Positions 1-57,243 are shown, counted from the first letter of the stretch. The stretch is 57,243 nt of DNA from Thermoplasmatota archaeon (GCA_029932465.1 JAOZQA010000006.1:1-57243), one strand, 5' to 3'. The notes: generated by a model from the letters alone, not told the origin. Translations and numbers: made by a program.

Positions 1-1
1 G

Positions 2-58
2 GCAATGGGTGTTGGAGCAGGGATAGGTGTGTGGATGTTTCTTAAGAAGAGGAGATAA
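2..58 (+). CDS. 3' end of a membrane-anchored protein (partial, enters from left edge)
   Basis: Translates AMGVGAGIGVWMFLKKRR*: hydrophobic segment plus basic tail typical of a C-terminal anchor. Confidence 0.7.
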   Translation, partial: AMGVGAGIGVWMFLKKRR

Positions 59-272
59 ATTCTTGAAGGGCTTAACATCTCTTCTGAATCATCCTTTTCA
101 GAGGTGGGAGAGAGGGTAGCAGGAAGGTTGTACAACAAATGTAACTTTTAGGGTATAGTCAATCTGTCTATTCATGTTCCCTCCTAAAATGTGTTTTTTC
201 AATTTGCTTTGAGCTCACCATGATGAATCGCCACGCATCTCTTTCTACCTTTTGAGCAATTATGTTTTCCTC

Positions 273-1037
273 TCATGTCGTATCTTTTATCGTGATCGTG
301 CACATTTCGGAATAAAGAGTACCGACCCATTGATTTGGGATCACTTCTCCCATGCCTGAAAAGTACCATGCTTTTATGAGATATTTTCCAAGAGTTAAAT
401 TATAGGAAAGTTGTAAATTCGTTATTGTGTAAGTAACTGTTTGATGGGGAGCAAGTTTAATTATTTCTGGAATACCGGGTATTATTATATCCCTCCGTTT
501 AAGTATTCTGAGATTCGAATCGATTATTGTAAATCCCACATTTCCAAAGCCAAATGAAGGGGCACTCATAAAGATAGAGCGATTTTTTAAGTTCTTGAGA
601 GAAATCGTCACATTTATGGGTTCACTTGTGGAAAAATTCGTTTTTTCCATGATCATAGAGAAAAGGGGTATCGGCTCAACATAGACATTACATATATCCG
701 AACTAGATAATCCGCCATTATCTGTCACTCTGTAAACTGCCCTGTAACTCCTATTAGGCTCAAAAAAAGTATAGGTCGGAGGAGAAGATGTTGCTGTGGA
801 ATTCCAATCGAATTTCCCATCTCCGTCAAAATCCCATTCTTCCAGAACGATTTTCCCATCTGTGTCGTAACTTATCCCGTTAAAAATCACTGGTTGACCA
901 GGATCCACATATAAGTCATGTCCAGCATCAGCTGTGGGGGGTCGGTTTGTAACAAAAAATTTCTGAATTATCATTGTTGTAGCTATTACTATAGCTAGAA
1001 TTACTATGGCAATAATTATCTTTACAGTCTTTTTCAT
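273..1037 (-). CDS. PKD-domain membrane/secreted protein
   Basis: N-terminal hydrophobic helix, then NRPPTADAG...SYDTDGKIV..EWDFDGDG...VTDNGG PKD signature. AT-rich versus neighbours. GAGGTGA RBS upstream. Confidence 0.8.
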   Translation of the reverse strand: MKKTVKIIIAIVILAIVIATTMIIQKFFVTNRPPTADAGHDLYVDPGQPVIFNGISYDTDGKIVLEEWDFDGDGKFDWNSTATSSPPTYTFFEPNRSYRAVYRVTDNGGLSSSDICNVYVEPIPLFSMIMEKTNFSTSEPINVTISLKNLKNRSIFMSAPSFGFGNVGFTIIDSNLRILKRRDIIIPGIPEIIKLAPHQTVTYTITNLQLSYNLTLGKYLIKAWYFSGMGEVIPNQWVGTLYSEMCTITIKDTT

Positions 1038-1145
1038 ACACTCACCTCATGCGCCCCCATGGAGATCAGAAGAAAATAGTCTCTGATAATATATACTTCT
1101 TTTGCCTTCTGCATTGGAATTACCCCCCTCCCCGGGAGGTACCAC

Positions 1146-2405
1146 TTAGAAAAGTCTCGTCTGAAGGCTTCTTTTCAGGAAGCGTGACTTCTCCAATACC
1201 CCCGGGATCCTGACAACTCTCTCAAGGTGTTTTAAAAGGTCCTCTCTGGATGAAAATATGAGGGGTCTCTTTGTCAGGGCTCTGCGGGTGGTCTCCCGAA
1301 TCACCCAAACGCCTAATGGGGCCCAGTACTCGCTGGTGATCCTTCTTATCACCGTTATGGTTGCACACCTCCCTGTTCTTCTCAGGTATTCGGCCACCGC
1401 GAGCCTGGCGGCGTAATAGGCCCCCTCGATCTCCCCGGCATAATCTCTTCTTCCGGCGACCCCCTCGTAGTCGTGCAGTATCCTACTGGACTCTCCCCAG
1501 AAGGCTCCTTTCTGCCACTGTTCCAGCATCTCGAACTGAAGTGGCCCGGGCTGGAGGACTACGTGGATGTGGTTGCCCGCGTAGACCTCGTAGAAATAGA
1601 TGGGGGAGTCCACTGGGGGATTAGATGCGACCTCGTCCCTCATCTTCTTAAAGAGTATGTCATCGGTTGCCGTTATGCTCCAGCGGGTGGGAACCAGCCT
1701 TCTCCTCCCACCTACGCCCAGGGTCCCCACTGAGAGGAGCTGCACTATCTTCTCCAAGGGTACCCCGCTCAGGTAGAGCTCCCAGACGGCATCCTCCGCC
1801 TTCATGTCTGTATCGTAGACTGCCCTCTCAAGGGGTCGCAGCGTTCTGGGGTTTTCCGCGAGAATAAAGCGCCTGAAATCTACTGACGGTCCGAAAGGCA
1901 TTTCGATCCTGTTCAATGTAGGGGTGAGGTTTTTTGGGACCTTGTTCAGCCACAGTTCGCAGTCAACAGGTCTCACTGATAGGGCGAGTTCTTGGAGGCC
2001 CTCCAGGGTCCTCCCCACCTCCCCCTTCAGCCTCGCTTCATCCACCACAGGATAGCTGCTCAGGCGGAGAGAATCGAGCCCGGGTGTCCGCACGTTGAGA
2101 GGTCTCTTTCCTCTTATAAGAGTAGACCTTATGGCATAAACATCCTCTATGGGCCTTCCCCACAGGGAAGACCCCAGCACGTATTCAGAGGTGTCCTCTT
2201 TGAGGGGAGGCAAAAGGGGTCCTATGTTTATGTTGGGGTAGTTGTGCCTTCCCACGAAGACCTCCGGAGGAGATGAACCGAAGATCTCCCTGCCTCTGAT
2301 CTCCACTTTGGGGAGTTTTCTCTTAATTCCGGCAAGGAGCGGACAAGGAGAGATGCCGCAGAGGTTCTTCCCGCCCTTGCAGAGGATGCAGTAGGGATAA
2401 GCCAT
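1146..2405 (-). CDS. nreA: Nre-family DNA repair protein
   Basis: N-terminal CxxCxGxxxLCGxxxCP, GSSPPEVFVGRxNYP, LVPTRWSITATD, YWAPLGVWVIRE motifs. C-terminal PIP-like QTRLF. Confidence 0.9.
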   Translation of the reverse strand: MAYPYCILCKGGKNLCGISPCPLLAGIKRKLPKVEIRGREIFGSSPPEVFVGRHNYPNINIGPLLPPLKEDTSEYVLGSSLWGRPIEDVYAIRSTLIRGKRPLNVRTPGLDSLRLSSYPVVDEARLKGEVGRTLEGLQELALSVRPVDCELWLNKVPKNLTPTLNRIEMPFGPSVDFRRFILAENPRTLRPLERAVYDTDMKAEDAVWELYLSGVPLEKIVQLLSVGTLGVGGRRRLVPTRWSITATDDILFKKMRDEVASNPPVDSPIYFYEVYAGNHIHVVLQPGPLQFEMLEQWQKGAFWGESSRILHDYEGVAGRRDYAGEIEGAYYAARLAVAEYLRRTGRCATITVIRRITSEYWAPLGVWVIRETTRRALTKRPLIFSSREDLLKHLERVVRIPGVLEKSRFLKRSLQTRLF

Positions 2406-2479
2406 GTCGCTGCCATAGAAACTTAAAATATGAAATAAGTTTTGGGTAGGGTCTTTACTGAAGAACCTCCCAACACCGG

Positions 2480-3787
2480 GTGAAGCCTATGAAAGATGAA
2501 TTTGTGTCAATAAAAGACATAATGGAGGGTAAACACACTGGAGAGAGGGTGAAAGTAAGGGGCTGGATCTACCGCACTAGGGGGACAAAGAAACTCCGTT
2601 TCATAGTCCTCAGGAATGTGACAGGAATCATCCAGGTGACGGTTGTCAAAGGGGAGGTGCCGGATGAGGACTTCAGAGATGCTGATAAGGCCCTTGTGGA
2701 GTCCTCCCTCTGGGTTGAAGGGGTGGTGCGGAAGGATGAGAGAGCCCCCGGGGGGTACGAGATCCTCGCCGAGAGGGTCCACATAATCCACTTCGCTGAG
2801 GTTTTCCCTATAACCAAGGATAAGAGCGACGAGTTCCTCATGGAGGTGCGGCACCTCTGGCTTCGCTCAAGACAAATGACGGAGACCCTGAAGGTGCGCT
2901 CGGAGGTCTTCAAACTCTTCAGGGAGTTCTTCCTGGAGAGGGGTTTCTACGAGGCCCACTCCCCCATCTTCGTCACAGGCGCCTGCGAAGGTGGGTCCAC
3001 TCTCTTCCCTGTTAAATACTTCGGGAAGGAGGTCTATCTCACCCAGTCCTGGCAGCTCTACGCTGAGGCGATGATATATTCCCTTGAGAGAATATTCACC
3101 GTAGCCCCCTCCTTCAGGGCTGAGAAGTCCCGCACCAGGAGGCATCTTACGGAGTTCTGGCACGGGGAGGTGGAGGCGGCGTGGATGGGAAATGAGGAGA
3201 TGATGAAGCTTGAGGAGGAGATGATGGAGTACATCCTCAGGGGAGTCCTTCGGAGGAGACGGGATGAACTGGAATTCTTGGGGAGGGACCCAAAGAGACT
3301 GGAGGAGATATCCCCTCCCTTCGAGAGGGTGCCCTATAGGAAGGTCCTTGAAATCCTGCAGGAGAAGGGCTTTGAGATGAAGTGGGGGGATGACCTCGGA
3401 TACGAGGAGGAGAAGGCACTGACAGAGGACTTTACCCAGCCCTTCTTCATAACTCAATTTCCACGGACCAAGGGATTCTACCACAGGCCCGACCCGGAGA
3501 ACCCTGAAGTCCTGCTCTGCCACGACATGTTGGCGCCGGAGGGCTACGGTGAGATTATAGGGGGAGGAGAGAGGATTTGGGAGAAGGACGTTCTCATGGA
3601 GAGGATCCGAGAATTCGGGCTGGACCCCGAAAACTATGAGTGGTACATAGACCTGAGAAGGTACGGTTCCGTCCCTCACTCCGGGTTCGGCCTGGGAATG
3701 GACCGCTTCGTGACGTGGCTTGCGGACCTAAAGCACATCAAATACGCCATACCTTTCCCGAGGACCATAAGGCGGGTCACACCCTAG
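2480..3787 (+). CDS. asnS: Asparagine--tRNA ligase
   Basis: OB-fold N-terminus, EGGSTLF, LTQSWQLY, FRAEKSRTRRHLTEFWH, DLRRYGSVPHSGFGLG (class IIb, AsnRS-type). Start may be ATG 2489. Confidence 0.93.
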   Translation: MKPMKDEFVSIKDIMEGKHTGERVKVRGWIYRTRGTKKLRFIVLRNVTGIIQVTVVKGEVPDEDFRDADKALVESSLWVEGVVRKDERAPGGYEILAERVHIIHFAEVFPITKDKSDEFLMEVRHLWLRSRQMTETLKVRSEVFKLFREFFLERGFYEAHSPIFVTGACEGGSTLFPVKYFGKEVYLTQSWQLYAEAMIYSLERIFTVAPSFRAEKSRTRRHLTEFWHGEVEAAWMGNEEMMKLEEEMMEYILRGVLRRRRDELEFLGRDPKRLEEISPPFERVPYRKVLEILQEKGFEMKWGDDLGYEEEKALTEDFTQPFFITQFPRTKGFYHRPDPENPEVLLCHDMLAPEGYGEIIGGGERIWEKDVLMERIREFGLDPENYEWYIDLRRYGSVPHSGFGLGMDRFVTWLADLKHIKYAIPFPRTIRRVTP

Positions 3788-3829
3788 CCAGAAAAGTTTA
3801 AAGAGAATAGAGTTTATCAATCCGGACAG

Positions 3830-6800
3830 GTGAGATATATGCGTAGCCCCTTCGGGATGTTACAGATAGTTATCACGATACTTCTGCTTTCATTATCAAT
3901 GGTGGGGGTCCACGCCACCTGGGGGGAGAGGGGTAGCACCGCCAGCTTTCTTACTAGTTACCCCTCTGTGAGGTCTTCTGTAGCGGAATCGGAACCCAAC
4001 AACGACATAAACACCGCCGATCCCCTACCCCGCACCCTAACGGGTCTCAACGTCACTGGGGGCGTTACCCCCTCGGATTATTCTGACTTCTTCCGCATAG
4101 ACCTTCAGGGCGGCGGTGGTCTCCACGTGGACAGACTTTCCATAACTGCAAACTCCATCAATTCCACGGATATGCGGAATATGACGCTTTTCGTGATAGT
4201 GTGGGGTGTCTATCCCCCGGGGGGGGATATCCACTCCATAGTGGTCGGTTACTTTACTAGCTTCTATACCCCTACTTTTTACTTCACCGCCGCCTACACG
4301 GGGAGATATTACATAGAGCTCCGCCACCCCGGAGCGGGATATCCCTCCTGCACATACAACCTCTCCTTCACTGTCAGCAGGGTCACCCCCAGGGACACCT
4401 ACAACGACATAGAAAGCGGCCTAAACGTCACAGGAAGTATCCTCAACGAGAGGATAGAAGAGCCCTACGATTACATAGATGTCTACAGGGTGGTGGCCCC
4501 AGATCCCGACCACTGGCCTACCAATGTGACCTTCGACCTGGACATTCTGAATTCCTACGGGCTCACCAGCGGAACGATGGCTTACTACACGCTCCTTAGC
4601 GTCTACCTTATCTACCCCCTGAAAAGCAACCCCTCCCAGCTCAGGGTGGAGAGGACCTATTACGTCACCCAGAGCTCTAGGGCAGCCCCGGGGAGGCTTC
4701 GGGAACCCGTGAAGTGCCAGATGATAGCGAACTTCACTGAGGCATACATCGTTGTGGTGGCGGAGATCGAGGGATATGACTCCACAACGCCCAACTTGAG
4801 ATACCTGGGGTCCTTCATGAACGCCTGGGCCACTTACAATCTGAACAACCTGACCGTGAAGGCGGAGATCCCAAATTTTGCCCCTAAACTGAGGGACGGC
4901 AGGGTCTACCCCCCCCAGGGCAGGACCAATCAGAGCTACACCTTTGAGGTGTATTATTGGGACTACAACAACGATCCCCCCTCCTATATCTACGTGACAG
5001 TGGACAGTGTGAACTACAGGATGCTCAGGGCCGCAGGCGAGGACGGCAACTACACCAACTGGGAGAAGTATGTGGCCGAGATCCCAGGGATGTTTTTAGG
5101 GGAGGGGATACACACCTTCAACTTCTCTGCCAGCGACGGCAAGCTCCCCGCCACAGGGGATATAGGGAGCCATGTGGGCCCCATAATAGATGACAGCCTC
5201 CCACCCTATCTCAAGGTCCAGAACGTAACCCTGCGTATGGATGAGGATTCCGGGGCCCACTACTACTCTCTCAGCGACTGGATAGGCGACCCCAACCCCG
5301 AGGAGACGCTTCAGTTCTTCCTCTGGCAGGGTGGCTCGTGGACAAGCACTTTTATGGGGGAGGTGGTGAAGGCAGACATTGTAATGGGGGGAGAGATAGG
5401 AGAGGAGGGTGCTTATCTGAAGATTACCCCCCTCTCCGACGCCTTCGGCAGCGAGACACTCCTCATTAACGCCTCCGATCCCCGGGGACTCACCCTCACC
5501 CGACCTCTTGAGGTTAGGGTGGAGGTTCAGAACGTAAATGACCCGCCGCAGATCAGGAGGGTGGCGGGTGTGGATACCACCGAGGAGAAGGAGGTATCCC
5601 TGCGGGTGAAGCAGGGCTCCTGGCTCACAATCCCAATAGATGTTGAGGACCCCGACGGGGAGACACCTATGGTGCACTGGAACGTGCAGGAGGTCCTCTA
5701 CGGAGCGGTGTGGGGGGAGAACTTCTACGTGGATGACGACGGTAAGCTCCACGTGAAGCCTTCCGATGGGGATGTACCGGGCTTTACCCTGACCCTCACC
5801 GTCACTGATGAGCACGGAAGCAGAGATTCAGTAAAGGTCCTGGTAGAGGTTCAAAACGTAAACGATCCGCCCGTCATCGAGCTGCCGGAGATTGTGGAGG
5901 CCTATCAGGGGGATACAATACCAATCGTGCCAGTCTTCAGCGATCCCGACCTTGACAGCGGGGATGTACTCACCTTCTCCACAAACGCCATAAAGAAGAT
6001 TCCCGGGACGGTGAGGGGTAAGAACTACTTCTTCGACACCACAAGCGGCAACCTGACCCTAATAGTCGACAGGGAGGAGATGGTGGGGGAGTGGAACGTG
6101 AGCATAACAGTGACGGACCTGGAAGGTCTCTCAAGCACAGCCTATGTAAGATTGATAGTAAGGAACCTGAACGACCCACCATCTGTTGGCTTCATCAACG
6201 CCTACAGCCCTGCCTCCAACCTCACCATTCTGGCCACGGCGGAGGGCTTCTCAGACCCCGACGGGGATATCCTCACCTATATATGGGACTTTGGGGACGG
6301 TTCCGAGCCGGTGGAGGGTGAGGAGCTCACAAGTGTAGTGCACACCTATCCCCGGGGAGGGAACTACACCATCATCGTTGTGGTATCCGACGGGGAGCTC
6401 TCCTCACTGCCGGTGTTGCTTACGATCTTTGTGACCCAGCCCCCTCCGCCCGAGGACGGCGACGGTGACGGCATGAACGATCAGTGGGAGAGAACGTTCT
6501 TCCTTGACCCCGAAGACCCCGAGGACGCGAAGGAGGACCCCGACGGCGACGGCCTCACCAATCTAGAGGAGTGGAAGAATGGGACAAACCCCTACGACCC
6601 TGACAGCGATGATGATGGTTACAGCGACGGATATGAGGTTCGCCATGGCACGGACCCGACTTCAGCCTCCTCTAGGCCGTTGGAGATATTCCCCGGCACC
6701 TCCCTTGTGAACTCCATACTGATATTGATTCTTCTCCTCTCGGCTATTGTGCTCCTCGTCATCCTCTTGAAGGGCTACTCCTTCTACAGGAGGGCCTCGG

Positions 6801-7144
6801 CCAAGCTCACGGAGGCTGTTCAGCCTCAGGCGGCACCCCCTGAGGTGTACATCGCTCCAGTGGAGGAGACACAGCCAGGATACCCTGAGGAGTACGGGGC
6901 TGTGGAGGAAGCTGTTGGCTGGGCGGAGGAGCCGCAGGCCTACGCCGCAGAGGAGGTTTACCCCTCAGCCGGTGAGGAATACACCGCAAGGGGAAGTGGC
7001 TGGGAGGGGTATCAGGCCGCCCCACCAGAGGAGGTACCTAGCTCGTACGGGGAGTATCCGCAGGAGGGCTATTACGGCGAGACCTACCAGCAGCAGGCTG
7101 AGGTAGGTGAGGAGAAGACTGTGGAGGAGGAGGGCCGGGGCTAG
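3830..7144 (+). CDS. Cell-surface protein with cadherin-like (VNDPP) repeats, PKD domain, Ca-binding DxDxDG repeats, TM anchor and acidic cytoplasmic tail
   Basis: Signal peptide, ESEPNND, three NxNDPP repeats, YIWDFGDGS, DGDGDG/DPDGDG/DSDDDG, hydrophobic helix near aa 965-985. Confidence 0.85.
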   Translation: MRYMRSPFGMLQIVITILLLSLSMVGVHATWGERGSTASFLTSYPSVRSSVAESEPNNDINTADPLPRTLTGLNVTGGVTPSDYSDFFRIDLQGGGGLHVDRLSITANSINSTDMRNMTLFVIVWGVYPPGGDIHSIVVGYFTSFYTPTFYFTAAYTGRYYIELRHPGAGYPSCTYNLSFTVSRVTPRDTYNDIESGLNVTGSILNERIEEPYDYIDVYRVVAPDPDHWPTNVTFDLDILNSYGLTSGTMAYYTLLSVYLIYPLKSNPSQLRVERTYYVTQSSRAAPGRLREPVKCQMIANFTEAYIVVVAEIEGYDSTTPNLRYLGSFMNAWATYNLNNLTVKAEIPNFAPKLRDGRVYPPQGRTNQSYTFEVYYWDYNNDPPSYIYVTVDSVNYRMLRAAGEDGNYTNWEKYVAEIPGMFLGEGIHTFNFSASDGKLPATGDIGSHVGPIIDDSLPPYLKVQNVTLRMDEDSGAHYYSLSDWIGDPNPEETLQFFLWQGGSWTSTFMGEVVKADIVMGGEIGEEGAYLKITPLSDAFGSETLLINASDPRGLTLTRPLEVRVEVQNVNDPPQIRRVAGVDTTEEKEVSLRVKQGSWLTIPIDVEDPDGETPMVHWNVQEVLYGAVWGENFYVDDDGKLHVKPSDGDVPGFTLTLTVTDEHGSRDSVKVLVEVQNVNDPPVIELPEIVEAYQGDTIPIVPVFSDPDLDSGDVLTFSTNAIKKIPGTVRGKNYFFDTTSGNLTLIVDREEMVGEWNVSITVTDLEGLSSTAYVRLIVRNLNDPPSVGFINAYSPASNLTILATAEGFSDPDGDILTYIWDFGDGSEPVEGEELTSVVHTYPRGGNYTIIVVVSDGELSSLPVLLTIFVTQPPPPEDGDGDGMNDQWERTFFLDPEDPEDAKEDPDGDGLTNLEEWKNGTNPYDPDSDDDGYSDGYEVRHGTDPTSASSRPLEIFPGTSLVNSILILILLLSAIVLLVILLKGYSFYRRASAKLTEAVQPQAAPPEVYIAPVEETQPGYPEEYGAVEEAVGWAEEPQAYAAEEVYPSAGEEYTARGSGWEGYQAAPPEEVPSSYGEYPQEGYYGETYQQQAEVGEEKTVEEEGRG

Positions 7145-7172
7145 CAGTGAAACTGCTCTGGGAGCCGCCCCT

Positions 7173-7937
7173 TCACCCGAAATATTTGAGATCCTCTTGG
7201 GAGGGTTCCTTGGAGAACTGCTTCTCCACGCTCTTTATCTGCTCGGTTATCTCCTCCACCCTCCGGGCTTTGTCCTCTAGCTCCTCGAAGTTTATCTCAA
7301 TCTCAAGGTAGGAGGTCAGGACCTTCAGCACCGCCTTGGCCGAGTTGGGGTCCACGAAGTAGCCTGAGGTCTCCCCCATCAGGCAGGCCCCGTATATCCC
7401 AAAAAGCTTTCCGATGCCCAGAAGGAGCCCTGAGGCACCCACGATGCCGCTTCCGGGCTCCCCTTCATTAAATATGACGCCCAGCTCCTTAAGCTCGTCT
7501 ATCATCATGGGGTCTGAGCTGGCGCCCAGGACCCTTGGGGAGTCTACCAGCCTGCCCACGCCGTAGCCGCCGAGCGTGAAGATTCTCTCCACACCAAGCT
7601 CCCTAGCTAGTTCGATCATGGACCAGGCGAATCTGTATTGGCTCTGATGTGTAAGCCCCTGATAGTCTCCCACAAGGATGATCAGGTCGTTGTCCTTCTT
7701 GGGAAACCTCTTGTAATAGAGGCTGTTCTTCACCTCGCTTATGAGCCCCTTCTCCCCCACGGTGACCTGTGGTGGAAAGTCCACGGAGAAGATCTCACCG
7801 AAGAGCTTTGCGTCCACCTGTTCTATAAGGTGCTCCGCGGCCAGTTTTCCAACGTTTCCCACCCCAGGCAGCCCCTCTACGAGTATGGGGCTATTCAACT
7901 CGGGCAGTTCATACATCTTGAACTCGAACTCTCTCAT
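7173..7937 (-). CDS. Proteasome assembly chaperone PAC2 family protein
   Basis: EGLPGVGNVGKLA, FTLGGY, GIVGASGLLLG, CLMGETSGYFVDP. Conserved position after nop10. Confidence 0.9.
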   Translation of the reverse strand: MREFEFKMYELPELNSPILVEGLPGVGNVGKLAAEHLIEQVDAKLFGEIFSVDFPPQVTVGEKGLISEVKNSLYYKRFPKKDNDLIILVGDYQGLTHQSQYRFAWSMIELARELGVERIFTLGGYGVGRLVDSPRVLGASSDPMMIDELKELGVIFNEGEPGSGIVGASGLLLGIGKLFGIYGACLMGETSGYFVDPNSAKAVLKVLTSYLEIEINFEELEDKARRVEEITEQIKSVEKQFSKEPSQEDLKYFG

Positions 7938-8110
7938 TCACTCACCCCCTTTAACCTCTTAAGCTTCTCCCTTCTTCTATATTCTCCCCAACGATCCTCG
8001 GGAGAGAACCTCGGTGGAAAGGTTGAAACGGTAGACTGGTTGCATCTTGGGCAGATGTCTTTCAGGGTGTATATCCTGCACGAGGGACATCTTTTGATTT
8101 TAGACCTCAT
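7934..8110 (-). CDS. nop10: H/ACA RNP protein Nop10 (58 aa, missing from ORF track)
   Basis: MRSKIKRCPSCRIYTLKDICPRCNQSTVSTFPPRFSPEDRWGEYRR..., with CxxC..YTL..CPxC and PPRFSPED motifs. Lies between eIF2a and PAC2. Confidence 0.93.
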   Translation of the reverse strand: MRSKIKRCPSCRIYTLKDICPRCNQSTVSTFPPRFSPEDRWGEYRRREKLKRLKGVSE

Positions 8111-8114
8111 AATC

Positions 8115-8909
8115 CTACTTCTTTTTTGTATAACACCCCTCCCCGCCCGCCTTCCTGATTGTGCCGATGACGCTCTCCGCTACCTCCTGTATGACGCTTT
8201 CTGCGGTTTTGTAATCCGGTGCCCTCACCCTTATGAGGTAGTTGGGGGCGCCCTGGTACTTAATCTCAACGTCTACCCCCTCGGGAGTGTGCTTTTTCCC
8301 CGTCTTCTCCCCCTCCTCAAGGGCCCTCTTTATGTATTCGATTCCCCTGGGGTCCTTTATCGAAAGGGTGATGTTGCCAGAGATTACCACGAAGGGAGGG
8401 ACCACGTTGTCCCTGACGATTTTTAGGAAGGGCTCCACCCACACGCCGCTATATTTCGAGCGTATAACCTCTTCGTTGGCAGATGCCTGCTCCATGGCGG
8501 TGTAAAGGGAGCCGAACTCCTCCACCAGGTTCCATCCAAACTCCTCCATTAGGGCATCGCTGGTGGTGTTGAGCTCCTCTGCGAGAAGCTCCATGAGCTT
8601 ACGCGCCTTCTGCTCGTTCTTCCACTGCTGTATCTTCTCCCGCCTTTGGTGCTCGTTCACCTGCTTCAGGGAGAGCTCGACGTATCTCTTATTGGGGTCC
8701 ACAGAGAGGACCTTACAGACGACCTTCTGCCCCTCCCTTATGAAATCCCTTATGTATTTCACCCACCCGGAGGACACCTCTGCTATGTGTATGAATCCCT
8801 CCACCCCGGGGTACTCATCCAGATTAACAAAGGCACCGAAGTTCTTCACTTTCTTTACGGTCCCTATGACCAGTTCGCCCTCCTCTATCTGTTCCACGGG
8901 GCTGACCAT
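8115..8909 (-). CDS. eif2a: Translation initiation factor 2 alpha subunit
   Basis: S1 domain (EGELVIGTV..FGAFVNLDEY..GFIHIAEV), GAPNYLIRV..PDYKTAE. Confidence 0.95.
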   Translation of the reverse strand: MVSPVEQIEEGELVIGTVKKVKNFGAFVNLDEYPGVEGFIHIAEVSSGWVKYIRDFIREGQKVVCKVLSVDPNKRYVELSLKQVNEHQRREKIQQWKNEQKARKLMELLAEELNTTSDALMEEFGWNLVEEFGSLYTAMEQASANEEVIRSKYSGVWVEPFLKIVRDNVVPPFVVISGNITLSIKDPRGIEYIKRALEEGEKTGKKHTPEGVDVEIKYQGAPNYLIRVRAPDYKTAESVIQEVAESVIGTIRKAGGEGCYTKKK

Positions 8910-8924
8910 TTTATTACCTCATCA

Positions 8925-9140
8925 TCAGGACATGCTCTTCTGATCGAGCACCTCCACAACCTTGCCTTCTATCTTCGCCTTCCCCCCGGTGGGTGTTGCC
9001 AAGGTGGAGCCACACACAAGGCAGAGGACCCGGGTTGAAGCCTTTGAGAATATCACCTGCTCGTTTCCGCAGTCTGGACAGGTGACCTTGAGAAAGCGGG
9101 ACGTTGGCATTGGTACGACATCTCTCTCCTGAAGAGCCAT
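8925..9140 (-). CDS. rps27e: 30S ribosomal protein S27e
   Basis: [34 protein letters not shown]. Confidence 0.95.
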
Positions 9141-9142
9141 CT

Positions 9143-9424
9143 TCAGACCTCCACAATCTCAAATCTTTTGGCCCTCTTCCCCTCAACGTTGTGGGATTTC
9201 TTGCAGACCTTACAGGTGTACTTCACGTAATACCTCTTTGTAGGCTTCTCCCTCCCCTCCGGTTTGGGCCTAGGGAAACCGCCGTAGCCCGCTGTGACGC
9301 GTCTGAATCTCCGCTGACCCCACTTGAGCTCCGAGGCCTTTCTCTTCTTCACTTTCGATATCTCGTGCTCCGTATGCTTCCCGCAATACGGACAGTAGGT
9401 CTTCACTGTCTTTGGCACCTTCAT
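9143..9424 (-). CDS. rpl44e: 50S ribosomal protein L44e
   Basis: [43 protein letters not shown]. Start taken at ATG 9424. Confidence 0.95.
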
Positions 9425-9472
9425 CTCCCAACACCACTCCACTTGTTTGTAGCGGGCCCTAATAACACAGCC

Positions 9473-9487
9473 TATATAAAAACTATT
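9473..9487 (-). promoter_or_regulatory. TATA box for rpl44e operon
   Basis: Minus-strand aatagTTTTTATATA about 50 nt upstream of the rpl44e start. Confidence 0.55.
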
Positions 9488-10223
9488 CTTCCTGTCCCTC
9501 CTCTGGGAACCTCTCTACCTCCACCGCCTCCCCCCTTTTCTCGGCGCGCCTCAGCAGCTCTGCAAGACTCTCCTCTGCCCTCTCCACCTCCTGAAGGAAG
9601 GCCGCCCTTTTCCAACGAAGGGCCTCCCTGAAAACCGCTCTCCCCTGCCACTTCATTCTCTCACTCTCAACAGTCCTGAAACCCTTAAGCTTCATGACCT
9701 CTCTGTCGAGTATCATGAGGGCCTCCTGAGGCCTCCCTGGGGGTAAGGGATATCTTAAGGCTCCCTTCAGAGCCCTATCCCTTCTCAGGCGGGTGAGGAA
9801 GCTGACGTGCTTCAGATAGAGCTCTGTGAAATCTGCCTCACTTATGTCCACCCCCTTCACGGGCTTACCTTCTCTCAGGCCGTACTCAAGTGCCGCCCGG
9901 AGGGAGGGGGAGGGGAGCTCTACTTCCCCGTACACTTCGAGCACCGCAAGATAGACGCTGTCGGCGGCTGATAAGGCCTCCCTGCCTACCTTCCGGTGGT
10001 TTTCTACAAGATCTTTAAGTCCCTCCAGCTCCTCCGGAGATATGTGGAGAAGCAGGACCTCCGGACGGGCCTCCTCCAAGAGGCGTCTGACCCTCTCCCC
10101 CTCCCTAACTAATCCCTTCACGTAGGGTATGAGGAAAAGGTGCTTTTGCTCTCCCCGGTAGATGAACCGTACGGCGGCTCCCCCGGGGTAGCCGCCCTTA
10201 GGCGGTATCACCTTCCTCTCCAC
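9483..10223 (-). CDS. Hypothetical protein, possibly TraB/GumN-like fold
   Basis: Host-like codon usage. [37 protein letters not shown] pattern, family assignment tentative. Confidence 0.6.
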
Positions 10224-12445
10224 CTCTTGATCACCACCAGAAGAAGGGCTACTATGAGAACAGCAAGGAGGAGGACCTCTGTCCAGAGGATAAAGTCAAC
10301 GTTGCTTCTCTTCTTCTCGGGCTCCAGGGGGGAGGGGTCCTTCCCGTCTGGGATACCGTCGCCGTCGGTATCTGGGTCTAGCGGATCAGTTTCACCTTTA
10401 TCCACCCTTCCGTTGCGGTTTATATCCTCCATCCCGTCCAGAAGGAAGTCTCCGTCGGTGTCGGGGTTTGTAGGGTCTGTAGCCACACCATCGCTGGTAT
10501 CCACCTCAATACCGTCCGGGAGCCCATCGTCGTCTGTATCGGGGTTGAAGGGGGAGGTGCCCAGCTCCTCCTCCCTGTAGTCGGGGAGTCCGTCCCCGTC
10601 ACTGTCTAGGGGCATGACCATAACGGTTATGTTGATTACAGCTACACCGGTGTAGAGGGAGCCGTCGTAGGCCCTCACCTCCAGCCTGTGGGGTCCTGGG
10701 ATGACAGCAGAGAGGTTGTAGGTGAGGTTAAAGCTCCCGTTCCCACTCCATTTCAGGGGTATCCACTCCCCCCCGTCAAATCTGATCTCAACGGACCTTG
10801 CGGGGTAGGCCCCCTGATACTCCCCCCGCAGAGTGAGGGTGCCAGTCACCACCTCCCCCTCCCCGGGTTCCCAGACAACTAGGAATGGTGGCGGGTGCTC
10901 CCGGAATAACTCAACAGTAATCTCTCTTGGGGACCCCTCTTCCAGAGTTAAAGAGGCGGAGATGTACCCTGGGGAGCTCAGGACCCCCCTTGCATCTCCC
11001 AAGTGGGCCGTCCCACTTATGCTCTCAACCGTTATGTTCAAAGTGACCTGCCGTATCTCACCCTCTGGACCGAAGAAGCTGCGGACCTCCCCCCCCGGGA
11101 GGAATAGGTCGAGGGTGAGGTTCTCAACCCTCTGCCCGGTATCAGAGTCTACGGCGGTTATGTTGTACATCCTCGAGTAGGTCACGCGGGACTTGGAGTC
11201 CCTGAAGAGAAGAGGCCCTGAAGTCTCGCTCTCTACCACTATCACGGAGGAGTTGAGGTCAAGGGCGAAGGAGAACCTTCCAGCCCCCTCCATGCGGGAA
11301 ATCCAGCACTGGACGGAGGAGCGTACCATCTCAAGGTATGCGAAGCCCACATCCCTTATGGTGGTATAGGAGACCTCACCGCGGCTCACTGTCATATAAA
11401 AGGCGGAGAAGGGGTAGCCCGAGGGGGGGTGGCCTACATTTTCTATTGTGCACAATCTCACCACGAACTCGGTAGCGTTGAGGTCGAATGCGCTCTGCGC
11501 CGCTCCCTTAACCACAAGCCCATCCACAAGGAGGCTGCCACCGATGGAGTGTACGGCGTCTTTGAGTGTATCCCTGAGGGTGGAGTTCCTGGCTATGAGC
11601 TCGGAGTAAAGAGAGTATATATTGTAAATGGAGGAGTTCATGAAGCACCCTTCAAGCTCCACCTCCGAGCGAGAGAGGAGCAGGTTGTAGGAGGGGTTCT
11701 CGGTGAAGCGGGTGTCCTGCATGCTTGCGGTGGTGGTGAAGAGGTATGCGCCGGTGTTCCTGTTTCTCTCAAGTGTGCATCTTTTCAGCTCAAGGGAGGC
11801 CCTGGCCGTCTTGATGCCGGTTGAGGTGTTGGTGATGGTGGAGCCCTCCATCTGAAGAGCTGAGTCCTCAAGGTAGACGCCATAGTAGCCGCCGTCGTGT
11901 ATCTGCGTTCCGAGAAGGGTTATATTGCTCCCCTCCCTGCCCTCCACCCCCGAGCGCTGAAAATCTGATATTTCGGAGTCCGTAACAGTGAGCCTAGAGG
12001 ACTCGCAGAAGATGCTTACATCCCCACCAATGATCACTGTATGCTTAAGAACAGATGTATACTGGGGATTGGGGCTATATATATACATCCCGCCCCACGA
12101 GAGGAGGGGATTGAAGGGCATCAGGTAGATCTCATCTCCCTCCTCCCCCAGGGCGAGGAGCCTGCCCCTGACGTTCAGATGCGCTGAGGAATCGAACTTC
12201 AGCACGTCCCCCGGGCGGAGGGAAAGGGTGTCCGGGAAGGTGACGGTGATGTTCCCCTTCACAAGATAATAGCCCCCAGTCTTCTCCACTGCATCGGGGG
12301 CTAGAGTAGCTAGGTCGTCCATGGTGTAGTTCCCCCCGTCCCCCGGGGTCATAACTCCCACTGGAGAGATAGCCTCGCCGGGTGAGAAGTAGACCGGCAA
12401 GGCTGCAAGCACGGATATAAGCATTACAAGGGCCCTTTTGAGCAC
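10208..12445 (-). CDS. Secreted right-handed beta-helix protein with Ig-like domain, Ca-binding DxDxDG repeats and C-terminal TM anchor
   Basis: Signal peptide, parallel beta-helix repeats, four D[ST]D[GD]D repeats, TM helix plus KRWRGR. Confidence 0.8.
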   Translation of the reverse strand: MLKRALVMLISVLAALPVYFSPGEAISPVGVMTPGDGGNYTMDDLATLAPDAVEKTGGYYLVKGNITVTFPDTLSLRPGDVLKFDSSAHLNVRGRLLALGEEGDEIYLMPFNPLLSWGGMYIYSPNPQYTSVLKHTVIIGGDVSIFCESSRLTVTDSEISDFQRSGVEGREGSNITLLGTQIHDGGYYGVYLEDSALQMEGSTITNTSTGIKTARASLELKRCTLERNRNTGAYLFTTTASMQDTRFTENPSYNLLLSRSEVELEGCFMNSSIYNIYSLYSELIARNSTLRDTLKDAVHSIGGSLLVDGLVVKGAAQSAFDLNATEFVVRLCTIENVGHPPSGYPFSAFYMTVSRGEVSYTTIRDVGFAYLEMVRSSVQCWISRMEGAGRFSFALDLNSSVIVVESETSGPLLFRDSKSRVTYSRMYNITAVDSDTGQRVENLTLDLFLPGGEVRSFFGPEGEIRQVTLNITVESISGTAHLGDARGVLSSPGYISASLTLEEGSPREITVELFREHPPPFLVVWEPGEGEVVTGTLTLRGEYQGAYPARSVEIRFDGGEWIPLKWSGNGSFNLTYNLSAVIPGPHRLEVRAYDGSLYTGVAVINITVMVMPLDSDGDGLPDYREEELGTSPFNPDTDDDGLPDGIEVDTSDGVATDPTNPDTDGDFLLDGMEDINRNGRVDKGETDPLDPDTDGDGIPDGKDPSPLEPEKKRSNVDFILWTEVLLLAVLIVALLLVVIKRWRGR

Positions 12446-12603
12446 GCCGACACCCCCTGAGCTGCCCTCAGGTTGTATGGGTGTGTTTATACTACCCCTC
12501 TTATTAATGTTATTACCACACCTGCAGGTAGAAGGGTGTAGGCCGGCCCCGGTAACCTTTAAATTGTGTTTTCCTTTTGGTCTACCCCCGGAGGGAAGAT
12601 AAG

Positions 12604-13638
12604 ATGGACAGGATAGTGGAGTGCGTTCCCAACATAAGCGAGGGCAGAGATTTGGAGAAGATCAGGCGCATAGTCTCCGTGATCGATCAGGTGGAGGGAG
12701 TGAAGCTCCTCTCCTACGAGCCTGATGCCGATTACAATAGGACGGTTATAACCTACGTGGGCACCCCCGAAGGGGTTGTTGAGGCGGGACGGAGGCTCCT
12801 CAAAGCCGCCTTTGAGGAGATAGACATGACGAAACACAAGGGCGAGCACCCCCGTATGGGGGCGGTGGATGTGTTTCCCTTTGTCCCTGTGAAGGGGGTC
12901 ACCATGGATGACTGCGTGGCCCTCGCCAGGGAGCTGGGGAAGTGGGCGGGGGAGAGTCTCGGTATTCCCGTTTACTACTACGAGTACGCCGCAACCACCC
13001 CCGAGAGGAAGAACCTATCCACCATACGGGCTGGAGAGTATGAGGGGCTTGAGGAGAAGCTTAAGGACCCCCGCTGGAGGCCAGATGAGGGCCCTGCGAA
13101 GTTCGTTCCAAGGTTCGGAGGGGTTGTCATAGGAGCCAGGGACTTCCTCATAGCCTACAACGTGAATATTGACATCTCCGATGTCACTCCGGCGAAGAGA
13201 ATCGCGGAGACCATAAGGGAATCGGGCGTTCTCATCAAGTCGGCGGGGGGCAAGAAAATCATGGGGGATGACGGAAAACCCGTGCGCATCCCGGGGCGTC
13301 TTAAGTCTGTCAAGGCCATGGGTGTCACCCTGGAGAAGTATGGGATTACCCAGGTCTCCATGAACCTAACCAACTTCCACGTGACCCCGCCCCACATCGC
13401 TTATGAAGCGGTAAAGCTGGAAGCGGAGAAGCTGGGGGTTCAAGTGAAAGGCTCCGAGATCGTGGGGCTGGTGCCGCTTGAGGCCCTCGCAATGGCGGGG
13501 AGGTTCTACAGCCGCATGGAGGATCGCGAGCCTCCTGAAGACCCCGACCAGCTCCTTGAGATAGCAGTGGATAAGCTGGGGCTTTCAACGCTGGAGGAGT
13601 TCATCCCGGAGAAGAAGGTTATAGAATACATGATTTAA
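12604..13638 (+). CDS. ftcd: Glutamate formimidoyltransferase
   Basis: IVECVPNISEGRD, DADYNRTVIT, HKGEHPRMGAVDVFPFVP, IRAGEYEG, QVSMNL, GSEIVGLVP. Start ATG 12604. Confidence 0.93.
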   Translation: MDRIVECVPNISEGRDLEKIRRIVSVIDQVEGVKLLSYEPDADYNRTVITYVGTPEGVVEAGRRLLKAAFEEIDMTKHKGEHPRMGAVDVFPFVPVKGVTMDDCVALARELGKWAGESLGIPVYYYEYAATTPERKNLSTIRAGEYEGLEEKLKDPRWRPDEGPAKFVPRFGGVVIGARDFLIAYNVNIDISDVTPAKRIAETIRESGVLIKSAGGKKIMGDDGKPVRIPGRLKSVKAMGVTLEKYGITQVSMNLTNFHVTPPHIAYEAVKLEAEKLGVQVKGSEIVGLVPLEALAMAGRFYSRMEDREPPEDPDQLLEIAVDKLGLSTLEEFIPEKKVIEYMI

Positions 13639-13652
13639 GAGGTGAAGAAGAG

Positions 13653-14288
13653 ATGAGCGAATTTGCAAATCTTAAGGTGAAGGAGTTCCTTCAGAAGGCA
13701 TCGTCCTCCTCCCCTACCCCTGGGGGGGGTACGGTCTCCGCTATGATGGGGGCCTTGGGGGCATCCCTTCTGAGGATGGTAGCCGAGCTCACCGTGGGCA
13801 AGAAGGGTTATGAAGAGGTGTGGGAAGAGATGGGGGGACGCTCGGGAGAGCTCAACGAACTGATGGGAGAGCTTTCCCGTCTTATGGACGAAGACTCGAA
13901 GGCCTTCGATGCTGTGATGGAGGCCTTCTCGCTTCCCAAAGAGAGTGAAGAGGAGAAGGCTGCAAGGAGGGAGGCCATACAGAGGGCCTTCAAGCTCGCC
14001 ACTGAGGTTCCGCTGAAGACCGCCAAGGCGTGCCTTAAGGCCCTCGAACACGCCCCCCACATTGCGGAGAAGGGCAACAAGAATTCCATATCTGACGTCG
14101 GAGTCGGAGCTCTGGCATGTATGGGTGGCCTTCGCGGAGCACTGCTTAATGTGAAGATCAACACCCCGTCCATCAAGGATGTGAGCTTCAGGGAGGCCGC
14201 CGAGAGGGAGGCGGAGGAGCTTATGAAGAAGGGCGAGGCGCTCTACGAGGAGACAATGGATAGGGTAGAGAGGGTCTTAGAGGGATGA
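13653..14288 (+). CDS. Formiminotetrahydrofolate cyclodeaminase / cyclohydrolase family protein
   Basis: SSSPTPGGGTVSA, DEDSKAF, ATEVPL, GNKNSISDVGVG, NVKIN. Directly follows the formiminotransferase. Confidence 0.9.
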   Translation: MSEFANLKVKEFLQKASSSSPTPGGGTVSAMMGALGASLLRMVAELTVGKKGYEEVWEEMGGRSGELNELMGELSRLMDEDSKAFDAVMEAFSLPKESEEEKAARREAIQRAFKLATEVPLKTAKACLKALEHAPHIAEKGNKNSISDVGVGALACMGGLRGALLNVKINTPSIKDVSFREAAEREAEELMKKGEALYEETMDRVERVLEG

Positions 14289-14536
14289 GTATGGTCCAGA
14301 ATCGCAAGATAAGGAAGCTTACAGCCCAGATCAAGAAGCTGGAGAAAAAGATAGAGAAGTACGAGGAGAAGCTTGAGAGGGCCAAGGAGCTTATGGAGCA
14401 GGGGAAGATAACCAAGGCACAATATCAGAAAGCAAAGATGGAGTACTCCGAGAGGATAAGGGGCCTCAGAGGCGCCATCCACCGGAAGGAGAAGGCCCGT
14501 CTCTACGCTGAGAGAGAGCTGAAGGAGAAGAGGTAG
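14285..14536 (+). CDS. Small basic coiled-coil protein with SHOCT-like motif
   Basis: ATGA overlap with upstream gene. AKELMEQGKITKAQYQKAK resembles SHOCT. Confidence 0.7.
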   Translation: MSMVQNRKIRKLTAQIKKLEKKIEKYEEKLERAKELMEQGKITKAQYQKAKMEYSERIRGLRGAIHRKEKARLYAERELKEKR

Positions 14537-14546
14537 CACAGGTTCT

Positions 14547-14561
14547 GAAAAGCTTTTTATA
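14547..14561 (+). promoter_or_regulatory. BRE/TATA promoter
   Basis: GAAAAGCTTTTTATA about 25 nt before GTG 14585, suggesting a leaderless transcript. Confidence 0.55.
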
Positions 14562-14584
14562 CCCACCGTAACTTAAAACGAGTC

Positions 14585-17500
14585 GTGAGACCTAAAGATG
14601 CTCCAGCGGTGGCTTTCATCATCATCCTCGCTATACCCCTTCTCCATCAGCCGGTGGGGGGAGCGGTCCCGAACCTGGCGGAGGAGCCTGGGGGCGTTCT
14701 TTACAGAGAGGTTTACTGTGAGGAGAAGGGACTTATGTATTTCGTACCGGAGGAGGAGACCAGGGCCCCCTCCTCCCTTGACATCTCAGTCTACATCCCC
14801 GGCACCACTGTAAACTCCACAGGTCTTCCTTCGTGGGGAGTGTATTCTTTGGGGGTTGTGGGGGAGGTAGTGACCTTCCGTACCCAGGCGGTGAACCACG
14901 GTGAGGTGCCCGCCTACAACGTCACCGTCACCCTCACGGTATATATATGGAACGGGGCGGGCAGGATAGACGGGGGAAAGGTCGTGTGGAGCCAGAGGAG
15001 GGAGACGTACGTTCCCCCGGGGGACGGGTCTCTTTCCGAGCCCGTGTTCTTCAATTGGACACCACATCTCTCCGGACCCTATATCGTCAACATCACTTTC
15101 GAGCTTAAGGGAGACAGCCGCCCCAGGGATAACAGCGCCTATTACATCGGGGCGGTCTATGAGGTTGGGGGTAAAAGAAGGTATTCGGGGGTGTGGATAG
15201 ACCGCTGGATCGACTCCCTCGAGGGGGAGACAGAGATCACCTCCCTTCCCTCCGAGAGCTGGAAGAGGGTCCCGATGCCTTCCTTCCCCATCACCGAAGA
15301 GTACTCACCCCCCACAGTCCTCTACTGCGGGAGCCTTACCAACCTCTCGTCTAACTACGACTCAGCACCTCGCAGAATTCTCCTTCCCCCCTTCGACTTA
15401 AGAGAGCTTCCGGATGACTACTTCGACCCACTGTTTCTTATGAACCGCCCCCAGGCATACCTAGCCTATAAGTTTCTGGGGGAGGTAGGGGCGGGCGGGA
15501 GGCTTGTCAACCTGATTTCCGTGGATGGGGGGCTCTTTGAACCTCTCCTGGACCCGTTGGGGAACCCCGTTGTAATAGATGTGAACACCTCCTCGGGGGG
15601 GACGTACAGATGGCTCTATCCCACCCATCTGGATATATTCGGCAACTCCTTCTACCCGGGGATAGACTTGAGCAGATATGCTGGGCACTGGGTGAGGGTG
15701 GCCATAGAATACCAGCCTGGGCCTGAGGGGAACGGCAGTGAGATGGGCTACTTTCTGGACGATTTCATCCTCTTTATGAGGGAGAGCTACGAAAGCTTCT
15801 CATTCCAGGTGAGCCCAGAGGAGCCCCGGGAGCTCCGCCTCAACCCCGGGGAGAGCGCTGAGCTCTTCTTCACTGTCCACTTCAAAAGGGTAAAAGAGCC
15901 CCTGCCTCTTAAGGTGAGCTCAAGCTGTGACTGCCGGGAGATTGAGGTGAGGATAGAACCCGAGGTGATAAGAGACCCGGCGGAAGGAGAGAGCATAGAA
16001 GTGACAGTGGCCTTCAGAGCCCGCAACGGAGCCCCCCCGGGGGATCATTCTGTGGAGATATCCTTCGCCGGGGGAGGCAGGGTTCTCGAGAGGTGGGTTA
16101 ACCTGACCGTGCCCCTGCTGGAGCGTATATCCTCTACCGGCGGCGGCGCTATCAGGGCGCCGCCAGAGGGTGAGTTTAACCTCACCGCCGAGGTGGTAAA
16201 CCAGGGTAACGTTCCGGTGAGCCTGAGGACAACCCTCTACATGCCCGAGGGCTTCTCCGCCGCCTACGGCAGGGAGCTCTCCCTCCCTGTGGGGGAGAGC
16301 AAGTCACTAAAGGCGAGGGTCTCCTACGTCACAATGCCCCCGGGGAATTATTCTCTTCTCTGGCTGTTCTACCCCTCCGACATCGAAGGGGTGGAGCGGT
16401 TTAAGGCCCAGGAGGCTCTAGACCTTCTCAACGAGAGCGGCCGCTCCTATGGCGCTGTGGAATACAGGGTCTATGTGGGCAGGGCCCGAGCTCTATATCT
16501 GAAATTGCTGGTGCCTTCCATGTTGGTCAGGTACGGAGGCGAACCTATACCTGTGAAGGTCCCTTTCATCCTGGCCAACAGGGGTAACGCCTTTGAGAAC
16601 CTCACCCTTGAACTGAGGTCGGAGGACTTCCCTCCATCTCATCTCAACTTCACCCCGAAAAGAGTCTCAGTCCCCCCCGAGGGCATTGCGGAGGGGGAAG
16701 TGGAATTTCGGATAAACGGCACACTCCTTCACGGCACCTATTTAATGAACCTCTACGCCACAGGAGAGGGAGGCGAAGTCCTCGAAGAAGAAAGGTTCGA
16801 GCTTACAGTTCACAACCTCAAGCTCTCCTCAGCCCTCTACAGCTCTCAAGGGGTAAGCGTAGGCATAATACCTGGAGAGATTATAAGGGGGAGAGACTCC
16901 CTTCTGGTGGTTAATGCGACCCGCTCCTACCCGATAGAGACAGAGGAGGTCACCTTCTGCCTGAAGGTCACCCTGGGAGGGGCTCCTTACGCGGAGAGGA
17001 CGTGGATGTTGAGCAGTGCGAACTCAACGCTTCTCAAATGGCTTATAACCTTCAGAGAAGCGGGAGAGGTTACAATATCTCTCAACGTGACGTGGAGGGT
17101 CTACGGGGAGGTCTTCCATTTCACCGCCCCTCCCTTTAACGCAATCGTTCACAGGATTAATGTGAAGGTAGAGGACATCTTCCTTTTCAACGAGGAGGGA
17201 GAGGCGATCCCCTTGGAGGGGAACATAAAAGAGGGACGGTACGCGCTGGGTGCCCGTATAATAAACACGGGAGACAGCGAGGTGAAGGGCTTTAAGGTAC
17301 TCTTCACTATCGAATACTTGGGGATACGGCACAACTACACGGCGAACGTGACCCTGCTAAGACCGGGGGATAGCAGGCTGGTGACTGTCGGTGAGGTGGA
17401 GATAAGAAAGAGAGGGGAGGAGAAGGTCCGGATATTTGTACAGGTAGACCCCGACGCAGTCCTCTACGAGGAGGACCTGAAGGACAATACGATGCAGAGA

Positions 17501-17638
17501 AGGGTAGGTGTGGTTGAGGCGAAGGAACCCTCCACCGTTCAGACCACAAGATATGCTTATTTCACCCTTGTGATAATCATAGTGGTTCTGATGGTGGCGA
17601 TAACGCTGAGGATGGTTCGGAGGGTAATGCAGACTTAG
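14585..17638 (+). CDS. Secreted CARDB/Ig-like repeat protein with C-terminal TM anchor
   Basis: Signal peptide, VxNxG repeats, VDPD..YEEDLKDN CARDB end, terminal hydrophobic helix plus RR. Confidence 0.8.
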   Translation: MRPKDAPAVAFIIILAIPLLHQPVGGAVPNLAEEPGGVLYREVYCEEKGLMYFVPEEETRAPSSLDISVYIPGTTVNSTGLPSWGVYSLGVVGEVVTFRTQAVNHGEVPAYNVTVTLTVYIWNGAGRIDGGKVVWSQRRETYVPPGDGSLSEPVFFNWTPHLSGPYIVNITFELKGDSRPRDNSAYYIGAVYEVGGKRRYSGVWIDRWIDSLEGETEITSLPSESWKRVPMPSFPITEEYSPPTVLYCGSLTNLSSNYDSAPRRILLPPFDLRELPDDYFDPLFLMNRPQAYLAYKFLGEVGAGGRLVNLISVDGGLFEPLLDPLGNPVVIDVNTSSGGTYRWLYPTHLDIFGNSFYPGIDLSRYAGHWVRVAIEYQPGPEGNGSEMGYFLDDFILFMRESYESFSFQVSPEEPRELRLNPGESAELFFTVHFKRVKEPLPLKVSSSCDCREIEVRIEPEVIRDPAEGESIEVTVAFRARNGAPPGDHSVEISFAGGGRVLERWVNLTVPLLERISSTGGGAIRAPPEGEFNLTAEVVNQGNVPVSLRTTLYMPEGFSAAYGRELSLPVGESKSLKARVSYVTMPPGNYSLLWLFYPSDIEGVERFKAQEALDLLNESGRSYGAVEYRVYVGRARALYLKLLVPSMLVRYGGEPIPVKVPFILANRGNAFENLTLELRSEDFPPSHLNFTPKRVSVPPEGIAEGEVEFRINGTLLHGTYLMNLYATGEGGEVLEEERFELTVHNLKLSSALYSSQGVSVGIIPGEIIRGRDSLLVVNATRSYPIETEEVTFCLKVTLGGAPYAERTWMLSSANSTLLKWLITFREAGEVTISLNVTWRVYGEVFHFTAPPFNAIVHRINVKVEDIFLFNEEGEAIPLEGNIKEGRYALGARIINTGDSEVKGFKVLFTIEYLGIRHNYTANVTLLRPGDSRLVTVGEVEIRKRGEEKVRIFVQVDPDAVLYEEDLKDNTMQRRVGVVEAKEPSTVQTTRYAYFTLVIIIVVLMVAITLRMVRRVMQT

Positions 17639-17650
17639 CGGCCAATACAT

Positions 17651-17668
17651 CAAAAAAGTTTTAATAAA
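17651..17668 (+). promoter_or_regulatory. BRE/TATA promoter of str operon
   Basis: CAAAAAAGTTTTAATAAA about 45 nt upstream of rps12, followed by GAGGTG RBS. Confidence 0.55.
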
Positions 17669-17710
17669 GAAGTCTCTTTTCCCCCTCCCTAATTTAAATG
17701 AGGTGTGACG

Positions 17711-18139
17711 ATGGCCCGTGGGCTGTATACGGCGAGAAAGCTGAAAAAGGACCACCAGAGGTTCAGGTGGAGCGATGAGAGATACAAAAGGAGGGTACTT
17801 CATCTCAAGGAGAAGACGGACCCCCTCCAGGGGTCACCCCAGGCGAGGGGTATAGTACTTGAGAAGGTGGGTATTGAAGCCAAACAGCCCAACTCCGCCA
17901 TAAGGAAGTGCGTGAAGGTTCAGCTGATAAAGAACGGGCGACAGGTCACCGCCTTCGCCCCCGGGAATCACGCCATAAACTTTATCGATGAGCACGATGA
18001 GGTTCTGATAGAAGGCATAGGCGGCAGAAAAGGGAGGTCCAAGGGCGACATCCCCGGGGTGAGGTACAAGGTGATAAAGGTCAACAACGTCTCTCTCATT
18101 GAACTGGTGAGGGGAAGGAAGGAGAAGCCCGTACGCTAA
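17711..18139 (+). CDS. rps12: 30S ribosomal protein S12 (uS12)
   Basis: [33 protein letters not shown]. Confidence 0.97.
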
Positions 18140-18153
18140 AGAGGTGATTTTGC

Positions 18154-19338
18154 TTGTCAGTTATGGAGGATAAGGAGGCGGAAGAGAAGAAGACTTCTGC
18201 AACTGAGGAGAAGGCCCGGGAGGCTCCCCCGGAGGAGGCTGAGAAGGCACCGAAGGAGTCTGTGGAGGAGCCCAAAGGTGGGAAGGCAGAGAAAAAGGAG
18301 GAGAAAAAGACCAGAGGTACTCGAAAGAGCACTGCGGGCAAGGGCACCTCCCGGAAGAAGAAAGAGACCGAGGTGGCCGAGGAGGCCAAAGTTGAGGCGG
18401 CGGCCTTGCCGAAGGAGGGAGAGAAGGAGGGTGAGGAGCCTCAGCCGGAGGAGAAGAAAGAGACAAAGACTAAGAGAGGAAGGGGCAGGAAGAAGGCTGA
18501 GAAGACTACTAAGGAGGCCCCTGAGAAGGTCGCAGAGGAGCCTGGGGAGGAGAAGGCAGAGAAGAAGGCACCCGTTGAGAAGCCTGAGGAGGCTTCTGAG
18601 AAGAAGGAAAAGGTTGCGAAGAAGCCGAAGGAGGAGGAGAAGCCCGAGGCGAAGAAAAAGGCCAGGGGAAAGAGGAAGCCCAAGGAGGAGAAGGTCGAAG
18701 AGGCCGAGAGGCCTAAAGAAGACCTCAAAGCGGCCCCGCCGGTGATAGAGGAACCCGGCATAAAGATCCCCAAGGAGTTTTACATGGTCTTTGGCAAATA
18801 TCCCATAGATGGGGTGGTTGTGCGGGATGCCGGACTTGCTAAATATATAATTCTCAAACCCGCACTTGTTCACCACACCCACGGAAGACATGCCAACAGA
18901 GCGTTTCAGAAGGCCAACCTCACAATTGTAGAGCGTCTCATAAACAACATGATGAGGACGGAAAAATACACAGGTAAGAAGAGCAAGGCCTATAAGGTGG
19001 TGAGGGAGACCTTTGAAATAATAGAGAAAAGGACGAAAAAGAACCCCTTGCAGGTGCTGGCAGATGCACTGGTTAACAGCGCCCCCCGGGAGGAGGTGAC
19101 CCGTCTGAAGTTCGGCGGGATCTCCGTTCCCAAAGCTGTGGACGTCTCCCCTTCAAGGAGGCTCGACATAGCCCTGAGGAACATCTGCAAAGGGGCCGTT
19201 AAGATGACGTTCAAGAACAGAAAGCCCGTGGCTGAATGTCTGGCTACGGAGATCATACTGGCATCTCAGGAGGATGTGAACAGCTACGCCATCTCCAAGA
19301 AGGAGGAGGTGGAGAGGATAGCTGCATCCGCACGCTGA
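18154..19338 (+). CDS. rps7: 30S ribosomal protein S7 (uS7) with ~200-aa E/K-rich N-terminal extension
   Basis: C-terminal half has [46 protein letters not shown] start follows GAGGTGA RBS. Confidence 0.93.
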
Positions 19339-19366
19339 TGATTCTTTTAGGGACAGGTGTGTTGAA

Positions 19367-21571
19367 ATGGGTAGGAAAGAGGAGAACATAAAGAAGGCCC
19401 GGAAGATAATGTGGAGTCCGGAGCTTATAAGAAACATAGGCACTGCAGCGCACATTGACCACGGAAAGACTACCTTAAGCGACAACTTAATAGCAGGAGC
19501 AGGGATGATGTCCGAGGAGCTGGCAGGAAAACAGCTTCTTCTAGACTACGACGAGCAGGAGCAGGCAAGGGGTATAACCATAAACTCCGCCAACGCATCC
19601 ATGGTGCACGAGTTTGGAGGGAGGGAGTACCTCATTAACCTTATAGACACCCCCGGGCACGTTGATTTCGGCGGGGATGTCACCAGGGCGATGAGGGCGG
19701 TGGATGGGGTCGTAATTGTGGTCTGTGCTGTTGAGGGTGTCATGCCCCAGACGGAGACGGTCATCAGGCAGGCCCTGAGGGAGAGGGTGAAACCTGTTCT
19801 TTTCATAAACAAGGTGGATCGCCTCATAAACGAGCTGAAGGTGACCCCTGAGGAGATGCAGAACAGGTTTGGAAAGATAATCATGAAGGTCAACGAGCTC
19901 ATCTATAAGATGGCCGAGCCGCAGTTCAAAAAGGAGTGGAGGGTGAAACCGGAGGACGGCTCCGTTGCTTTCGGATCAGCATATCAGAACTGGGCCATAT
20001 CGGTTCCCTTCATGCAGAAGAGCGGAATAACCTTCAGGGATGTATATCAGCATCTTGCCGAGGGAAAGGACAGGGAGCTTGCGAAGAAGGCCCCTCTGCA
20101 CCAGGTCCTGCTGGACATGGTCATTAAACACCTTCCCGATCCAATTGTGGCCCAGAAGATAAGGATACCCAAGATATGGCATGGGGATGTGGAATCCGAT
20201 GTCGGGAAAGCCATGATCAGATGCTCTCCCGACTCAGAGCCCGTTTTCATGGTGACCAAGATATTGATAGACCCTCACGCCGGGGAGGTGGCTGCTGGAA
20301 GGATATTCGCAGGGACTCTGAAGAAGGGCCAAGAGGTTTATGTCATCGGACAGCCCGGAAAGAGCAGGGTACAGCAGGTGGCAGTCTACGTGGGTCCCGA
20401 TAGGATACCCGTGGAGGAGGCCCCGGCAGGAAATATAGTGGCCGTAACCGGAGTTAAGAACGCTATATCCGGCTCCACCATATCCACCAAACAGGACCTC
20501 ACGCCCTTTGAGAAGATAAAGCACATCTCCGAGCCTGTGGTCACAGTTGCCATTGAAGCTGTGCACATGAAGGACCTCCCCAAGCTGGTTGACGTCCTAA
20601 GGACCGTCGCCAAGGCTGACCCCTCCTTAAGGGTTGAGATCAACCAGGAGACTGGGGAGCACCTCCTCTCAGGCATGGGAGAGCTCCATCTGGAGGTGAC
20701 CCAGTACAGGATAGTGAACGAGTACGGGGTTGAGATAAAGGCCTCTGAACCCATTGTTGTATATAGGGAATCGGTGGAGGGGAAGAGCCCTTCCTCCTTT
20801 GAGGGGAAGTCCCCTAACAAACACAACCGCTTCTACATCGAGGTGGAACCCCTTCCTGAGGAGATAGTGAAGGCCATTTTAGAAGGGGAGATACCTTCAG
20901 ATGAGAAGATTAAGGACCCAAAGGGTCTGGCAAAAAAACTTCAGGACCTCGGAATGGACAAGGACGAAGCAAAGAACATCTACGACATCCACGGGACCAA
21001 CATCTTCATCAACGCCACCAAAGGGATCCAGTATCTACACGAGACCAAGGAGCTCCTCATAGAGGCCTTCCGCGAGGCCATGGACAGGGGCCCCAGGGCC
21101 TGGGAGCCTGTGATGGGGGTGAAGGTGCGCCTTGTGGACGCGAAGCTCCATGAGGACTCCATCCACAGAGGGCCAGCACAGGTCATACCCGCCGGGCGCT
21201 CTGCCATCTACGGCGCCATGGTCACCGCCGGAACGATCCTCCTAGAGCCCAAGCTGAAGCTCTTCATCAACGTACCCCAGGACCTTCTGGGGAACGTCAC
21301 CAGGGAGCTGAATCAGAGGCGCTGCACCATCCTGGACATAGAGCAGGAGGAGGACACTGTAAACATCACGGCCAAGGCCCCTGTGGCAGAGATGTTTGGC
21401 TTCGCCGGGTCCATACGGTCGGCCACGCAGGGAAGGGCACTCTGGAGCACGGAATTCATGGGGTTTGAGAAGCTTCCCAAGGAGCTTCTTGAGAAGGTGA
21501 CAAGGGAGATCAGAACCCGCAAGGGTCTCAAACCTGAACCCCCCGGTGCTGACTACTACGCGTCCACATGA
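19367..21571 (+). CDS. fusA: Elongation factor 2
   Basis: [26 protein letters not shown], diphthamide loop [11 protein letters not shown]. Confidence 0.98.
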
Positions 21572-21580
21572 TGGTCTCCG

Positions 21581-21608
21581 GAAACAGTTATATATGAAAA
21601 TTTATTAA
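21581..21608 (+). promoter_or_regulatory. Internal promoter(s) for tuf
   Basis: GAAACAGTTATATAT and GAAAATTTATTAA in the fusA-tuf gap. Confidence 0.5.
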
Positions 21609-21646
21609 GGATGTGAGGTATCACTACTAACTTGGAGGTTGAAATA

Positions 21647-22921
21647 ATGCCAGCGGATAAACCACACATGAACCTTGTGTTCATCGGGCATGTGGATCAC
21701 GGCAAGTCCACGCTAGTGGGGCGACTGCTCTACGAGGCCGGAGCCATAGATCCACACCTGATCGAAAAGTACAGGCAGGAAGCGGAGGCCAAGGGTAAGG
21801 GCACCTTTGAGTTTGCCTGGGTGATGGACAGGGAGAAAGAGGAAAGAGAGAGGGGTCTGACAATCGACGTGGCCCACAGAAGGTTTGACACGGACAAATA
21901 CTACTTCACCATCATAGATGCTCCCGGTCATAGAGACTTCGTCAAGAACATGATCACGGGAACCTCTCAGGCGGATGCTGCAGTGCTTGTGGTGGCTGCT
22001 CCAGAGGGGGTGATGGCCCAGACGAAGGAGCATGTCTTCCTGGCTAGGACCCTGGGCATCCAGCAGCTCATAGTGGCCATCAACAAGATGGATGCCACAA
22101 AGCCCCCCTACGACGAGAAGCGCTTCAACGAGGTGAAGGAGCAGGTCACCCAGCTCCTGAAGCTCATAGGCTGGGACCTGAATAAGGTCAAGATCCTTCC
22201 CGTCTCCGCCTATATGGGTGACAATGTGATGAAGCCCTCCTCCAACCTCGGCTGGTGGAAGGGGGAGGCCCTCATAGATGCTCTCAACAGTCTGGAGGTG
22301 CCTCCCAAGCCCATAGATCTCCCCTTGAGGATACCTGTGCAGGATGTCTATTCCATAACTGGAATAGGCACTGTTCCTGTGGGTAGGGTCGAGACCGGAG
22401 TGCTGAAGGTGGGTGATAGGGTGGTATTCAATCCCCCGGGGGTCTCTGGGGAGGTAAAGTCCATTGAGATGCACCATGAGCCCATGCAGAAGGCGGAGCC
22501 GGGCGACAACATAGGCTTCAACGTCAGAGGCGTCGGGAAGAAGGACATCCGCCGTGGGGATGTGGCGGGTCATCCGGACAACCCGCCAACAGTGGCGAGG
22601 ACCTTTACCGGGAGGATCGTGGTCCTGCAGCACCCCAGCGTTATAACTGCGGGCTACACACCGGTCTTCCACTGCCATACCGCCCAGGTGGCCTGCAGGT
22701 TCGAGGAGCTCCTGCAGAAGCTAGACCCCCGCACCGGCCAGGTGAAGGAGGAGAATCCCAACTTCATAAAGACCGGGGAGATCGCCGTTGTGAAACTGAG
22801 GCCCACCAGGCCCATGGTGATCGAGAGAGTGCAGGACATCCCGCAGCTGGGCCGCTTCGCTATCCGTGATATGGGTGTTACAGTGGCTGCGGGGATGTGC
22901 CTGGACGTGGAGAAGAGGTAA
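21647..22921 (+). CDS. tuf: Elongation factor 1-alpha
   Basis: [45 protein letters not shown] before ATG 21647. Confidence 0.98.
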
Positions 22922-22943
22922 TCTGGAAGGGCAGGCGAGGGGA

Positions 22944-23255
22944 ATGGCAGGCAAAGCTAAGATCACACTGACAGGTACCAATCCTAAGACCCTGGATAAT
23001 GTCTGCAGCCAGATAAAGGAGATCTCAAAGAGAACTGGGGTTGACATGAGCGGTCCCATTCCCCTGCCTACCAAACGGCTTGTGGTCCCTGTCAGAAAAA
23101 GTCCTGACGGGGAAGGCTCCGAGACCTGGGACCGGTGGGAGATGAGGGTTCACAAGCGCCTTATATACCTAGATGCGGATGAAAGGGCCCTGAGGCACCT
23201 GATGAAAATAAAGGTTCCGGATGGGGTCAACGTGGAGATAATGCTGAGGAGCTGA
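22944..23255 (+). CDS. rps10: 30S ribosomal protein S10 (uS10)
   Basis: [37 protein letters not shown]. Start ATG 22944. Confidence 0.97.
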
Positions 23256-23321
23256 AGATCCTTTCAGGTCTTCGGCCCCTCCGACCACTCCCCCAGGGTG
23301 AGGGTAGGAAGGGAAAATTTT

Positions 23322-23348
23322 ATTTTCTCTTTTGATGTAAGAGAAAAT
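23322..23348. repeat. Perfect 10-bp inverted repeat with 7-nt spacer
   Basis: ATTTTCTCTT-ttgatgt-AAGAGAAAAT immediately upstream of tRNA-Ser. Confidence 0.75.
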
Positions 23349-23350
23349 GC

Positions 23351-23442
23351 GCTGAGGTAGCTTAGCCAGGCCTAAAGCGCCGGCCTTGAGAGCCGGTGGC
23401 GCCTTGGGCGCCGCGGGAGTTCAAATCTCCCCCTCAGCGCCA
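23351..23442 (+). tRNA. tRNA-Ser(TGA), CCA encoded
   Basis: GCTGAGG/CCTCAGC acceptor stem, CCGGC-ctTGAga-GCCGG anticodon arm, long variable arm, GTTCAAATC T loop, G discriminator. Confidence 0.96.
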
Positions 23443-23533
23443 TTTCATTGGCAGGCATCGAAGGAATTGCCACCTTTTTCTTCTCCTCTGGCCTCATTCT
23501 TTCACCTCCTTTCCATTTATAAAGGCAAATCCT

Positions 23534-23880
23534 TTAGCGGATGGAATTGACCCCCCCCTCTGCCTCCCAGGACCCGAAAAATGTCTCTTTCTCAACTTCA
23601 TTGAGAAGTTCCCCCTGCTCCAGCATCTCAAGATAAACCTGGGTCGTTTTCAAACTCTCATGTCCCAGCAGATTCATTATCGTCTTGAGAGAGACCCCTG
23701 AGCGGGACCACTTGACCGCCCTCCAGTGCCTAGCTAGATGAGCGTGGAATGGAACTCCAGCTCTCTTTCCGATCTCTGACATGACATTTCTTGCGAGGTT
23801 GTATGATATCCTGCCCTGGGACCTCAGCGAGGAGGTAGTAATGCTCATCATCGCCCTGAGATGGGGGGAAGAGATACACT
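23534..23880 (-). pseudogene. Truncated tyrosine recombinase/integrase (C-terminal catalytic part only)
   Basis: FHAHLARHWRA (HxxR) and LLGHESLKTTQVY (H...Y). The N-terminal domain and first catalytic Arg are absent. Confidence 0.8.
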
Positions 23881-24009
23881 GTAGCCAACTTTGTAAAGAG
23901 GCAATACGTGAGTGAGTTTGAGAAACGCTAGATAAGTAGTTTCGTCTCCACTTCACCCAAACCAAAATCAATAAATATCGGAGGACAGTTAAGAGATGTG
24001 GGAGTGGGC

Positions 24010-24279
24010 ATGACAGGTGAAAAAATGCTCCTGAAGGACTTCGACGTTTCTGAGGAGGAGATACTTAGACTTCTCGACTCTACAGAGGAGGATAAAAAGT
24101 GGATACGTGAGAATTATGATAGCCTAAGAAAAAAGTATGCGGGACAGTTCATCCTGGTCAGAAACAAGAAGGTCATGTGCGCCTCCAGCGACCTCAGCGA
24201 TCTACTTCCACTTCTGGATGAGGACCCATCTATAGTCTGTGAGTACATCCTCCCGGAGGACATGGTCATCCTTCTCTAA
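24010..24279 (+). CDS. DUF5678-like small protein
   Basis: WIRENYDSLRKKYAGQFILVRNKKV..ASSDL pattern. Alternative start 24025 after AGGTGA. Confidence 0.7.
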   Translation: MTGEKMLLKDFDVSEEEILRLLDSTEEDKKWIRENYDSLRKKYAGQFILVRNKKVMCASSDLSDLLPLLDEDPSIVCEYILPEDMVILL

Positions 24280-24294
24280 GCACGTAGGGGTAAT

Positions 24295-24794
24295 ATGAGA
24301 ATCCCATTATCGCTCCGGGAGGTAAAAACCAAATCTGGTGATGAAGTAATTATGACAGAGCTACCGGCGTTCTACTTTGTAGAAGACCCACTCTTAAAAG
24401 GCGAAGCATCACTTTTATGATAGATACTGGGGCAACAATGCCATTAATACTTACAGAGCAGGATGCAGAACTTCTAGGGGTGCCTTTCTCTTCTTCCCAT
24501 GTACGCCGTGTAGAGGCAGACAAAGCACCAACAGCATGGTCCGGGACCCTTGAGACCTATGAAATCTCCCGGGTGGTTCTTCTCACTAAAACTCTGGATG
24601 ATGATGGAAAACCCCGACTGGGTAGGTTTGAACTACCAAAAGTTCACATTGTAAAGAACACACCCCCTGGTCTCCCCAGCGCCATTGGGGTAGGTTTCCT
24701 CCTCCTCTTCCAACTTCGATTTGTTTTCTCTCCTATTGAAGGAAAAGCATTCTTTGAGGGTATCTCCAGTCAAGGGAGCAATCCCTCCAGATAA
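24295..24794 (+). pseudogene. Retropepsin-like (clan AA) aspartyl protease, frameshifted near 24355
   Basis: ATG 24295 frame (MRIPLSL..EVIM) joins, after one missing base, the frame RATGVLLC..SITFMIDTGAT...SAIGVGFL. Span is 500 nt. Confidence 0.7.
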
Positions 24795-24887
24795 CAATAA
24801 ACATATCTCATCAATTCCCTTTATAAGTATCTGCCTCACCCTCCGGATCTGTCACTCCCTTTTAAATACCAAAAATGTGATTTCAAG

Positions 24888-25272
24888 ATGATGAGTCGGT
24901 GGAACTCTTTTATGGATATTATCACAATTGGGTGGCTTGCTGTATTTTTTTATCGGTTTGATATATGAGAATTATAGCTCTATATGTAACAATATAAACT
25001 TAGCTCTTCTTCCCTTATTCATTGTTGATCTAGTGGTTAGATACCTAAAGGTACGCAATCTCAAAAGGTTCTTAACTCATCACTGGATTGACATACTTAT
25101 CGCGATCCCTTATTTTAGGTTTATACGGCTGTTTAGATTCTTACGTCTTCTTAAGCTGACCAGGGTAACCAAAACGGGGGGAGCGGGGGGCAAACTAGAG
25201 AGAACGAGAAAATTCTTTCAGGCTTACCGCAAGCTCAGGAGGATTATAAAAAGTAAAAATAAACGGTCTTGA
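24888..25272 (+). pseudogene. Stand-alone voltage-sensor-like (Ion_trans S1-S4) membrane protein, frameshifted at a T7 run
   Basis: MMSRWNSFMDIITIGWLAVFF, one extra T at 24945-24951, then IGLIY..FIVDLVVRY..HWIDILIAIPYFRFIRLFRFLRLLKLTRV (S4-type R-x-x-R repeat). No pore segment. Confidence 0.7.
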
Positions 25273-25277
25273 ACAAT

Positions 25278-25556
25278 TTAGGATAACAGCTCCTCCTTAA
25301 GCTCGTTGACCAGGTTTAAGGCGACACCCCGGTCTAACCACAACGCTAAATGTCTTATCATCTCTGGTGTACCCCCCTACAGTATATGAACCTTAACACC
25401 CCACCCCCCTCCACCACCCAGCGTGATCGTGTACTCATCTCCTATCTTGGATAGCGTGATACTCTCTAAGATCGCCTCACTCTTTAAATCGGTCAACTTC
25501 AGCCTTCCGTCCTGTGTCTCATCCCTCAGATATATTGAGACTCTCTCATGCTTCAT
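25278..25556 (-). pseudogene. Hypothetical 92-codon gene interrupted by in-frame TAG
   Basis: GGTGA RBS, MKHERV..VKVHIL*(TAG 25377-25379)GGTPEMIRHLALWLDRGVALNLVNELKEELLS* in one frame. Confidence 0.5.
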
Positions 25557-25921
25557 AGATATCACCAACCGTCTGCCACTCACTCGGCATAAAAAAGGAT
25601 AAGCGTGGGGGAAAGGTTTCCAAATGTTTCCCCCTACGCAGAGTAATGGTTAATCTACAGCCACAAACTCATGGCATAAAATCCAACTTTCAACAATGGC
25701 CAAAAGAGTTGTTGAGGGCTTAACTCCATGTGTAATGTTAAGGTGACGGTTAAACGGGCCTGAATCATACACAGGCCACAAACATCAAGCGGATAAAGGG
25801 GGCCACCCCCATCTTAAGGACTCATGCCCATAAGGGCATGATACCAGAGGTGTTTTTGTTATTTTCAATTTAACACCTCCAATCTATCTACCATCCCATT
25901 CTATATGTAGGTTTCTACCGT

Positions 25922-26386
25922 TTAGCCGGCTTCTCGCCTGTCAGAGGATTTTACGGCATTTCTATCCCTCCAGCTCCCCTCAAAAAATTCAAACTTTGTC
26001 TGAAGCTCTACCCAGTTTTTCAAACTCCTTTTTATGACCTCATGATCCTCTCTCAATCCTTTAGTAGATAATGTCTTCAGGCTGATCCCATAATACACTC
26101 GATCGTTAACATCTCGATGGTCTCCCCTACCCCCCGGGGAGCTATAGGCCAGTGCCTGGATCCTGTCTCCCACGTAGATCTTCTTCACCAGTTCGCCTTC
26201 CCCTGCCTTCCAGACATCAACGTAACAGGCATCCTCAGTGAAAATGTATCTATCCTCTGCGGGCCCCTCCATCTTCCCTATGATGAGGACATTCGTAGAC
26301 GTGAGATAATAGGAGATGAGGGGATAAATAAATAGAAGGGCGAAGGCCCCGAAGCAGATAATCTGCCCTCTTCTCCACCTTCCCAT
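25922..26386 (-). CDS. Hypothetical membrane-anchored protein, possibly chimeric at island edge
   Basis: ATG 26386, N-terminal TM helix. Composition becomes AT-richer below ~26115. Confidence 0.45.
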   Translation of the reverse strand: MGRWRRGQIICFGAFALLFIYPLISYYLTSTNVLIIGKMEGPAEDRYIFTEDACYVDVWKAGEGELVKKIYVGDRIQALAYSSPGGRGDHRDVNDRVYYGISLKTLSTKGLREDHEVIKRSLKNWVELQTKFEFFEGSWRDRNAVKSSDRREAG

Positions 26387-26499
26387 AGAAAAAGAAAATC
26401 TCCGTGGGTAAAAAACCTTTTCTTCTTCCCCCGGGATGTTTATTAGGCCCTGCGGCAAATCGTTAATAATGGGGAATCTATACCTACCCCGGGGTCGAA

Positions 26500-27753
26500 A
26501 TGGCTTACGATTACGTGGCCTATCACGAGGTGGACCTTGAGGGCAAGAAGGTCCTCATGAGGGTTGACATAAACTCTCCTATAAACCCTCAGACCGGCGA
26601 GCTCCTGGGATTCAAGAGGATAAAGGAACACTCAAAGAGCATAAAGGTGCTCTCAGACTCGGCGGTGGTTCTTATCGCTCACCAGTCCCGCCCGGGGAAG
26701 AAGGATTTCACCTCTTTAAGACCTCACGCGGAGGCTCTCTCCTCCTTTCTGGATAGAGAAGTGAGGTTTTCCGATGAGCTCTTCAGCACCTCTGCGAAGC
26801 GCAGGATCGAGGAGCTCAGCCCCGGGGAGGTGCTTCTTCTGGAGAACGTGAGGTTCTACTCGGAGGAGGTAGCGCTGAAAAACTTCGACTTCAAAGCGTT
26901 TTCTCAGACGCACATCGTGAGGGAACTCTCCCCCCTCTTCGATTACTTCGTGTGCGACGCCTTCTCAGCGGCTCATCGCTCCCAGCCCACCCTGACAGGC
27001 TTTCCCTTGGTTCTCCCTTCCCTAGCTGGCCCCCTTCTGGACAAAGAGGTCAGCGTCCTCACAAAGGCCACTGAGGACCCCAAGAAACCCCTGGTGGCCC
27101 TGCTTGGGGGGATAAAGATCGAGGATTCCATGAAGGTGGCTAAGAACCTGCTTGAGGGAGGGGCGGTGGATCACGTCCTTGCGGTGGGGGTAGTGGGTAA
27201 CCTCTTCGTATGGGCCTCCGGAAGGAAACTGGGGAGGCCGAGCGAGGATGTCATAAAGAAGGAGGTTCCCGAATACAAAAAGCTGCTTGGAGTGGCCCGG
27301 GACCTCCTGAAGAGGTACCCGGATAAGATTGAATACCCCACGGATTTCGCCGCTGATGCGAAAGGGGAAAGGGTGAGGGTTGGCATAGATGACCTCCCAT
27401 CCCGCTATCCTCTCTATGATATTGAGGTGGACACCATAGCCCACTTCAGCAACATTCTCAAAGAGGCTGGCACAATCATAGCGAATGGCCCCGCTGGGGT
27501 ATTTGAGCTTCCGGAGTTCGCTATGGGAACCCACGAGCTCTACAGAGCGGTGAACTCTTCCAGAGCATTTAAGGTCGTGGGCGGAGGGGAGACCAATGCG
27601 GTGATTGAGGCTCTCTCCCTGACAAGAATAGACCATGTGAGCACCGGAGGGGGAGCGCTTGTCTCCTTCCTTGGGGGCGAGCCCATGCCTGTGCTCGATG
27701 CTCTCCAAGAATCCAAAAAGCTTTTTTTCCCCGCCTCCATCCCCCCGGAGTGA
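26500..27753 (+). CDS. pgk: Phosphoglycerate kinase
   Basis: RVDINSP, AHQSRPG, LLENVRF, DAFSAAHRSQ, NGPAGVFE, VGGGET, HVSTGGGA. Confidence 0.96.
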   Translation: MAYDYVAYHEVDLEGKKVLMRVDINSPINPQTGELLGFKRIKEHSKSIKVLSDSAVVLIAHQSRPGKKDFTSLRPHAEALSSFLDREVRFSDELFSTSAKRRIEELSPGEVLLLENVRFYSEEVALKNFDFKAFSQTHIVRELSPLFDYFVCDAFSAAHRSQPTLTGFPLVLPSLAGPLLDKEVSVLTKATEDPKKPLVALLGGIKIEDSMKVAKNLLEGGAVDHVLAVGVVGNLFVWASGRKLGRPSEDVIKKEVPEYKKLLGVARDLLKRYPDKIEYPTDFAADAKGERVRVGIDDLPSRYPLYDIEVDTIAHFSNILKEAGTIIANGPAGVFELPEFAMGTHELYRAVNSSRAFKVVGGGETNAVIEALSLTRIDHVSTGGGALVSFLGGEPMPVLDALQESKKLFFPASIPPE

Positions 27754-27763
27754 CACTTAGGTT

Positions 27764-27839
27764 GCCACCGTAGCTCAGCTGGAGGAGCGGCTGACTCGTA
27801 ATCAGCAGGTCGGGGGTTCGAATCCCCCCGGTGGCTCCA
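27764..27839 (+). tRNA. tRNA-Thr(CGT), CCA encoded
   Basis: GCCACCG/CGGTGGC acceptor, GCTGA-ctCGTaa-TCAGC anticodon arm, GGTTCGAATCC T arm. Confidence 0.97.
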
Positions 27840-27898
27840 TTATGTGTATAAAATTTTAAGGGAGAAAATATATAAATTACAATAAACATTATCCGACT

Positions 27899-28597
27899 GT
27901 GGTTATTATGAACTGCCTATTTGGAAAAGTTGTATATGGAAGTTCTATAATCATCATGTTAATTATTTCTGGTTGTTTAAATGATTCTTCGGATACCGCG
28001 GAGAAGGTGAAACTAGAGGGTGGAGATCAGGATGGATACATTCAGATATTAGCAGACCTCCTTCCGAACATAACAGCGGGGATGATAATTGCTGATGGTG
28101 AGGGGGCATGGGTGGGGGTTGGTATGGGTGGCCAGAACAAATTGATAATGAGGAGCCTTTTCAGGTTTAACATGGCTCAGTATGAGCGGGGAAGTGTGGA
28201 ATTCTACTTTAAGGTTAGGGATTTGGTTGGCTCCCCCGGAAAAATAGATGTTTATATCGTTCCTGATCTTGGGAGTCTCTCTACAACATCTGGAGATCCA
28301 ATTGACCTGAAAGCGGAGTGGTCAAGTTTGAACAATGGAACACGCATTAAAACAGTCTATGTACAGACCGCCTCCTCGGGCTCTGCCAACCCTGTAGGAA
28401 CACCCGATGACGTCATATACGCTCAGCTTGGGAGGTGGTTTTCTATAACCCTATCGGAGGAGGACGTAACGGGGGGAATAAGTGGAGGCCACCTGTCTAT
28501 AATGTTCAGAGCTAGGGACGAGAACATGGATGGAGGCAACGCAGTGGTTATATCCACATATGAATCCGGAGATATCCCTTACTACATTTCTCACTGA
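27899..28597 (+). CDS. Putative archaeal lipoprotein
   Basis: Hydrophobic stretch ending ISGCL (archaeal lipobox). Beta-rich domain with RSLFRFN. Start may be ATG 27908. Confidence 0.7.
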   Translation: MVIMNCLFGKVVYGSSIIIMLIISGCLNDSSDTAEKVKLEGGDQDGYIQILADLLPNITAGMIIADGEGAWVGVGMGGQNKLIMRSLFRFNMAQYERGSVEFYFKVRDLVGSPGKIDVYIVPDLGSLSTTSGDPIDLKAEWSSLNNGTRIKTVYVQTASSGSANPVGTPDDVIYAQLGRWFSITLSEEDVTGGISGGHLSIMFRARDENMDGGNAVVISTYESGDIPYYISH

Positions 28598-28668
28598 TGA
28601 TATGGCCACATTACTAGCATTCTTTGACGAGAGGATTTCAACAATGGTTCTATTCTTTGATACTTTTA

Positions 28669-28684
28669 CAAAAAAATTAATTAA
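28669..28684 (+). promoter_or_regulatory. Candidate BRE/TATA for small RNA
   Basis: CAAAAAAATTAATTAA ending 26 nt before the 28711 stem. Confidence 0.45.
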
Positions 28685-28710
28685 TGAAGAGAGAACTATA
28701 ATAAACGTAA

Positions 28711-28797
28711 ACCGAAGGGAAGCAGCACACCTCTTTGAGGGACTTTACACCCCAGTCTCTCCTACTTTGGAGGCTTCCCTTCGGTCCCGCTGTTTTT
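28711..28797 (+). ncRNA. Candidate small four-way-junction RNA of unknown family
   Basis: Perfect 13-bp closing stem ACCGAAGGGAAGC/GCTTCCCTTCGGT enclosing three 4-bp hairpins, upstream TATA-like box, downstream TGTTTTT. Strand inferred from those signals. Confidence 0.5.
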
Positions 28798-28839
28798 ACC
28801 ACCCGGGGCCTGCCCACCCCGGGACACCAAGCCCCCAGC

Positions 28840-29388
28840 TCACCTCATTTTTATTTTATCAAGCACGGGGGGAAGGAGTGCCTTTACCTTCTGATAGAAC
28901 CAGATGAACTTCTCTGCCTCATCTCGTATCGCTTCCTCAATCTCTGCATACCTCCTCTCCTCGTACAGCTGGGGTATACGTTCCCCGGGGCACTTAAGTT
29001 CAGCCACAAGCTCCAGGTTTGCACCCTTGAAACTCCCTTTGTTCAGTATCACAAGAACAGGTTTCAGATCAAGGTAGGGCTTCTTTCCGAAGAGCCAGTT
29101 GGCTGATATCTTCTTCTGCAGCTGAAGCCATGCCCTCTCCCTTAGGAAGGCAAAGATGAAGGGTATGTTGAATCCTATCGGAACGAAATCAAAATCCCCC
29201 CCTCCTATGAAAGTGTCAAGGAAGCTCCTTAGCACTCCCTCCTCTCCCATCTCCCACTCTTTCAATATCACAAGCTCCCCCTCGATTCTCCCTGATATTG
29301 CCCCCAGCCTCTGATACTGAACGGTTATGATCTTGTCTCTGCGCGGGTCCAGCCCAGTGGTCTCTATGTCAAGGTAGTACTCCGCCAT
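28840..29388 (-). CDS. RNase H-like (DEDD/DnaQ-type) 3'-5' exonuclease domain protein
   Basis: YYLDIETTGLDP..DKIITVQYQ, PIGFN, LDLKP. Start ATG 29388. Confidence 0.8.
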   Translation of the reverse strand: MAEYYLDIETTGLDPRRDKIITVQYQRLGAISGRIEGELVILKEWEMGEEGVLRSFLDTFIGGGDFDFVPIGFNIPFIFAFLRERAWLQLQKKISANWLFGKKPYLDLKPVLVILNKGSFKGANLELVAELKCPGERIPQLYEERRYAEIEEAIRDEAEKFIWFYQKVKALLPPVLDKIKMR

Positions 29389-29392
29389 ACTT

Positions 29393-29797
29393 TCATACCC
29401 TCTTCCACTCATAATATGGTTTCACGTTGAAATATATCCCTACCCTCTCAGCATCCCTTCTCGATGGTGTGGTACCCTCCATCTTCTTCGCGCAAACAAA
29501 ACAGGCCTTCACCTCATCCCCCATTCCAACGTTCATTGAGTGTATTCTCATGGGGTAGGCGTGCTTTGGGCATATAGATGCGGAGCAGAAGAAACACTCC
29601 TCCTCCGCCTCCTTGCCGCATTCAAGGCACCTTCCATGCTGGGCAGGAGTTGCGGTGGCGGCTCTATCTGGCTTTTTTGAGCTCTCTTCTCTCCAGCCCT
29701 CAAGCTCCCTCATCATTGCATCATACTCTGCTCCGCAGGAGGGGCAGAGACTCTCGCCCGCCCTTAAACGGCCACCGCAGACAGGACAGAAAGTCAT
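29393..29797 (-). CDS. Zinc-ribbon / zinc-finger protein
   Basis: FCPVCG..CPSCG, CLECG..CFFC..ICPKH, CFVC. Confidence 0.8.
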   Translation of the reverse strand: MTFCPVCGGRLRAGESLCPSCGAEYDAMMRELEGWREESSKKPDRAATATPAQHGRCLECGKEAEEECFFCSASICPKHAYPMRIHSMNVGMGDEVKACFVCAKKMEGTTPSRRDAERVGIYFNVKPYYEWKRV

Positions 29798-29798
29798 C

Positions 29799-29957
29799 TC
29801 ACTCCCTCTTCTTCAAAGAGGACTTCAGCTGTTTGAGTTGCTTCTCCACCTTCTCCAATCTCTGAATGATCTCTTTCTGGTTCCTAAGCACGCTGCGGAG
29901 CATCTCCACAGTGTCCTCCATTTCCGCCATTTTCTCTATCTCATCCAGTATCCCCAA
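29799..29957 (-). CDS. Small coiled-coil protein (52 aa, missing from ORF track)
   Basis: GGAGGTG RBS, TTG start, MGILDEIEKMAEMEDTVEMLRSVLRNQKEIIQRLEKVEKQLKQLKSSLKKRE*. Fills the operon gap. Confidence 0.75.
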   Translation of the reverse strand: MGILDEIEKMAEMEDTVEMLRSVLRNQKEIIQRLEKVEKQLKQLKSSLKKRE

Positions 29958-29969
29958 CGCCACACCTCC

Positions 29970-31106
29970 TTATTTGACCAGTTTCCCCTTAGCCCCACAG
30001 TTGGGGCATATGACCGTTATGGGTCTCTCGGTGGTGGTGATGGGTATAGGTCCGCCACAGTGCGGACACTTTATGGTCTTGTAGATGACGGGTTTCGCCT
30101 CAGCTTCTTTCTCTTCGGCCTCTGGAATCTCCTCCTCAGCCTCCATCTCCACCTCTTGAGCCTCCTCCACCTCAATGGCCATCTCTTCCATCTCTTCGAT
30201 CTCCACCTCTTCCTCCGCTTCCTCTTCTAGAGCCTCTTCTCGTTCCTCAAACTCCTCTTCAGTCACCTCCACGGGGACCTCCCCCGGCTCCTCTTTCTCC
30301 TCCCCCTCCTCCATGATCTCCATCTCCTCCTCTTCCGGGGCCTCCTCTTCTACCTCTACCTCTTCCCGGGGTATCTCTTTCTCCATGTAGCTTTCCATGG
30401 TCTCCTGGACCTTCTCCAGAAGCTCCCAAGCGTCCTTATTCTTGGCGTCCATCTGAAGCACTCTTCTCAAATCCCGCTGTGCCTCCTTGAGGTTTCCTAG
30501 GGCGAAGTGAATCCTTCCTCTCTCAAGATAACCGTGCAAGGTGCTGGGACTGGATTCAATAGCCTGGTTTATACAGGCCAGGGCTTTCTCTATATTGCCC
30601 CTCTCCTTATGGGTCTGGGCCATAAGGAGCCAAGAGGTGAAATGCTCCGGATCGTGTTCGACAGCCTCTTCCAGGCAGTCCAGAGCATCCTCTATCCTCC
30701 CAAGGCGGATGAAGGTACGAGCCTTCCAGTACCAGGCAAGGCTGTTCTCGGGGTAGAGGTCAAGGCTTTTCTGGAAGAACTCCAAGGCTTCCTCCAGGGC
30801 ACCTTCAGTGTAGAGAAGAACCCCTTTGTAGAGGGGTGCGTAGGGGTTCTCCGGGTCCTTTTCCATAACATCGTTTAGGATGTTGTGCTTTATCTTCGGG
30901 TCAACGTCGCCAAGCCTGAGGTAGCGGAAGCGGAAGTACTCCCAGGATTCAAGCTTTTTGAAATAGCTCCTGTCAAGGTGAAGGTCCATAGTCAGTTGAT
31001 CTAAAAGCCCCCTCTCATCCAGACTGACCTTTCCGTCGGTCAACGCCTTCCTGAGGAGTCTGATGTATGAGTTTATGGCCTTTCTCTCCTCATCCTCTTC
31101 AATCAT
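29970..31106 (-). CDS. TPR protein with TerB-like N-terminus, acidic linker and C-terminal Zn ribbon
   Basis: KALTDGKVSLDERGLL, about four TPRs, poly-Glu stretch, CPHCG..CPNCG. Confidence 0.85.
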   Translation of the reverse strand: MIEEDEERKAINSYIRLLRKALTDGKVSLDERGLLDQLTMDLHLDRSYFKKLESWEYFRFRYLRLGDVDPKIKHNILNDVMEKDPENPYAPLYKGVLLYTEGALEEALEFFQKSLDLYPENSLAWYWKARTFIRLGRIEDALDCLEEAVEHDPEHFTSWLLMAQTHKERGNIEKALACINQAIESSPSTLHGYLERGRIHFALGNLKEAQRDLRRVLQMDAKNKDAWELLEKVQETMESYMEKEIPREEVEVEEEAPEEEEMEIMEEGEEKEEPGEVPVEVTEEEFEEREEALEEEAEEEVEIEEMEEMAIEVEEAQEVEMEAEEEIPEAEEKEAEAKPVIYKTIKCPHCGGPIPITTTERPITVICPNCGAKGKLVK

Positions 31107-31142
31107 TCCCTCACGCTCCTTTTACGAAGGGAGGAGGGACCT

Positions 31143-31400
31143 TCAGTACGGTCTCACCCTTCTGGGCGGTTGCTGGGGCTGGGTGTACTGGGCCCTTCTC
31201 GCTGCAGACCTCCTGTAGCTTCTAGCCAGCTCCGGAAGTATCCACCCGGCAAGGCCCAGCAGTATAAAGGCCACACCTGTGGTCTGAAGCAGTTCCAAAT
31301 TTCTCACTGTTGAGGACAGTGAGGAGGCGATCAGAACAATTGGCCCCATTATAAGCAGAACCATAGGGATTCTATATGACTTGACAAGCACCTTTACCAC
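31143..31400 (-). CDS. Small two-TM membrane protein
   Basis: GTG 31400 start after TATA at ~31440. Two hydrophobic helices, basic tail. Confidence 0.65.
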   Translation of the reverse strand: MVKVLVKSYRIPMVLLIMGPIVLIASSLSSTVRNLELLQTTGVAFILLGLAGWILPELARSYRRSAARRAQYTQPQQPPRRVRPY

Positions 31401-31438
31401 TTTGATACCCCCTTGTAGGCAAATAAAGCCCGAAGCTC

Positions 31439-31454
31439 TATATAAAACATTTCC
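31439..31454 (-). promoter_or_regulatory. BRE/TATA promoter for the 31400-28840 operon
   Basis: Minus-strand GGAAATGTTTTATATA. Confidence 0.55.
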
Positions 31455-31469
31455 TTGAACCCGGGGCAC

Positions 31470-32489
31470 TTAGAGTATCATCATGAATACTATGAGAACG
31501 GCCAGCACCATGAACACCGAAAGTTTCAGCCCGTGGGTTATGCTCCCTCTGCTCATAATCCCTGCCACGATGCCGTCGCCAATGGCTTGTATGAAACCCG
31601 CGAAGAGGAAAAGGAGTCTTATCTTCTCAAAATCAACGTTCTGGGGGTTGAAGGTTGTGGTCATGCCAGCACCCATCCCGCCCTCTTTAGAGTAGCTCTC
31701 GGCCAAATCCTGCATGGGTGGCACGAACTGCTTGAAGATTATGGCGATCACTGCCAGGAAGACCATGAAGGCGACCACGATCACCAGCGTGTACTCTCCC
31801 ATGGCCATCCTCCTGTTCTTTTTCATGAGCTGTAGCTCCCTCGCGTCGTTAGCGGCAGCCTCCAGAACGGATGATATATTACCCCCGGCTTCATTGGCCC
31901 TGACAATCAGGCTCACCGACCTCTTTATGAGGGGTGTCGGGAGCCTCTTTGCGAACATTTCAAGGGCCTTTGTGGCAGGGACGCCCCAGGTGATCTGACG
32001 GGCCATCTTTTTGATCTCCGGGGTCAAGGTTCCATAATCACCCCGGGAGGCGGTAATGATAGCTTCGTGAAGGGTCTGGCCTGCCCTCATGGACTCCGCC
32101 AGGTCCCGGAGGAAATCGGTAAGCCCTTCCTCAGCCTCCTCAATCCGCTTGTACTTCTTTCCCAAATATATGGTGGGGGGGCCGAAACCGAGGATGTAAG
32201 CTATCATGATAAGGTTCCACTTGTCTATCCTCAGGTGTAGCTTTGGATGGAGCTGGTACATGATGTGGAAACCCGATTGTGCCAGATACATGAAAAGGAG
32301 GAAGAGGAGAGCAGAGATAGCAAACAGGGTGTATTTGAAAAGCTCCTCCCTGGAGGCCTTCAGCCTGAAGGTCTCCTCTACTTCACCTTTCCGGAAGAGC
32401 CGACCAAGTGGTCTTCTGAAGGCCACCCCTTCCCCGGGGGGTATTATTACCTTCACATCTTTTCTTCTGGTTTCCCTTTCCATCTCCAT
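31470..32489 (-). CDS. Type II secretion system F family (TadC/PilC-like) membrane platform protein
   Basis: DFLRDLAESMRAG, DYGTLTPEI, EAGGNISSVLE, multiple TM helices. Confidence 0.9.
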   Translation of the reverse strand: MEMERETRRKDVKVIIPPGEGVAFRRPLGRLFRKGEVEETFRLKASREELFKYTLFAISALLFLLFMYLAQSGFHIMYQLHPKLHLRIDKWNLIMIAYILGFGPPTIYLGKKYKRIEEAEEGLTDFLRDLAESMRAGQTLHEAIITASRGDYGTLTPEIKKMARQITWGVPATKALEMFAKRLPTPLIKRSVSLIVRANEAGGNISSVLEAAANDARELQLMKKNRRMAMGEYTLVIVVAFMVFLAVIAIIFKQFVPPMQDLAESYSKEGGMGAGMTTTFNPQNVDFEKIRLLFLFAGFIQAIGDGIVAGIMSRGSITHGLKLSVFMVLAVLIVFMMIL

Positions 32490-32503
32490 ACTTTCGCCTC
32501 ACA

Positions 32504-33406
32504 TCACATCTTTCCGGCATCCTTCAGAAGCACGGCAAACAGGAACTGCATGGCGGGAATCATCAACCCCACAATAAGTACCAGGAACTCCTCCCCCGCT
32601 TTATCTCCAAGCATGGCCATGACCGCCATGATAACTATAAGGAACAACGGGGCCGCCACAACCACCGTCACGAAGCTCTCAGCCATCACTCCCAGACTCT
32701 GCAAGTCCTGTTGCAGAAGGAGCCTAGCATCCCTCATGTACTCCTCGGCCTTCACATCAAAATATTTCTTCAGGCTGCCCCCCGAGCTTGAGGTTGTGAT
32801 GGTGCCTTGGAGAAACTCAGCCCACTTGTCGGAGGGGGAGCGGACTATAGCCCTCTTAAGGACGCTCATGAGGTCCATACCCAAAAGGTCGATATCCCTA
32901 GCGATCTTCTCCGCCTCCTTCTGTATCTCACCGTATATATCCTGGGTCGCCAGCCCTCTGAAGATCTCCGCAGGGGAGACATCAGCGGAGGCCATGGCAG
33001 CCATGTAGTTCACCGCATACGGCATGGTACGGTCTATCTTCTTGCCTCTCTCTTTTATGGTGGAGGTAACTCCGAGATAGTGATATATAAAAAATCCCAG
33101 AGCGGTTGTCACGATAGGAATGGCGTAGGTCAGCAGCTCCTCCAGAAAGGCGGGGAGTCCACCGACGCCCTGGGACTCGAGGAAGGGGAGGAAAAAACCG
33201 AATATTATAAGGTCAGCGATTAAACCGGCCATAAACGAAACTATCAGCGCGAGGATGAGGGCGGAGTAGTAGATCTCTGCGGTTATGTCCTTTCCCGCCT
33301 TCTGAAGCTTGAGCTGCATCTTTTTATTGCGTCCGGCAAAGGCTTTCCCTAGGTTGGATATCCCCGGGAGATTGTATGCCAGCTTCTGAAATCCCGTCAC
33401 GCCCAT
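32504..33406 (-). CDS. Type II secretion system F family (TadC/ArlJ-like) membrane platform protein
   Basis: PYAVNYMAAMASA, YGEIQKE, LLGMD, SPSDKWAEFL, SGGSLKKY, AESFVT. Confidence 0.9.
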   Translation of the reverse strand: MGVTGFQKLAYNLPGISNLGKAFAGRNKKMQLKLQKAGKDITAEIYYSALILALIVSFMAGLIADLIIFGFFLPFLESQGVGGLPAFLEELLTYAIPIVTTALGFFIYHYLGVTSTIKERGKKIDRTMPYAVNYMAAMASADVSPAEIFRGLATQDIYGEIQKEAEKIARDIDLLGMDLMSVLKRAIVRSPSDKWAEFLQGTITTSSSGGSLKKYFDVKAEEYMRDARLLLQQDLQSLGVMAESFVTVVVAAPLFLIVIMAVMAMLGDKAGEEFLVLIVGLMIPAMQFLFAVLLKDAGKM

Positions 33407-33414
33407 TCAATCAC

Positions 33415-35664
33415 CTACGCTGCGACGCTCTTCGCTTTGAGGTGCTCCTTCCGCCCCTTCTCGGCGGCCCTCTCGAAAACCTCAAGTGGGTTCCCTTCAA
33501 CTTCCGGATTCTTTTCAATGATGCTCAGGGTTCTGTGGGGATCTTCGTAGTACTCGCCCACAACCCTTGCCACGTCCCAGAACTTTCTCACTCCGTTCTT
33601 CACCATCCAGCTGATGATTTCTGCCCTACGATCTCTCTCCTCAAGCACTTCATCCCTGCTTAGGTCTTCCATATCCATTATCTTCTCATAAAGATTGGAG
33701 TGGCCACCGTAGACGAAGGTGTCGGTCCTTGGGTTCCACCTGAACACCTGGTTAGTGACTATCTCCAGAGTTGTGGGTTCTATGTCAATGATCTCCACAA
33801 GCTCCGTTATCCTTCTGACCCTCTTCTCTTTCACCTTCAGCTGCTTGTGAATTGCCACAAGGTTCAGGGCTTGTATGAGCACGCGAGGTATCCCTATTGG
33901 AGGATTCTCTAGCCTGTAGACTATGGACTTCACGGAGTCCGCGTGCATAGTTGAGTAGGTGGTGTGTCCCGTTGCCATGGCCTGGAACATGGTCATGGTC
34001 TCCTTCCCCCTCACCTCTCCCACTATAACGTACTCCGGTCTCTGCCTGAGGGCCGCCCGGAGCAGGTCATACATTCCTATGTCCCCAGGTCTCTCCGCCT
34101 CAGCACCCCCTCTGGTTATTCCAGCTATCCAGTTCTCGTGGGGGAGGTTAACCTCCCTGGTGTCCTCTATGGATATGATTTTGGAGGATGGGGGTATGAA
34201 AATGGATATGGCATTCATGGTGGAGGTCTTCCCCGAGGCCGTACCACCGGCGAATATCATAGACTCTCCGTACTGCACTGCCAGCCAGAAGTGGGCGGCC
34301 ATATCCGCGGACATGGTGTTGTTCTCCACAAGGTCTACCACAGTGAGGGGCTCCTCGCGGAACTTTCTTATGGTGAAGGAGGAACCCCGGGTGGTCACCT
34401 CCCTGCCGTATGTGGCGTTAAGGCGGGAACCATTGGGGAGAGTGGCATCCAGAATGGGGTTTGCCACGGAGATTGTCTTTCGGCACTTCTGAGCGAGGCT
34501 CACCACAAAGCCATCCAGTTCCTCATCTGTGGGGAAGGCAACGTTTGTCTTGATAGAGCCGTAATCGCGGTGGTATAGGTATATGGGAATGCCGGGGCCA
34601 TCGCAGGAGATGTCCTCCACGTGCGGATCGTGCATGATGGGGTCTATCTTGTTGAAGCCTAGGAAATCCCTCACAATATAGTAGCGAACCTTCTCAAGAG
34701 AGTTCTCCGACATCTTTATCCTGTAATCCTCCATCACTTTGTCTAAATGCTCCAACAGGAACTTTTCTCTCCTCTCCTCTTCCACCGCCTCAAGGGAGTA
34801 GGGGAGCGATACCTGAAGCAGGTCCTTCAGTCTCTTCAAGTTGTCCTTCTCAACATCCGAAAGTGGCGGTTCAATGACCCAGTATATGTAATTGCTGGTC
34901 TCTGGATCTAGGTAGATTCTTATCATGGCCACCCCGCCTCTCACCTCGTACTCTTTAAGCACTTTCCAGTCTGCAGGGGGAAGATCCTCTTTTAATGTCC
35001 TCGGGACCCGCTTTGGCTTCACCAGCGGGGGCCCAACCTCCTCCAGGGCCGTGGTCCTCCTTTTCCTCTTCCTTATGGACTCCGTAATCGTTGTGAGAGG
35101 GCTGAAAATGGTTTTTATGCTGAACCTTCTCTCGGGGGCCTTTCTCTCCAAGGCCTCTTCGGGCCTTCTCTTCAGCTCCCCTTTTCCCTCTTCCTCCTTC
35201 TCCTCCCTACTGACCTCCGCTTCGATTTCCTCTTCCTCCTCCTTCTGTTTCTCCACCTCTTTACGCTCTTCCACCTCAAGAGGTGGGGTGACCTTCTCGG
35301 AGGGAGCTCTCTCTTTTTCCGGTGGAATCGAGGGGGTCTCCGGCGGGGACACCTCCACAGTCTCCACGGGGGGCTTTACGGTGGGCTGGGGGGCAGGCGG
35401 AGCTGGAGAGATGGCCTCTTCAGTGGAGGGGGGGCTTTCGCTGCTTACCTCTGGGGTAAGGGTGGTTTCGATAATCTTTAGAGGGGGAGGTGGAGAACCG
35501 GAGGAGATGTATCTCTCTCTCTGCGGTGTGGGGGTGCTATCTTGGATTTCGGGGGGTGGGGGGGGCGGCAGAGGGATGTCTGCAGTGGACAGCTCTTTGG
35601 GAGCATCGGGGGTCATCCCGCCGTTGTGGTCATCATCTCTCTTCTCGGTATTTACATCATCCAT
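33415..35664 (-). CDS. Type II/IV secretion ATPase (PilB/ArlI/VirB11 family) with long Pro/Glu-rich N-terminus
   Basis: EDISCDG, SFTIRKF, Walker A GGTASGKTS, IEDTRE, ALRQRPEYVIVGEVRG, TGH..STMHA. Confidence 0.93.
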   Translation of the reverse strand: MDDVNTEKRDDDHNGGMTPDAPKELSTADIPLPPPPPPEIQDSTPTPQRERYISSGSPPPPLKIIETTLTPEVSSESPPSTEEAISPAPPAPQPTVKPPVETVEVSPPETPSIPPEKERAPSEKVTPPLEVEERKEVEKQKEEEEEIEAEVSREEKEEEGKGELKRRPEEALERKAPERRFSIKTIFSPLTTITESIRKRKRRTTALEEVGPPLVKPKRVPRTLKEDLPPADWKVLKEYEVRGGVAMIRIYLDPETSNYIYWVIEPPLSDVEKDNLKRLKDLLQVSLPYSLEAVEEERREKFLLEHLDKVMEDYRIKMSENSLEKVRYYIVRDFLGFNKIDPIMHDPHVEDISCDGPGIPIYLYHRDYGSIKTNVAFPTDEELDGFVVSLAQKCRKTISVANPILDATLPNGSRLNATYGREVTTRGSSFTIRKFREEPLTVVDLVENNTMSADMAAHFWLAVQYGESMIFAGGTASGKTSTMNAISIFIPPSSKIISIEDTREVNLPHENWIAGITRGGAEAERPGDIGMYDLLRAALRQRPEYVIVGEVRGKETMTMFQAMATGHTTYSTMHADSVKSIVYRLENPPIGIPRVLIQALNLVAIHKQLKVKEKRVRRITELVEIIDIEPTTLEIVTNQVFRWNPRTDTFVYGGHSNLYEKIMDMEDLSRDEVLEERDRRAEIISWMVKNGVRKFWDVARVVGEYYEDPHRTLSIIEKNPEVEGNPLEVFERAAEKGRKEHLKAKSVAA

Positions 35665-35739
35665 GAAATTCGCCCCTTAAAGGCCCCTTACCACATCTTC
35701 AGTCGTTTATCAATCGTGCATCTATGTTACTTCAAACTC

Positions 35740-35756
35740 TTTATATAAAACTTTCC
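35740..35756 (-). promoter_or_regulatory. BRE/TATA promoter for pilus ATPase operon
   Basis: Minus-strand GGAAAGTTTTATATAAA. Confidence 0.5.
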
Positions 35757-35785
35757 CCTTCTTTCCCTGGGGAACCCTTCCCCGG

Positions 35786-36859
35786 TCAGGTTATTACGTC
35801 CTTCAGCCTGCCGAAGTCCCTGGCGAGCTTGATCTCCCGGGCAATCCTTCTTCCCGTTGACATGTTCTCCTCAAGGAGGTCCGAATAGGGCGATCCTTTT
35901 ATGAAAAGGTTCGTTCCAGCGACAATTCTAGCGGATATCTCGAAGACCACAATCTCAAGGTCGTCTTTCACGACGCTTTCCAGACAGAAGGGGCCTATGA
36001 TCCCACCGAAGAGTTCCAGGCTCTTCTCCACGGTTTTCTCTGCGTAGTCGAAAACCTTAGGGAGCAAAGATTCCCTTATGGCCACCGGGGCGTTCCCGGT
36101 GACCACAAAGGTGGGAACGATCCCCTGCTTCTTGAGCTGCTCCTGGGAGCCCAGCTTGTACATCTCATCTATGTTTGATTCGTCCCTCCGGTCTATAGAG
36201 AGCATCTCAAGGGTGCCCCTGCTCAACTTGTATCCCTCTTTCTTGATGGGGGAATAGAAGAAATGGAAGTAGTACCTGGTCCCCAGAATGTATTCCTGGA
36301 TGGTGAAGCCCTTACTACGATCTATACCGTCCAAGAAATCCTGGTAGTTCCTGGCGATAAAAAAGCCCCTTCCGCCCTTGGCGCCGTCATATTTCACTAG
36401 AACGGGGAAGTTGATCTCCTTGGGATCTTTGACCTCCCGGGGCATTCTCACACCAGCGGATGTGAGCCACTCCCTCTGTTTTCTCCGGTCCGACTCCCAC
36501 TCCAGCACTCTGCGGTTCCCGAAGGTGGGAAGAGGCAGGCTGCGGAAGTTGTCCGCCCCGAGATATTCGACGAAGGAACCGTGGGGTACAAGAATTACGT
36601 TCTTCTCGATCAGCTGGTCCTTTATGTCGAAGATCTCCTGATAGGAGTCCACCGTGAGAAACTCGTCGGGCTTGGCCAGGGGAAAGGCATCGTAGTATCT
36701 CGGCGGCTTCTTAAGGGCAATGCCCAGCGTTTTGAAACCCTCAAGTCTTGCACCGTGGAAGATCTGAAGAGAAGAGTGGGAACAGACGGTGGTTATGGTG
36801 AGTTTCTCCTTGTCATATTCATCGATCAACCTGTGGATGCGTCTTACATCTGCTTCCAT
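35786..36859 (-). CDS. purP: 5-formaminoimidazole-4-carboxamide ribonucleotide synthetase (ATP-grasp)
   Basis: [58 protein letters not shown]. Confidence 0.92.
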
Positions 36860-36963
36860 TATCTCCTACATGTATTTTCCTTAAATCAATCTTTCTATTT
36901 TTCTCCGTTCAAATTGCGGTGCACTGTCCCTCCCGGGGCCTCCTCAATAAGCCCCTCGGGCCA

Positions 36964-39900
36964 TCATTCGAACTCTGCACCGCAGTAGGGGCAGTAGGGA
37001 GCAGTTACGGGAACCTGGGCGCCGCAAACGAAGCAGGTGGCCATCTCCTCTTCCTCAGCCTCCTCCTCCGGAGCTTCCTCTTCCTTCTCCGCCTCTTCCT
37101 CCTCGAGCTCTTCTTCCTCCTCTTCTTCGGCCTCCTCTTCCTCCATCTCCTCCCTCTCCTCAAGCTCCTCGAGCTCTTCTTCCCCCTCTTCCTTCTCCTC
37201 AATCTCCTCCTCCATCTCCCCAGGGCGCAGTATGGCGCCGCAGTTGGGGCACACCTTGGAATCTGCTGGGAGTATGGCGCCGCACTGGCCGCACTCAATC
37301 TCTTCGGTGGAGAATTCTATCCCGCAGTGGGGACACTTGATGGCGTCCCACGGCACCTCCTCGCCGCAGTTGGCGCACACGGGAAGCGCCTCCTTCTTCG
37401 CAACTACGAAGAGGAAGTAGAGAAGTAAGCCCACAAGGATCAGGATGACAGCCACAACGATCCATCCCCAGAGGGGGAAGCCTCCGGTCTCGGCGGCTTT
37501 GGCCTTGAGCTGTGTGTTCCAGTAGTTATTGCTCTCGGAGCTCTCCGGCCAGCGGTTCTCCGGGTCCACCCTAAGGACGAAGGTGTGCTTTCCGCTCTTT
37601 GAGGGCGTCCAGGTGAAAGTCACAACCCTTGTGCCGTTGGGAGGCAGGGTCACCGTTCTTCTGCCTATCACCTCCAGTACGCCGCCCTCTGGGGAGACTA
37701 AGAAGGTGACTTCCACCCCCTCTAATGTGGTGTTACCCGTGTTCCTCAAGATGAACCTGAACTCTGCGGACTTATCCTCCTTGAAGATGCCCGGCAGAAA
37801 CCACCTCTCAACAAATATGTCAGGCTTCGGGATGACCGTCAGGTTCGTCTGGAGGGTGTTGTTGATCTCGTTGAACTCCTTCTCGGCATTTTCCGGGTCC
37901 ACTGATACTATCAGTTGCACCTCCCCCTCTTCTGGGGCCTCCCAAAAGCCCGAGAGGGTAACGTTGGATGAACCCGGAAGCTCTTCTACATACCACCTCC
38001 ACACCACCTGTCTCTCCCCGGGGGAGGTTTCCGAGAGGAGCAGAACGGTGAGGTTGCCTGCAGCGACCCCCCCAGCGTTCTCCACGGTGACCTCCACAGT
38101 ATAGTTCCCGCCGGTGATGAGACCTTCCCCCTCTTCCATCAGCTGCTTCACCGGGGTGTATACGAGGGTGAGGTTTCTAGCGTAGAGCTCGGGGACGTCC
38201 TCAATGCCGTAAACCCAGAAGGTCGTGGAGTCCAGATTGTTATCCGGGTCCTCCTCGGTCCAGCTGTGGGGTTCAACCAGGGCGAAGACCTCGTAGTGGC
38301 CTCTGCTGGAGGGCTTCCAGTCGTAGAGTATGTTGGCCATCCCCCTTCCCGGCACCTCCCCGGTCCACACGAAACTTGCTATGACCTCATAATCCTCCGT
38401 ATGCACTGGGTCGCCTATTGTGAGAGTAACCTTCACCCCTGTTGCGGGAGTGTCCCCTGCGTTGTAGACGGTCAGGTTGATGGTGACGGTATTCCCAAGC
38501 CCCAGGGAGTTCACAACCACACTTCCCTGCTGGAAAGTGAGGGAGTCCTCTTTGAGCTCCAGGTCTGGGAGTGTCATCACATACACTCTTCTGGTCATAA
38601 TGTTGTTCTCCTCGTTCTCCTCCTTCACTGTGTTGTAGGCGTCAAGGAGAACGTAGAGGGTGTGATAGCCCCCGGGGAGAGCTGTCCAGTTCACTGAGAC
38701 CCTTACGTAGGAGCGCGCCTCGATCCTCTCCACGGTGATAGAGGGGATGGTCTGAGACCATTCAATGAGCTTTCCACCGTGTTGTGGGTCCCCGTCAAAG
38801 AACTGCACCACCACATCGTTGGCGGGAAGATCTCCGACGTTCCTCACTGTGGCAGTGACCTTCACAGTGCTCCCGTAGGGTATTGGCTCGGGGATGCTGA
38901 GGCTAATGTCCTGGGGGTCCATAGTGACATCCGGTCTTCTGACCACATTGAAGTTGTAGGAAAGGATATTGTTGTTCTCGTCGCTCTCTGTTATGTTGTT
39001 GTCTTGGTCTAGGAGAATGAAGAGCGTGTGAGGGCCGAAGCCCTGGGCAGTCCAGGTGGTTGTAAAGACCCTGTACTGCCCCGGTCCTATATCTCCGATG
39101 CTCTCCCCGATGAGGTTGTAGGAGCTGTCCATGTAGAAGCGAACCACCACCCCGTGGGCGGTGGTGCCCCCGGTATTCCAGACGGCGGCCATTATGGTGA
39201 CGGTGGTACCATTGGCCACGGGAAGGTCTGGGGAAAAGGAGACATCTGCCTCAGAGATCGTCAGGTCGGGAATGGTTCCCACGATAAGGTCGAAGGAGAT
39301 GACGTTGTTGGTGGTGTCCTCCTCGTGGACTGTGCCCTCTGGGTCAACTACTATGAGTATCGTGTGGGTGCCTAGGGTCTGGGGGGCTGTCCAGGAGGCA
39401 TATATGGTTATGCTCTCACCCCTTTTGAGAGATGCTACCTGCTGGGTGAAGAGCCTCTTCTCCTCGCTCACCTCACCATCGTATATCCCAACGGTGAAAT
39501 CCTCGGCCTCGGCCTCCCCTAGGTTCTTCACCTCGAAGTGGAGCGTTACAAGATCCCCCTGGCCTATGGGGTTATCAGAGGTTATCACAAGGGAGGTCTC
39601 CTCCACAACAAGCTCCGCCGGGCTTATGACCACGATGGAGCCCTCAGAGGCGCTGTTTAGGGGATTGAAGTCAAATTTGCTACTTACCTCCCCTTTGAAG
39701 AACAGCTCCCCTGTCGTCGCCGGGGTGTAGTTCAAGTATACGTCAACAGACCCCCCACTGGGTATGGGGTCCAATGTGAGGTTCTCTATGAGCACATCCC
39801 CTTCCTTATCCAGCCGGTAGAGCCTGAAGGTCACAGGGTTTAGCTCGGGGTCTGTATCTCCCAGGTTGTATATTACGAAGTGAAGCTGCCCCATCACCCC

Positions 39901-42516
39901 TTTGATCCACTCCTCTGGGGAGGTGACATACTCCACCATGTAGTCTGGACCCATGGAGACGTTCACTGTGTCCTTGTAGAGGTTGTTCTCCTCGTTGAGC
40001 TCCCTTACGGTATCATTACTGTCGGCGAAGGCGGTCACAACGTGCGGTCCAATCTCAGCGGTAAAGTTCCCGCTCAGGATGTACCACTCACCGGGGCCAA
40101 GGGTCAATTCCCGTTCGTCAAGCAGATCGCCGCCCACTTTAAGATAAGCCGTGAAGTTCCTAGCTGTGTACTCCCCTTGATTCGTTATATTGGCCCTGGC
40201 CACCACCAGGTTGGAGTGGACGAGGGCGTTCTCGAACCATACCCTCTCCACCTTCAGGTCCGGTGCACCGGGGAGAGATATGTTGATCTCAAGGCTGGAT
40301 ACCATCTGGATGCTGGTGCCCTGGGAGGTAGCCCTGCTGCTCGTCCCCTCGCTGTAGGAGACCTCTATGCGGTAATTCCCTGTGAAGGTCCTTGAGGTGG
40401 AGTTTAGCCTCTCGCTCTCAAGCCTCAGTAGCCCCACTCCACCGGGGCCGCATATCTCACTGGCGTAGAGATGCTGGGAGGAACCCCTCACCATATAGGC
40501 ATCAACCCGAGCTCCCTCGAGGGGATTCCCGGCGGAGTCGGAGACCCTCACCTTCAGGAAATAATACACGGTGACGGATGAAGAATCCTTGGGGAGGGGG
40601 AAGGAACCGCCCTCTCTGGAGGAGCAGTTGACGATGTCCCCTGTGGATGAGCCCCGAAGAATGGGGTATTTGGCGAAGGTGGTGTTGGAGACTGTCATTG
40701 CAACACCGTTCAGGTTCAGAGCGGTGGCGTTCACCGTGGCGCTCTCCGTGCGTATGGTGCCACCTCTCATGACTATTTTTCCACCAGCAAGCGTTGAACG
40801 GGTGGCCTGAAGGGTCACAGTCCCGGAGGAGTCTATACTTCCCTCAAGAGTGGTATCGTTGAGGGTGAGGCTGGAGGAACCCCTCATGGCGGTGTACCTC
40901 AGCTTCAGAAGGCTCCCATCAGTAGCGCTCAGTCCACTGGAGTTCATGAGATAGAGATATACCGCCCCACCCCTCTCCCCCTGGATGGTTGAGTTCCGTA
41001 GGGTTATTCTCCCGCTGCCCGAGACGAGGATGAAAGCCTCTCCCCCCTCCGAGAGGATCTCCAATGTGGTGTCGTTTATCACCAGTTCCCCGCCGCTCAC
41101 CACTATGTTTCCGCTGACCCCGTAGTAGGATGGGTAAAACTTGCCGTCCTTCACCATTGAGGTCCCTCTGATGCCCACCACTCCGCCGGTTACCCTAAGG
41201 CCCACACTGCTTCCGCTGAAGACGGAGGAGGTGAGCGGGTCCTGTAGCGCCCCGGGGATTGTCAGATTTACCACCCTTATGTTGTATTGCTCTCCCAGGG
41301 AGGGGTATGAGGAGAAGGAGACCCACATGGTGGAGGTGAGGGCCCCCCAGGTTCCCTCAATCCTGTATGATGTGGTGGAATGACTGTTGGGAAGGGAGGT
41401 GTGGTTTATGGTATCAGTCCTGACCACGAGGTATGCCCTTCCATCTCCCCCGGTTCTTCCGTAGGTTGTTCTGCTGACTCCAAGAGCCGCAAGCACTTCG
41501 TCCCTTGGGGGAGGGGATGCGCTTCCGTTCAGGGGATTCAAGGCCCTAAGAGTCACTCCTGAGAGGGGGAGGGAGACGGAGTCGTAACATGTGACGACCA
41601 CCAGCCTGTATATATGCGCCTCCGAGAAGTTGTCGGCTGTGTAGACGGCACTGGCCTGAGGGCGGTTGACCCCCGGGGTTAAGTATGTGTCGTTGAAGGT
41701 GACGTTGTAGAGGTAGGCTGTGGAGCCCTCGTCCAGATAAATGGTGTTGTGGAGGTAGGAGGAGGAGAGTGGCTCAAAATCCACGTCAATAAATGAATTT
41801 ATGGCCACGAGAGTGGAGTTCTTCAAAGTCATGTTGGCGGCTGTTAGGTTCTCCGGGAGCGTGGCGGTGAACTGAAGAGAGTCCCTGAACTCAGAATTGA
41901 GAAGCAGTATGAAGGAGTCTGAGGCGTCAAGGACTAGGGAGTCATCGTTTAAGTCCACATCGTCCGCTGTGCTGCCGTCACCGTTTATGTCAACCGCCGG
42001 GGGGTTTATGTCATTCACTGTGGAGTTCCTGATGAACAGTGAACCCCCATCCAGCGTTATGTTCCCCGGGCCGGAGAGCAGAGAGGATTCAAGGACCATC
42101 TCACCACTTGAATTCACTGTTATGTTGAGGGCGAAGTAGGGATTGATCTGATGTGTGCTGGTGGTCAATGTGGTATTGTAGAGGAGGAGCCTTCCCCCCT
42201 CCACCACGATGCTGTAGATGTGGTCATCTGAGGTGCCAAGGGTCCCGTCGTTGCCAGTGTCCTGGGTTACGCTGATGGTGCTATTCCTTATGGTCAGTGT
42301 GGCCCCCGGGCCCACGTAGATGTTGCCTCTCAGATAGTAGCCGGCGGACTCAAGCACCAATGAGGATCCCGCCGAAACCCTTATGTCCCCCACATAAGTG
42401 CTCAGCGCCTCGGCCTCACTGGGCCCCGGTCCTTTAGGATAGAAGGATAGGGCTGCCAGGAGGAGCAGAAGTGTGAGGATGACGGCCCCAAAAATCTTCA
42501 AAATGGCTCTCTTCAA
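36964..42516 (-). CDS. Giant surface protein: beta-helix region, about eight CARDB repeats, TM helix, cytoplasmic zinc ribbons and acidic linker
   Basis: Repeated PDL...NxG...DPxxxxxExxExNN modules, TM WGWIVVAVILILVGLLL, three pairs of CxxC knuckles, poly-Glu. Confidence 0.88.
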   Translation of the reverse strand: MKRAILKIFGAVILTLLLLLAALSFYPKGPGPSEAEALSTYVGDIRVSAGSSLVLESAGYYLRGNIYVGPGATLTIRNSTISVTQDTGNDGTLGTSDDHIYSIVVEGGRLLLYNTTLTTSTHQINPYFALNITVNSSGEMVLESSLLSGPGNITLDGGSLFIRNSTVNDINPPAVDINGDGSTADDVDLNDDSLVLDASDSFILLLNSEFRDSLQFTATLPENLTAANMTLKNSTLVAINSFIDVDFEPLSSSYLHNTIYLDEGSTAYLYNVTFNDTYLTPGVNRPQASAVYTADNFSEAHIYRLVVVTCYDSVSLPLSGVTLRALNPLNGSASPPPRDEVLAALGVSRTTYGRTGGDGRAYLVVRTDTINHTSLPNSHSTTSYRIEGTWGALTSTMWVSFSSYPSLGEQYNIRVVNLTIPGALQDPLTSSVFSGSSVGLRVTGGVVGIRGTSMVKDGKFYPSYYGVSGNIVVSGGELVINDTTLEILSEGGEAFILVSGSGRITLRNSTIQGERGGAVYLYLMNSSGLSATDGSLLKLRYTAMRGSSSLTLNDTTLEGSIDSSGTVTLQATRSTLAGGKIVMRGGTIRTESATVNATALNLNGVAMTVSNTTFAKYPILRGSSTGDIVNCSSREGGSFPLPKDSSSVTVYYFLKVRVSDSAGNPLEGARVDAYMVRGSSQHLYASEICGPGGVGLLRLESERLNSTSRTFTGNYRIEVSYSEGTSSRATSQGTSIQMVSSLEINISLPGAPDLKVERVWFENALVHSNLVVARANITNQGEYTARNFTAYLKVGGDLLDERELTLGPGEWYILSGNFTAEIGPHVVTAFADSNDTVRELNEENNLYKDTVNVSMGPDYMVEYVTSPEEWIKGVMGQLHFVIYNLGDTDPELNPVTFRLYRLDKEGDVLIENLTLDPIPSGGSVDVYLNYTPATTGELFFKGEVSSKFDFNPLNSASEGSIVVISPAELVVEETSLVITSDNPIGQGDLVTLHFEVKNLGEAEAEDFTVGIYDGEVSEEKRLFTQQVASLKRGESITIYASWTAPQTLGTHTILIVVDPEGTVHEEDTTNNVISFDLIVGTIPDLTISEADVSFSPDLPVANGTTVTIMAAVWNTGGTTAHGVVVRFYMDSSYNLIGESIGDIGPGQYRVFTTTWTAQGFGPHTLFILLDQDNNITESDENNNILSYNFNVVRRPDVTMDPQDISLSIPEPIPYGSTVKVTATVRNVGDLPANDVVVQFFDGDPQHGGKLIEWSQTIPSITVERIEARSYVRVSVNWTALPGGYHTLYVLLDAYNTVKEENEENNIMTRRVYVMTLPDLELKEDSLTFQQGSVVVNSLGLGNTVTINLTVYNAGDTPATGVKVTLTIGDPVHTEDYEVIASFVWTGEVPGRGMANILYDWKPSSRGHYEVFALVEPHSWTEEDPDNNLDSTTFWVYGIEDVPELYARNLTLVYTPVKQLMEEGEGLITGGNYTVEVTVENAGGVAAGNLTVLLLSETSPGERQVVWRWYVEELPGSSNVTLSGFWEAPEEGEVQLIVSVDPENAEKEFNEINNTLQTNLTVIPKPDIFVERWFLPGIFKEDKSAEFRFILRNTGNTTLEGVEVTFLVSPEGGVLEVIGRRTVTLPPNGTRVVTFTWTPSKSGKHTFVLRVDPENRWPESSESNNYWNTQLKAKAAETGGFPLWGWIVVAVILILVGLLLYFLFVVAKKEALPVCANCGEEVPWDAIKCPHCGIEFSTEEIECGQCGAILPADSKVCPNCGAILRPGEMEEEIEEKEEGEEELEELEEREEMEEEEAEEEEEEELEEEEAEKEEEAPEEEAEEEEMATCFVCGAQVPVTAPYCPYCGAEFE

Positions 42517-42711
42517 TCATATCACCTTACCTTTTCTTATCTAGGCCCCTGCAATGTAAGGGAGTTCACATATATATTTTGATAGCTTATTTTAACTTTA
42601 TCTCTAATTAAATCTTTTTGAGGGATATCCCCAAGACTCCCTTTTCACCCTAGGACAATCATCACTCTTAATAACCTCTGGTCTATATACAGAGAGATAT
42701 GGAGGGATAGC

Positions 42712-45700
42712 TTGAGGGCGAAGATAGTCTTCATCTGGATTCTGATCCCGCTTCTTTTGCCAGACCCCTTCATTCCCATTAACTCACACGGATTCGAGGG
42801 AGAGCTGGACAGGGAGGTCCCCCTCCACCCAGTCATTAACGAGGTCCTCCCCAACGCCCGAAAGGACTGGGACTCTAGCGGCGTGGGGGATTACACGGAC
42901 GAGTGGATAGAGCTTTACAACCCTACAGGGGTTGTACTAAACCTATCCGGGCTCATCCTCACGGACCGCTCTGGCTCTCCCATGTATCATCTTGAAGGAG
43001 ATCTGCCCCCGGGGGGCTACCTGACTCTTTTCAGAAGGGAGACGGGGATTGTTCTGGGAAGCACCGACGAGGTGAGGCTTCTCAGCGACAACGGGACGCT
43101 TCTTGATTCGGCCTCATTCAGCTTCACCTTCTACGATGTCTCCCTCGCCCGAAAGCCCGACGGTATAGGTGATTTCTACATTGAAGGGGAGCCTACCTGT
43201 GGGTCGCCCAATAACCCCCCACCCCATCTCATCATAAATGAGGTAATGGTAGACCCCCCCGGAACAAACACCGGGAACCAGTGGATTGAAATATACAACC
43301 CGGGACCTGACACTAACCTCACCGGGATGAAGCTCTCCAACTCTGAGGGCTTCTACTACTACCTCCCCTCCATCCACTTCCCCTCAGGTTCCTACGCGGT
43401 TGTCTATCTCAGAGAGGGGGAGGACACATCCACATTATACTGCCTCAAGCTCTACACCCCCCGGGAGTTCTATTTCTTCTCAAGCGGTGACAACCTCCTT
43501 CTTGAGACCTACCTGGGCCACCCTCTGGACTATGTGGCCTGGGGACGCTCCACCCATATAGACCCTCCCCCCACCTCTGAGGGAAGACTCCTCTGGAACG
43601 GCACCTACTACAACGAGAGCAGCTCCACATACGAGGGAGAGATGGAGAACCCCTCCCCGGCGGTGGGGAGGAGCCTCTCGAGGCTCCCCAGCGGCAGGGA
43701 TACGGACTCCCCGCTGGACTGGGAGGTTGTGGAGACAGAGAACATAACCGAGGGGTGGAACAACTCCGAGCCCCTAATCTTAGAGGTGGAGGCCCCCCAG
43801 GAGGTGATTGCTGAGCCGGGAAGGCTGGTTGCGAAAAAAATCACATTGATGAACCTAGGCCCCACCCGAATGACTGTCAACTTCACCCTCATAAGTCAGC
43901 CCCGGGGATGGTCTTTATCATTTATTACATCACATCAGCTGGAGCCCAGGGCCTACTATATAGAAACCCTGCTCATCTCACCCCCTTCAAAATCCGTGGG
44001 GGAGCCGTGCGGCCAGGCGGTGTACGAGGCACGGGAGATGCTCGGAAGGAAGGTATGGACCATCACTTTATATCTCACCCTCAACCTCTCTGACCTCTCC
44101 GTTGAGAGCATACACCTTGATCCCGACTACGGGGGGGAGTACTATCAGGGGGAGCTGATAGAGGTATCCTCAAAGGTCTACAACCGTGGCGTGAGAGAGG
44201 CTCAGGGGGTCTTCGTTAGGGGTTATGTGGAGTGGGAGGGGGGGAGGTGGCTCTTCATGGAAAGATACTACGACAGCCTCGGCCCCGGGAGGTATCGCAT
44301 ACCCTCCGGGGAGCTTGAGACCTACAATCTCAGCGGGGAGGTAAGGGTGGTGGTGGAGGCGGTTGCCACCCAGGGGGAGAGGGCGGAGCTGAACTCCACA
44401 AACAACAGGATGGAGAGGAACATAACCCTGATCCTCCCACCTCCTTTGGGAGAGCGGAGCAGGCTCCTCATAACTGAGGTCCTTGTAAACGTCTCCTTCT
44501 CCCAGCAGTACATAAAGATATACAACCCGGCGCCCACCTCTCTGAGTCTAGAGGGACTCCTCCTGGAGTGCTCTGGGGTGACCGCCGCCTTCCCTGAGGG
44601 GGCGAGGATCCCTGGCTTTGGGAACGTGACCGTGGCCTACGACGCTACAGAATATCGAAGGTCTCAAGGCCAGTGGCCGGATTTCTTCCAGAGGGAGGGT
44701 GAGATGGAGGTTCCCCCTTCTCGGAAGGGGGACAGGATGCTCACTGTCTACAACTACCTCAAAATGTATTCCGGCGGAGGGGAGCTGATACTCCGCACCC
44801 AGTATTACCAGAGAATAGACGTGGTTGTATGGGGTGGGGGAGAGGCGGTGAGAGGCTGGGATGGGGAGCCTGTTCCCCTACCTGTGAGAGGTTGGCCTCT
44901 GGGGAGGGTGGGTTGGCCCCCCCAAGACACCAACACATCGGCCGACTTCCTCCCGCCGCTGCCTGCGGCCAGGATTGTTGCAGTAGCCCCCCACGACCCT
45001 TCAGGGTACAGGGCGGAGTACGTTGTAATCAAGGCGGAATCGCCCATCTCCCTTCCCCTCCTTCTCTCTGATGGGGAGGGGGAGGTTGTGCTCTTCAGAG
45101 AGGGGTGGGAGGAGGGCTACTATGTGGAGACGCTCAACTGCACCTCATATGAGGCTCTCACGTCCTTAAAACCTCACTTCGCCCTTGAGGGATACGGGGA
45201 TGGGGTGACGAGGGCGGAGCTCTTGGGCGGCACATTTGCCCTCTCCAATTCTGGGGACAGCGTTGCACTGATGGACGCCTTCCACAGGAGGCTCTCCGAG
45301 GTGGTGTGGGGGGAGGGGGGTGTGGAGCCCCCTGGGAGCCTTGAAGCCCTCTATGTGGACGAGAGCGGAGAGGTGCTTGAAGGTTTTTCTGCCTCTACCC
45401 TCCCGTGGGCCTTCACGGGGGAGGGTGCCACGGCGGTCCTCACCATCAGAGAAGTGGAGTGGGGCCTGCCCCCGGGGACCTTAGAGGGGAGATCCATCAC
45501 GGTGCTCTCCAACCACCTCCTCGCCTGGAACATCTCCTTCATCCTTGAGGGCTCCTTCCAGGAGGTTACCGCGGTTGTTGATGGGGCTGCCCTTGAGTAT
45601 CTCACTCAAGAGGAGAGAACGAGGCTCTTCCGCAACCTCCTCGAGATTCAGGAGAGGGGGTGGGAGGTTTACATAAGGGAGGGAACAGAGCCCCCCTCCC

Positions 45701-48543
45701 CTCTCCCCTTCGAAGTGCTTCTCACCGACGAGGAGATACACCTGGTGTTTCCTCTGCCCTCCTCAGAGGGCGAGGCTCTTGTAGCTGGACCCCTCCCGAA
45801 GGAGGCCTTCCCCTCGCTGTCTGATGTTGAGCGGCTGGTAGAACTCTTCAGTAGGGCCAATGAGACACTTCTTCAGGAGGCGCTCTCCCCTCTCCCCCTT
45901 CAACCCACCCCCCTGCCCCGGGGGCTCGTTCTCAAGGCATACACCACATCCTGTGATGTCTCTTTCTCCCTCTTCAGGCCCCCTATGGGAGCCGAAGGGG
46001 AGTTCACTGAGGTCTTAACTCCACCCGGGACGTCCCCCGAAGAGCTTGAGAGGCTCTCCGGTCTCCTATTGGAAGGCGCGCGGGTGCTTTTTGACCCCTC
46101 CGGGAGGCCTACCCTCGAGCCGGCCGCCCCTCTGGAACACCTCCCCGGAGCTCTCCTCCTCTCCCCCTCACTGATGGGGAGAACGCCCCTTGGCTATCTT
46201 AGAGGGACAGGAGAGGAACTGCTCTACGCCCCCAGAGCGGAGGGCATGGCCGGGGCGGCCCTGAAGCTCTTCGGGTCCGACAGGTCTATTTTCTACGAGA
46301 TATTCCAGGAGCTCTTCGAAGAGGGTCTCGCCCCCGCCGCCACCTCGCCGCTCATCCTCGACAGGATATACTACAACACCGCCACCTACGGGGAGCTGGA
46401 CGAGTTCTTCGCCATATATAACCCCACCCCTCAGCCAGTGGACCTCTCGGGGTACCTGGTGACGGATTGGGAAGGTGTGGAGGAGAACCCCTACGATGGG
46501 GGTGTACTTCTTCCTCGCATTCTCCTTCAGCCGGGAGAATATCTCTACCTCTCCCGCACTGGGGCCTACTTCGAGCTTTACTGGGGAGAACCCCCCTGTC
46601 TCAACTACTCCTGGGACTTTATGACCCTCTTCGGGGATTTAAGGCTTGCAAACTCAAGGGACAGCCTCACCCTCATCTCTCCTACGGGAGAGGTGGTGGA
46701 CAGGGTTGTCTGGGGAGATGTGAACGTGAGCGGAGGCTGGATGGGACCACCTCTTCCCCCCTTCTCTTCCCCTAGGATGCTTCAGAGGCTCCGGGGGGAG
46801 GATTACGCCCCCGTTGATACTGACCGCTGGCAGGACTTTGACATCTTCTCTTCCCCCTCCCCGGGGAGATCCGACTTCAGACCATCTTCCTTCAATATAG
46901 ATGAGGGATACCTCTACGTCTCCCCCGAAGGAACCCTTGAGGCCCTCCAGATGGCCGTTCAGCTTGCCCGGGAAGAGATACTGATAGAAGTGTACACCAT
47001 CTCCTCCCCTGAGGCGGTGCAAGCACTCCGGGGGGCACTTCTGAGGGGCGTTAACGTCACTCTTCTTGTGGAGGGCTACCCCGTGGGTGGTATTTCAACC
47101 TCAGAGAGGTGGGCCCTGAAAGAGCTCTACAACATGGGGGCATCTGTCTACCTTCTTAAATCCTCCACATCGGAGATAAGGACCGAGCGTTACAGGTATG
47201 TTCACTCAAAGTTCATGGTTGTAGACTCCCGCTGGCTCCTCATTCAGTCAGAGAATCTGGGGGAGAGTGCCCTCCCACCTCCCAACTCCAGCGGGAACAG
47301 GGGCTGGGGAGTGCTGCTTCGCTCCGAAGGGCTCGCCGGTTACTTCAGGGAGGTCTTCTTACGCGATCTGAGCGGCAGATACGACGTTCTGCCCTACAGC
47401 AACGCCCTGGAGGAGCTCGCCCCCCCCGAGGGCTACATCCCCCCTGTAGAACTGGGCGACGGGAAGTACCTTGACCGCTTCTCCATGAGGTGCATCCGGG
47501 AGAACCTCACCGCCACAGCAGTTCTCTCCCCCGACCACCCCTTAAGGGTCCTTAAAGAGGAGATAGAGAGCGCCCGACAGGAGATACTGGTGGAACTCCT
47601 CAGCATGGATCTTATCTTCTCTTTCGGGAGGGCAAGCCACTGGATAAATCTCTCCAGGCCAGATGACCTCTGCCTTCAGTGTAGCGCTGAGTACTGGCAG
47701 GTGAATCCACTCCTGAGGGCACTGGTTGAAGCCGCGGGGAGAGGGGTGGAGGTGAGGGTGCTTATGGACTCCACGGACTTCGACGGGGACGGTGAGCCGG
47801 ACAACGCCCCCATAGTCTCCTACCTCAACACGCTCTCCTCCACCATGGGCCTGACCACCCTCAAAGCACGCCTCATCTGGAAGGGGAGCGAGGCGACGGA
47901 GAGCGTCATTGAGGTTCTGCATAACAAGGGCATGGTGATAGATTCCGAGAGAGTTCTTATCTCCTCCATCAACTGGGGCCAGAACTCTCTTACGAACAAC
48001 AGGGAAGCGGCGGTGGTGCTCCGAGGCCCTCCAGCGGCCTCTTACTACCGCCAGGTTTTCCTCTGGGACTGGAACCAGAGCGCTCTGAAGGACTTCCAGC
48101 TCAGGCTTCTCCCCGGGAGGTTCTTCACCCTCCCTGCAGGAGAGGAGGTGAGCGTCATGCTGAGTGTCTACAATATGGGCCTTGCCCCGGTTGAGGTCTC
48201 CCTCGTTCCGCCTCCAGGAGAGAACCTTCTGGTGTCATATTCTGCGGAGGAACTCTCCCTGCAGCCCGGGGAGACTGCCTCCATTTATGTGAACATCACA
48301 GCAGGGGCTGCTGGAGACTACACTCTTATCATCCCCGGGGAAGTGGATGGGGAGGTGGTGGAGCTCGGGGCCCTTCACATCTCCGCTTACGAGGCCCCAG
48401 AGAAGATCACTGCCGTGGGGGAGGGTGGAGAAGGTGAACCCCTCCTCTACCTTATCATAATAGTACTTTTCGTGGCTCTCATCTTCGACCTCCTGCAGAG
48501 GTTCTTCGAGAGGAGGGGTGGTGGAGGGGGTGATGAGGAGTGA
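42712..48543 (+). CDS. Membrane-anchored lamin-tail-domain / phospholipase D (HKD) protein
   Basis: Repeated INEV..EWIELYNP lamin-tail modules, a CARDB module, two HKD motifs (HSKFMVVD, HNKGMVID..SSINW..NRE), signal peptide and C-terminal TM. Confidence 0.85.
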   Translation: MRAKIVFIWILIPLLLPDPFIPINSHGFEGELDREVPLHPVINEVLPNARKDWDSSGVGDYTDEWIELYNPTGVVLNLSGLILTDRSGSPMYHLEGDLPPGGYLTLFRRETGIVLGSTDEVRLLSDNGTLLDSASFSFTFYDVSLARKPDGIGDFYIEGEPTCGSPNNPPPHLIINEVMVDPPGTNTGNQWIEIYNPGPDTNLTGMKLSNSEGFYYYLPSIHFPSGSYAVVYLREGEDTSTLYCLKLYTPREFYFFSSGDNLLLETYLGHPLDYVAWGRSTHIDPPPTSEGRLLWNGTYYNESSSTYEGEMENPSPAVGRSLSRLPSGRDTDSPLDWEVVETENITEGWNNSEPLILEVEAPQEVIAEPGRLVAKKITLMNLGPTRMTVNFTLISQPRGWSLSFITSHQLEPRAYYIETLLISPPSKSVGEPCGQAVYEAREMLGRKVWTITLYLTLNLSDLSVESIHLDPDYGGEYYQGELIEVSSKVYNRGVREAQGVFVRGYVEWEGGRWLFMERYYDSLGPGRYRIPSGELETYNLSGEVRVVVEAVATQGERAELNSTNNRMERNITLILPPPLGERSRLLITEVLVNVSFSQQYIKIYNPAPTSLSLEGLLLECSGVTAAFPEGARIPGFGNVTVAYDATEYRRSQGQWPDFFQREGEMEVPPSRKGDRMLTVYNYLKMYSGGGELILRTQYYQRIDVVVWGGGEAVRGWDGEPVPLPVRGWPLGRVGWPPQDTNTSADFLPPLPAARIVAVAPHDPSGYRAEYVVIKAESPISLPLLLSDGEGEVVLFREGWEEGYYVETLNCTSYEALTSLKPHFALEGYGDGVTRAELLGGTFALSNSGDSVALMDAFHRRLSEVVWGEGGVEPPGSLEALYVDESGEVLEGFSASTLPWAFTGEGATAVLTIREVEWGLPPGTLEGRSITVLSNHLLAWNISFILEGSFQEVTAVVDGAALEYLTQEERTRLFRNLLEIQERGWEVYIREGTEPPSPLPFEVLLTDEEIHLVFPLPSSEGEALVAGPLPKEAFPSLSDVERLVELFSRANETLLQEALSPLPLQPTPLPRGLVLKAYTTSCDVSFSLFRPPMGAEGEFTEVLTPPGTSPEELERLSGLLLEGARVLFDPSGRPTLEPAAPLEHLPGALLLSPSLMGRTPLGYLRGTGEELLYAPRAEGMAGAALKLFGSDRSIFYEIFQELFEEGLAPAATSPLILDRIYYNTATYGELDEFFAIYNPTPQPVDLSGYLVTDWEGVEENPYDGGVLLPRILLQPGEYLYLSRTGAYFELYWGEPPCLNYSWDFMTLFGDLRLANSRDSLTLISPTGEVVDRVVWGDVNVSGGWMGPPLPPFSSPRMLQRLRGEDYAPVDTDRWQDFDIFSSPSPGRSDFRPSSFNIDEGYLYVSPEGTLEALQMAVQLAREEILIEVYTISSPEAVQALRGALLRGVNVTLLVEGYPVGGISTSERWALKELYNMGASVYLLKSSTSEIRTERYRYVHSKFMVVDSRWLLIQSENLGESALPPPNSSGNRGWGVLLRSEGLAGYFREVFLRDLSGRYDVLPYSNALEELAPPEGYIPPVELGDGKYLDRFSMRCIRENLTATAVLSPDHPLRVLKEEIESARQEILVELLSMDLIFSFGRASHWINLSRPDDLCLQCSAEYWQVNPLLRALVEAAGRGVEVRVLMDSTDFDGDGEPDNAPIVSYLNTLSSTMGLTTLKARLIWKGSEATESVIEVLHNKGMVIDSERVLISSINWGQNSLTNNREAAVVLRGPPAASYYRQVFLWDWNQSALKDFQLRLLPGRFFTLPAGEEVSVMLSVYNMGLAPVEVSLVPPPGENLLVSYSAEELSLQPGETASIYVNITAGAAGDYTLIIPGEVDGEVVELGALHISAYEAPEKITAVGEGGEGEPLLYLIIIVLFVALIFDLLQRFFERRGGGGGDEE

Positions 48544-48923
48544 GGAGGGTGACCGCCGCAGTGGCCGTTAAAGGAGGTCGGGTGCTTCTTGCTAGAAGAA
48601 GGGAGGGGGATGAGATGGGGGGATACTGGGAATTCCCCGGGGGGGAAGTGGAGGAGGGAGAGTGCGACGCAGGGTGCCTGAGGAGGGAGATTCGCGAGGA
48701 GCTGGGGGTCTCCTGCAGTGTCCTTGAGAAGCTGGGGGAATTTGAGGACCCTGAGGCGGGTATAACGCTGGTGGCATACCTTGTGGATCTCCCTGAGGAG
48801 GGCTATAAATTGGCATCTCACAGGGAGGTTAGATGGGTCTACCTCGCAAGAATTGAGAAATACCAGATGCCACCGCTGGACAGAGAGATTGTAAAGAAGC
48901 TCCGCACATTGACAAGGCCCTAA
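48540..48923 (+). CDS. MutT/NudG-like Nudix hydrolase
   Basis: WEFPGGEVEEGE..CLRREIREELG Nudix box. GTGA overlap with upstream gene. Confidence 0.88.
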   Translation: MRRVTAAVAVKGGRVLLARRREGDEMGGYWEFPGGEVEEGECDAGCLRREIREELGVSCSVLEKLGEFEDPEAGITLVAYLVDLPEEGYKLASHREVRWVYLARIEKYQMPPLDREIVKKLRTLTRP

Positions 48924-49120
48924 TGTAGAGAGAAGCTTTGTAGTGAGGAAGAAGGAGGACTCTTGTTGTGAACCCCCTGGTGGCGACAGTGATTTTTGCC
49001 ACTGCTGTCTTATTCCGGATAAGGAAATGGGGCAAAACAGGTTCGAGGGGAGGGTTGGAATGAAGTCCTCTGGGAAGCTATCCCATATCCTTCCAGAAAT
49101 CCCCCGGAAATCTTGCATGG

Positions 49121-49148
49121 CAAAATTATTTAATACATCTTTTAAATA
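49121..49148 (+). promoter_or_regulatory. TATA-like elements upstream of PCNA (possibly bidirectional)
   Basis: CAAAATTATTTAATA and CTTTTAAATA about 35-60 nt before ATG 49183. Confidence 0.5.
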
Positions 49149-49182
49149 ACCTCACAAGGTGGTTTTCAACGTGGTGAATGAT

Positions 49183-49932
49183 ATGTCAGAGATTTCAATT
49201 AAAGCAGGAGTTCTCCGCGAGACACTGGATGTGATATCATCCCTTGTTGACGAGGCCAAGTTCCGCTTTGATGAGGAGGGCCTGAAGATAAGGGCAGTGG
49301 ACCCGGCGCACGTGGCCATGGTGGACCTTGCCCTGTCCAAGTCCGCCTTTGAGACCTATGAGGTGGAGCCCATGGAGATGGGCGTGAACCTTCCCAAGGT
49401 CCAGAACCATTTGAAGGGTGTCAAGGCGGATTCAATTGTCATTCTGAAGGTTGATGACGATACAGGGCGCCTTACCATGAACATTGAGAACCTAACGGTC
49501 AAGATGCCCCTGATAGACCTCTCGGAGATGACCGAGCCTAAAATACCTGATCTTCCGGATATGAAGGCCCAAGTTAAGGTCCACAACTCCACCGAGGTTT
49601 TAAAAGCTGTGAAGGCCTCCGAGAGCATATCGGATTACATAACCCTTGACATGCAAACCGAGGATGTGCTCAACCTCTACTCCTCCGAGGAGCTCTCCAG
49701 CATGAACCTGGAGCTCAGGAAGGGAAAGGACTACGATGTGATCCAGTTCAGCGGCCCTGCTAGAAGCTCCTTCTCCCTGGACTACTTCTCACAGATCATG
49801 AAGGCGATAGGTGGCGAGAAGGAGCTCGAGTTGCACCTGGGGGTGGATTACCCCTTGAAGATGCTCTTTCACATTGGGGAGGGTGAGGGTCGAGCGCTCT
49901 ACCTTCTAGCACCCAGAATAGAGAACGTCTAA
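49183..49932 (+). CDS. pcn: DNA polymerase sliding clamp PCNA
   Basis: LVDEAKF, AVDPAHVAMVDL, SSFSLDYF, LGVDYPL, YLLAPRIE. Confidence 0.95.
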   Translation: MSEISIKAGVLRETLDVISSLVDEAKFRFDEEGLKIRAVDPAHVAMVDLALSKSAFETYEVEPMEMGVNLPKVQNHLKGVKADSIVILKVDDDTGRLTMNIENLTVKMPLIDLSEMTEPKIPDLPDMKAQVKVHNSTEVLKAVKASESISDYITLDMQTEDVLNLYSSEELSSMNLELRKGKDYDVIQFSGPARSSFSLDYFSQIMKAIGGEKELELHLGVDYPLKMLFHIGEGEGRALYLLAPRIENV

Positions 49933-50253
49933 TCAGAGAAGATCATCTAGGGATTCGGTGGGAGGCTTCACCTCCCTCAACTCTTCCTCCTTCTCAGATT
50001 CCGCTTTCCGCCTCAATATGGATGGCCTCAGGTAGTAGGCCCCACCCAGTAGTATCAGGCCCGCTACCAGATAGACCGCCCCGGAGATGAGATAGTCCCC
50101 CGGGGCCATCTCATGGGTGTAGAAAGTGTTTACCGCCTCCTTCACAATGAGGATGACTGCCAGGAAGAGCGATATGACTGAAAGAAAAAAGAGAAGGTAT
50201 GCCGCAAGGGTGAAAAGCGGACTCGAAAACGCCTCTTTCTGCATGTCTCTCAC
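49933..50253 (-). CDS. Small two-TM membrane protein
   Basis: Overlaps protease stop. Two hydrophobic helices and a charged tail. Confidence 0.65.
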   Translation of the reverse strand: MRDMQKEAFSSPLFTLAAYLLFFLSVISLFLAVILIVKEAVNTFYTHEMAPGDYLISGAVYLVAGLILLGGAYYLRPSILRRKAESEKEEELREVKPPTESLDDLL

Positions 50254-53200
50254 GCTCTCTTTTTCCTTCTCACCACAGCGGCTGTAAGAAGCGCTGCGGC
50301 CGCAATTATTATTGAGATAAGGTAGATATAGATTGCCCCACCCCCACCTCCCCCGCCTCCTTCGGTGTGGGAGGTGGCGGGCGGTACGCTGTAGGGCACC
50401 TCAACCTCCGTCAGGTTCTGTCCGAAGATGTCCACCACTCTGTGGATTATAATTGTCCCCTCGCCAGGTGGCGCCTCCGGCAGGGTGACGGTGATATTCC
50501 TGCCGTTAATCTGCCACGGGAGCTCCCTCTCCTTCTCTCCCAGCCTGAGGGTTGCTCCCTCCACCGAAGTGAGTTTGTTTGAGAAGGTGAGTCTCACCTC
50601 CCCGGAGGAGTTCACCCTCGCAGGGGAGAAGTTAAGAACTTCCAGCTCACCCCACACTGTGAAGTTGAAGGAGTTGGGGTGAAGGGGTGTGCCGGTCAGA
50701 TCCTCAATGGCAGAGGTGAGGCTCAAAGTCACCTGGGAGCCCTTGGGCAGGGGATCGAAAAGAGTTATGTTGAGAAGCAGTCCGTCGGAGGAGAGCTTCA
50801 TGGATTTTTCAACTTCCCTCCCGTTGCAGAGGAGGTGCACTGCCTCGGGGGAAGGGGGGGTGAGGGGTTCAGAGAAGTGAACGGTGAAGGTGCCCGTAGG
50901 GTCAATATATCCCTCAACTTCTCTTACCTCTACACGGAGGACCTGCGGAGGTGTACCGTCGCTGAGCACGACGAGGGTCATTACCGAAGTGGCGTTGTTA
51001 CCTGAGGGGTCGAAGACGGTCACCCTCAGGGTGTAGGAGCCTCTTCGGGGGAAGGTCACGGAGAAGGTAGCTCCTCTACCCTCCAGCCCCATCTCCACCA
51101 CCTCCCAGAGGATGTTCTCCCCGGGGGCGAAGAGAGGGTCGTTATCTGTTGTATTCTCAGCCGAGAAGATGACCTCCACCCCCGCCCTTATCTGTGGGGG
51201 GCCCTCCACCGCCACCGAGGGTGGGGTGGTGTCCAGGACCTTTATCCTGAAATAGGTGGTATTGGAGTTCCCGGAGGGGTCCACAGCGGTAAGGGTGGCT
51301 GTGTATTCCCCGGGGGAGGTGAGCACAGCGGAGATATAGAAGCCCCAGTAGACGGTGCCCGATATGTTCCAGATGAACTCAGCCCCATCGTAGAAGGAGG
51401 GGTCATTGTCGGTGCATCCCTCGGCGGAGAGGGTGAAACGGCGATCCTCCTCGAAGGTGAAGGGGCCGAGCTGGGGAAGGGAGGGGGGTGTTGTGTCGTT
51501 GATCCGCACCCTCTCGGTGGTGGAATTCATGTTTCCAAATAGGTTCCATACGGTGAGGGTCACCTGGGCCCAGCCGGGATAGGGCGCTAGGAGGGCAAGA
51601 TCCTCTCCCTCTCCCCGGAAGTACTCACCCTGATAACTCACGTTCCAGAGCAGTCTGGCGATCCCCACGAGAGTGGTGTTGGAGACCGTGGGAGGGTCGG
51701 AGGAGGTGCTATGGAGCCTCAGCCCCTCCGTTGTGTTAGCACCTTCGACCACAAATGAGCAGATGGGAGGGAAGGGGTCGTAGTGAACGGTCACGGGGCC
51801 TCCGGAGAGTGGACCGTTGCCCACCGCATCGTAGACATATACGGTTATGAGAGTACTCCCAGGGAGCACTGTGAGGTGGAGGGTGTAGTTCCCCGGGGGT
51901 CCCTCAGCGTAGCTGAAGGAGGGGAGGCTTCTGTTGGAGGAAAGCTGGATGGTGGCTGAGGGCTCTGTAAGGATGGTGAAGGTCACTTCCCCCGTTGATG
52001 TGACCGCTTCCCTCCCCGGGAGGATCTGGACCCACTCCGGCGGGGTATTGTCTATCCGGACGCCGGAGATTAGGGGGCTCGTAGCGGCGTTCCCCGCCTC
52101 ATCCTCACCCCTGAGCCTGAGAAGAAGGGAGATCCCCTCAAAATCCTCCGGTAGGGACCTCGTATCGAGACGAAGGCTCCCGGGGGATGAGCTCGCATTC
52201 GCGGCCTCATACCACCCCTCTCCGTCGTCGGCCACCCCGTTGGAGTTCAGGTCCCTGTAGATGTCAAGGGCTACCCACACGGTGTCGTTGTCGGCTGTGT
52301 AGTTCACCTCCACAACACCGTTGAGCACATCCCCCTCCCCGGGGTTCAGGATTCTCAGTGAGGGCGGGAGTGTGTCCTCAGGGACGCCCGAGGCGAGGGG
52401 GGAGGGCCTGGAGAGCCTCCCCATTATGTTCCGGGAGAGAACGTAGTAGGTGTACCTCACGCCGTCTGTAAGTCCCCTATCTACATAGGCGGGGGTGGTG
52501 TTTAAGGTCTCATGGACCAGGGTGAAGTCCCCTCCTGAGGTGTTCCTGTAAATGCGGTAGGAGAGGAGGTTGGGGTCCGGGACAGCCTCCCACCTGAGAT
52601 GGAGGGCGCCTCCCTCTGGAAGCGGCGTCACGTTGAGCCAGGAGGGTCTACGAGGCATGAAGGTGTCTATCCTCAAGGGGTGGGGGCAGTACCTCACAGT
52701 GTCGGAGAGCGGCTCTCTTTTCAGATGTCCCTCAATGGTGAAATTTCCCTGGAGGTATCCGGTGGAGGGCACAGTGTAATTTCCACTGTAGGTGCCATCT
52801 CCAGCAAGACCGTCCCCATGCCTCCCGTCGTCGTAGAGCTGAATGGTGAGCCCTCCTGAGAGGTTGAGGATGCGCACGAAGGCCTCCCTCCCCGGTGTTC
52901 CGTTGAGGAGTATGGTGGTTGTCTCCCCGCCTGTCACGATATAGTTCCAGGCGGTGTGATTTACCCAGGCTATGACTGGCTGGACATACGCCTTTATGGA
53001 GGCAGTCAAGGTCCTCCTCGGGTAGCTCTCATTGTAATACGCCACTACCGTGGCGTTGTCTCCCACTCTAACCTCATCCCTCCCCGGGGAGGTGAGAACA
53101 AACCTCACTCTCCCTTCGAATATCCCCTGAGCACCACCGGTTGAGTTCTCGGTCAGGTTCACCCACTCGCCGGTTGGGTCCGCCGTTGAGTTCACGAAGA

Positions 53201-55334
53201 TCCTCACCCATCCCCTCCCGGTTAGGTTGGAGTCGGAGAGGATGAGCCTCCCCCACTCCCCCGCCCTGTAGAAGGGCTTCTCCCACCTCAGGGTGCCTAT
53301 GGCGTCGGTTGTATTGGCTGTTATGGCTATAGCGAAGGGCTGAGGTCCGTAGGGCACGCTGTATCCCCTCACTCTTATGGTGTATATCCCTGTGGAGGGA
53401 TGCTCTATGTGCACCCTCTCCACGTTGTTCCTTCTGTCTCTGGTAGAGTTATAAGAAGAGGTGAAGTCGTTGCCGTGGTAGACGGTGCCGTCCGGAAGGA
53501 CTACCTCAAGGTCAAGGTCGTTCACCAGAGCTATAGAGGATGTAGGAGAGGCGGGATAATCTGTCCAGACAAGGGTGACGAAGAGGGGGGTTGAAGAGTT
53601 CTGGACAACTATCCTCTTTGAATATGTTGATGATGTGTTGAGCCCCGGGGAGCAGTCAACCCAAGTGAGTTTCATTCCCTCCGCAGCCCCAAGCGAGAGG
53701 GTGAGGTTCACCCTCCCCCACCCCTCCCTGTTGTTCGGTATGGAGGAGAGGTTGCCGCTTAAAGGTCTCGCCCCGTTTATGAGGAGGGCCTTGAGGAGTG
53801 CGGAGGAGGGGTCGTGTCCCTCCCTCTCCACCATGTATTGGCGAAGGAGGGCTACGGAACCTGCGGTGATGGGGGTGGACATGGAGGTCCCCCCGTTGTA
53901 AGCGTAGTAGCTGTTCAGGGAGCTGTAAAGGCTCTGGGAGCCCCAGTAGTGGTTCCAGGGGTCGCTGATAAGGGTGGAACGGGTGGAGAGGATCCATGTC
54001 CCCGGGGCCACCACGTCAGGTTTTATCCTCCCGTCGTCCGTTGGTCCGAGGGAGGAGAAGTATGCGAGCTCGGAGGCGTTGTTAGCGTAGGAGCTTAAGT
54101 TGGGGCGATAGTTCTCTGATGCGCCCACGGCGATGCAGTTCTTGGAGGTGGCCTGAGTGGAGACGGAGCCATTACCGTAGGACTGTTGATTTCCCGCTGA
54201 GTAGAGGATGGTGAAGTTCTTCCTCAGCCAAGTGTAGTAGTCGATGTAGTAGGACCTTGTGGTGTAGTTGCCGTAGGTTGACGTGGAGCGGGAGGACCAG
54301 CTGTTGGTGTGGATCCTGGCCCCGTCGGAATAGGCCTGGGAGAAAAGAAGCGTGTAGTTGGAGGGGACAGCGAGGGAGCCGGTGGAGGTCATCAGGGATT
54401 GAATAACCAGGTACGCCTCGGGCGCCATGCCCTTTATAGTGCCGTTGGAAGCTGTGCCGTTCCCTAGTACGGAGCCAGCGACGTGAGTCCCGTGCCCCCC
54501 CTTGTAGGTAATCACACCGGAGTTGTTTATGTGTATGTCGGCATCGGACCAGTTTCCGCTTCTACCCCAGGCGTGGGCGGCCCTGATCCTCCCCCTGAAG
54601 TCCGGGTGCATGGTGTTATCGTTCCTCCCGTTGTCAAGACCAGTGTCTGCCACGGCGACTATTACACCCCTTCCGGTCAGGTTCAGAGAGCCTCTGACCT
54701 CGTTCACATCAATTATGTCTGAGGCAACGTTGTTATCCAGACCAACCTCCCCCAGCTCCTCCACCCATAACAGGAGGGGGGCCTTGAGGATGTACTTCAG
54801 GTCTCGCGGGGCAGCCCGCACAACGCAGTAATCCACCCCCGCCTCCTCCACGTAGGATACTTGGGAGAGGTATATTATGGAGGATGGTGAAGGATGGGCG
54901 AGGAGAACGAAGAGCCTTTTGGCCTCCTTTTCCCCTCTTTCATACTCCTGGATGAGGTCTGGTGAGGCCCTTAGATAGGCCTTTAAGGGGTAGATGGCCC
55001 TGACCCCGGGGGGAGGGGTGGCCCCGGGGGTCTCAATGGAGATAAACGCGTAATCTGGCTGGTAGAGAAGTGGGAGGAAGCCGTACTCCTCCAAGGTCTC
55101 CCTATCATTCCCGTAAGGGGGACGGGTAAACTGAACCACGACCAAGGAATCTGGAGTGAAGGAGAGGTCTTCGGCCTCCCTCGCTGGGCCCTCTAAGGGG
55201 TCGAAGGACCCCCACTTGAAGTGGAGATAAATGGTTGGATGGCTCATGTGTTCGCTCTCCCCTTGGGGGGGTGGGGAGGGGACCCCGGGGAGGAGGAAGA
55301 GAATCGTCAGGATGACAACGCTGATCTTCAGCAT
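50250..55334 (-). CDS. Cell-anchored S8 (KP-43-like) serine protease with FN3, PKD and Ig-like domains
   Basis: Triad motifs VADTG, HGTHVAG, GGTSMSTP. GRIKPDVVAPG, LVNDLDLEV, LYDDGRHGDGLAGDGTYSG, poly-Gly linker, TM plus RRKKR. Confidence 0.93.
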   Translation of the reverse strand: MLKISVVILTILFLLPGVPSPPPQGESEHMSHPTIYLHFKWGSFDPLEGPAREAEDLSFTPDSLVVVQFTRPPYGNDRETLEEYGFLPLLYQPDYAFISIETPGATPPPGVRAIYPLKAYLRASPDLIQEYERGEKEAKRLFVLLAHPSPSSIIYLSQVSYVEEAGVDYCVVRAAPRDLKYILKAPLLLWVEELGEVGLDNNVASDIIDVNEVRGSLNLTGRGVIVAVADTGLDNGRNDNTMHPDFRGRIRAAHAWGRSGNWSDADIHINNSGVITYKGGHGTHVAGSVLGNGTASNGTIKGMAPEAYLVIQSLMTSTGSLAVPSNYTLLFSQAYSDGARIHTNSWSSRSTSTYGNYTTRSYYIDYYTWLRKNFTILYSAGNQQSYGNGSVSTQATSKNCIAVGASENYRPNLSSYANNASELAYFSSLGPTDDGRIKPDVVAPGTWILSTRSTLISDPWNHYWGSQSLYSSLNSYYAYNGGTSMSTPITAGSVALLRQYMVEREGHDPSSALLKALLINGARPLSGNLSSIPNNREGWGRVNLTLSLGAAEGMKLTWVDCSPGLNTSSTYSKRIVVQNSSTPLFVTLVWTDYPASPTSSIALVNDLDLEVVLPDGTVYHGNDFTSSYNSTRDRRNNVERVHIEHPSTGIYTIRVRGYSVPYGPQPFAIAITANTTDAIGTLRWEKPFYRAGEWGRLILSDSNLTGRGWVRIFVNSTADPTGEWVNLTENSTGGAQGIFEGRVRFVLTSPGRDEVRVGDNATVVAYYNESYPRRTLTASIKAYVQPVIAWVNHTAWNYIVTGGETTTILLNGTPGREAFVRILNLSGGLTIQLYDDGRHGDGLAGDGTYSGNYTVPSTGYLQGNFTIEGHLKREPLSDTVRYCPHPLRIDTFMPRRPSWLNVTPLPEGGALHLRWEAVPDPNLLSYRIYRNTSGGDFTLVHETLNTTPAYVDRGLTDGVRYTYYVLSRNIMGRLSRPSPLASGVPEDTLPPSLRILNPGEGDVLNGVVEVNYTADNDTVWVALDIYRDLNSNGVADDGEGWYEAANASSSPGSLRLDTRSLPEDFEGISLLLRLRGEDEAGNAATSPLISGVRIDNTPPEWVQILPGREAVTSTGEVTFTILTEPSATIQLSSNRSLPSFSYAEGPPGNYTLHLTVLPGSTLITVYVYDAVGNGPLSGGPVTVHYDPFPPICSFVVEGANTTEGLRLHSTSSDPPTVSNTTLVGIARLLWNVSYQGEYFRGEGEDLALLAPYPGWAQVTLTVWNLFGNMNSTTERVRINDTTPPSLPQLGPFTFEEDRRFTLSAEGCTDNDPSFYDGAEFIWNISGTVYWGFYISAVLTSPGEYTATLTAVDPSGNSNTTYFRIKVLDTTPPSVAVEGPPQIRAGVEVIFSAENTTDNDPLFAPGENILWEVVEMGLEGRGATFSVTFPRRGSYTLRVTVFDPSGNNATSVMTLVVLSDGTPPQVLRVEVREVEGYIDPTGTFTVHFSEPLTPPSPEAVHLLCNGREVEKSMKLSSDGLLLNITLFDPLPKGSQVTLSLTSAIEDLTGTPLHPNSFNFTVWGELEVLNFSPARVNSSGEVRLTFSNKLTSVEGATLRLGEKERELPWQINGRNITVTLPEAPPGEGTIIIHRVVDIFGQNLTEVEVPYSVPPATSHTEGGGGGGGGAIYIYLISIIIAAAALLTAAVVRRKKRA

Positions 55335-55514
55335 GCTACCACCGCACTAAGCGGAAAGAATGAGGGTTATCTATTTTACAGTTGTTGTGAGGGTCCCTCT
55401 AGAATCTGTTTAGCGAATGATCTAGTTGTGGGGAACACATGTGCGGATAAAACATAAATATCCCTAGCCAAATCTCTCTCAGTCTTATGATTTTCTGTTC
55501 CAGGGGGTGAGAAG

Positions 55515-57243
55515 ATGGTTCGTTTGCAGGGTATATTTGTAGTTGCTGTGGCTCTTTTTCTGTCAATGATGCTGCCTTCGGGGTCTTGGTCTGTTGTGGA
55601 AGAGGGGGAATGGGGAGCCCCGGAGCCGGATTTGAGGGGGCTGGATTACGTTGTGGTGGATCCGTCGGGAGGGGGGGATTATGGGAGTATTCAGGAGGCA
55701 TTGGATGCTGTTGATGAGAACGGGACTGTGTTGATAAGGGCGGGGAACTATACGGAGAAGGTATGGATAAACCATTCCTTGACACTTATGGGGGAAGAGA
55801 AAGGAAAAGTAATCTTCAAAGTAGACGAAGCCAATGTTTCCATGATTCGCGTAAGATCGGATTATGTTAGCTTAATAAATATAACAATTGATGGAAGTTT
55901 CCATAATCTATCCTGGTATGAACAATCTCACCCTGTTACCGGAATAGAAATTGTTGGCAATCGTTCGGTGTCATATGATAACATTTATATCTCACATTGT
56001 AATCTTACTGGAATCTTTAAGGGAATAAAAATTGATGAGGCTAGTAATGTGTCATTAATTAATAATACTTTCTACAACTGCCTGCAGTCAATATCATATA
56101 ATTGTGATTTTCTGGAAGTAGAGAGGGGTTTTGGTTTAAAAGTAAAAAGAAACAAATTTGTTATTGACTTGAATGAACAACATTCCGGATTTATGGATAT
56201 TTTCATCCACGGAAACAAGATGTCCATAATTAACAATACACATATATCACGAGTGGGGGTTAGGGGAAATGGTGTATTTATTCGGGGAGGTCGGGTGGAG
56301 AATGCTAGTATAGTGGGAAATACTGTATTGGGAAATGGGGATATTATTATAGACGGAGCAGCGAATGTAACGATATCGGGGAATTACATTCAGAATGTTA
56401 TGAAAATAATAATGCGGACCCTTCCTTTTACCATAAGTAAAACTAGGCTTATTATGTCTAACACTATAATAAACTGTGACCGCATCTTAGCCTATGTGGT
56501 GGACCGGAATTACATCGTAAATGTTTCTTCTATATTGTCCTGTGATGTATTAAATAATGTGATTCTTGGCTTCTCTTATATTGATAGTTATGGGCGCGTG
56601 CTTAATAACACGATGGTGAACGGTGGGTATGTTATAGGGGATGTTATTGGGAGAAACCATTTTTCAAACTGTGAAGGACCAATAAATGGAATTGGGGTTT
56701 ATAGAAATAGTATTGTAAATTGCACTAAGGGAATAGTTGTGCGGGCACATTTTATAACAATACCAATTGAGCCGAGAATAATAAAAGACAATATTATGAT
56801 TGGATCGGGGATTCACGTGAACATAACTTATTGTCCTGGGAAAGAAGCTATAGGGAACGTATCGATAATAAACAACACAGTTGATGGTAAGCCAGTGGTG
56901 GTGTGGAATTTTACGGATAATTTGGAGATAACGGGTACAATGAACTTTTCACAGGTTATTCTATTGGGTTGTAATAATTTTAAGATACACGGGATAAAAA
57001 TTTCAAGGGAAGTGACGTATCCGATTATACAGGTGGGATTGGGGGAAGGAGGGGAGATATATGGGTGCGATTTTGGAGGAGGGGACCCAGCGATAAAGCT
57101 GGAGAAGACGAGGGAAGTGGCCATATATGGGAATAGGATAAGGGGAGGTAGGAGTGGTATAATTTTGAGGGACTCGTCTGGTATAGAGGTGTATGGGAAC
57201 ATATTTGAGGTGGGGAATGGAAGTTTTTATGATAGTGGTGGTA
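55515..57243 (+). CDS. NosD-like right-handed beta-helix secreted protein (partial, runs off right edge, not in ORF track)
   Basis: GGGGTGA RBS, MVRLQGIF.. signal peptide, VDPSGGGDYGSIQEALD..GNYTEKVWINHSLTLMG, NNTVDGKPV. Frame translated manually with no stop to the window end. Confidence 0.85.
   Translation, partial: MVRLQGIFVVAVALFLSMMLPSGSWSVVEEGEWGAPEPDLRGLDYVVVDPSGGGDYGSIQEALDAVDENGTVLIRAGNYTEKVWINHSLTLMGEEKGKVIFKVDEANVSMIRVRSDYVSLINITIDGSFHNLSWYEQSHPVTGIEIVGNRSVSYDNIYISHCNLTGIFKGIKIDEASNVSLINNTFYNCLQSISYNCDFLEVERGFGLKVKRNKFVIDLNEQHSGFMDIFIHGNKMSIINNTHISRVGVRGNGVFIRGGRVENASIVGNTVLGNGDIIIDGAANVTISGNYIQNVMKIIMRTLPFTISKTRLIMSNTIINCDRILAYVVDRNYIVNVSSILSCDVLNNVILGFSYIDSYGRVLNNTMVNGGYVIGDVIGRNHFSNCEGPINGIGVYRNSIVNCTKGIVVRAHFITIPIEPRIIKDNIMIGSGIHVNITYCPGKEAIGNVSIINNTVDGKPVVVWNFTDNLEITGTMNFSQVILLGCNNFKIHGIKISREVTYPIIQVGLGEGGEIYGCDFGGGDPAIKLEKTREVAIYGNRIRGGRSGIILRDSSGIEVYGNIFEVGNGSFYDSGG

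Follow-up and report, generated by a model that had tools for sequence, protein, structure and literature searches.

The stretch of DNA analyzed here, referred to below as the window, comprises 57,243 nucleotides of a Thermoplasmatota archaeon (GCA_029932465.1 JAOZQA010000006.1:1-57243; host genome G000), and its genes include those for aEF2, aEF1A, PGK, and a pilus-type ATPase. A candidate small RNA element sits between two convergent genes of this window, and its parts are collected in Table 1. The upstream neighbor is a lipoprotein-like open reading frame (ORF) of 232 amino acids (27899-28597, plus strand) without a Pfam match, and the T-rich block behind the stop codon of this gene may represent its oligo-T termination region. 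The downstream neighbor is an ORF of 190 amino acids on the opposite strand (28840-29412, minus strand), the N-terminus of which (DIETTGLD) is exonuclease-like, with MAEYYLDIETTGLDP presumably representing a DEDD exonuclease-like motif; a search of this ORF against Pfam matched no family at 1e-3. In the congener G001 the order PGK, tRNA-Thr, ORF, element, ORF recurs; G001 and the host together make up a GTDB family of two species, and both members carry the element.

Table 1. Coordinates of the candidate element and its immediate surroundings, counted from the first letter of the window.
Feature	Position	Strand	Remarks
Candidate small RNA element	28669..28797	+	Thermoplasmatota archaeon window, host genome G000
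T-rich block GGTTCTATTCTTTGATACTTTTAC	28645..28668	+	3′ of the stop of the upstream 232-aa gene
BRE/TATA-like box: A7 run, then TTAATTAAT	28669..28685	+	Sequence, unchanged in congener G001
Predicted transcription start region, 2-4 nt 5′ of P1	28707..28710	+	Predicted from TATA spacing
P1 clamp helix, 5′ strand ACCGAAGGGAAGC	28711..28723	+	Perfect 13-bp pairing with 28773-28785
Interior, 49 nt, pyrimidine-rich, G-poor (18% G), contains conserved TACACCCCAGTCTCTCCT	28724..28772	+	
P1 clamp helix, 3′ strand GCTTCCCTTCGGT	28773..28785	+	Perfect pairing with 28711-28723
3′ tail CCCGCTG + T5 tract (28793-28797), candidate oligo-T terminator/U-tail	28786..28797	+	
GC hairpin CCCGGGG-CCTGCCCA-CCCCGGG, conserved	28803..28826	+	

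The GC hairpin that follows the element may belong to a longer read-through RNA; otherwise it is a feature of its own at the beginning of the convergent gene's 3′ UTR. Hairpins of the form CCCGGGG-N(4-14)-CCCCGGG occur 12 times in the genome, two of these being within the window (28803-28826 and 55005), and the 7-mers CCCGGGG and CCCCGGG account for ~3,000 occurrences in the genome.

An earlier reading made from the sequence alone had singled out this locus as an unannotated cloverleaf-like small RNA with a promoter and a terminator of its own, and the parts from which that description was assembled are indeed in place. The perfect 13-bp stem (28711-28723/28773-28785, referred to as P1) is present, the host sequence contains the three inner hairpins CCTC/GAGG (28730-40), GACT/AGTC (28741-57), and CTCC/GGAG (28759-72), and the promoter-like CAAAAAAATTAATTAA (28669-28684) and TGTTTTT (28791-28797) both lie where that reading had placed them. 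A stem such as P1 exceeds chance expectation, since perfect inverted repeats of at least 13 bp with a spacer of 3-80 nt number 20 in the 1.92-Mb assembly, compared with 1 in a block-shuffled genome. As read from their sequences, a tRNA-linked cassette accounts for 15 of these 20 repeats and another RNA family for 2, the remaining 3 including the element. When stems were scanned with a descriptor of the layout (stem of at least 11 bp, G-poor loop of 30-65 nt, T-run), 6 of 728 passed, and the layout therefore forms no large class; the top two were the element and a copy, on contig C7, of a clamp-helix RNA family described below.

The tRNA-linked cassette is ~165-170 bp long, sometimes tandem, and found behind many tRNA genes of the host genome, as at L138:86-159 (G000 C1:29525-29598) and behind at least 10 others, including C65:37686, C1:14879, C82:5692, C15:10610, and C53:23836. 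Each cassette contains the T-arm of its own tRNA in inverted copy, a pair of hairpins showing covariation from copy to copy, and a second tRNA 3′ end, duplicated from the T-loop onward, and similar structures are found in the sister family. ARAGORN reported 40 tRNA genes in the host genome, with none for Trp, Tyr, Lys-UUU, Pro-UGG, Val-UAC, or Leu-GAG; the absent genes may contain introns and have escaped the default run, or may be located in the unassembled 5%.

Comparison of the two species revealed how unevenly the locus has diverged. Third codon positions of three flanking genes are 41%, 51%, and 58% identical between G000 and G001, the flanking proteins 75% and 79%, the intergenic DNA directly 3′ of the upstream gene 68%, and the tRNA-Thr gene 98.7%. 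The block 28645-28690, which includes the A/T box, is 96% identical (100% in a local alignment), and the RNA region 28707-28797 is 91% identical (83 of 91 positions, the eighth of the 8 differences lying at the 5′ edge); set against the 41-58% at flanking third codon positions, these values indicate that the element region is under selection. Between the two lies a 16-nt spacer (28691-28706) of 44% identity, with conservation returning at ~28707, and downstream of the element 28798-28830 is again 91% identical, with changes in the hairpin loop and its flank, before identity drops to 11% over the next 9 nt. A conserved box, a free spacer, and a conserved body form the pattern expected of a promoter followed by a transcribed structured RNA. 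Seven substitutions fall within 28711-28785, six of them in the interior and the seventh in the outermost P1 pair only, a placement that fits structural constraint on the clamp.

The claim that the promoter-like box stands at the right distance finds its measure in the tRNA genes of the same genome. A pure A/T 8-mer is found upstream of 28 of the 40 tRNA genes, at a median distance of 26 nt from the mature 5′ end and within 19-32 nt in 22 of the 28, and the tRNA promoters consist of an A-rich stretch followed by TTTAWATA, with T-rich trailers after the genes. The corresponding TTAATTAA of the element, which is a modest match to TTTAWATA and identical in G001, likewise ends 26 nt before the first P1 base, and the start is therefore predicted at ~28707-28709. 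The conserved combination of an A-rich BRE and a TATA box ~26 nt upstream fits what an independent promoter-driven gene would be expected to carry. The proposed terminator fits as well: archaeal RNA polymerase terminates at oligo-T, and the T5 tract, which begins 8 nt after the stem, is identical in G001 together with its flanks (CCCGCTGTTTTTACC). The predicted RNA would be ~85-90 nt long, or ~120 nt if the polymerase reads through the hairpin at 28803-28826.

Folding of 28700-28800 with ViennaRNA gave a minimum free energy (MFE) of -36.9 kcal/mol for the plus strand (z -4.68, 0 of 200 shuffles being as stable) and -40.5 kcal/mol for the minus strand (z -4.07). The pairs of P1 form with probabilities of 0.89-1.0 in G000 and of at least 0.98 for 12 of the 13 pairs in G001, where T28785C turns the outermost pair into A.C (plus strand) or U.G (minus strand). 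The four-way junction proposed from the sequence alone is the MFE fold of the host element, but it is not maintained in the congener. There, C28731G replaces a central pair of hairpin 1 by a G.G mismatch, the pair probabilities of this hairpin being 0.0, while C28743T and T28744C reduce hairpin 2 to three pairs. The four-way fold reaches -36.0 kcal/mol in G000 and -27.9 kcal/mol in G001, compared with -34.2 and -32.7 kcal/mol for a three-way fold (UUG-GGG/CCCCAG plus hairpin 3), and the best fold of G001 is a third option, GAGGGAU/GUCUCUC. Two alternative interior helices are compatible with both species. According to these models, only the clamp helix P1 is robust, and the fold of the interior is ambiguous.

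The element proved to be narrowly distributed. Searches by BLAST and with R1, a covariance model of the element, found it only in G000 and G001 among 26 genomes of the order and 37 of the class, and both methods returned one copy in the G000 assembly. A pattern scan of 185,579 species genomes yielded 38 loci, 35 of them under bacterial titles; of the 3 loci inspected, L077 is the G001 copy, and L060 and L082 are unrelated. Metagenomes scanned via the neighboring protein gave 30 loci, 2 of which carry the element, two scans of viral contigs gave 16 loci with 0 model hits, and a plasmid BLAST search returned no match to the element. Both metagenome contigs are identical to the G000 sequence, so the distinct sequences of the element number two, and with only two such sequences covariation cannot appear. 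An RNAalifold comparison of the two sequences gave 0 compensatory pairs among 29. The distribution of the element looks genus-restricted or, more broadly put, lineage-restricted.

The suggestion that the element belongs to no known family agreed with the Rfam and tRNA models. Rfam 15 gave no match at gathering thresholds, the matches in the window being two tRNAs only, and a permissive scan of 28400-29000 (E ≤ 10) returned three hits, all lacking credibility, at 14-17 bits where the cut-offs are 60-90. ARAGORN likewise found only tRNA-Ser (23351) and tRNA-Thr (27764) in the window and none at the element; RF00005 matched the same two, with no tRNA hit at E ≤ 10 in 28400-29000, and the element is without T-loop, D-loop, and CCA, as had been noted from the outset. 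A multi-copy origin of the MITE type is excluded, because the element is single-copy in the genome (a single match in the 1.92-Mb assembly) and the profile of the tRNA-linked cassette is without a match to it. Kinship with that cassette was considered and rejected, the shared AACCGAAGG being too short and the nhmmer cassette profile giving -2.0 with a match that lies outside the element. The overlapping ORFs (28735-29106, plus strand; 28677-28817, minus strand) differ in length in G001, and the substitutions between the two species are, by eye, without codon periodicity, so the element is non-coding. Taken together, and as far as sequence comparison can tell, it is a genuine, selected, single-copy, non-coding element.

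We hold with moderate confidence that the locus is a single-copy, genus-restricted gene, on the plus strand, for a small non-coding RNA of ~85-90 nt. Briefly, archaeal RNA polymerase would start at ~28707-28709 from the BRE/TATA box (28669-28685) and stop at the T5 tract (28793-28797), some read-through into the hairpin at 28803-28826 being possible. In the resulting RNA, a clamp helix of 12-13 bp would enclose the pyrimidine-rich, G-poor interior of 49 nt, and a short tail ending in U would come after the helix. With low confidence, we suggest that the clamp might expose the C/U-rich interior together with the U-tail, either to purine-rich RNA for base-pairing or to a protein, e.g., an Sm-like protein, and that the RNA might act in trans like other archaeal intergenic sRNAs. 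It might also be a diverged paralogue of an order-wide clamp-helix RNA family with the same layout. If transcribed, the element would constitute a clean, compact, lineage-specific archaeal sRNA gene with a recognizable promoter, clamp helix, and U-tail.

This order-wide family, which is real, undescribed, and marked by strong covariation, is represented in G000 by two paralogous elements, C7:1302-1402 (plus strand; L136:153-253) and C16:4457-4558 (minus strand; L142:1501-1602), with relatives at L143-L165. Each copy combines a clamp of 13-14 bp with a G-poor interior and a U-run and is conserved in G001, and a search of Rfam gave no match for either. A covariance model built from the two (R2) found matches in 21 of the 26 genomes of the order at E ≤ 0.1, with 1-3 copies each. 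The family layout consists of a 12-14-bp clamp helix, a near-invariant CAAUCCUCUC-UUCUU directly 5′ of the closing strand, and then a U-run, and some diverged members have stem sequences that are wholly different yet paired. Across 20 aligned members, 12 of the 14 P1 pairs change on both sides in an alignment fitted to the model, and 97.4% of cells are paired, compared with 44-57% when the partners are slid. In the sister family, 6 of 7 tested copies are convergent to the gene for TiaS (tRNA-Ile2 agmatidine synthetase), which is not so in G000.

That the element is a diverged third paralogue of this family would refine the preferred reading rather than compete with it, and we regard it as a tentative possibility. 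The geometry is that of the family, with CAGUCUCUCCUACUU, 5 nt, the 3′ strand of P1, and GCUGUUUUU in succession, a stem of 13 bp where the family has 12-14, and a T5 tract 8 nt downstream where the U-run of the family follows at 4-9 nt. The element was the top hit of two models, scoring 21.4 bits with R2, with which accepted diverged members of the sister family score 21-30 bits, and 23.6 bits (E 1.4e-3 in 120 kb) with R3, built from 20 family members to the exclusion of the element. With R3, the G001 copy scored 18.7 bits, the minus strand 14.9 bits, and the best unrelated hit 12.2 bits. However, the family hallmark AAUCCUCUC, found by eye in 19 of 20 aligned members (the other having a single-base variant), reads AGUCUCUCC in the element, and the R3 score is marginal, corresponding to a whole-genome E of ~0.05 by extrapolation. 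An nhmmer profile of the family, which uses sequence only, recovers at E ≤ 10 just the two known copies and not the element, and the element model R1 found no family member. Moreover, a plain hairpin elsewhere scores 35 bits with R3 (150 of 864 candidates were scored, the element not among them), which indicates that the model rewards generic stems; part of the score of the element is also expected, because the family was chosen for a stem and loop size like that of the element.

Two further structures were encountered in the course of these searches. A plain GC hairpin followed by GCTCCTTTT lies at L142:983-1059 (G000 C16:3939-4015, minus strand), on the strand of the C16 copy and ~450 nt away from it. 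R3 gives this hairpin 35 bits even though the family motif is missing, and GUAG...CUAC-GCUC-U-run is common to the hairpin and the C16 copy. Another clamp candidate, at L135:127-192 (G000 C37:35376-35441, plus strand), combines a 13-bp perfect stem with a 40-nt C-rich interior. This candidate is identical to G001 over ~76 nt, lies between a conserved upstream TATA-like box and a second hairpin on its downstream side, and found no match in Rfam.

The strand of the element is the point at which a different explanation has to be weighed. The element could be the structured 3′ UTR or terminator region of the convergent 190-aa gene, with the A7/TTAATTAA box read on the minus strand as the oligo-T terminator TTAATTAATTTTTTTG of that gene. 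This we consider unlikely, in spite of several features that speak for it. The minus strand folds at least as well (energies and z-scores given above), T28785C in G001 keeps the outermost P1 pair, as U.G, on that strand only, and 3′ of the stop of the 190-aa gene the first T-run of at least 3 is, by eye, GGTTTACGTTTATTAT, directly after the stem, followed by T7. Since no T-run lies between the stop (28840) and the far side of the element, the mRNA of the 190-aa gene probably runs through the element. On the other hand, the family model R3 prefers the plus strand (23.6 vs. 14.9 bits), C28743T keeps a pair, as U.G, on the plus strand only (in one alternative helix), and the sharp drop in conservation at 28691-28706 is what is expected of a promoter-to-start spacer. 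Orthologues of the 190-aa ORF, found in 16 of 24 sister-family genomes at 48-56% identity, are followed by entirely different DNA that is unrelated to the element region. The promoter geometry likewise favors the plus strand, and the sole A/T stretch that could serve as a minus-strand promoter (28845-58) is not conserved in G001. Transcription may also proceed on both strands.

A wider proposal would unite the element and the order-wide family in one undescribed superfamily, in which the clamp displays a C/U-rich sequence resembling the 16S 3′ end (AUCCUCUCU and CAGUCUCUCC vs. AUCACCUCCU) and the RNAs serve as decoys or maskers of purine-rich ribosome-binding sites (RBSs). We consider this improbable as it stands; if true, the clamped-RNA superfamily would be a dedicated RNA layer of global translation control in these archaea. 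The 3′ end of the host 16S rRNA reads GGAUCACCUCCU, and the complementarity to RBSs that had been pointed out from the sequence alone survives in part: CACCUC resembles an anti-Shine-Dalgarno sequence, but the segment concerned, CACACCTC, reads TACGTC in G001. The ACACCCCA sequence is conserved in G001 and forms a loop or part of a helix, depending on the fold. Base-pairing of the element with RBSs, which had been suggested on the same grounds, fared poorly, as genome matches complementary to CACACCTC lie, by eye, mostly inside coding sequence. Complementary 12-, 13-, and 14-mers number 79, 19, and 5 in the genome, compared with 25, 6.3, and 1.6 expected under a crude null of uniform composition, and the sites are mostly codons such as CTC AAA GAG GTG within genes, so that no specific target emerged. 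In a complementarity scan against rRNA, no match of at least 12 nt was found.

The original interpretation as a tRNA-sized cloverleaf or tRNA mimic with anti-Shine-Dalgarno loops has become very unlikely. It draws on the four-way junction as the MFE fold in the host species and on the sequences CACCUC and CACCCC, which are complementary to GAGGUG and GGGGUG; anti-RBS loops are known from sRNA154 and sRNA41 of Methanosarcina mazei, as described in a review (PMC5867862). A conserved cloverleaf, however, is contradicted by the broken hairpin 1 and the weakened hairpin 2 of G001, where the fold at -27.9 kcal/mol loses to alternatives at -32.7 kcal/mol and hairpin pair probabilities are at most 0.28. 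The segment CACACCUC becomes UACGUC in the congener, complementary genome sites are mostly coding, and neither tRNA model match nor tRNA consensus was found, as set out above. A purely DNA-level element (a protein-binding inverted repeat, a mobile-element relic, or a replication palindrome with no RNA function) is just as improbable: many inverted repeats of the genome do belong to a tRNA-linked DNA cassette, and P1, being identical in both species, offers no RNA-specific sign such as G.U pairs, but the element is single-copy and outside the reach of the cassette profile (nhmmer -2.0), the 13-mer is not found again, as it would have to be among origin-binding repeats, the arms are, at 49 bp apart, presumably too distant for a simple dimeric binding site, and the interior and T5 tract are conserved too.

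The preferred reading is thus of an orphan small RNA gene of an uncultured Thermoplasmata archaeon, not tRNA-like, which we consider plausible. To our knowledge, very few regulatory RNAs have come from uncultured Thermoplasmata-type archaea, and we know of no 13-bp clamp around a whole interior in sRNA154 or sRNA41 of M. mazei. Known from two sequences and offering no clue to its function, this orphan element is of modest immediate value.

Among known systems, the archaeal guide RNAs share the size range of the element and a lower stem with an internal open region. H/ACA sRNAs carry an ACA/ANA box directly 3′ of the lower stem, a pseudouridylation pocket, and a K-turn, and C/D box sRNAs carry C (RUGAUGA) and D (CUGA) boxes at their termini. 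Both classes were rejected as candidates: no ACA/ANA follows the stem on either strand, the 3′ flanks being CCCGCUG (plus) and UUUACG (minus), no RUGAUGA/CUGA boxes were seen by eye in 28700-28835 on either strand, and none of the Rfam guide-RNA families matches the element. Hammerhead-type cores are, by eye, likewise absent from it. A tRNA (RF00005) is similar in size and also combines a closing helix with three short hairpins, which the element shows in the MFE fold of one species; it differs in the model match, conserved loops, and CCA that the element does not have and in a closing helix of 7 bp, compared with 13 bp in the element.

The element also resembles, in kind, the M. mazei sRNA154 and sRNA41. 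According to the same review (PMC5867862), they are independent intergenic small transcription units of narrow lineage, as is predicted for the element, with stable stem-loops and pyrimidine-rich loops complementary to RBSs. The element differs from them in having no sequence kinship and in that its best anti-RBS segment is not conserved in the congener. Its clamp-helix layout has no counterpart in Rfam. The order-wide family shares with the element a closing helix of 12-14 bp, a G-poor interior of 40-50 nt, and a CU-rich CUCUC motif that precedes the closing strand by ~5 nt; in both, GCU and a U-run follow that strand and Rfam offers no match, but the family has AAUCCUCUC where the element has AGUCUCUCC. 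Compared with the element, the order-wide clamp-helix family is the stronger lead for experiments on archaeal riboregulation.
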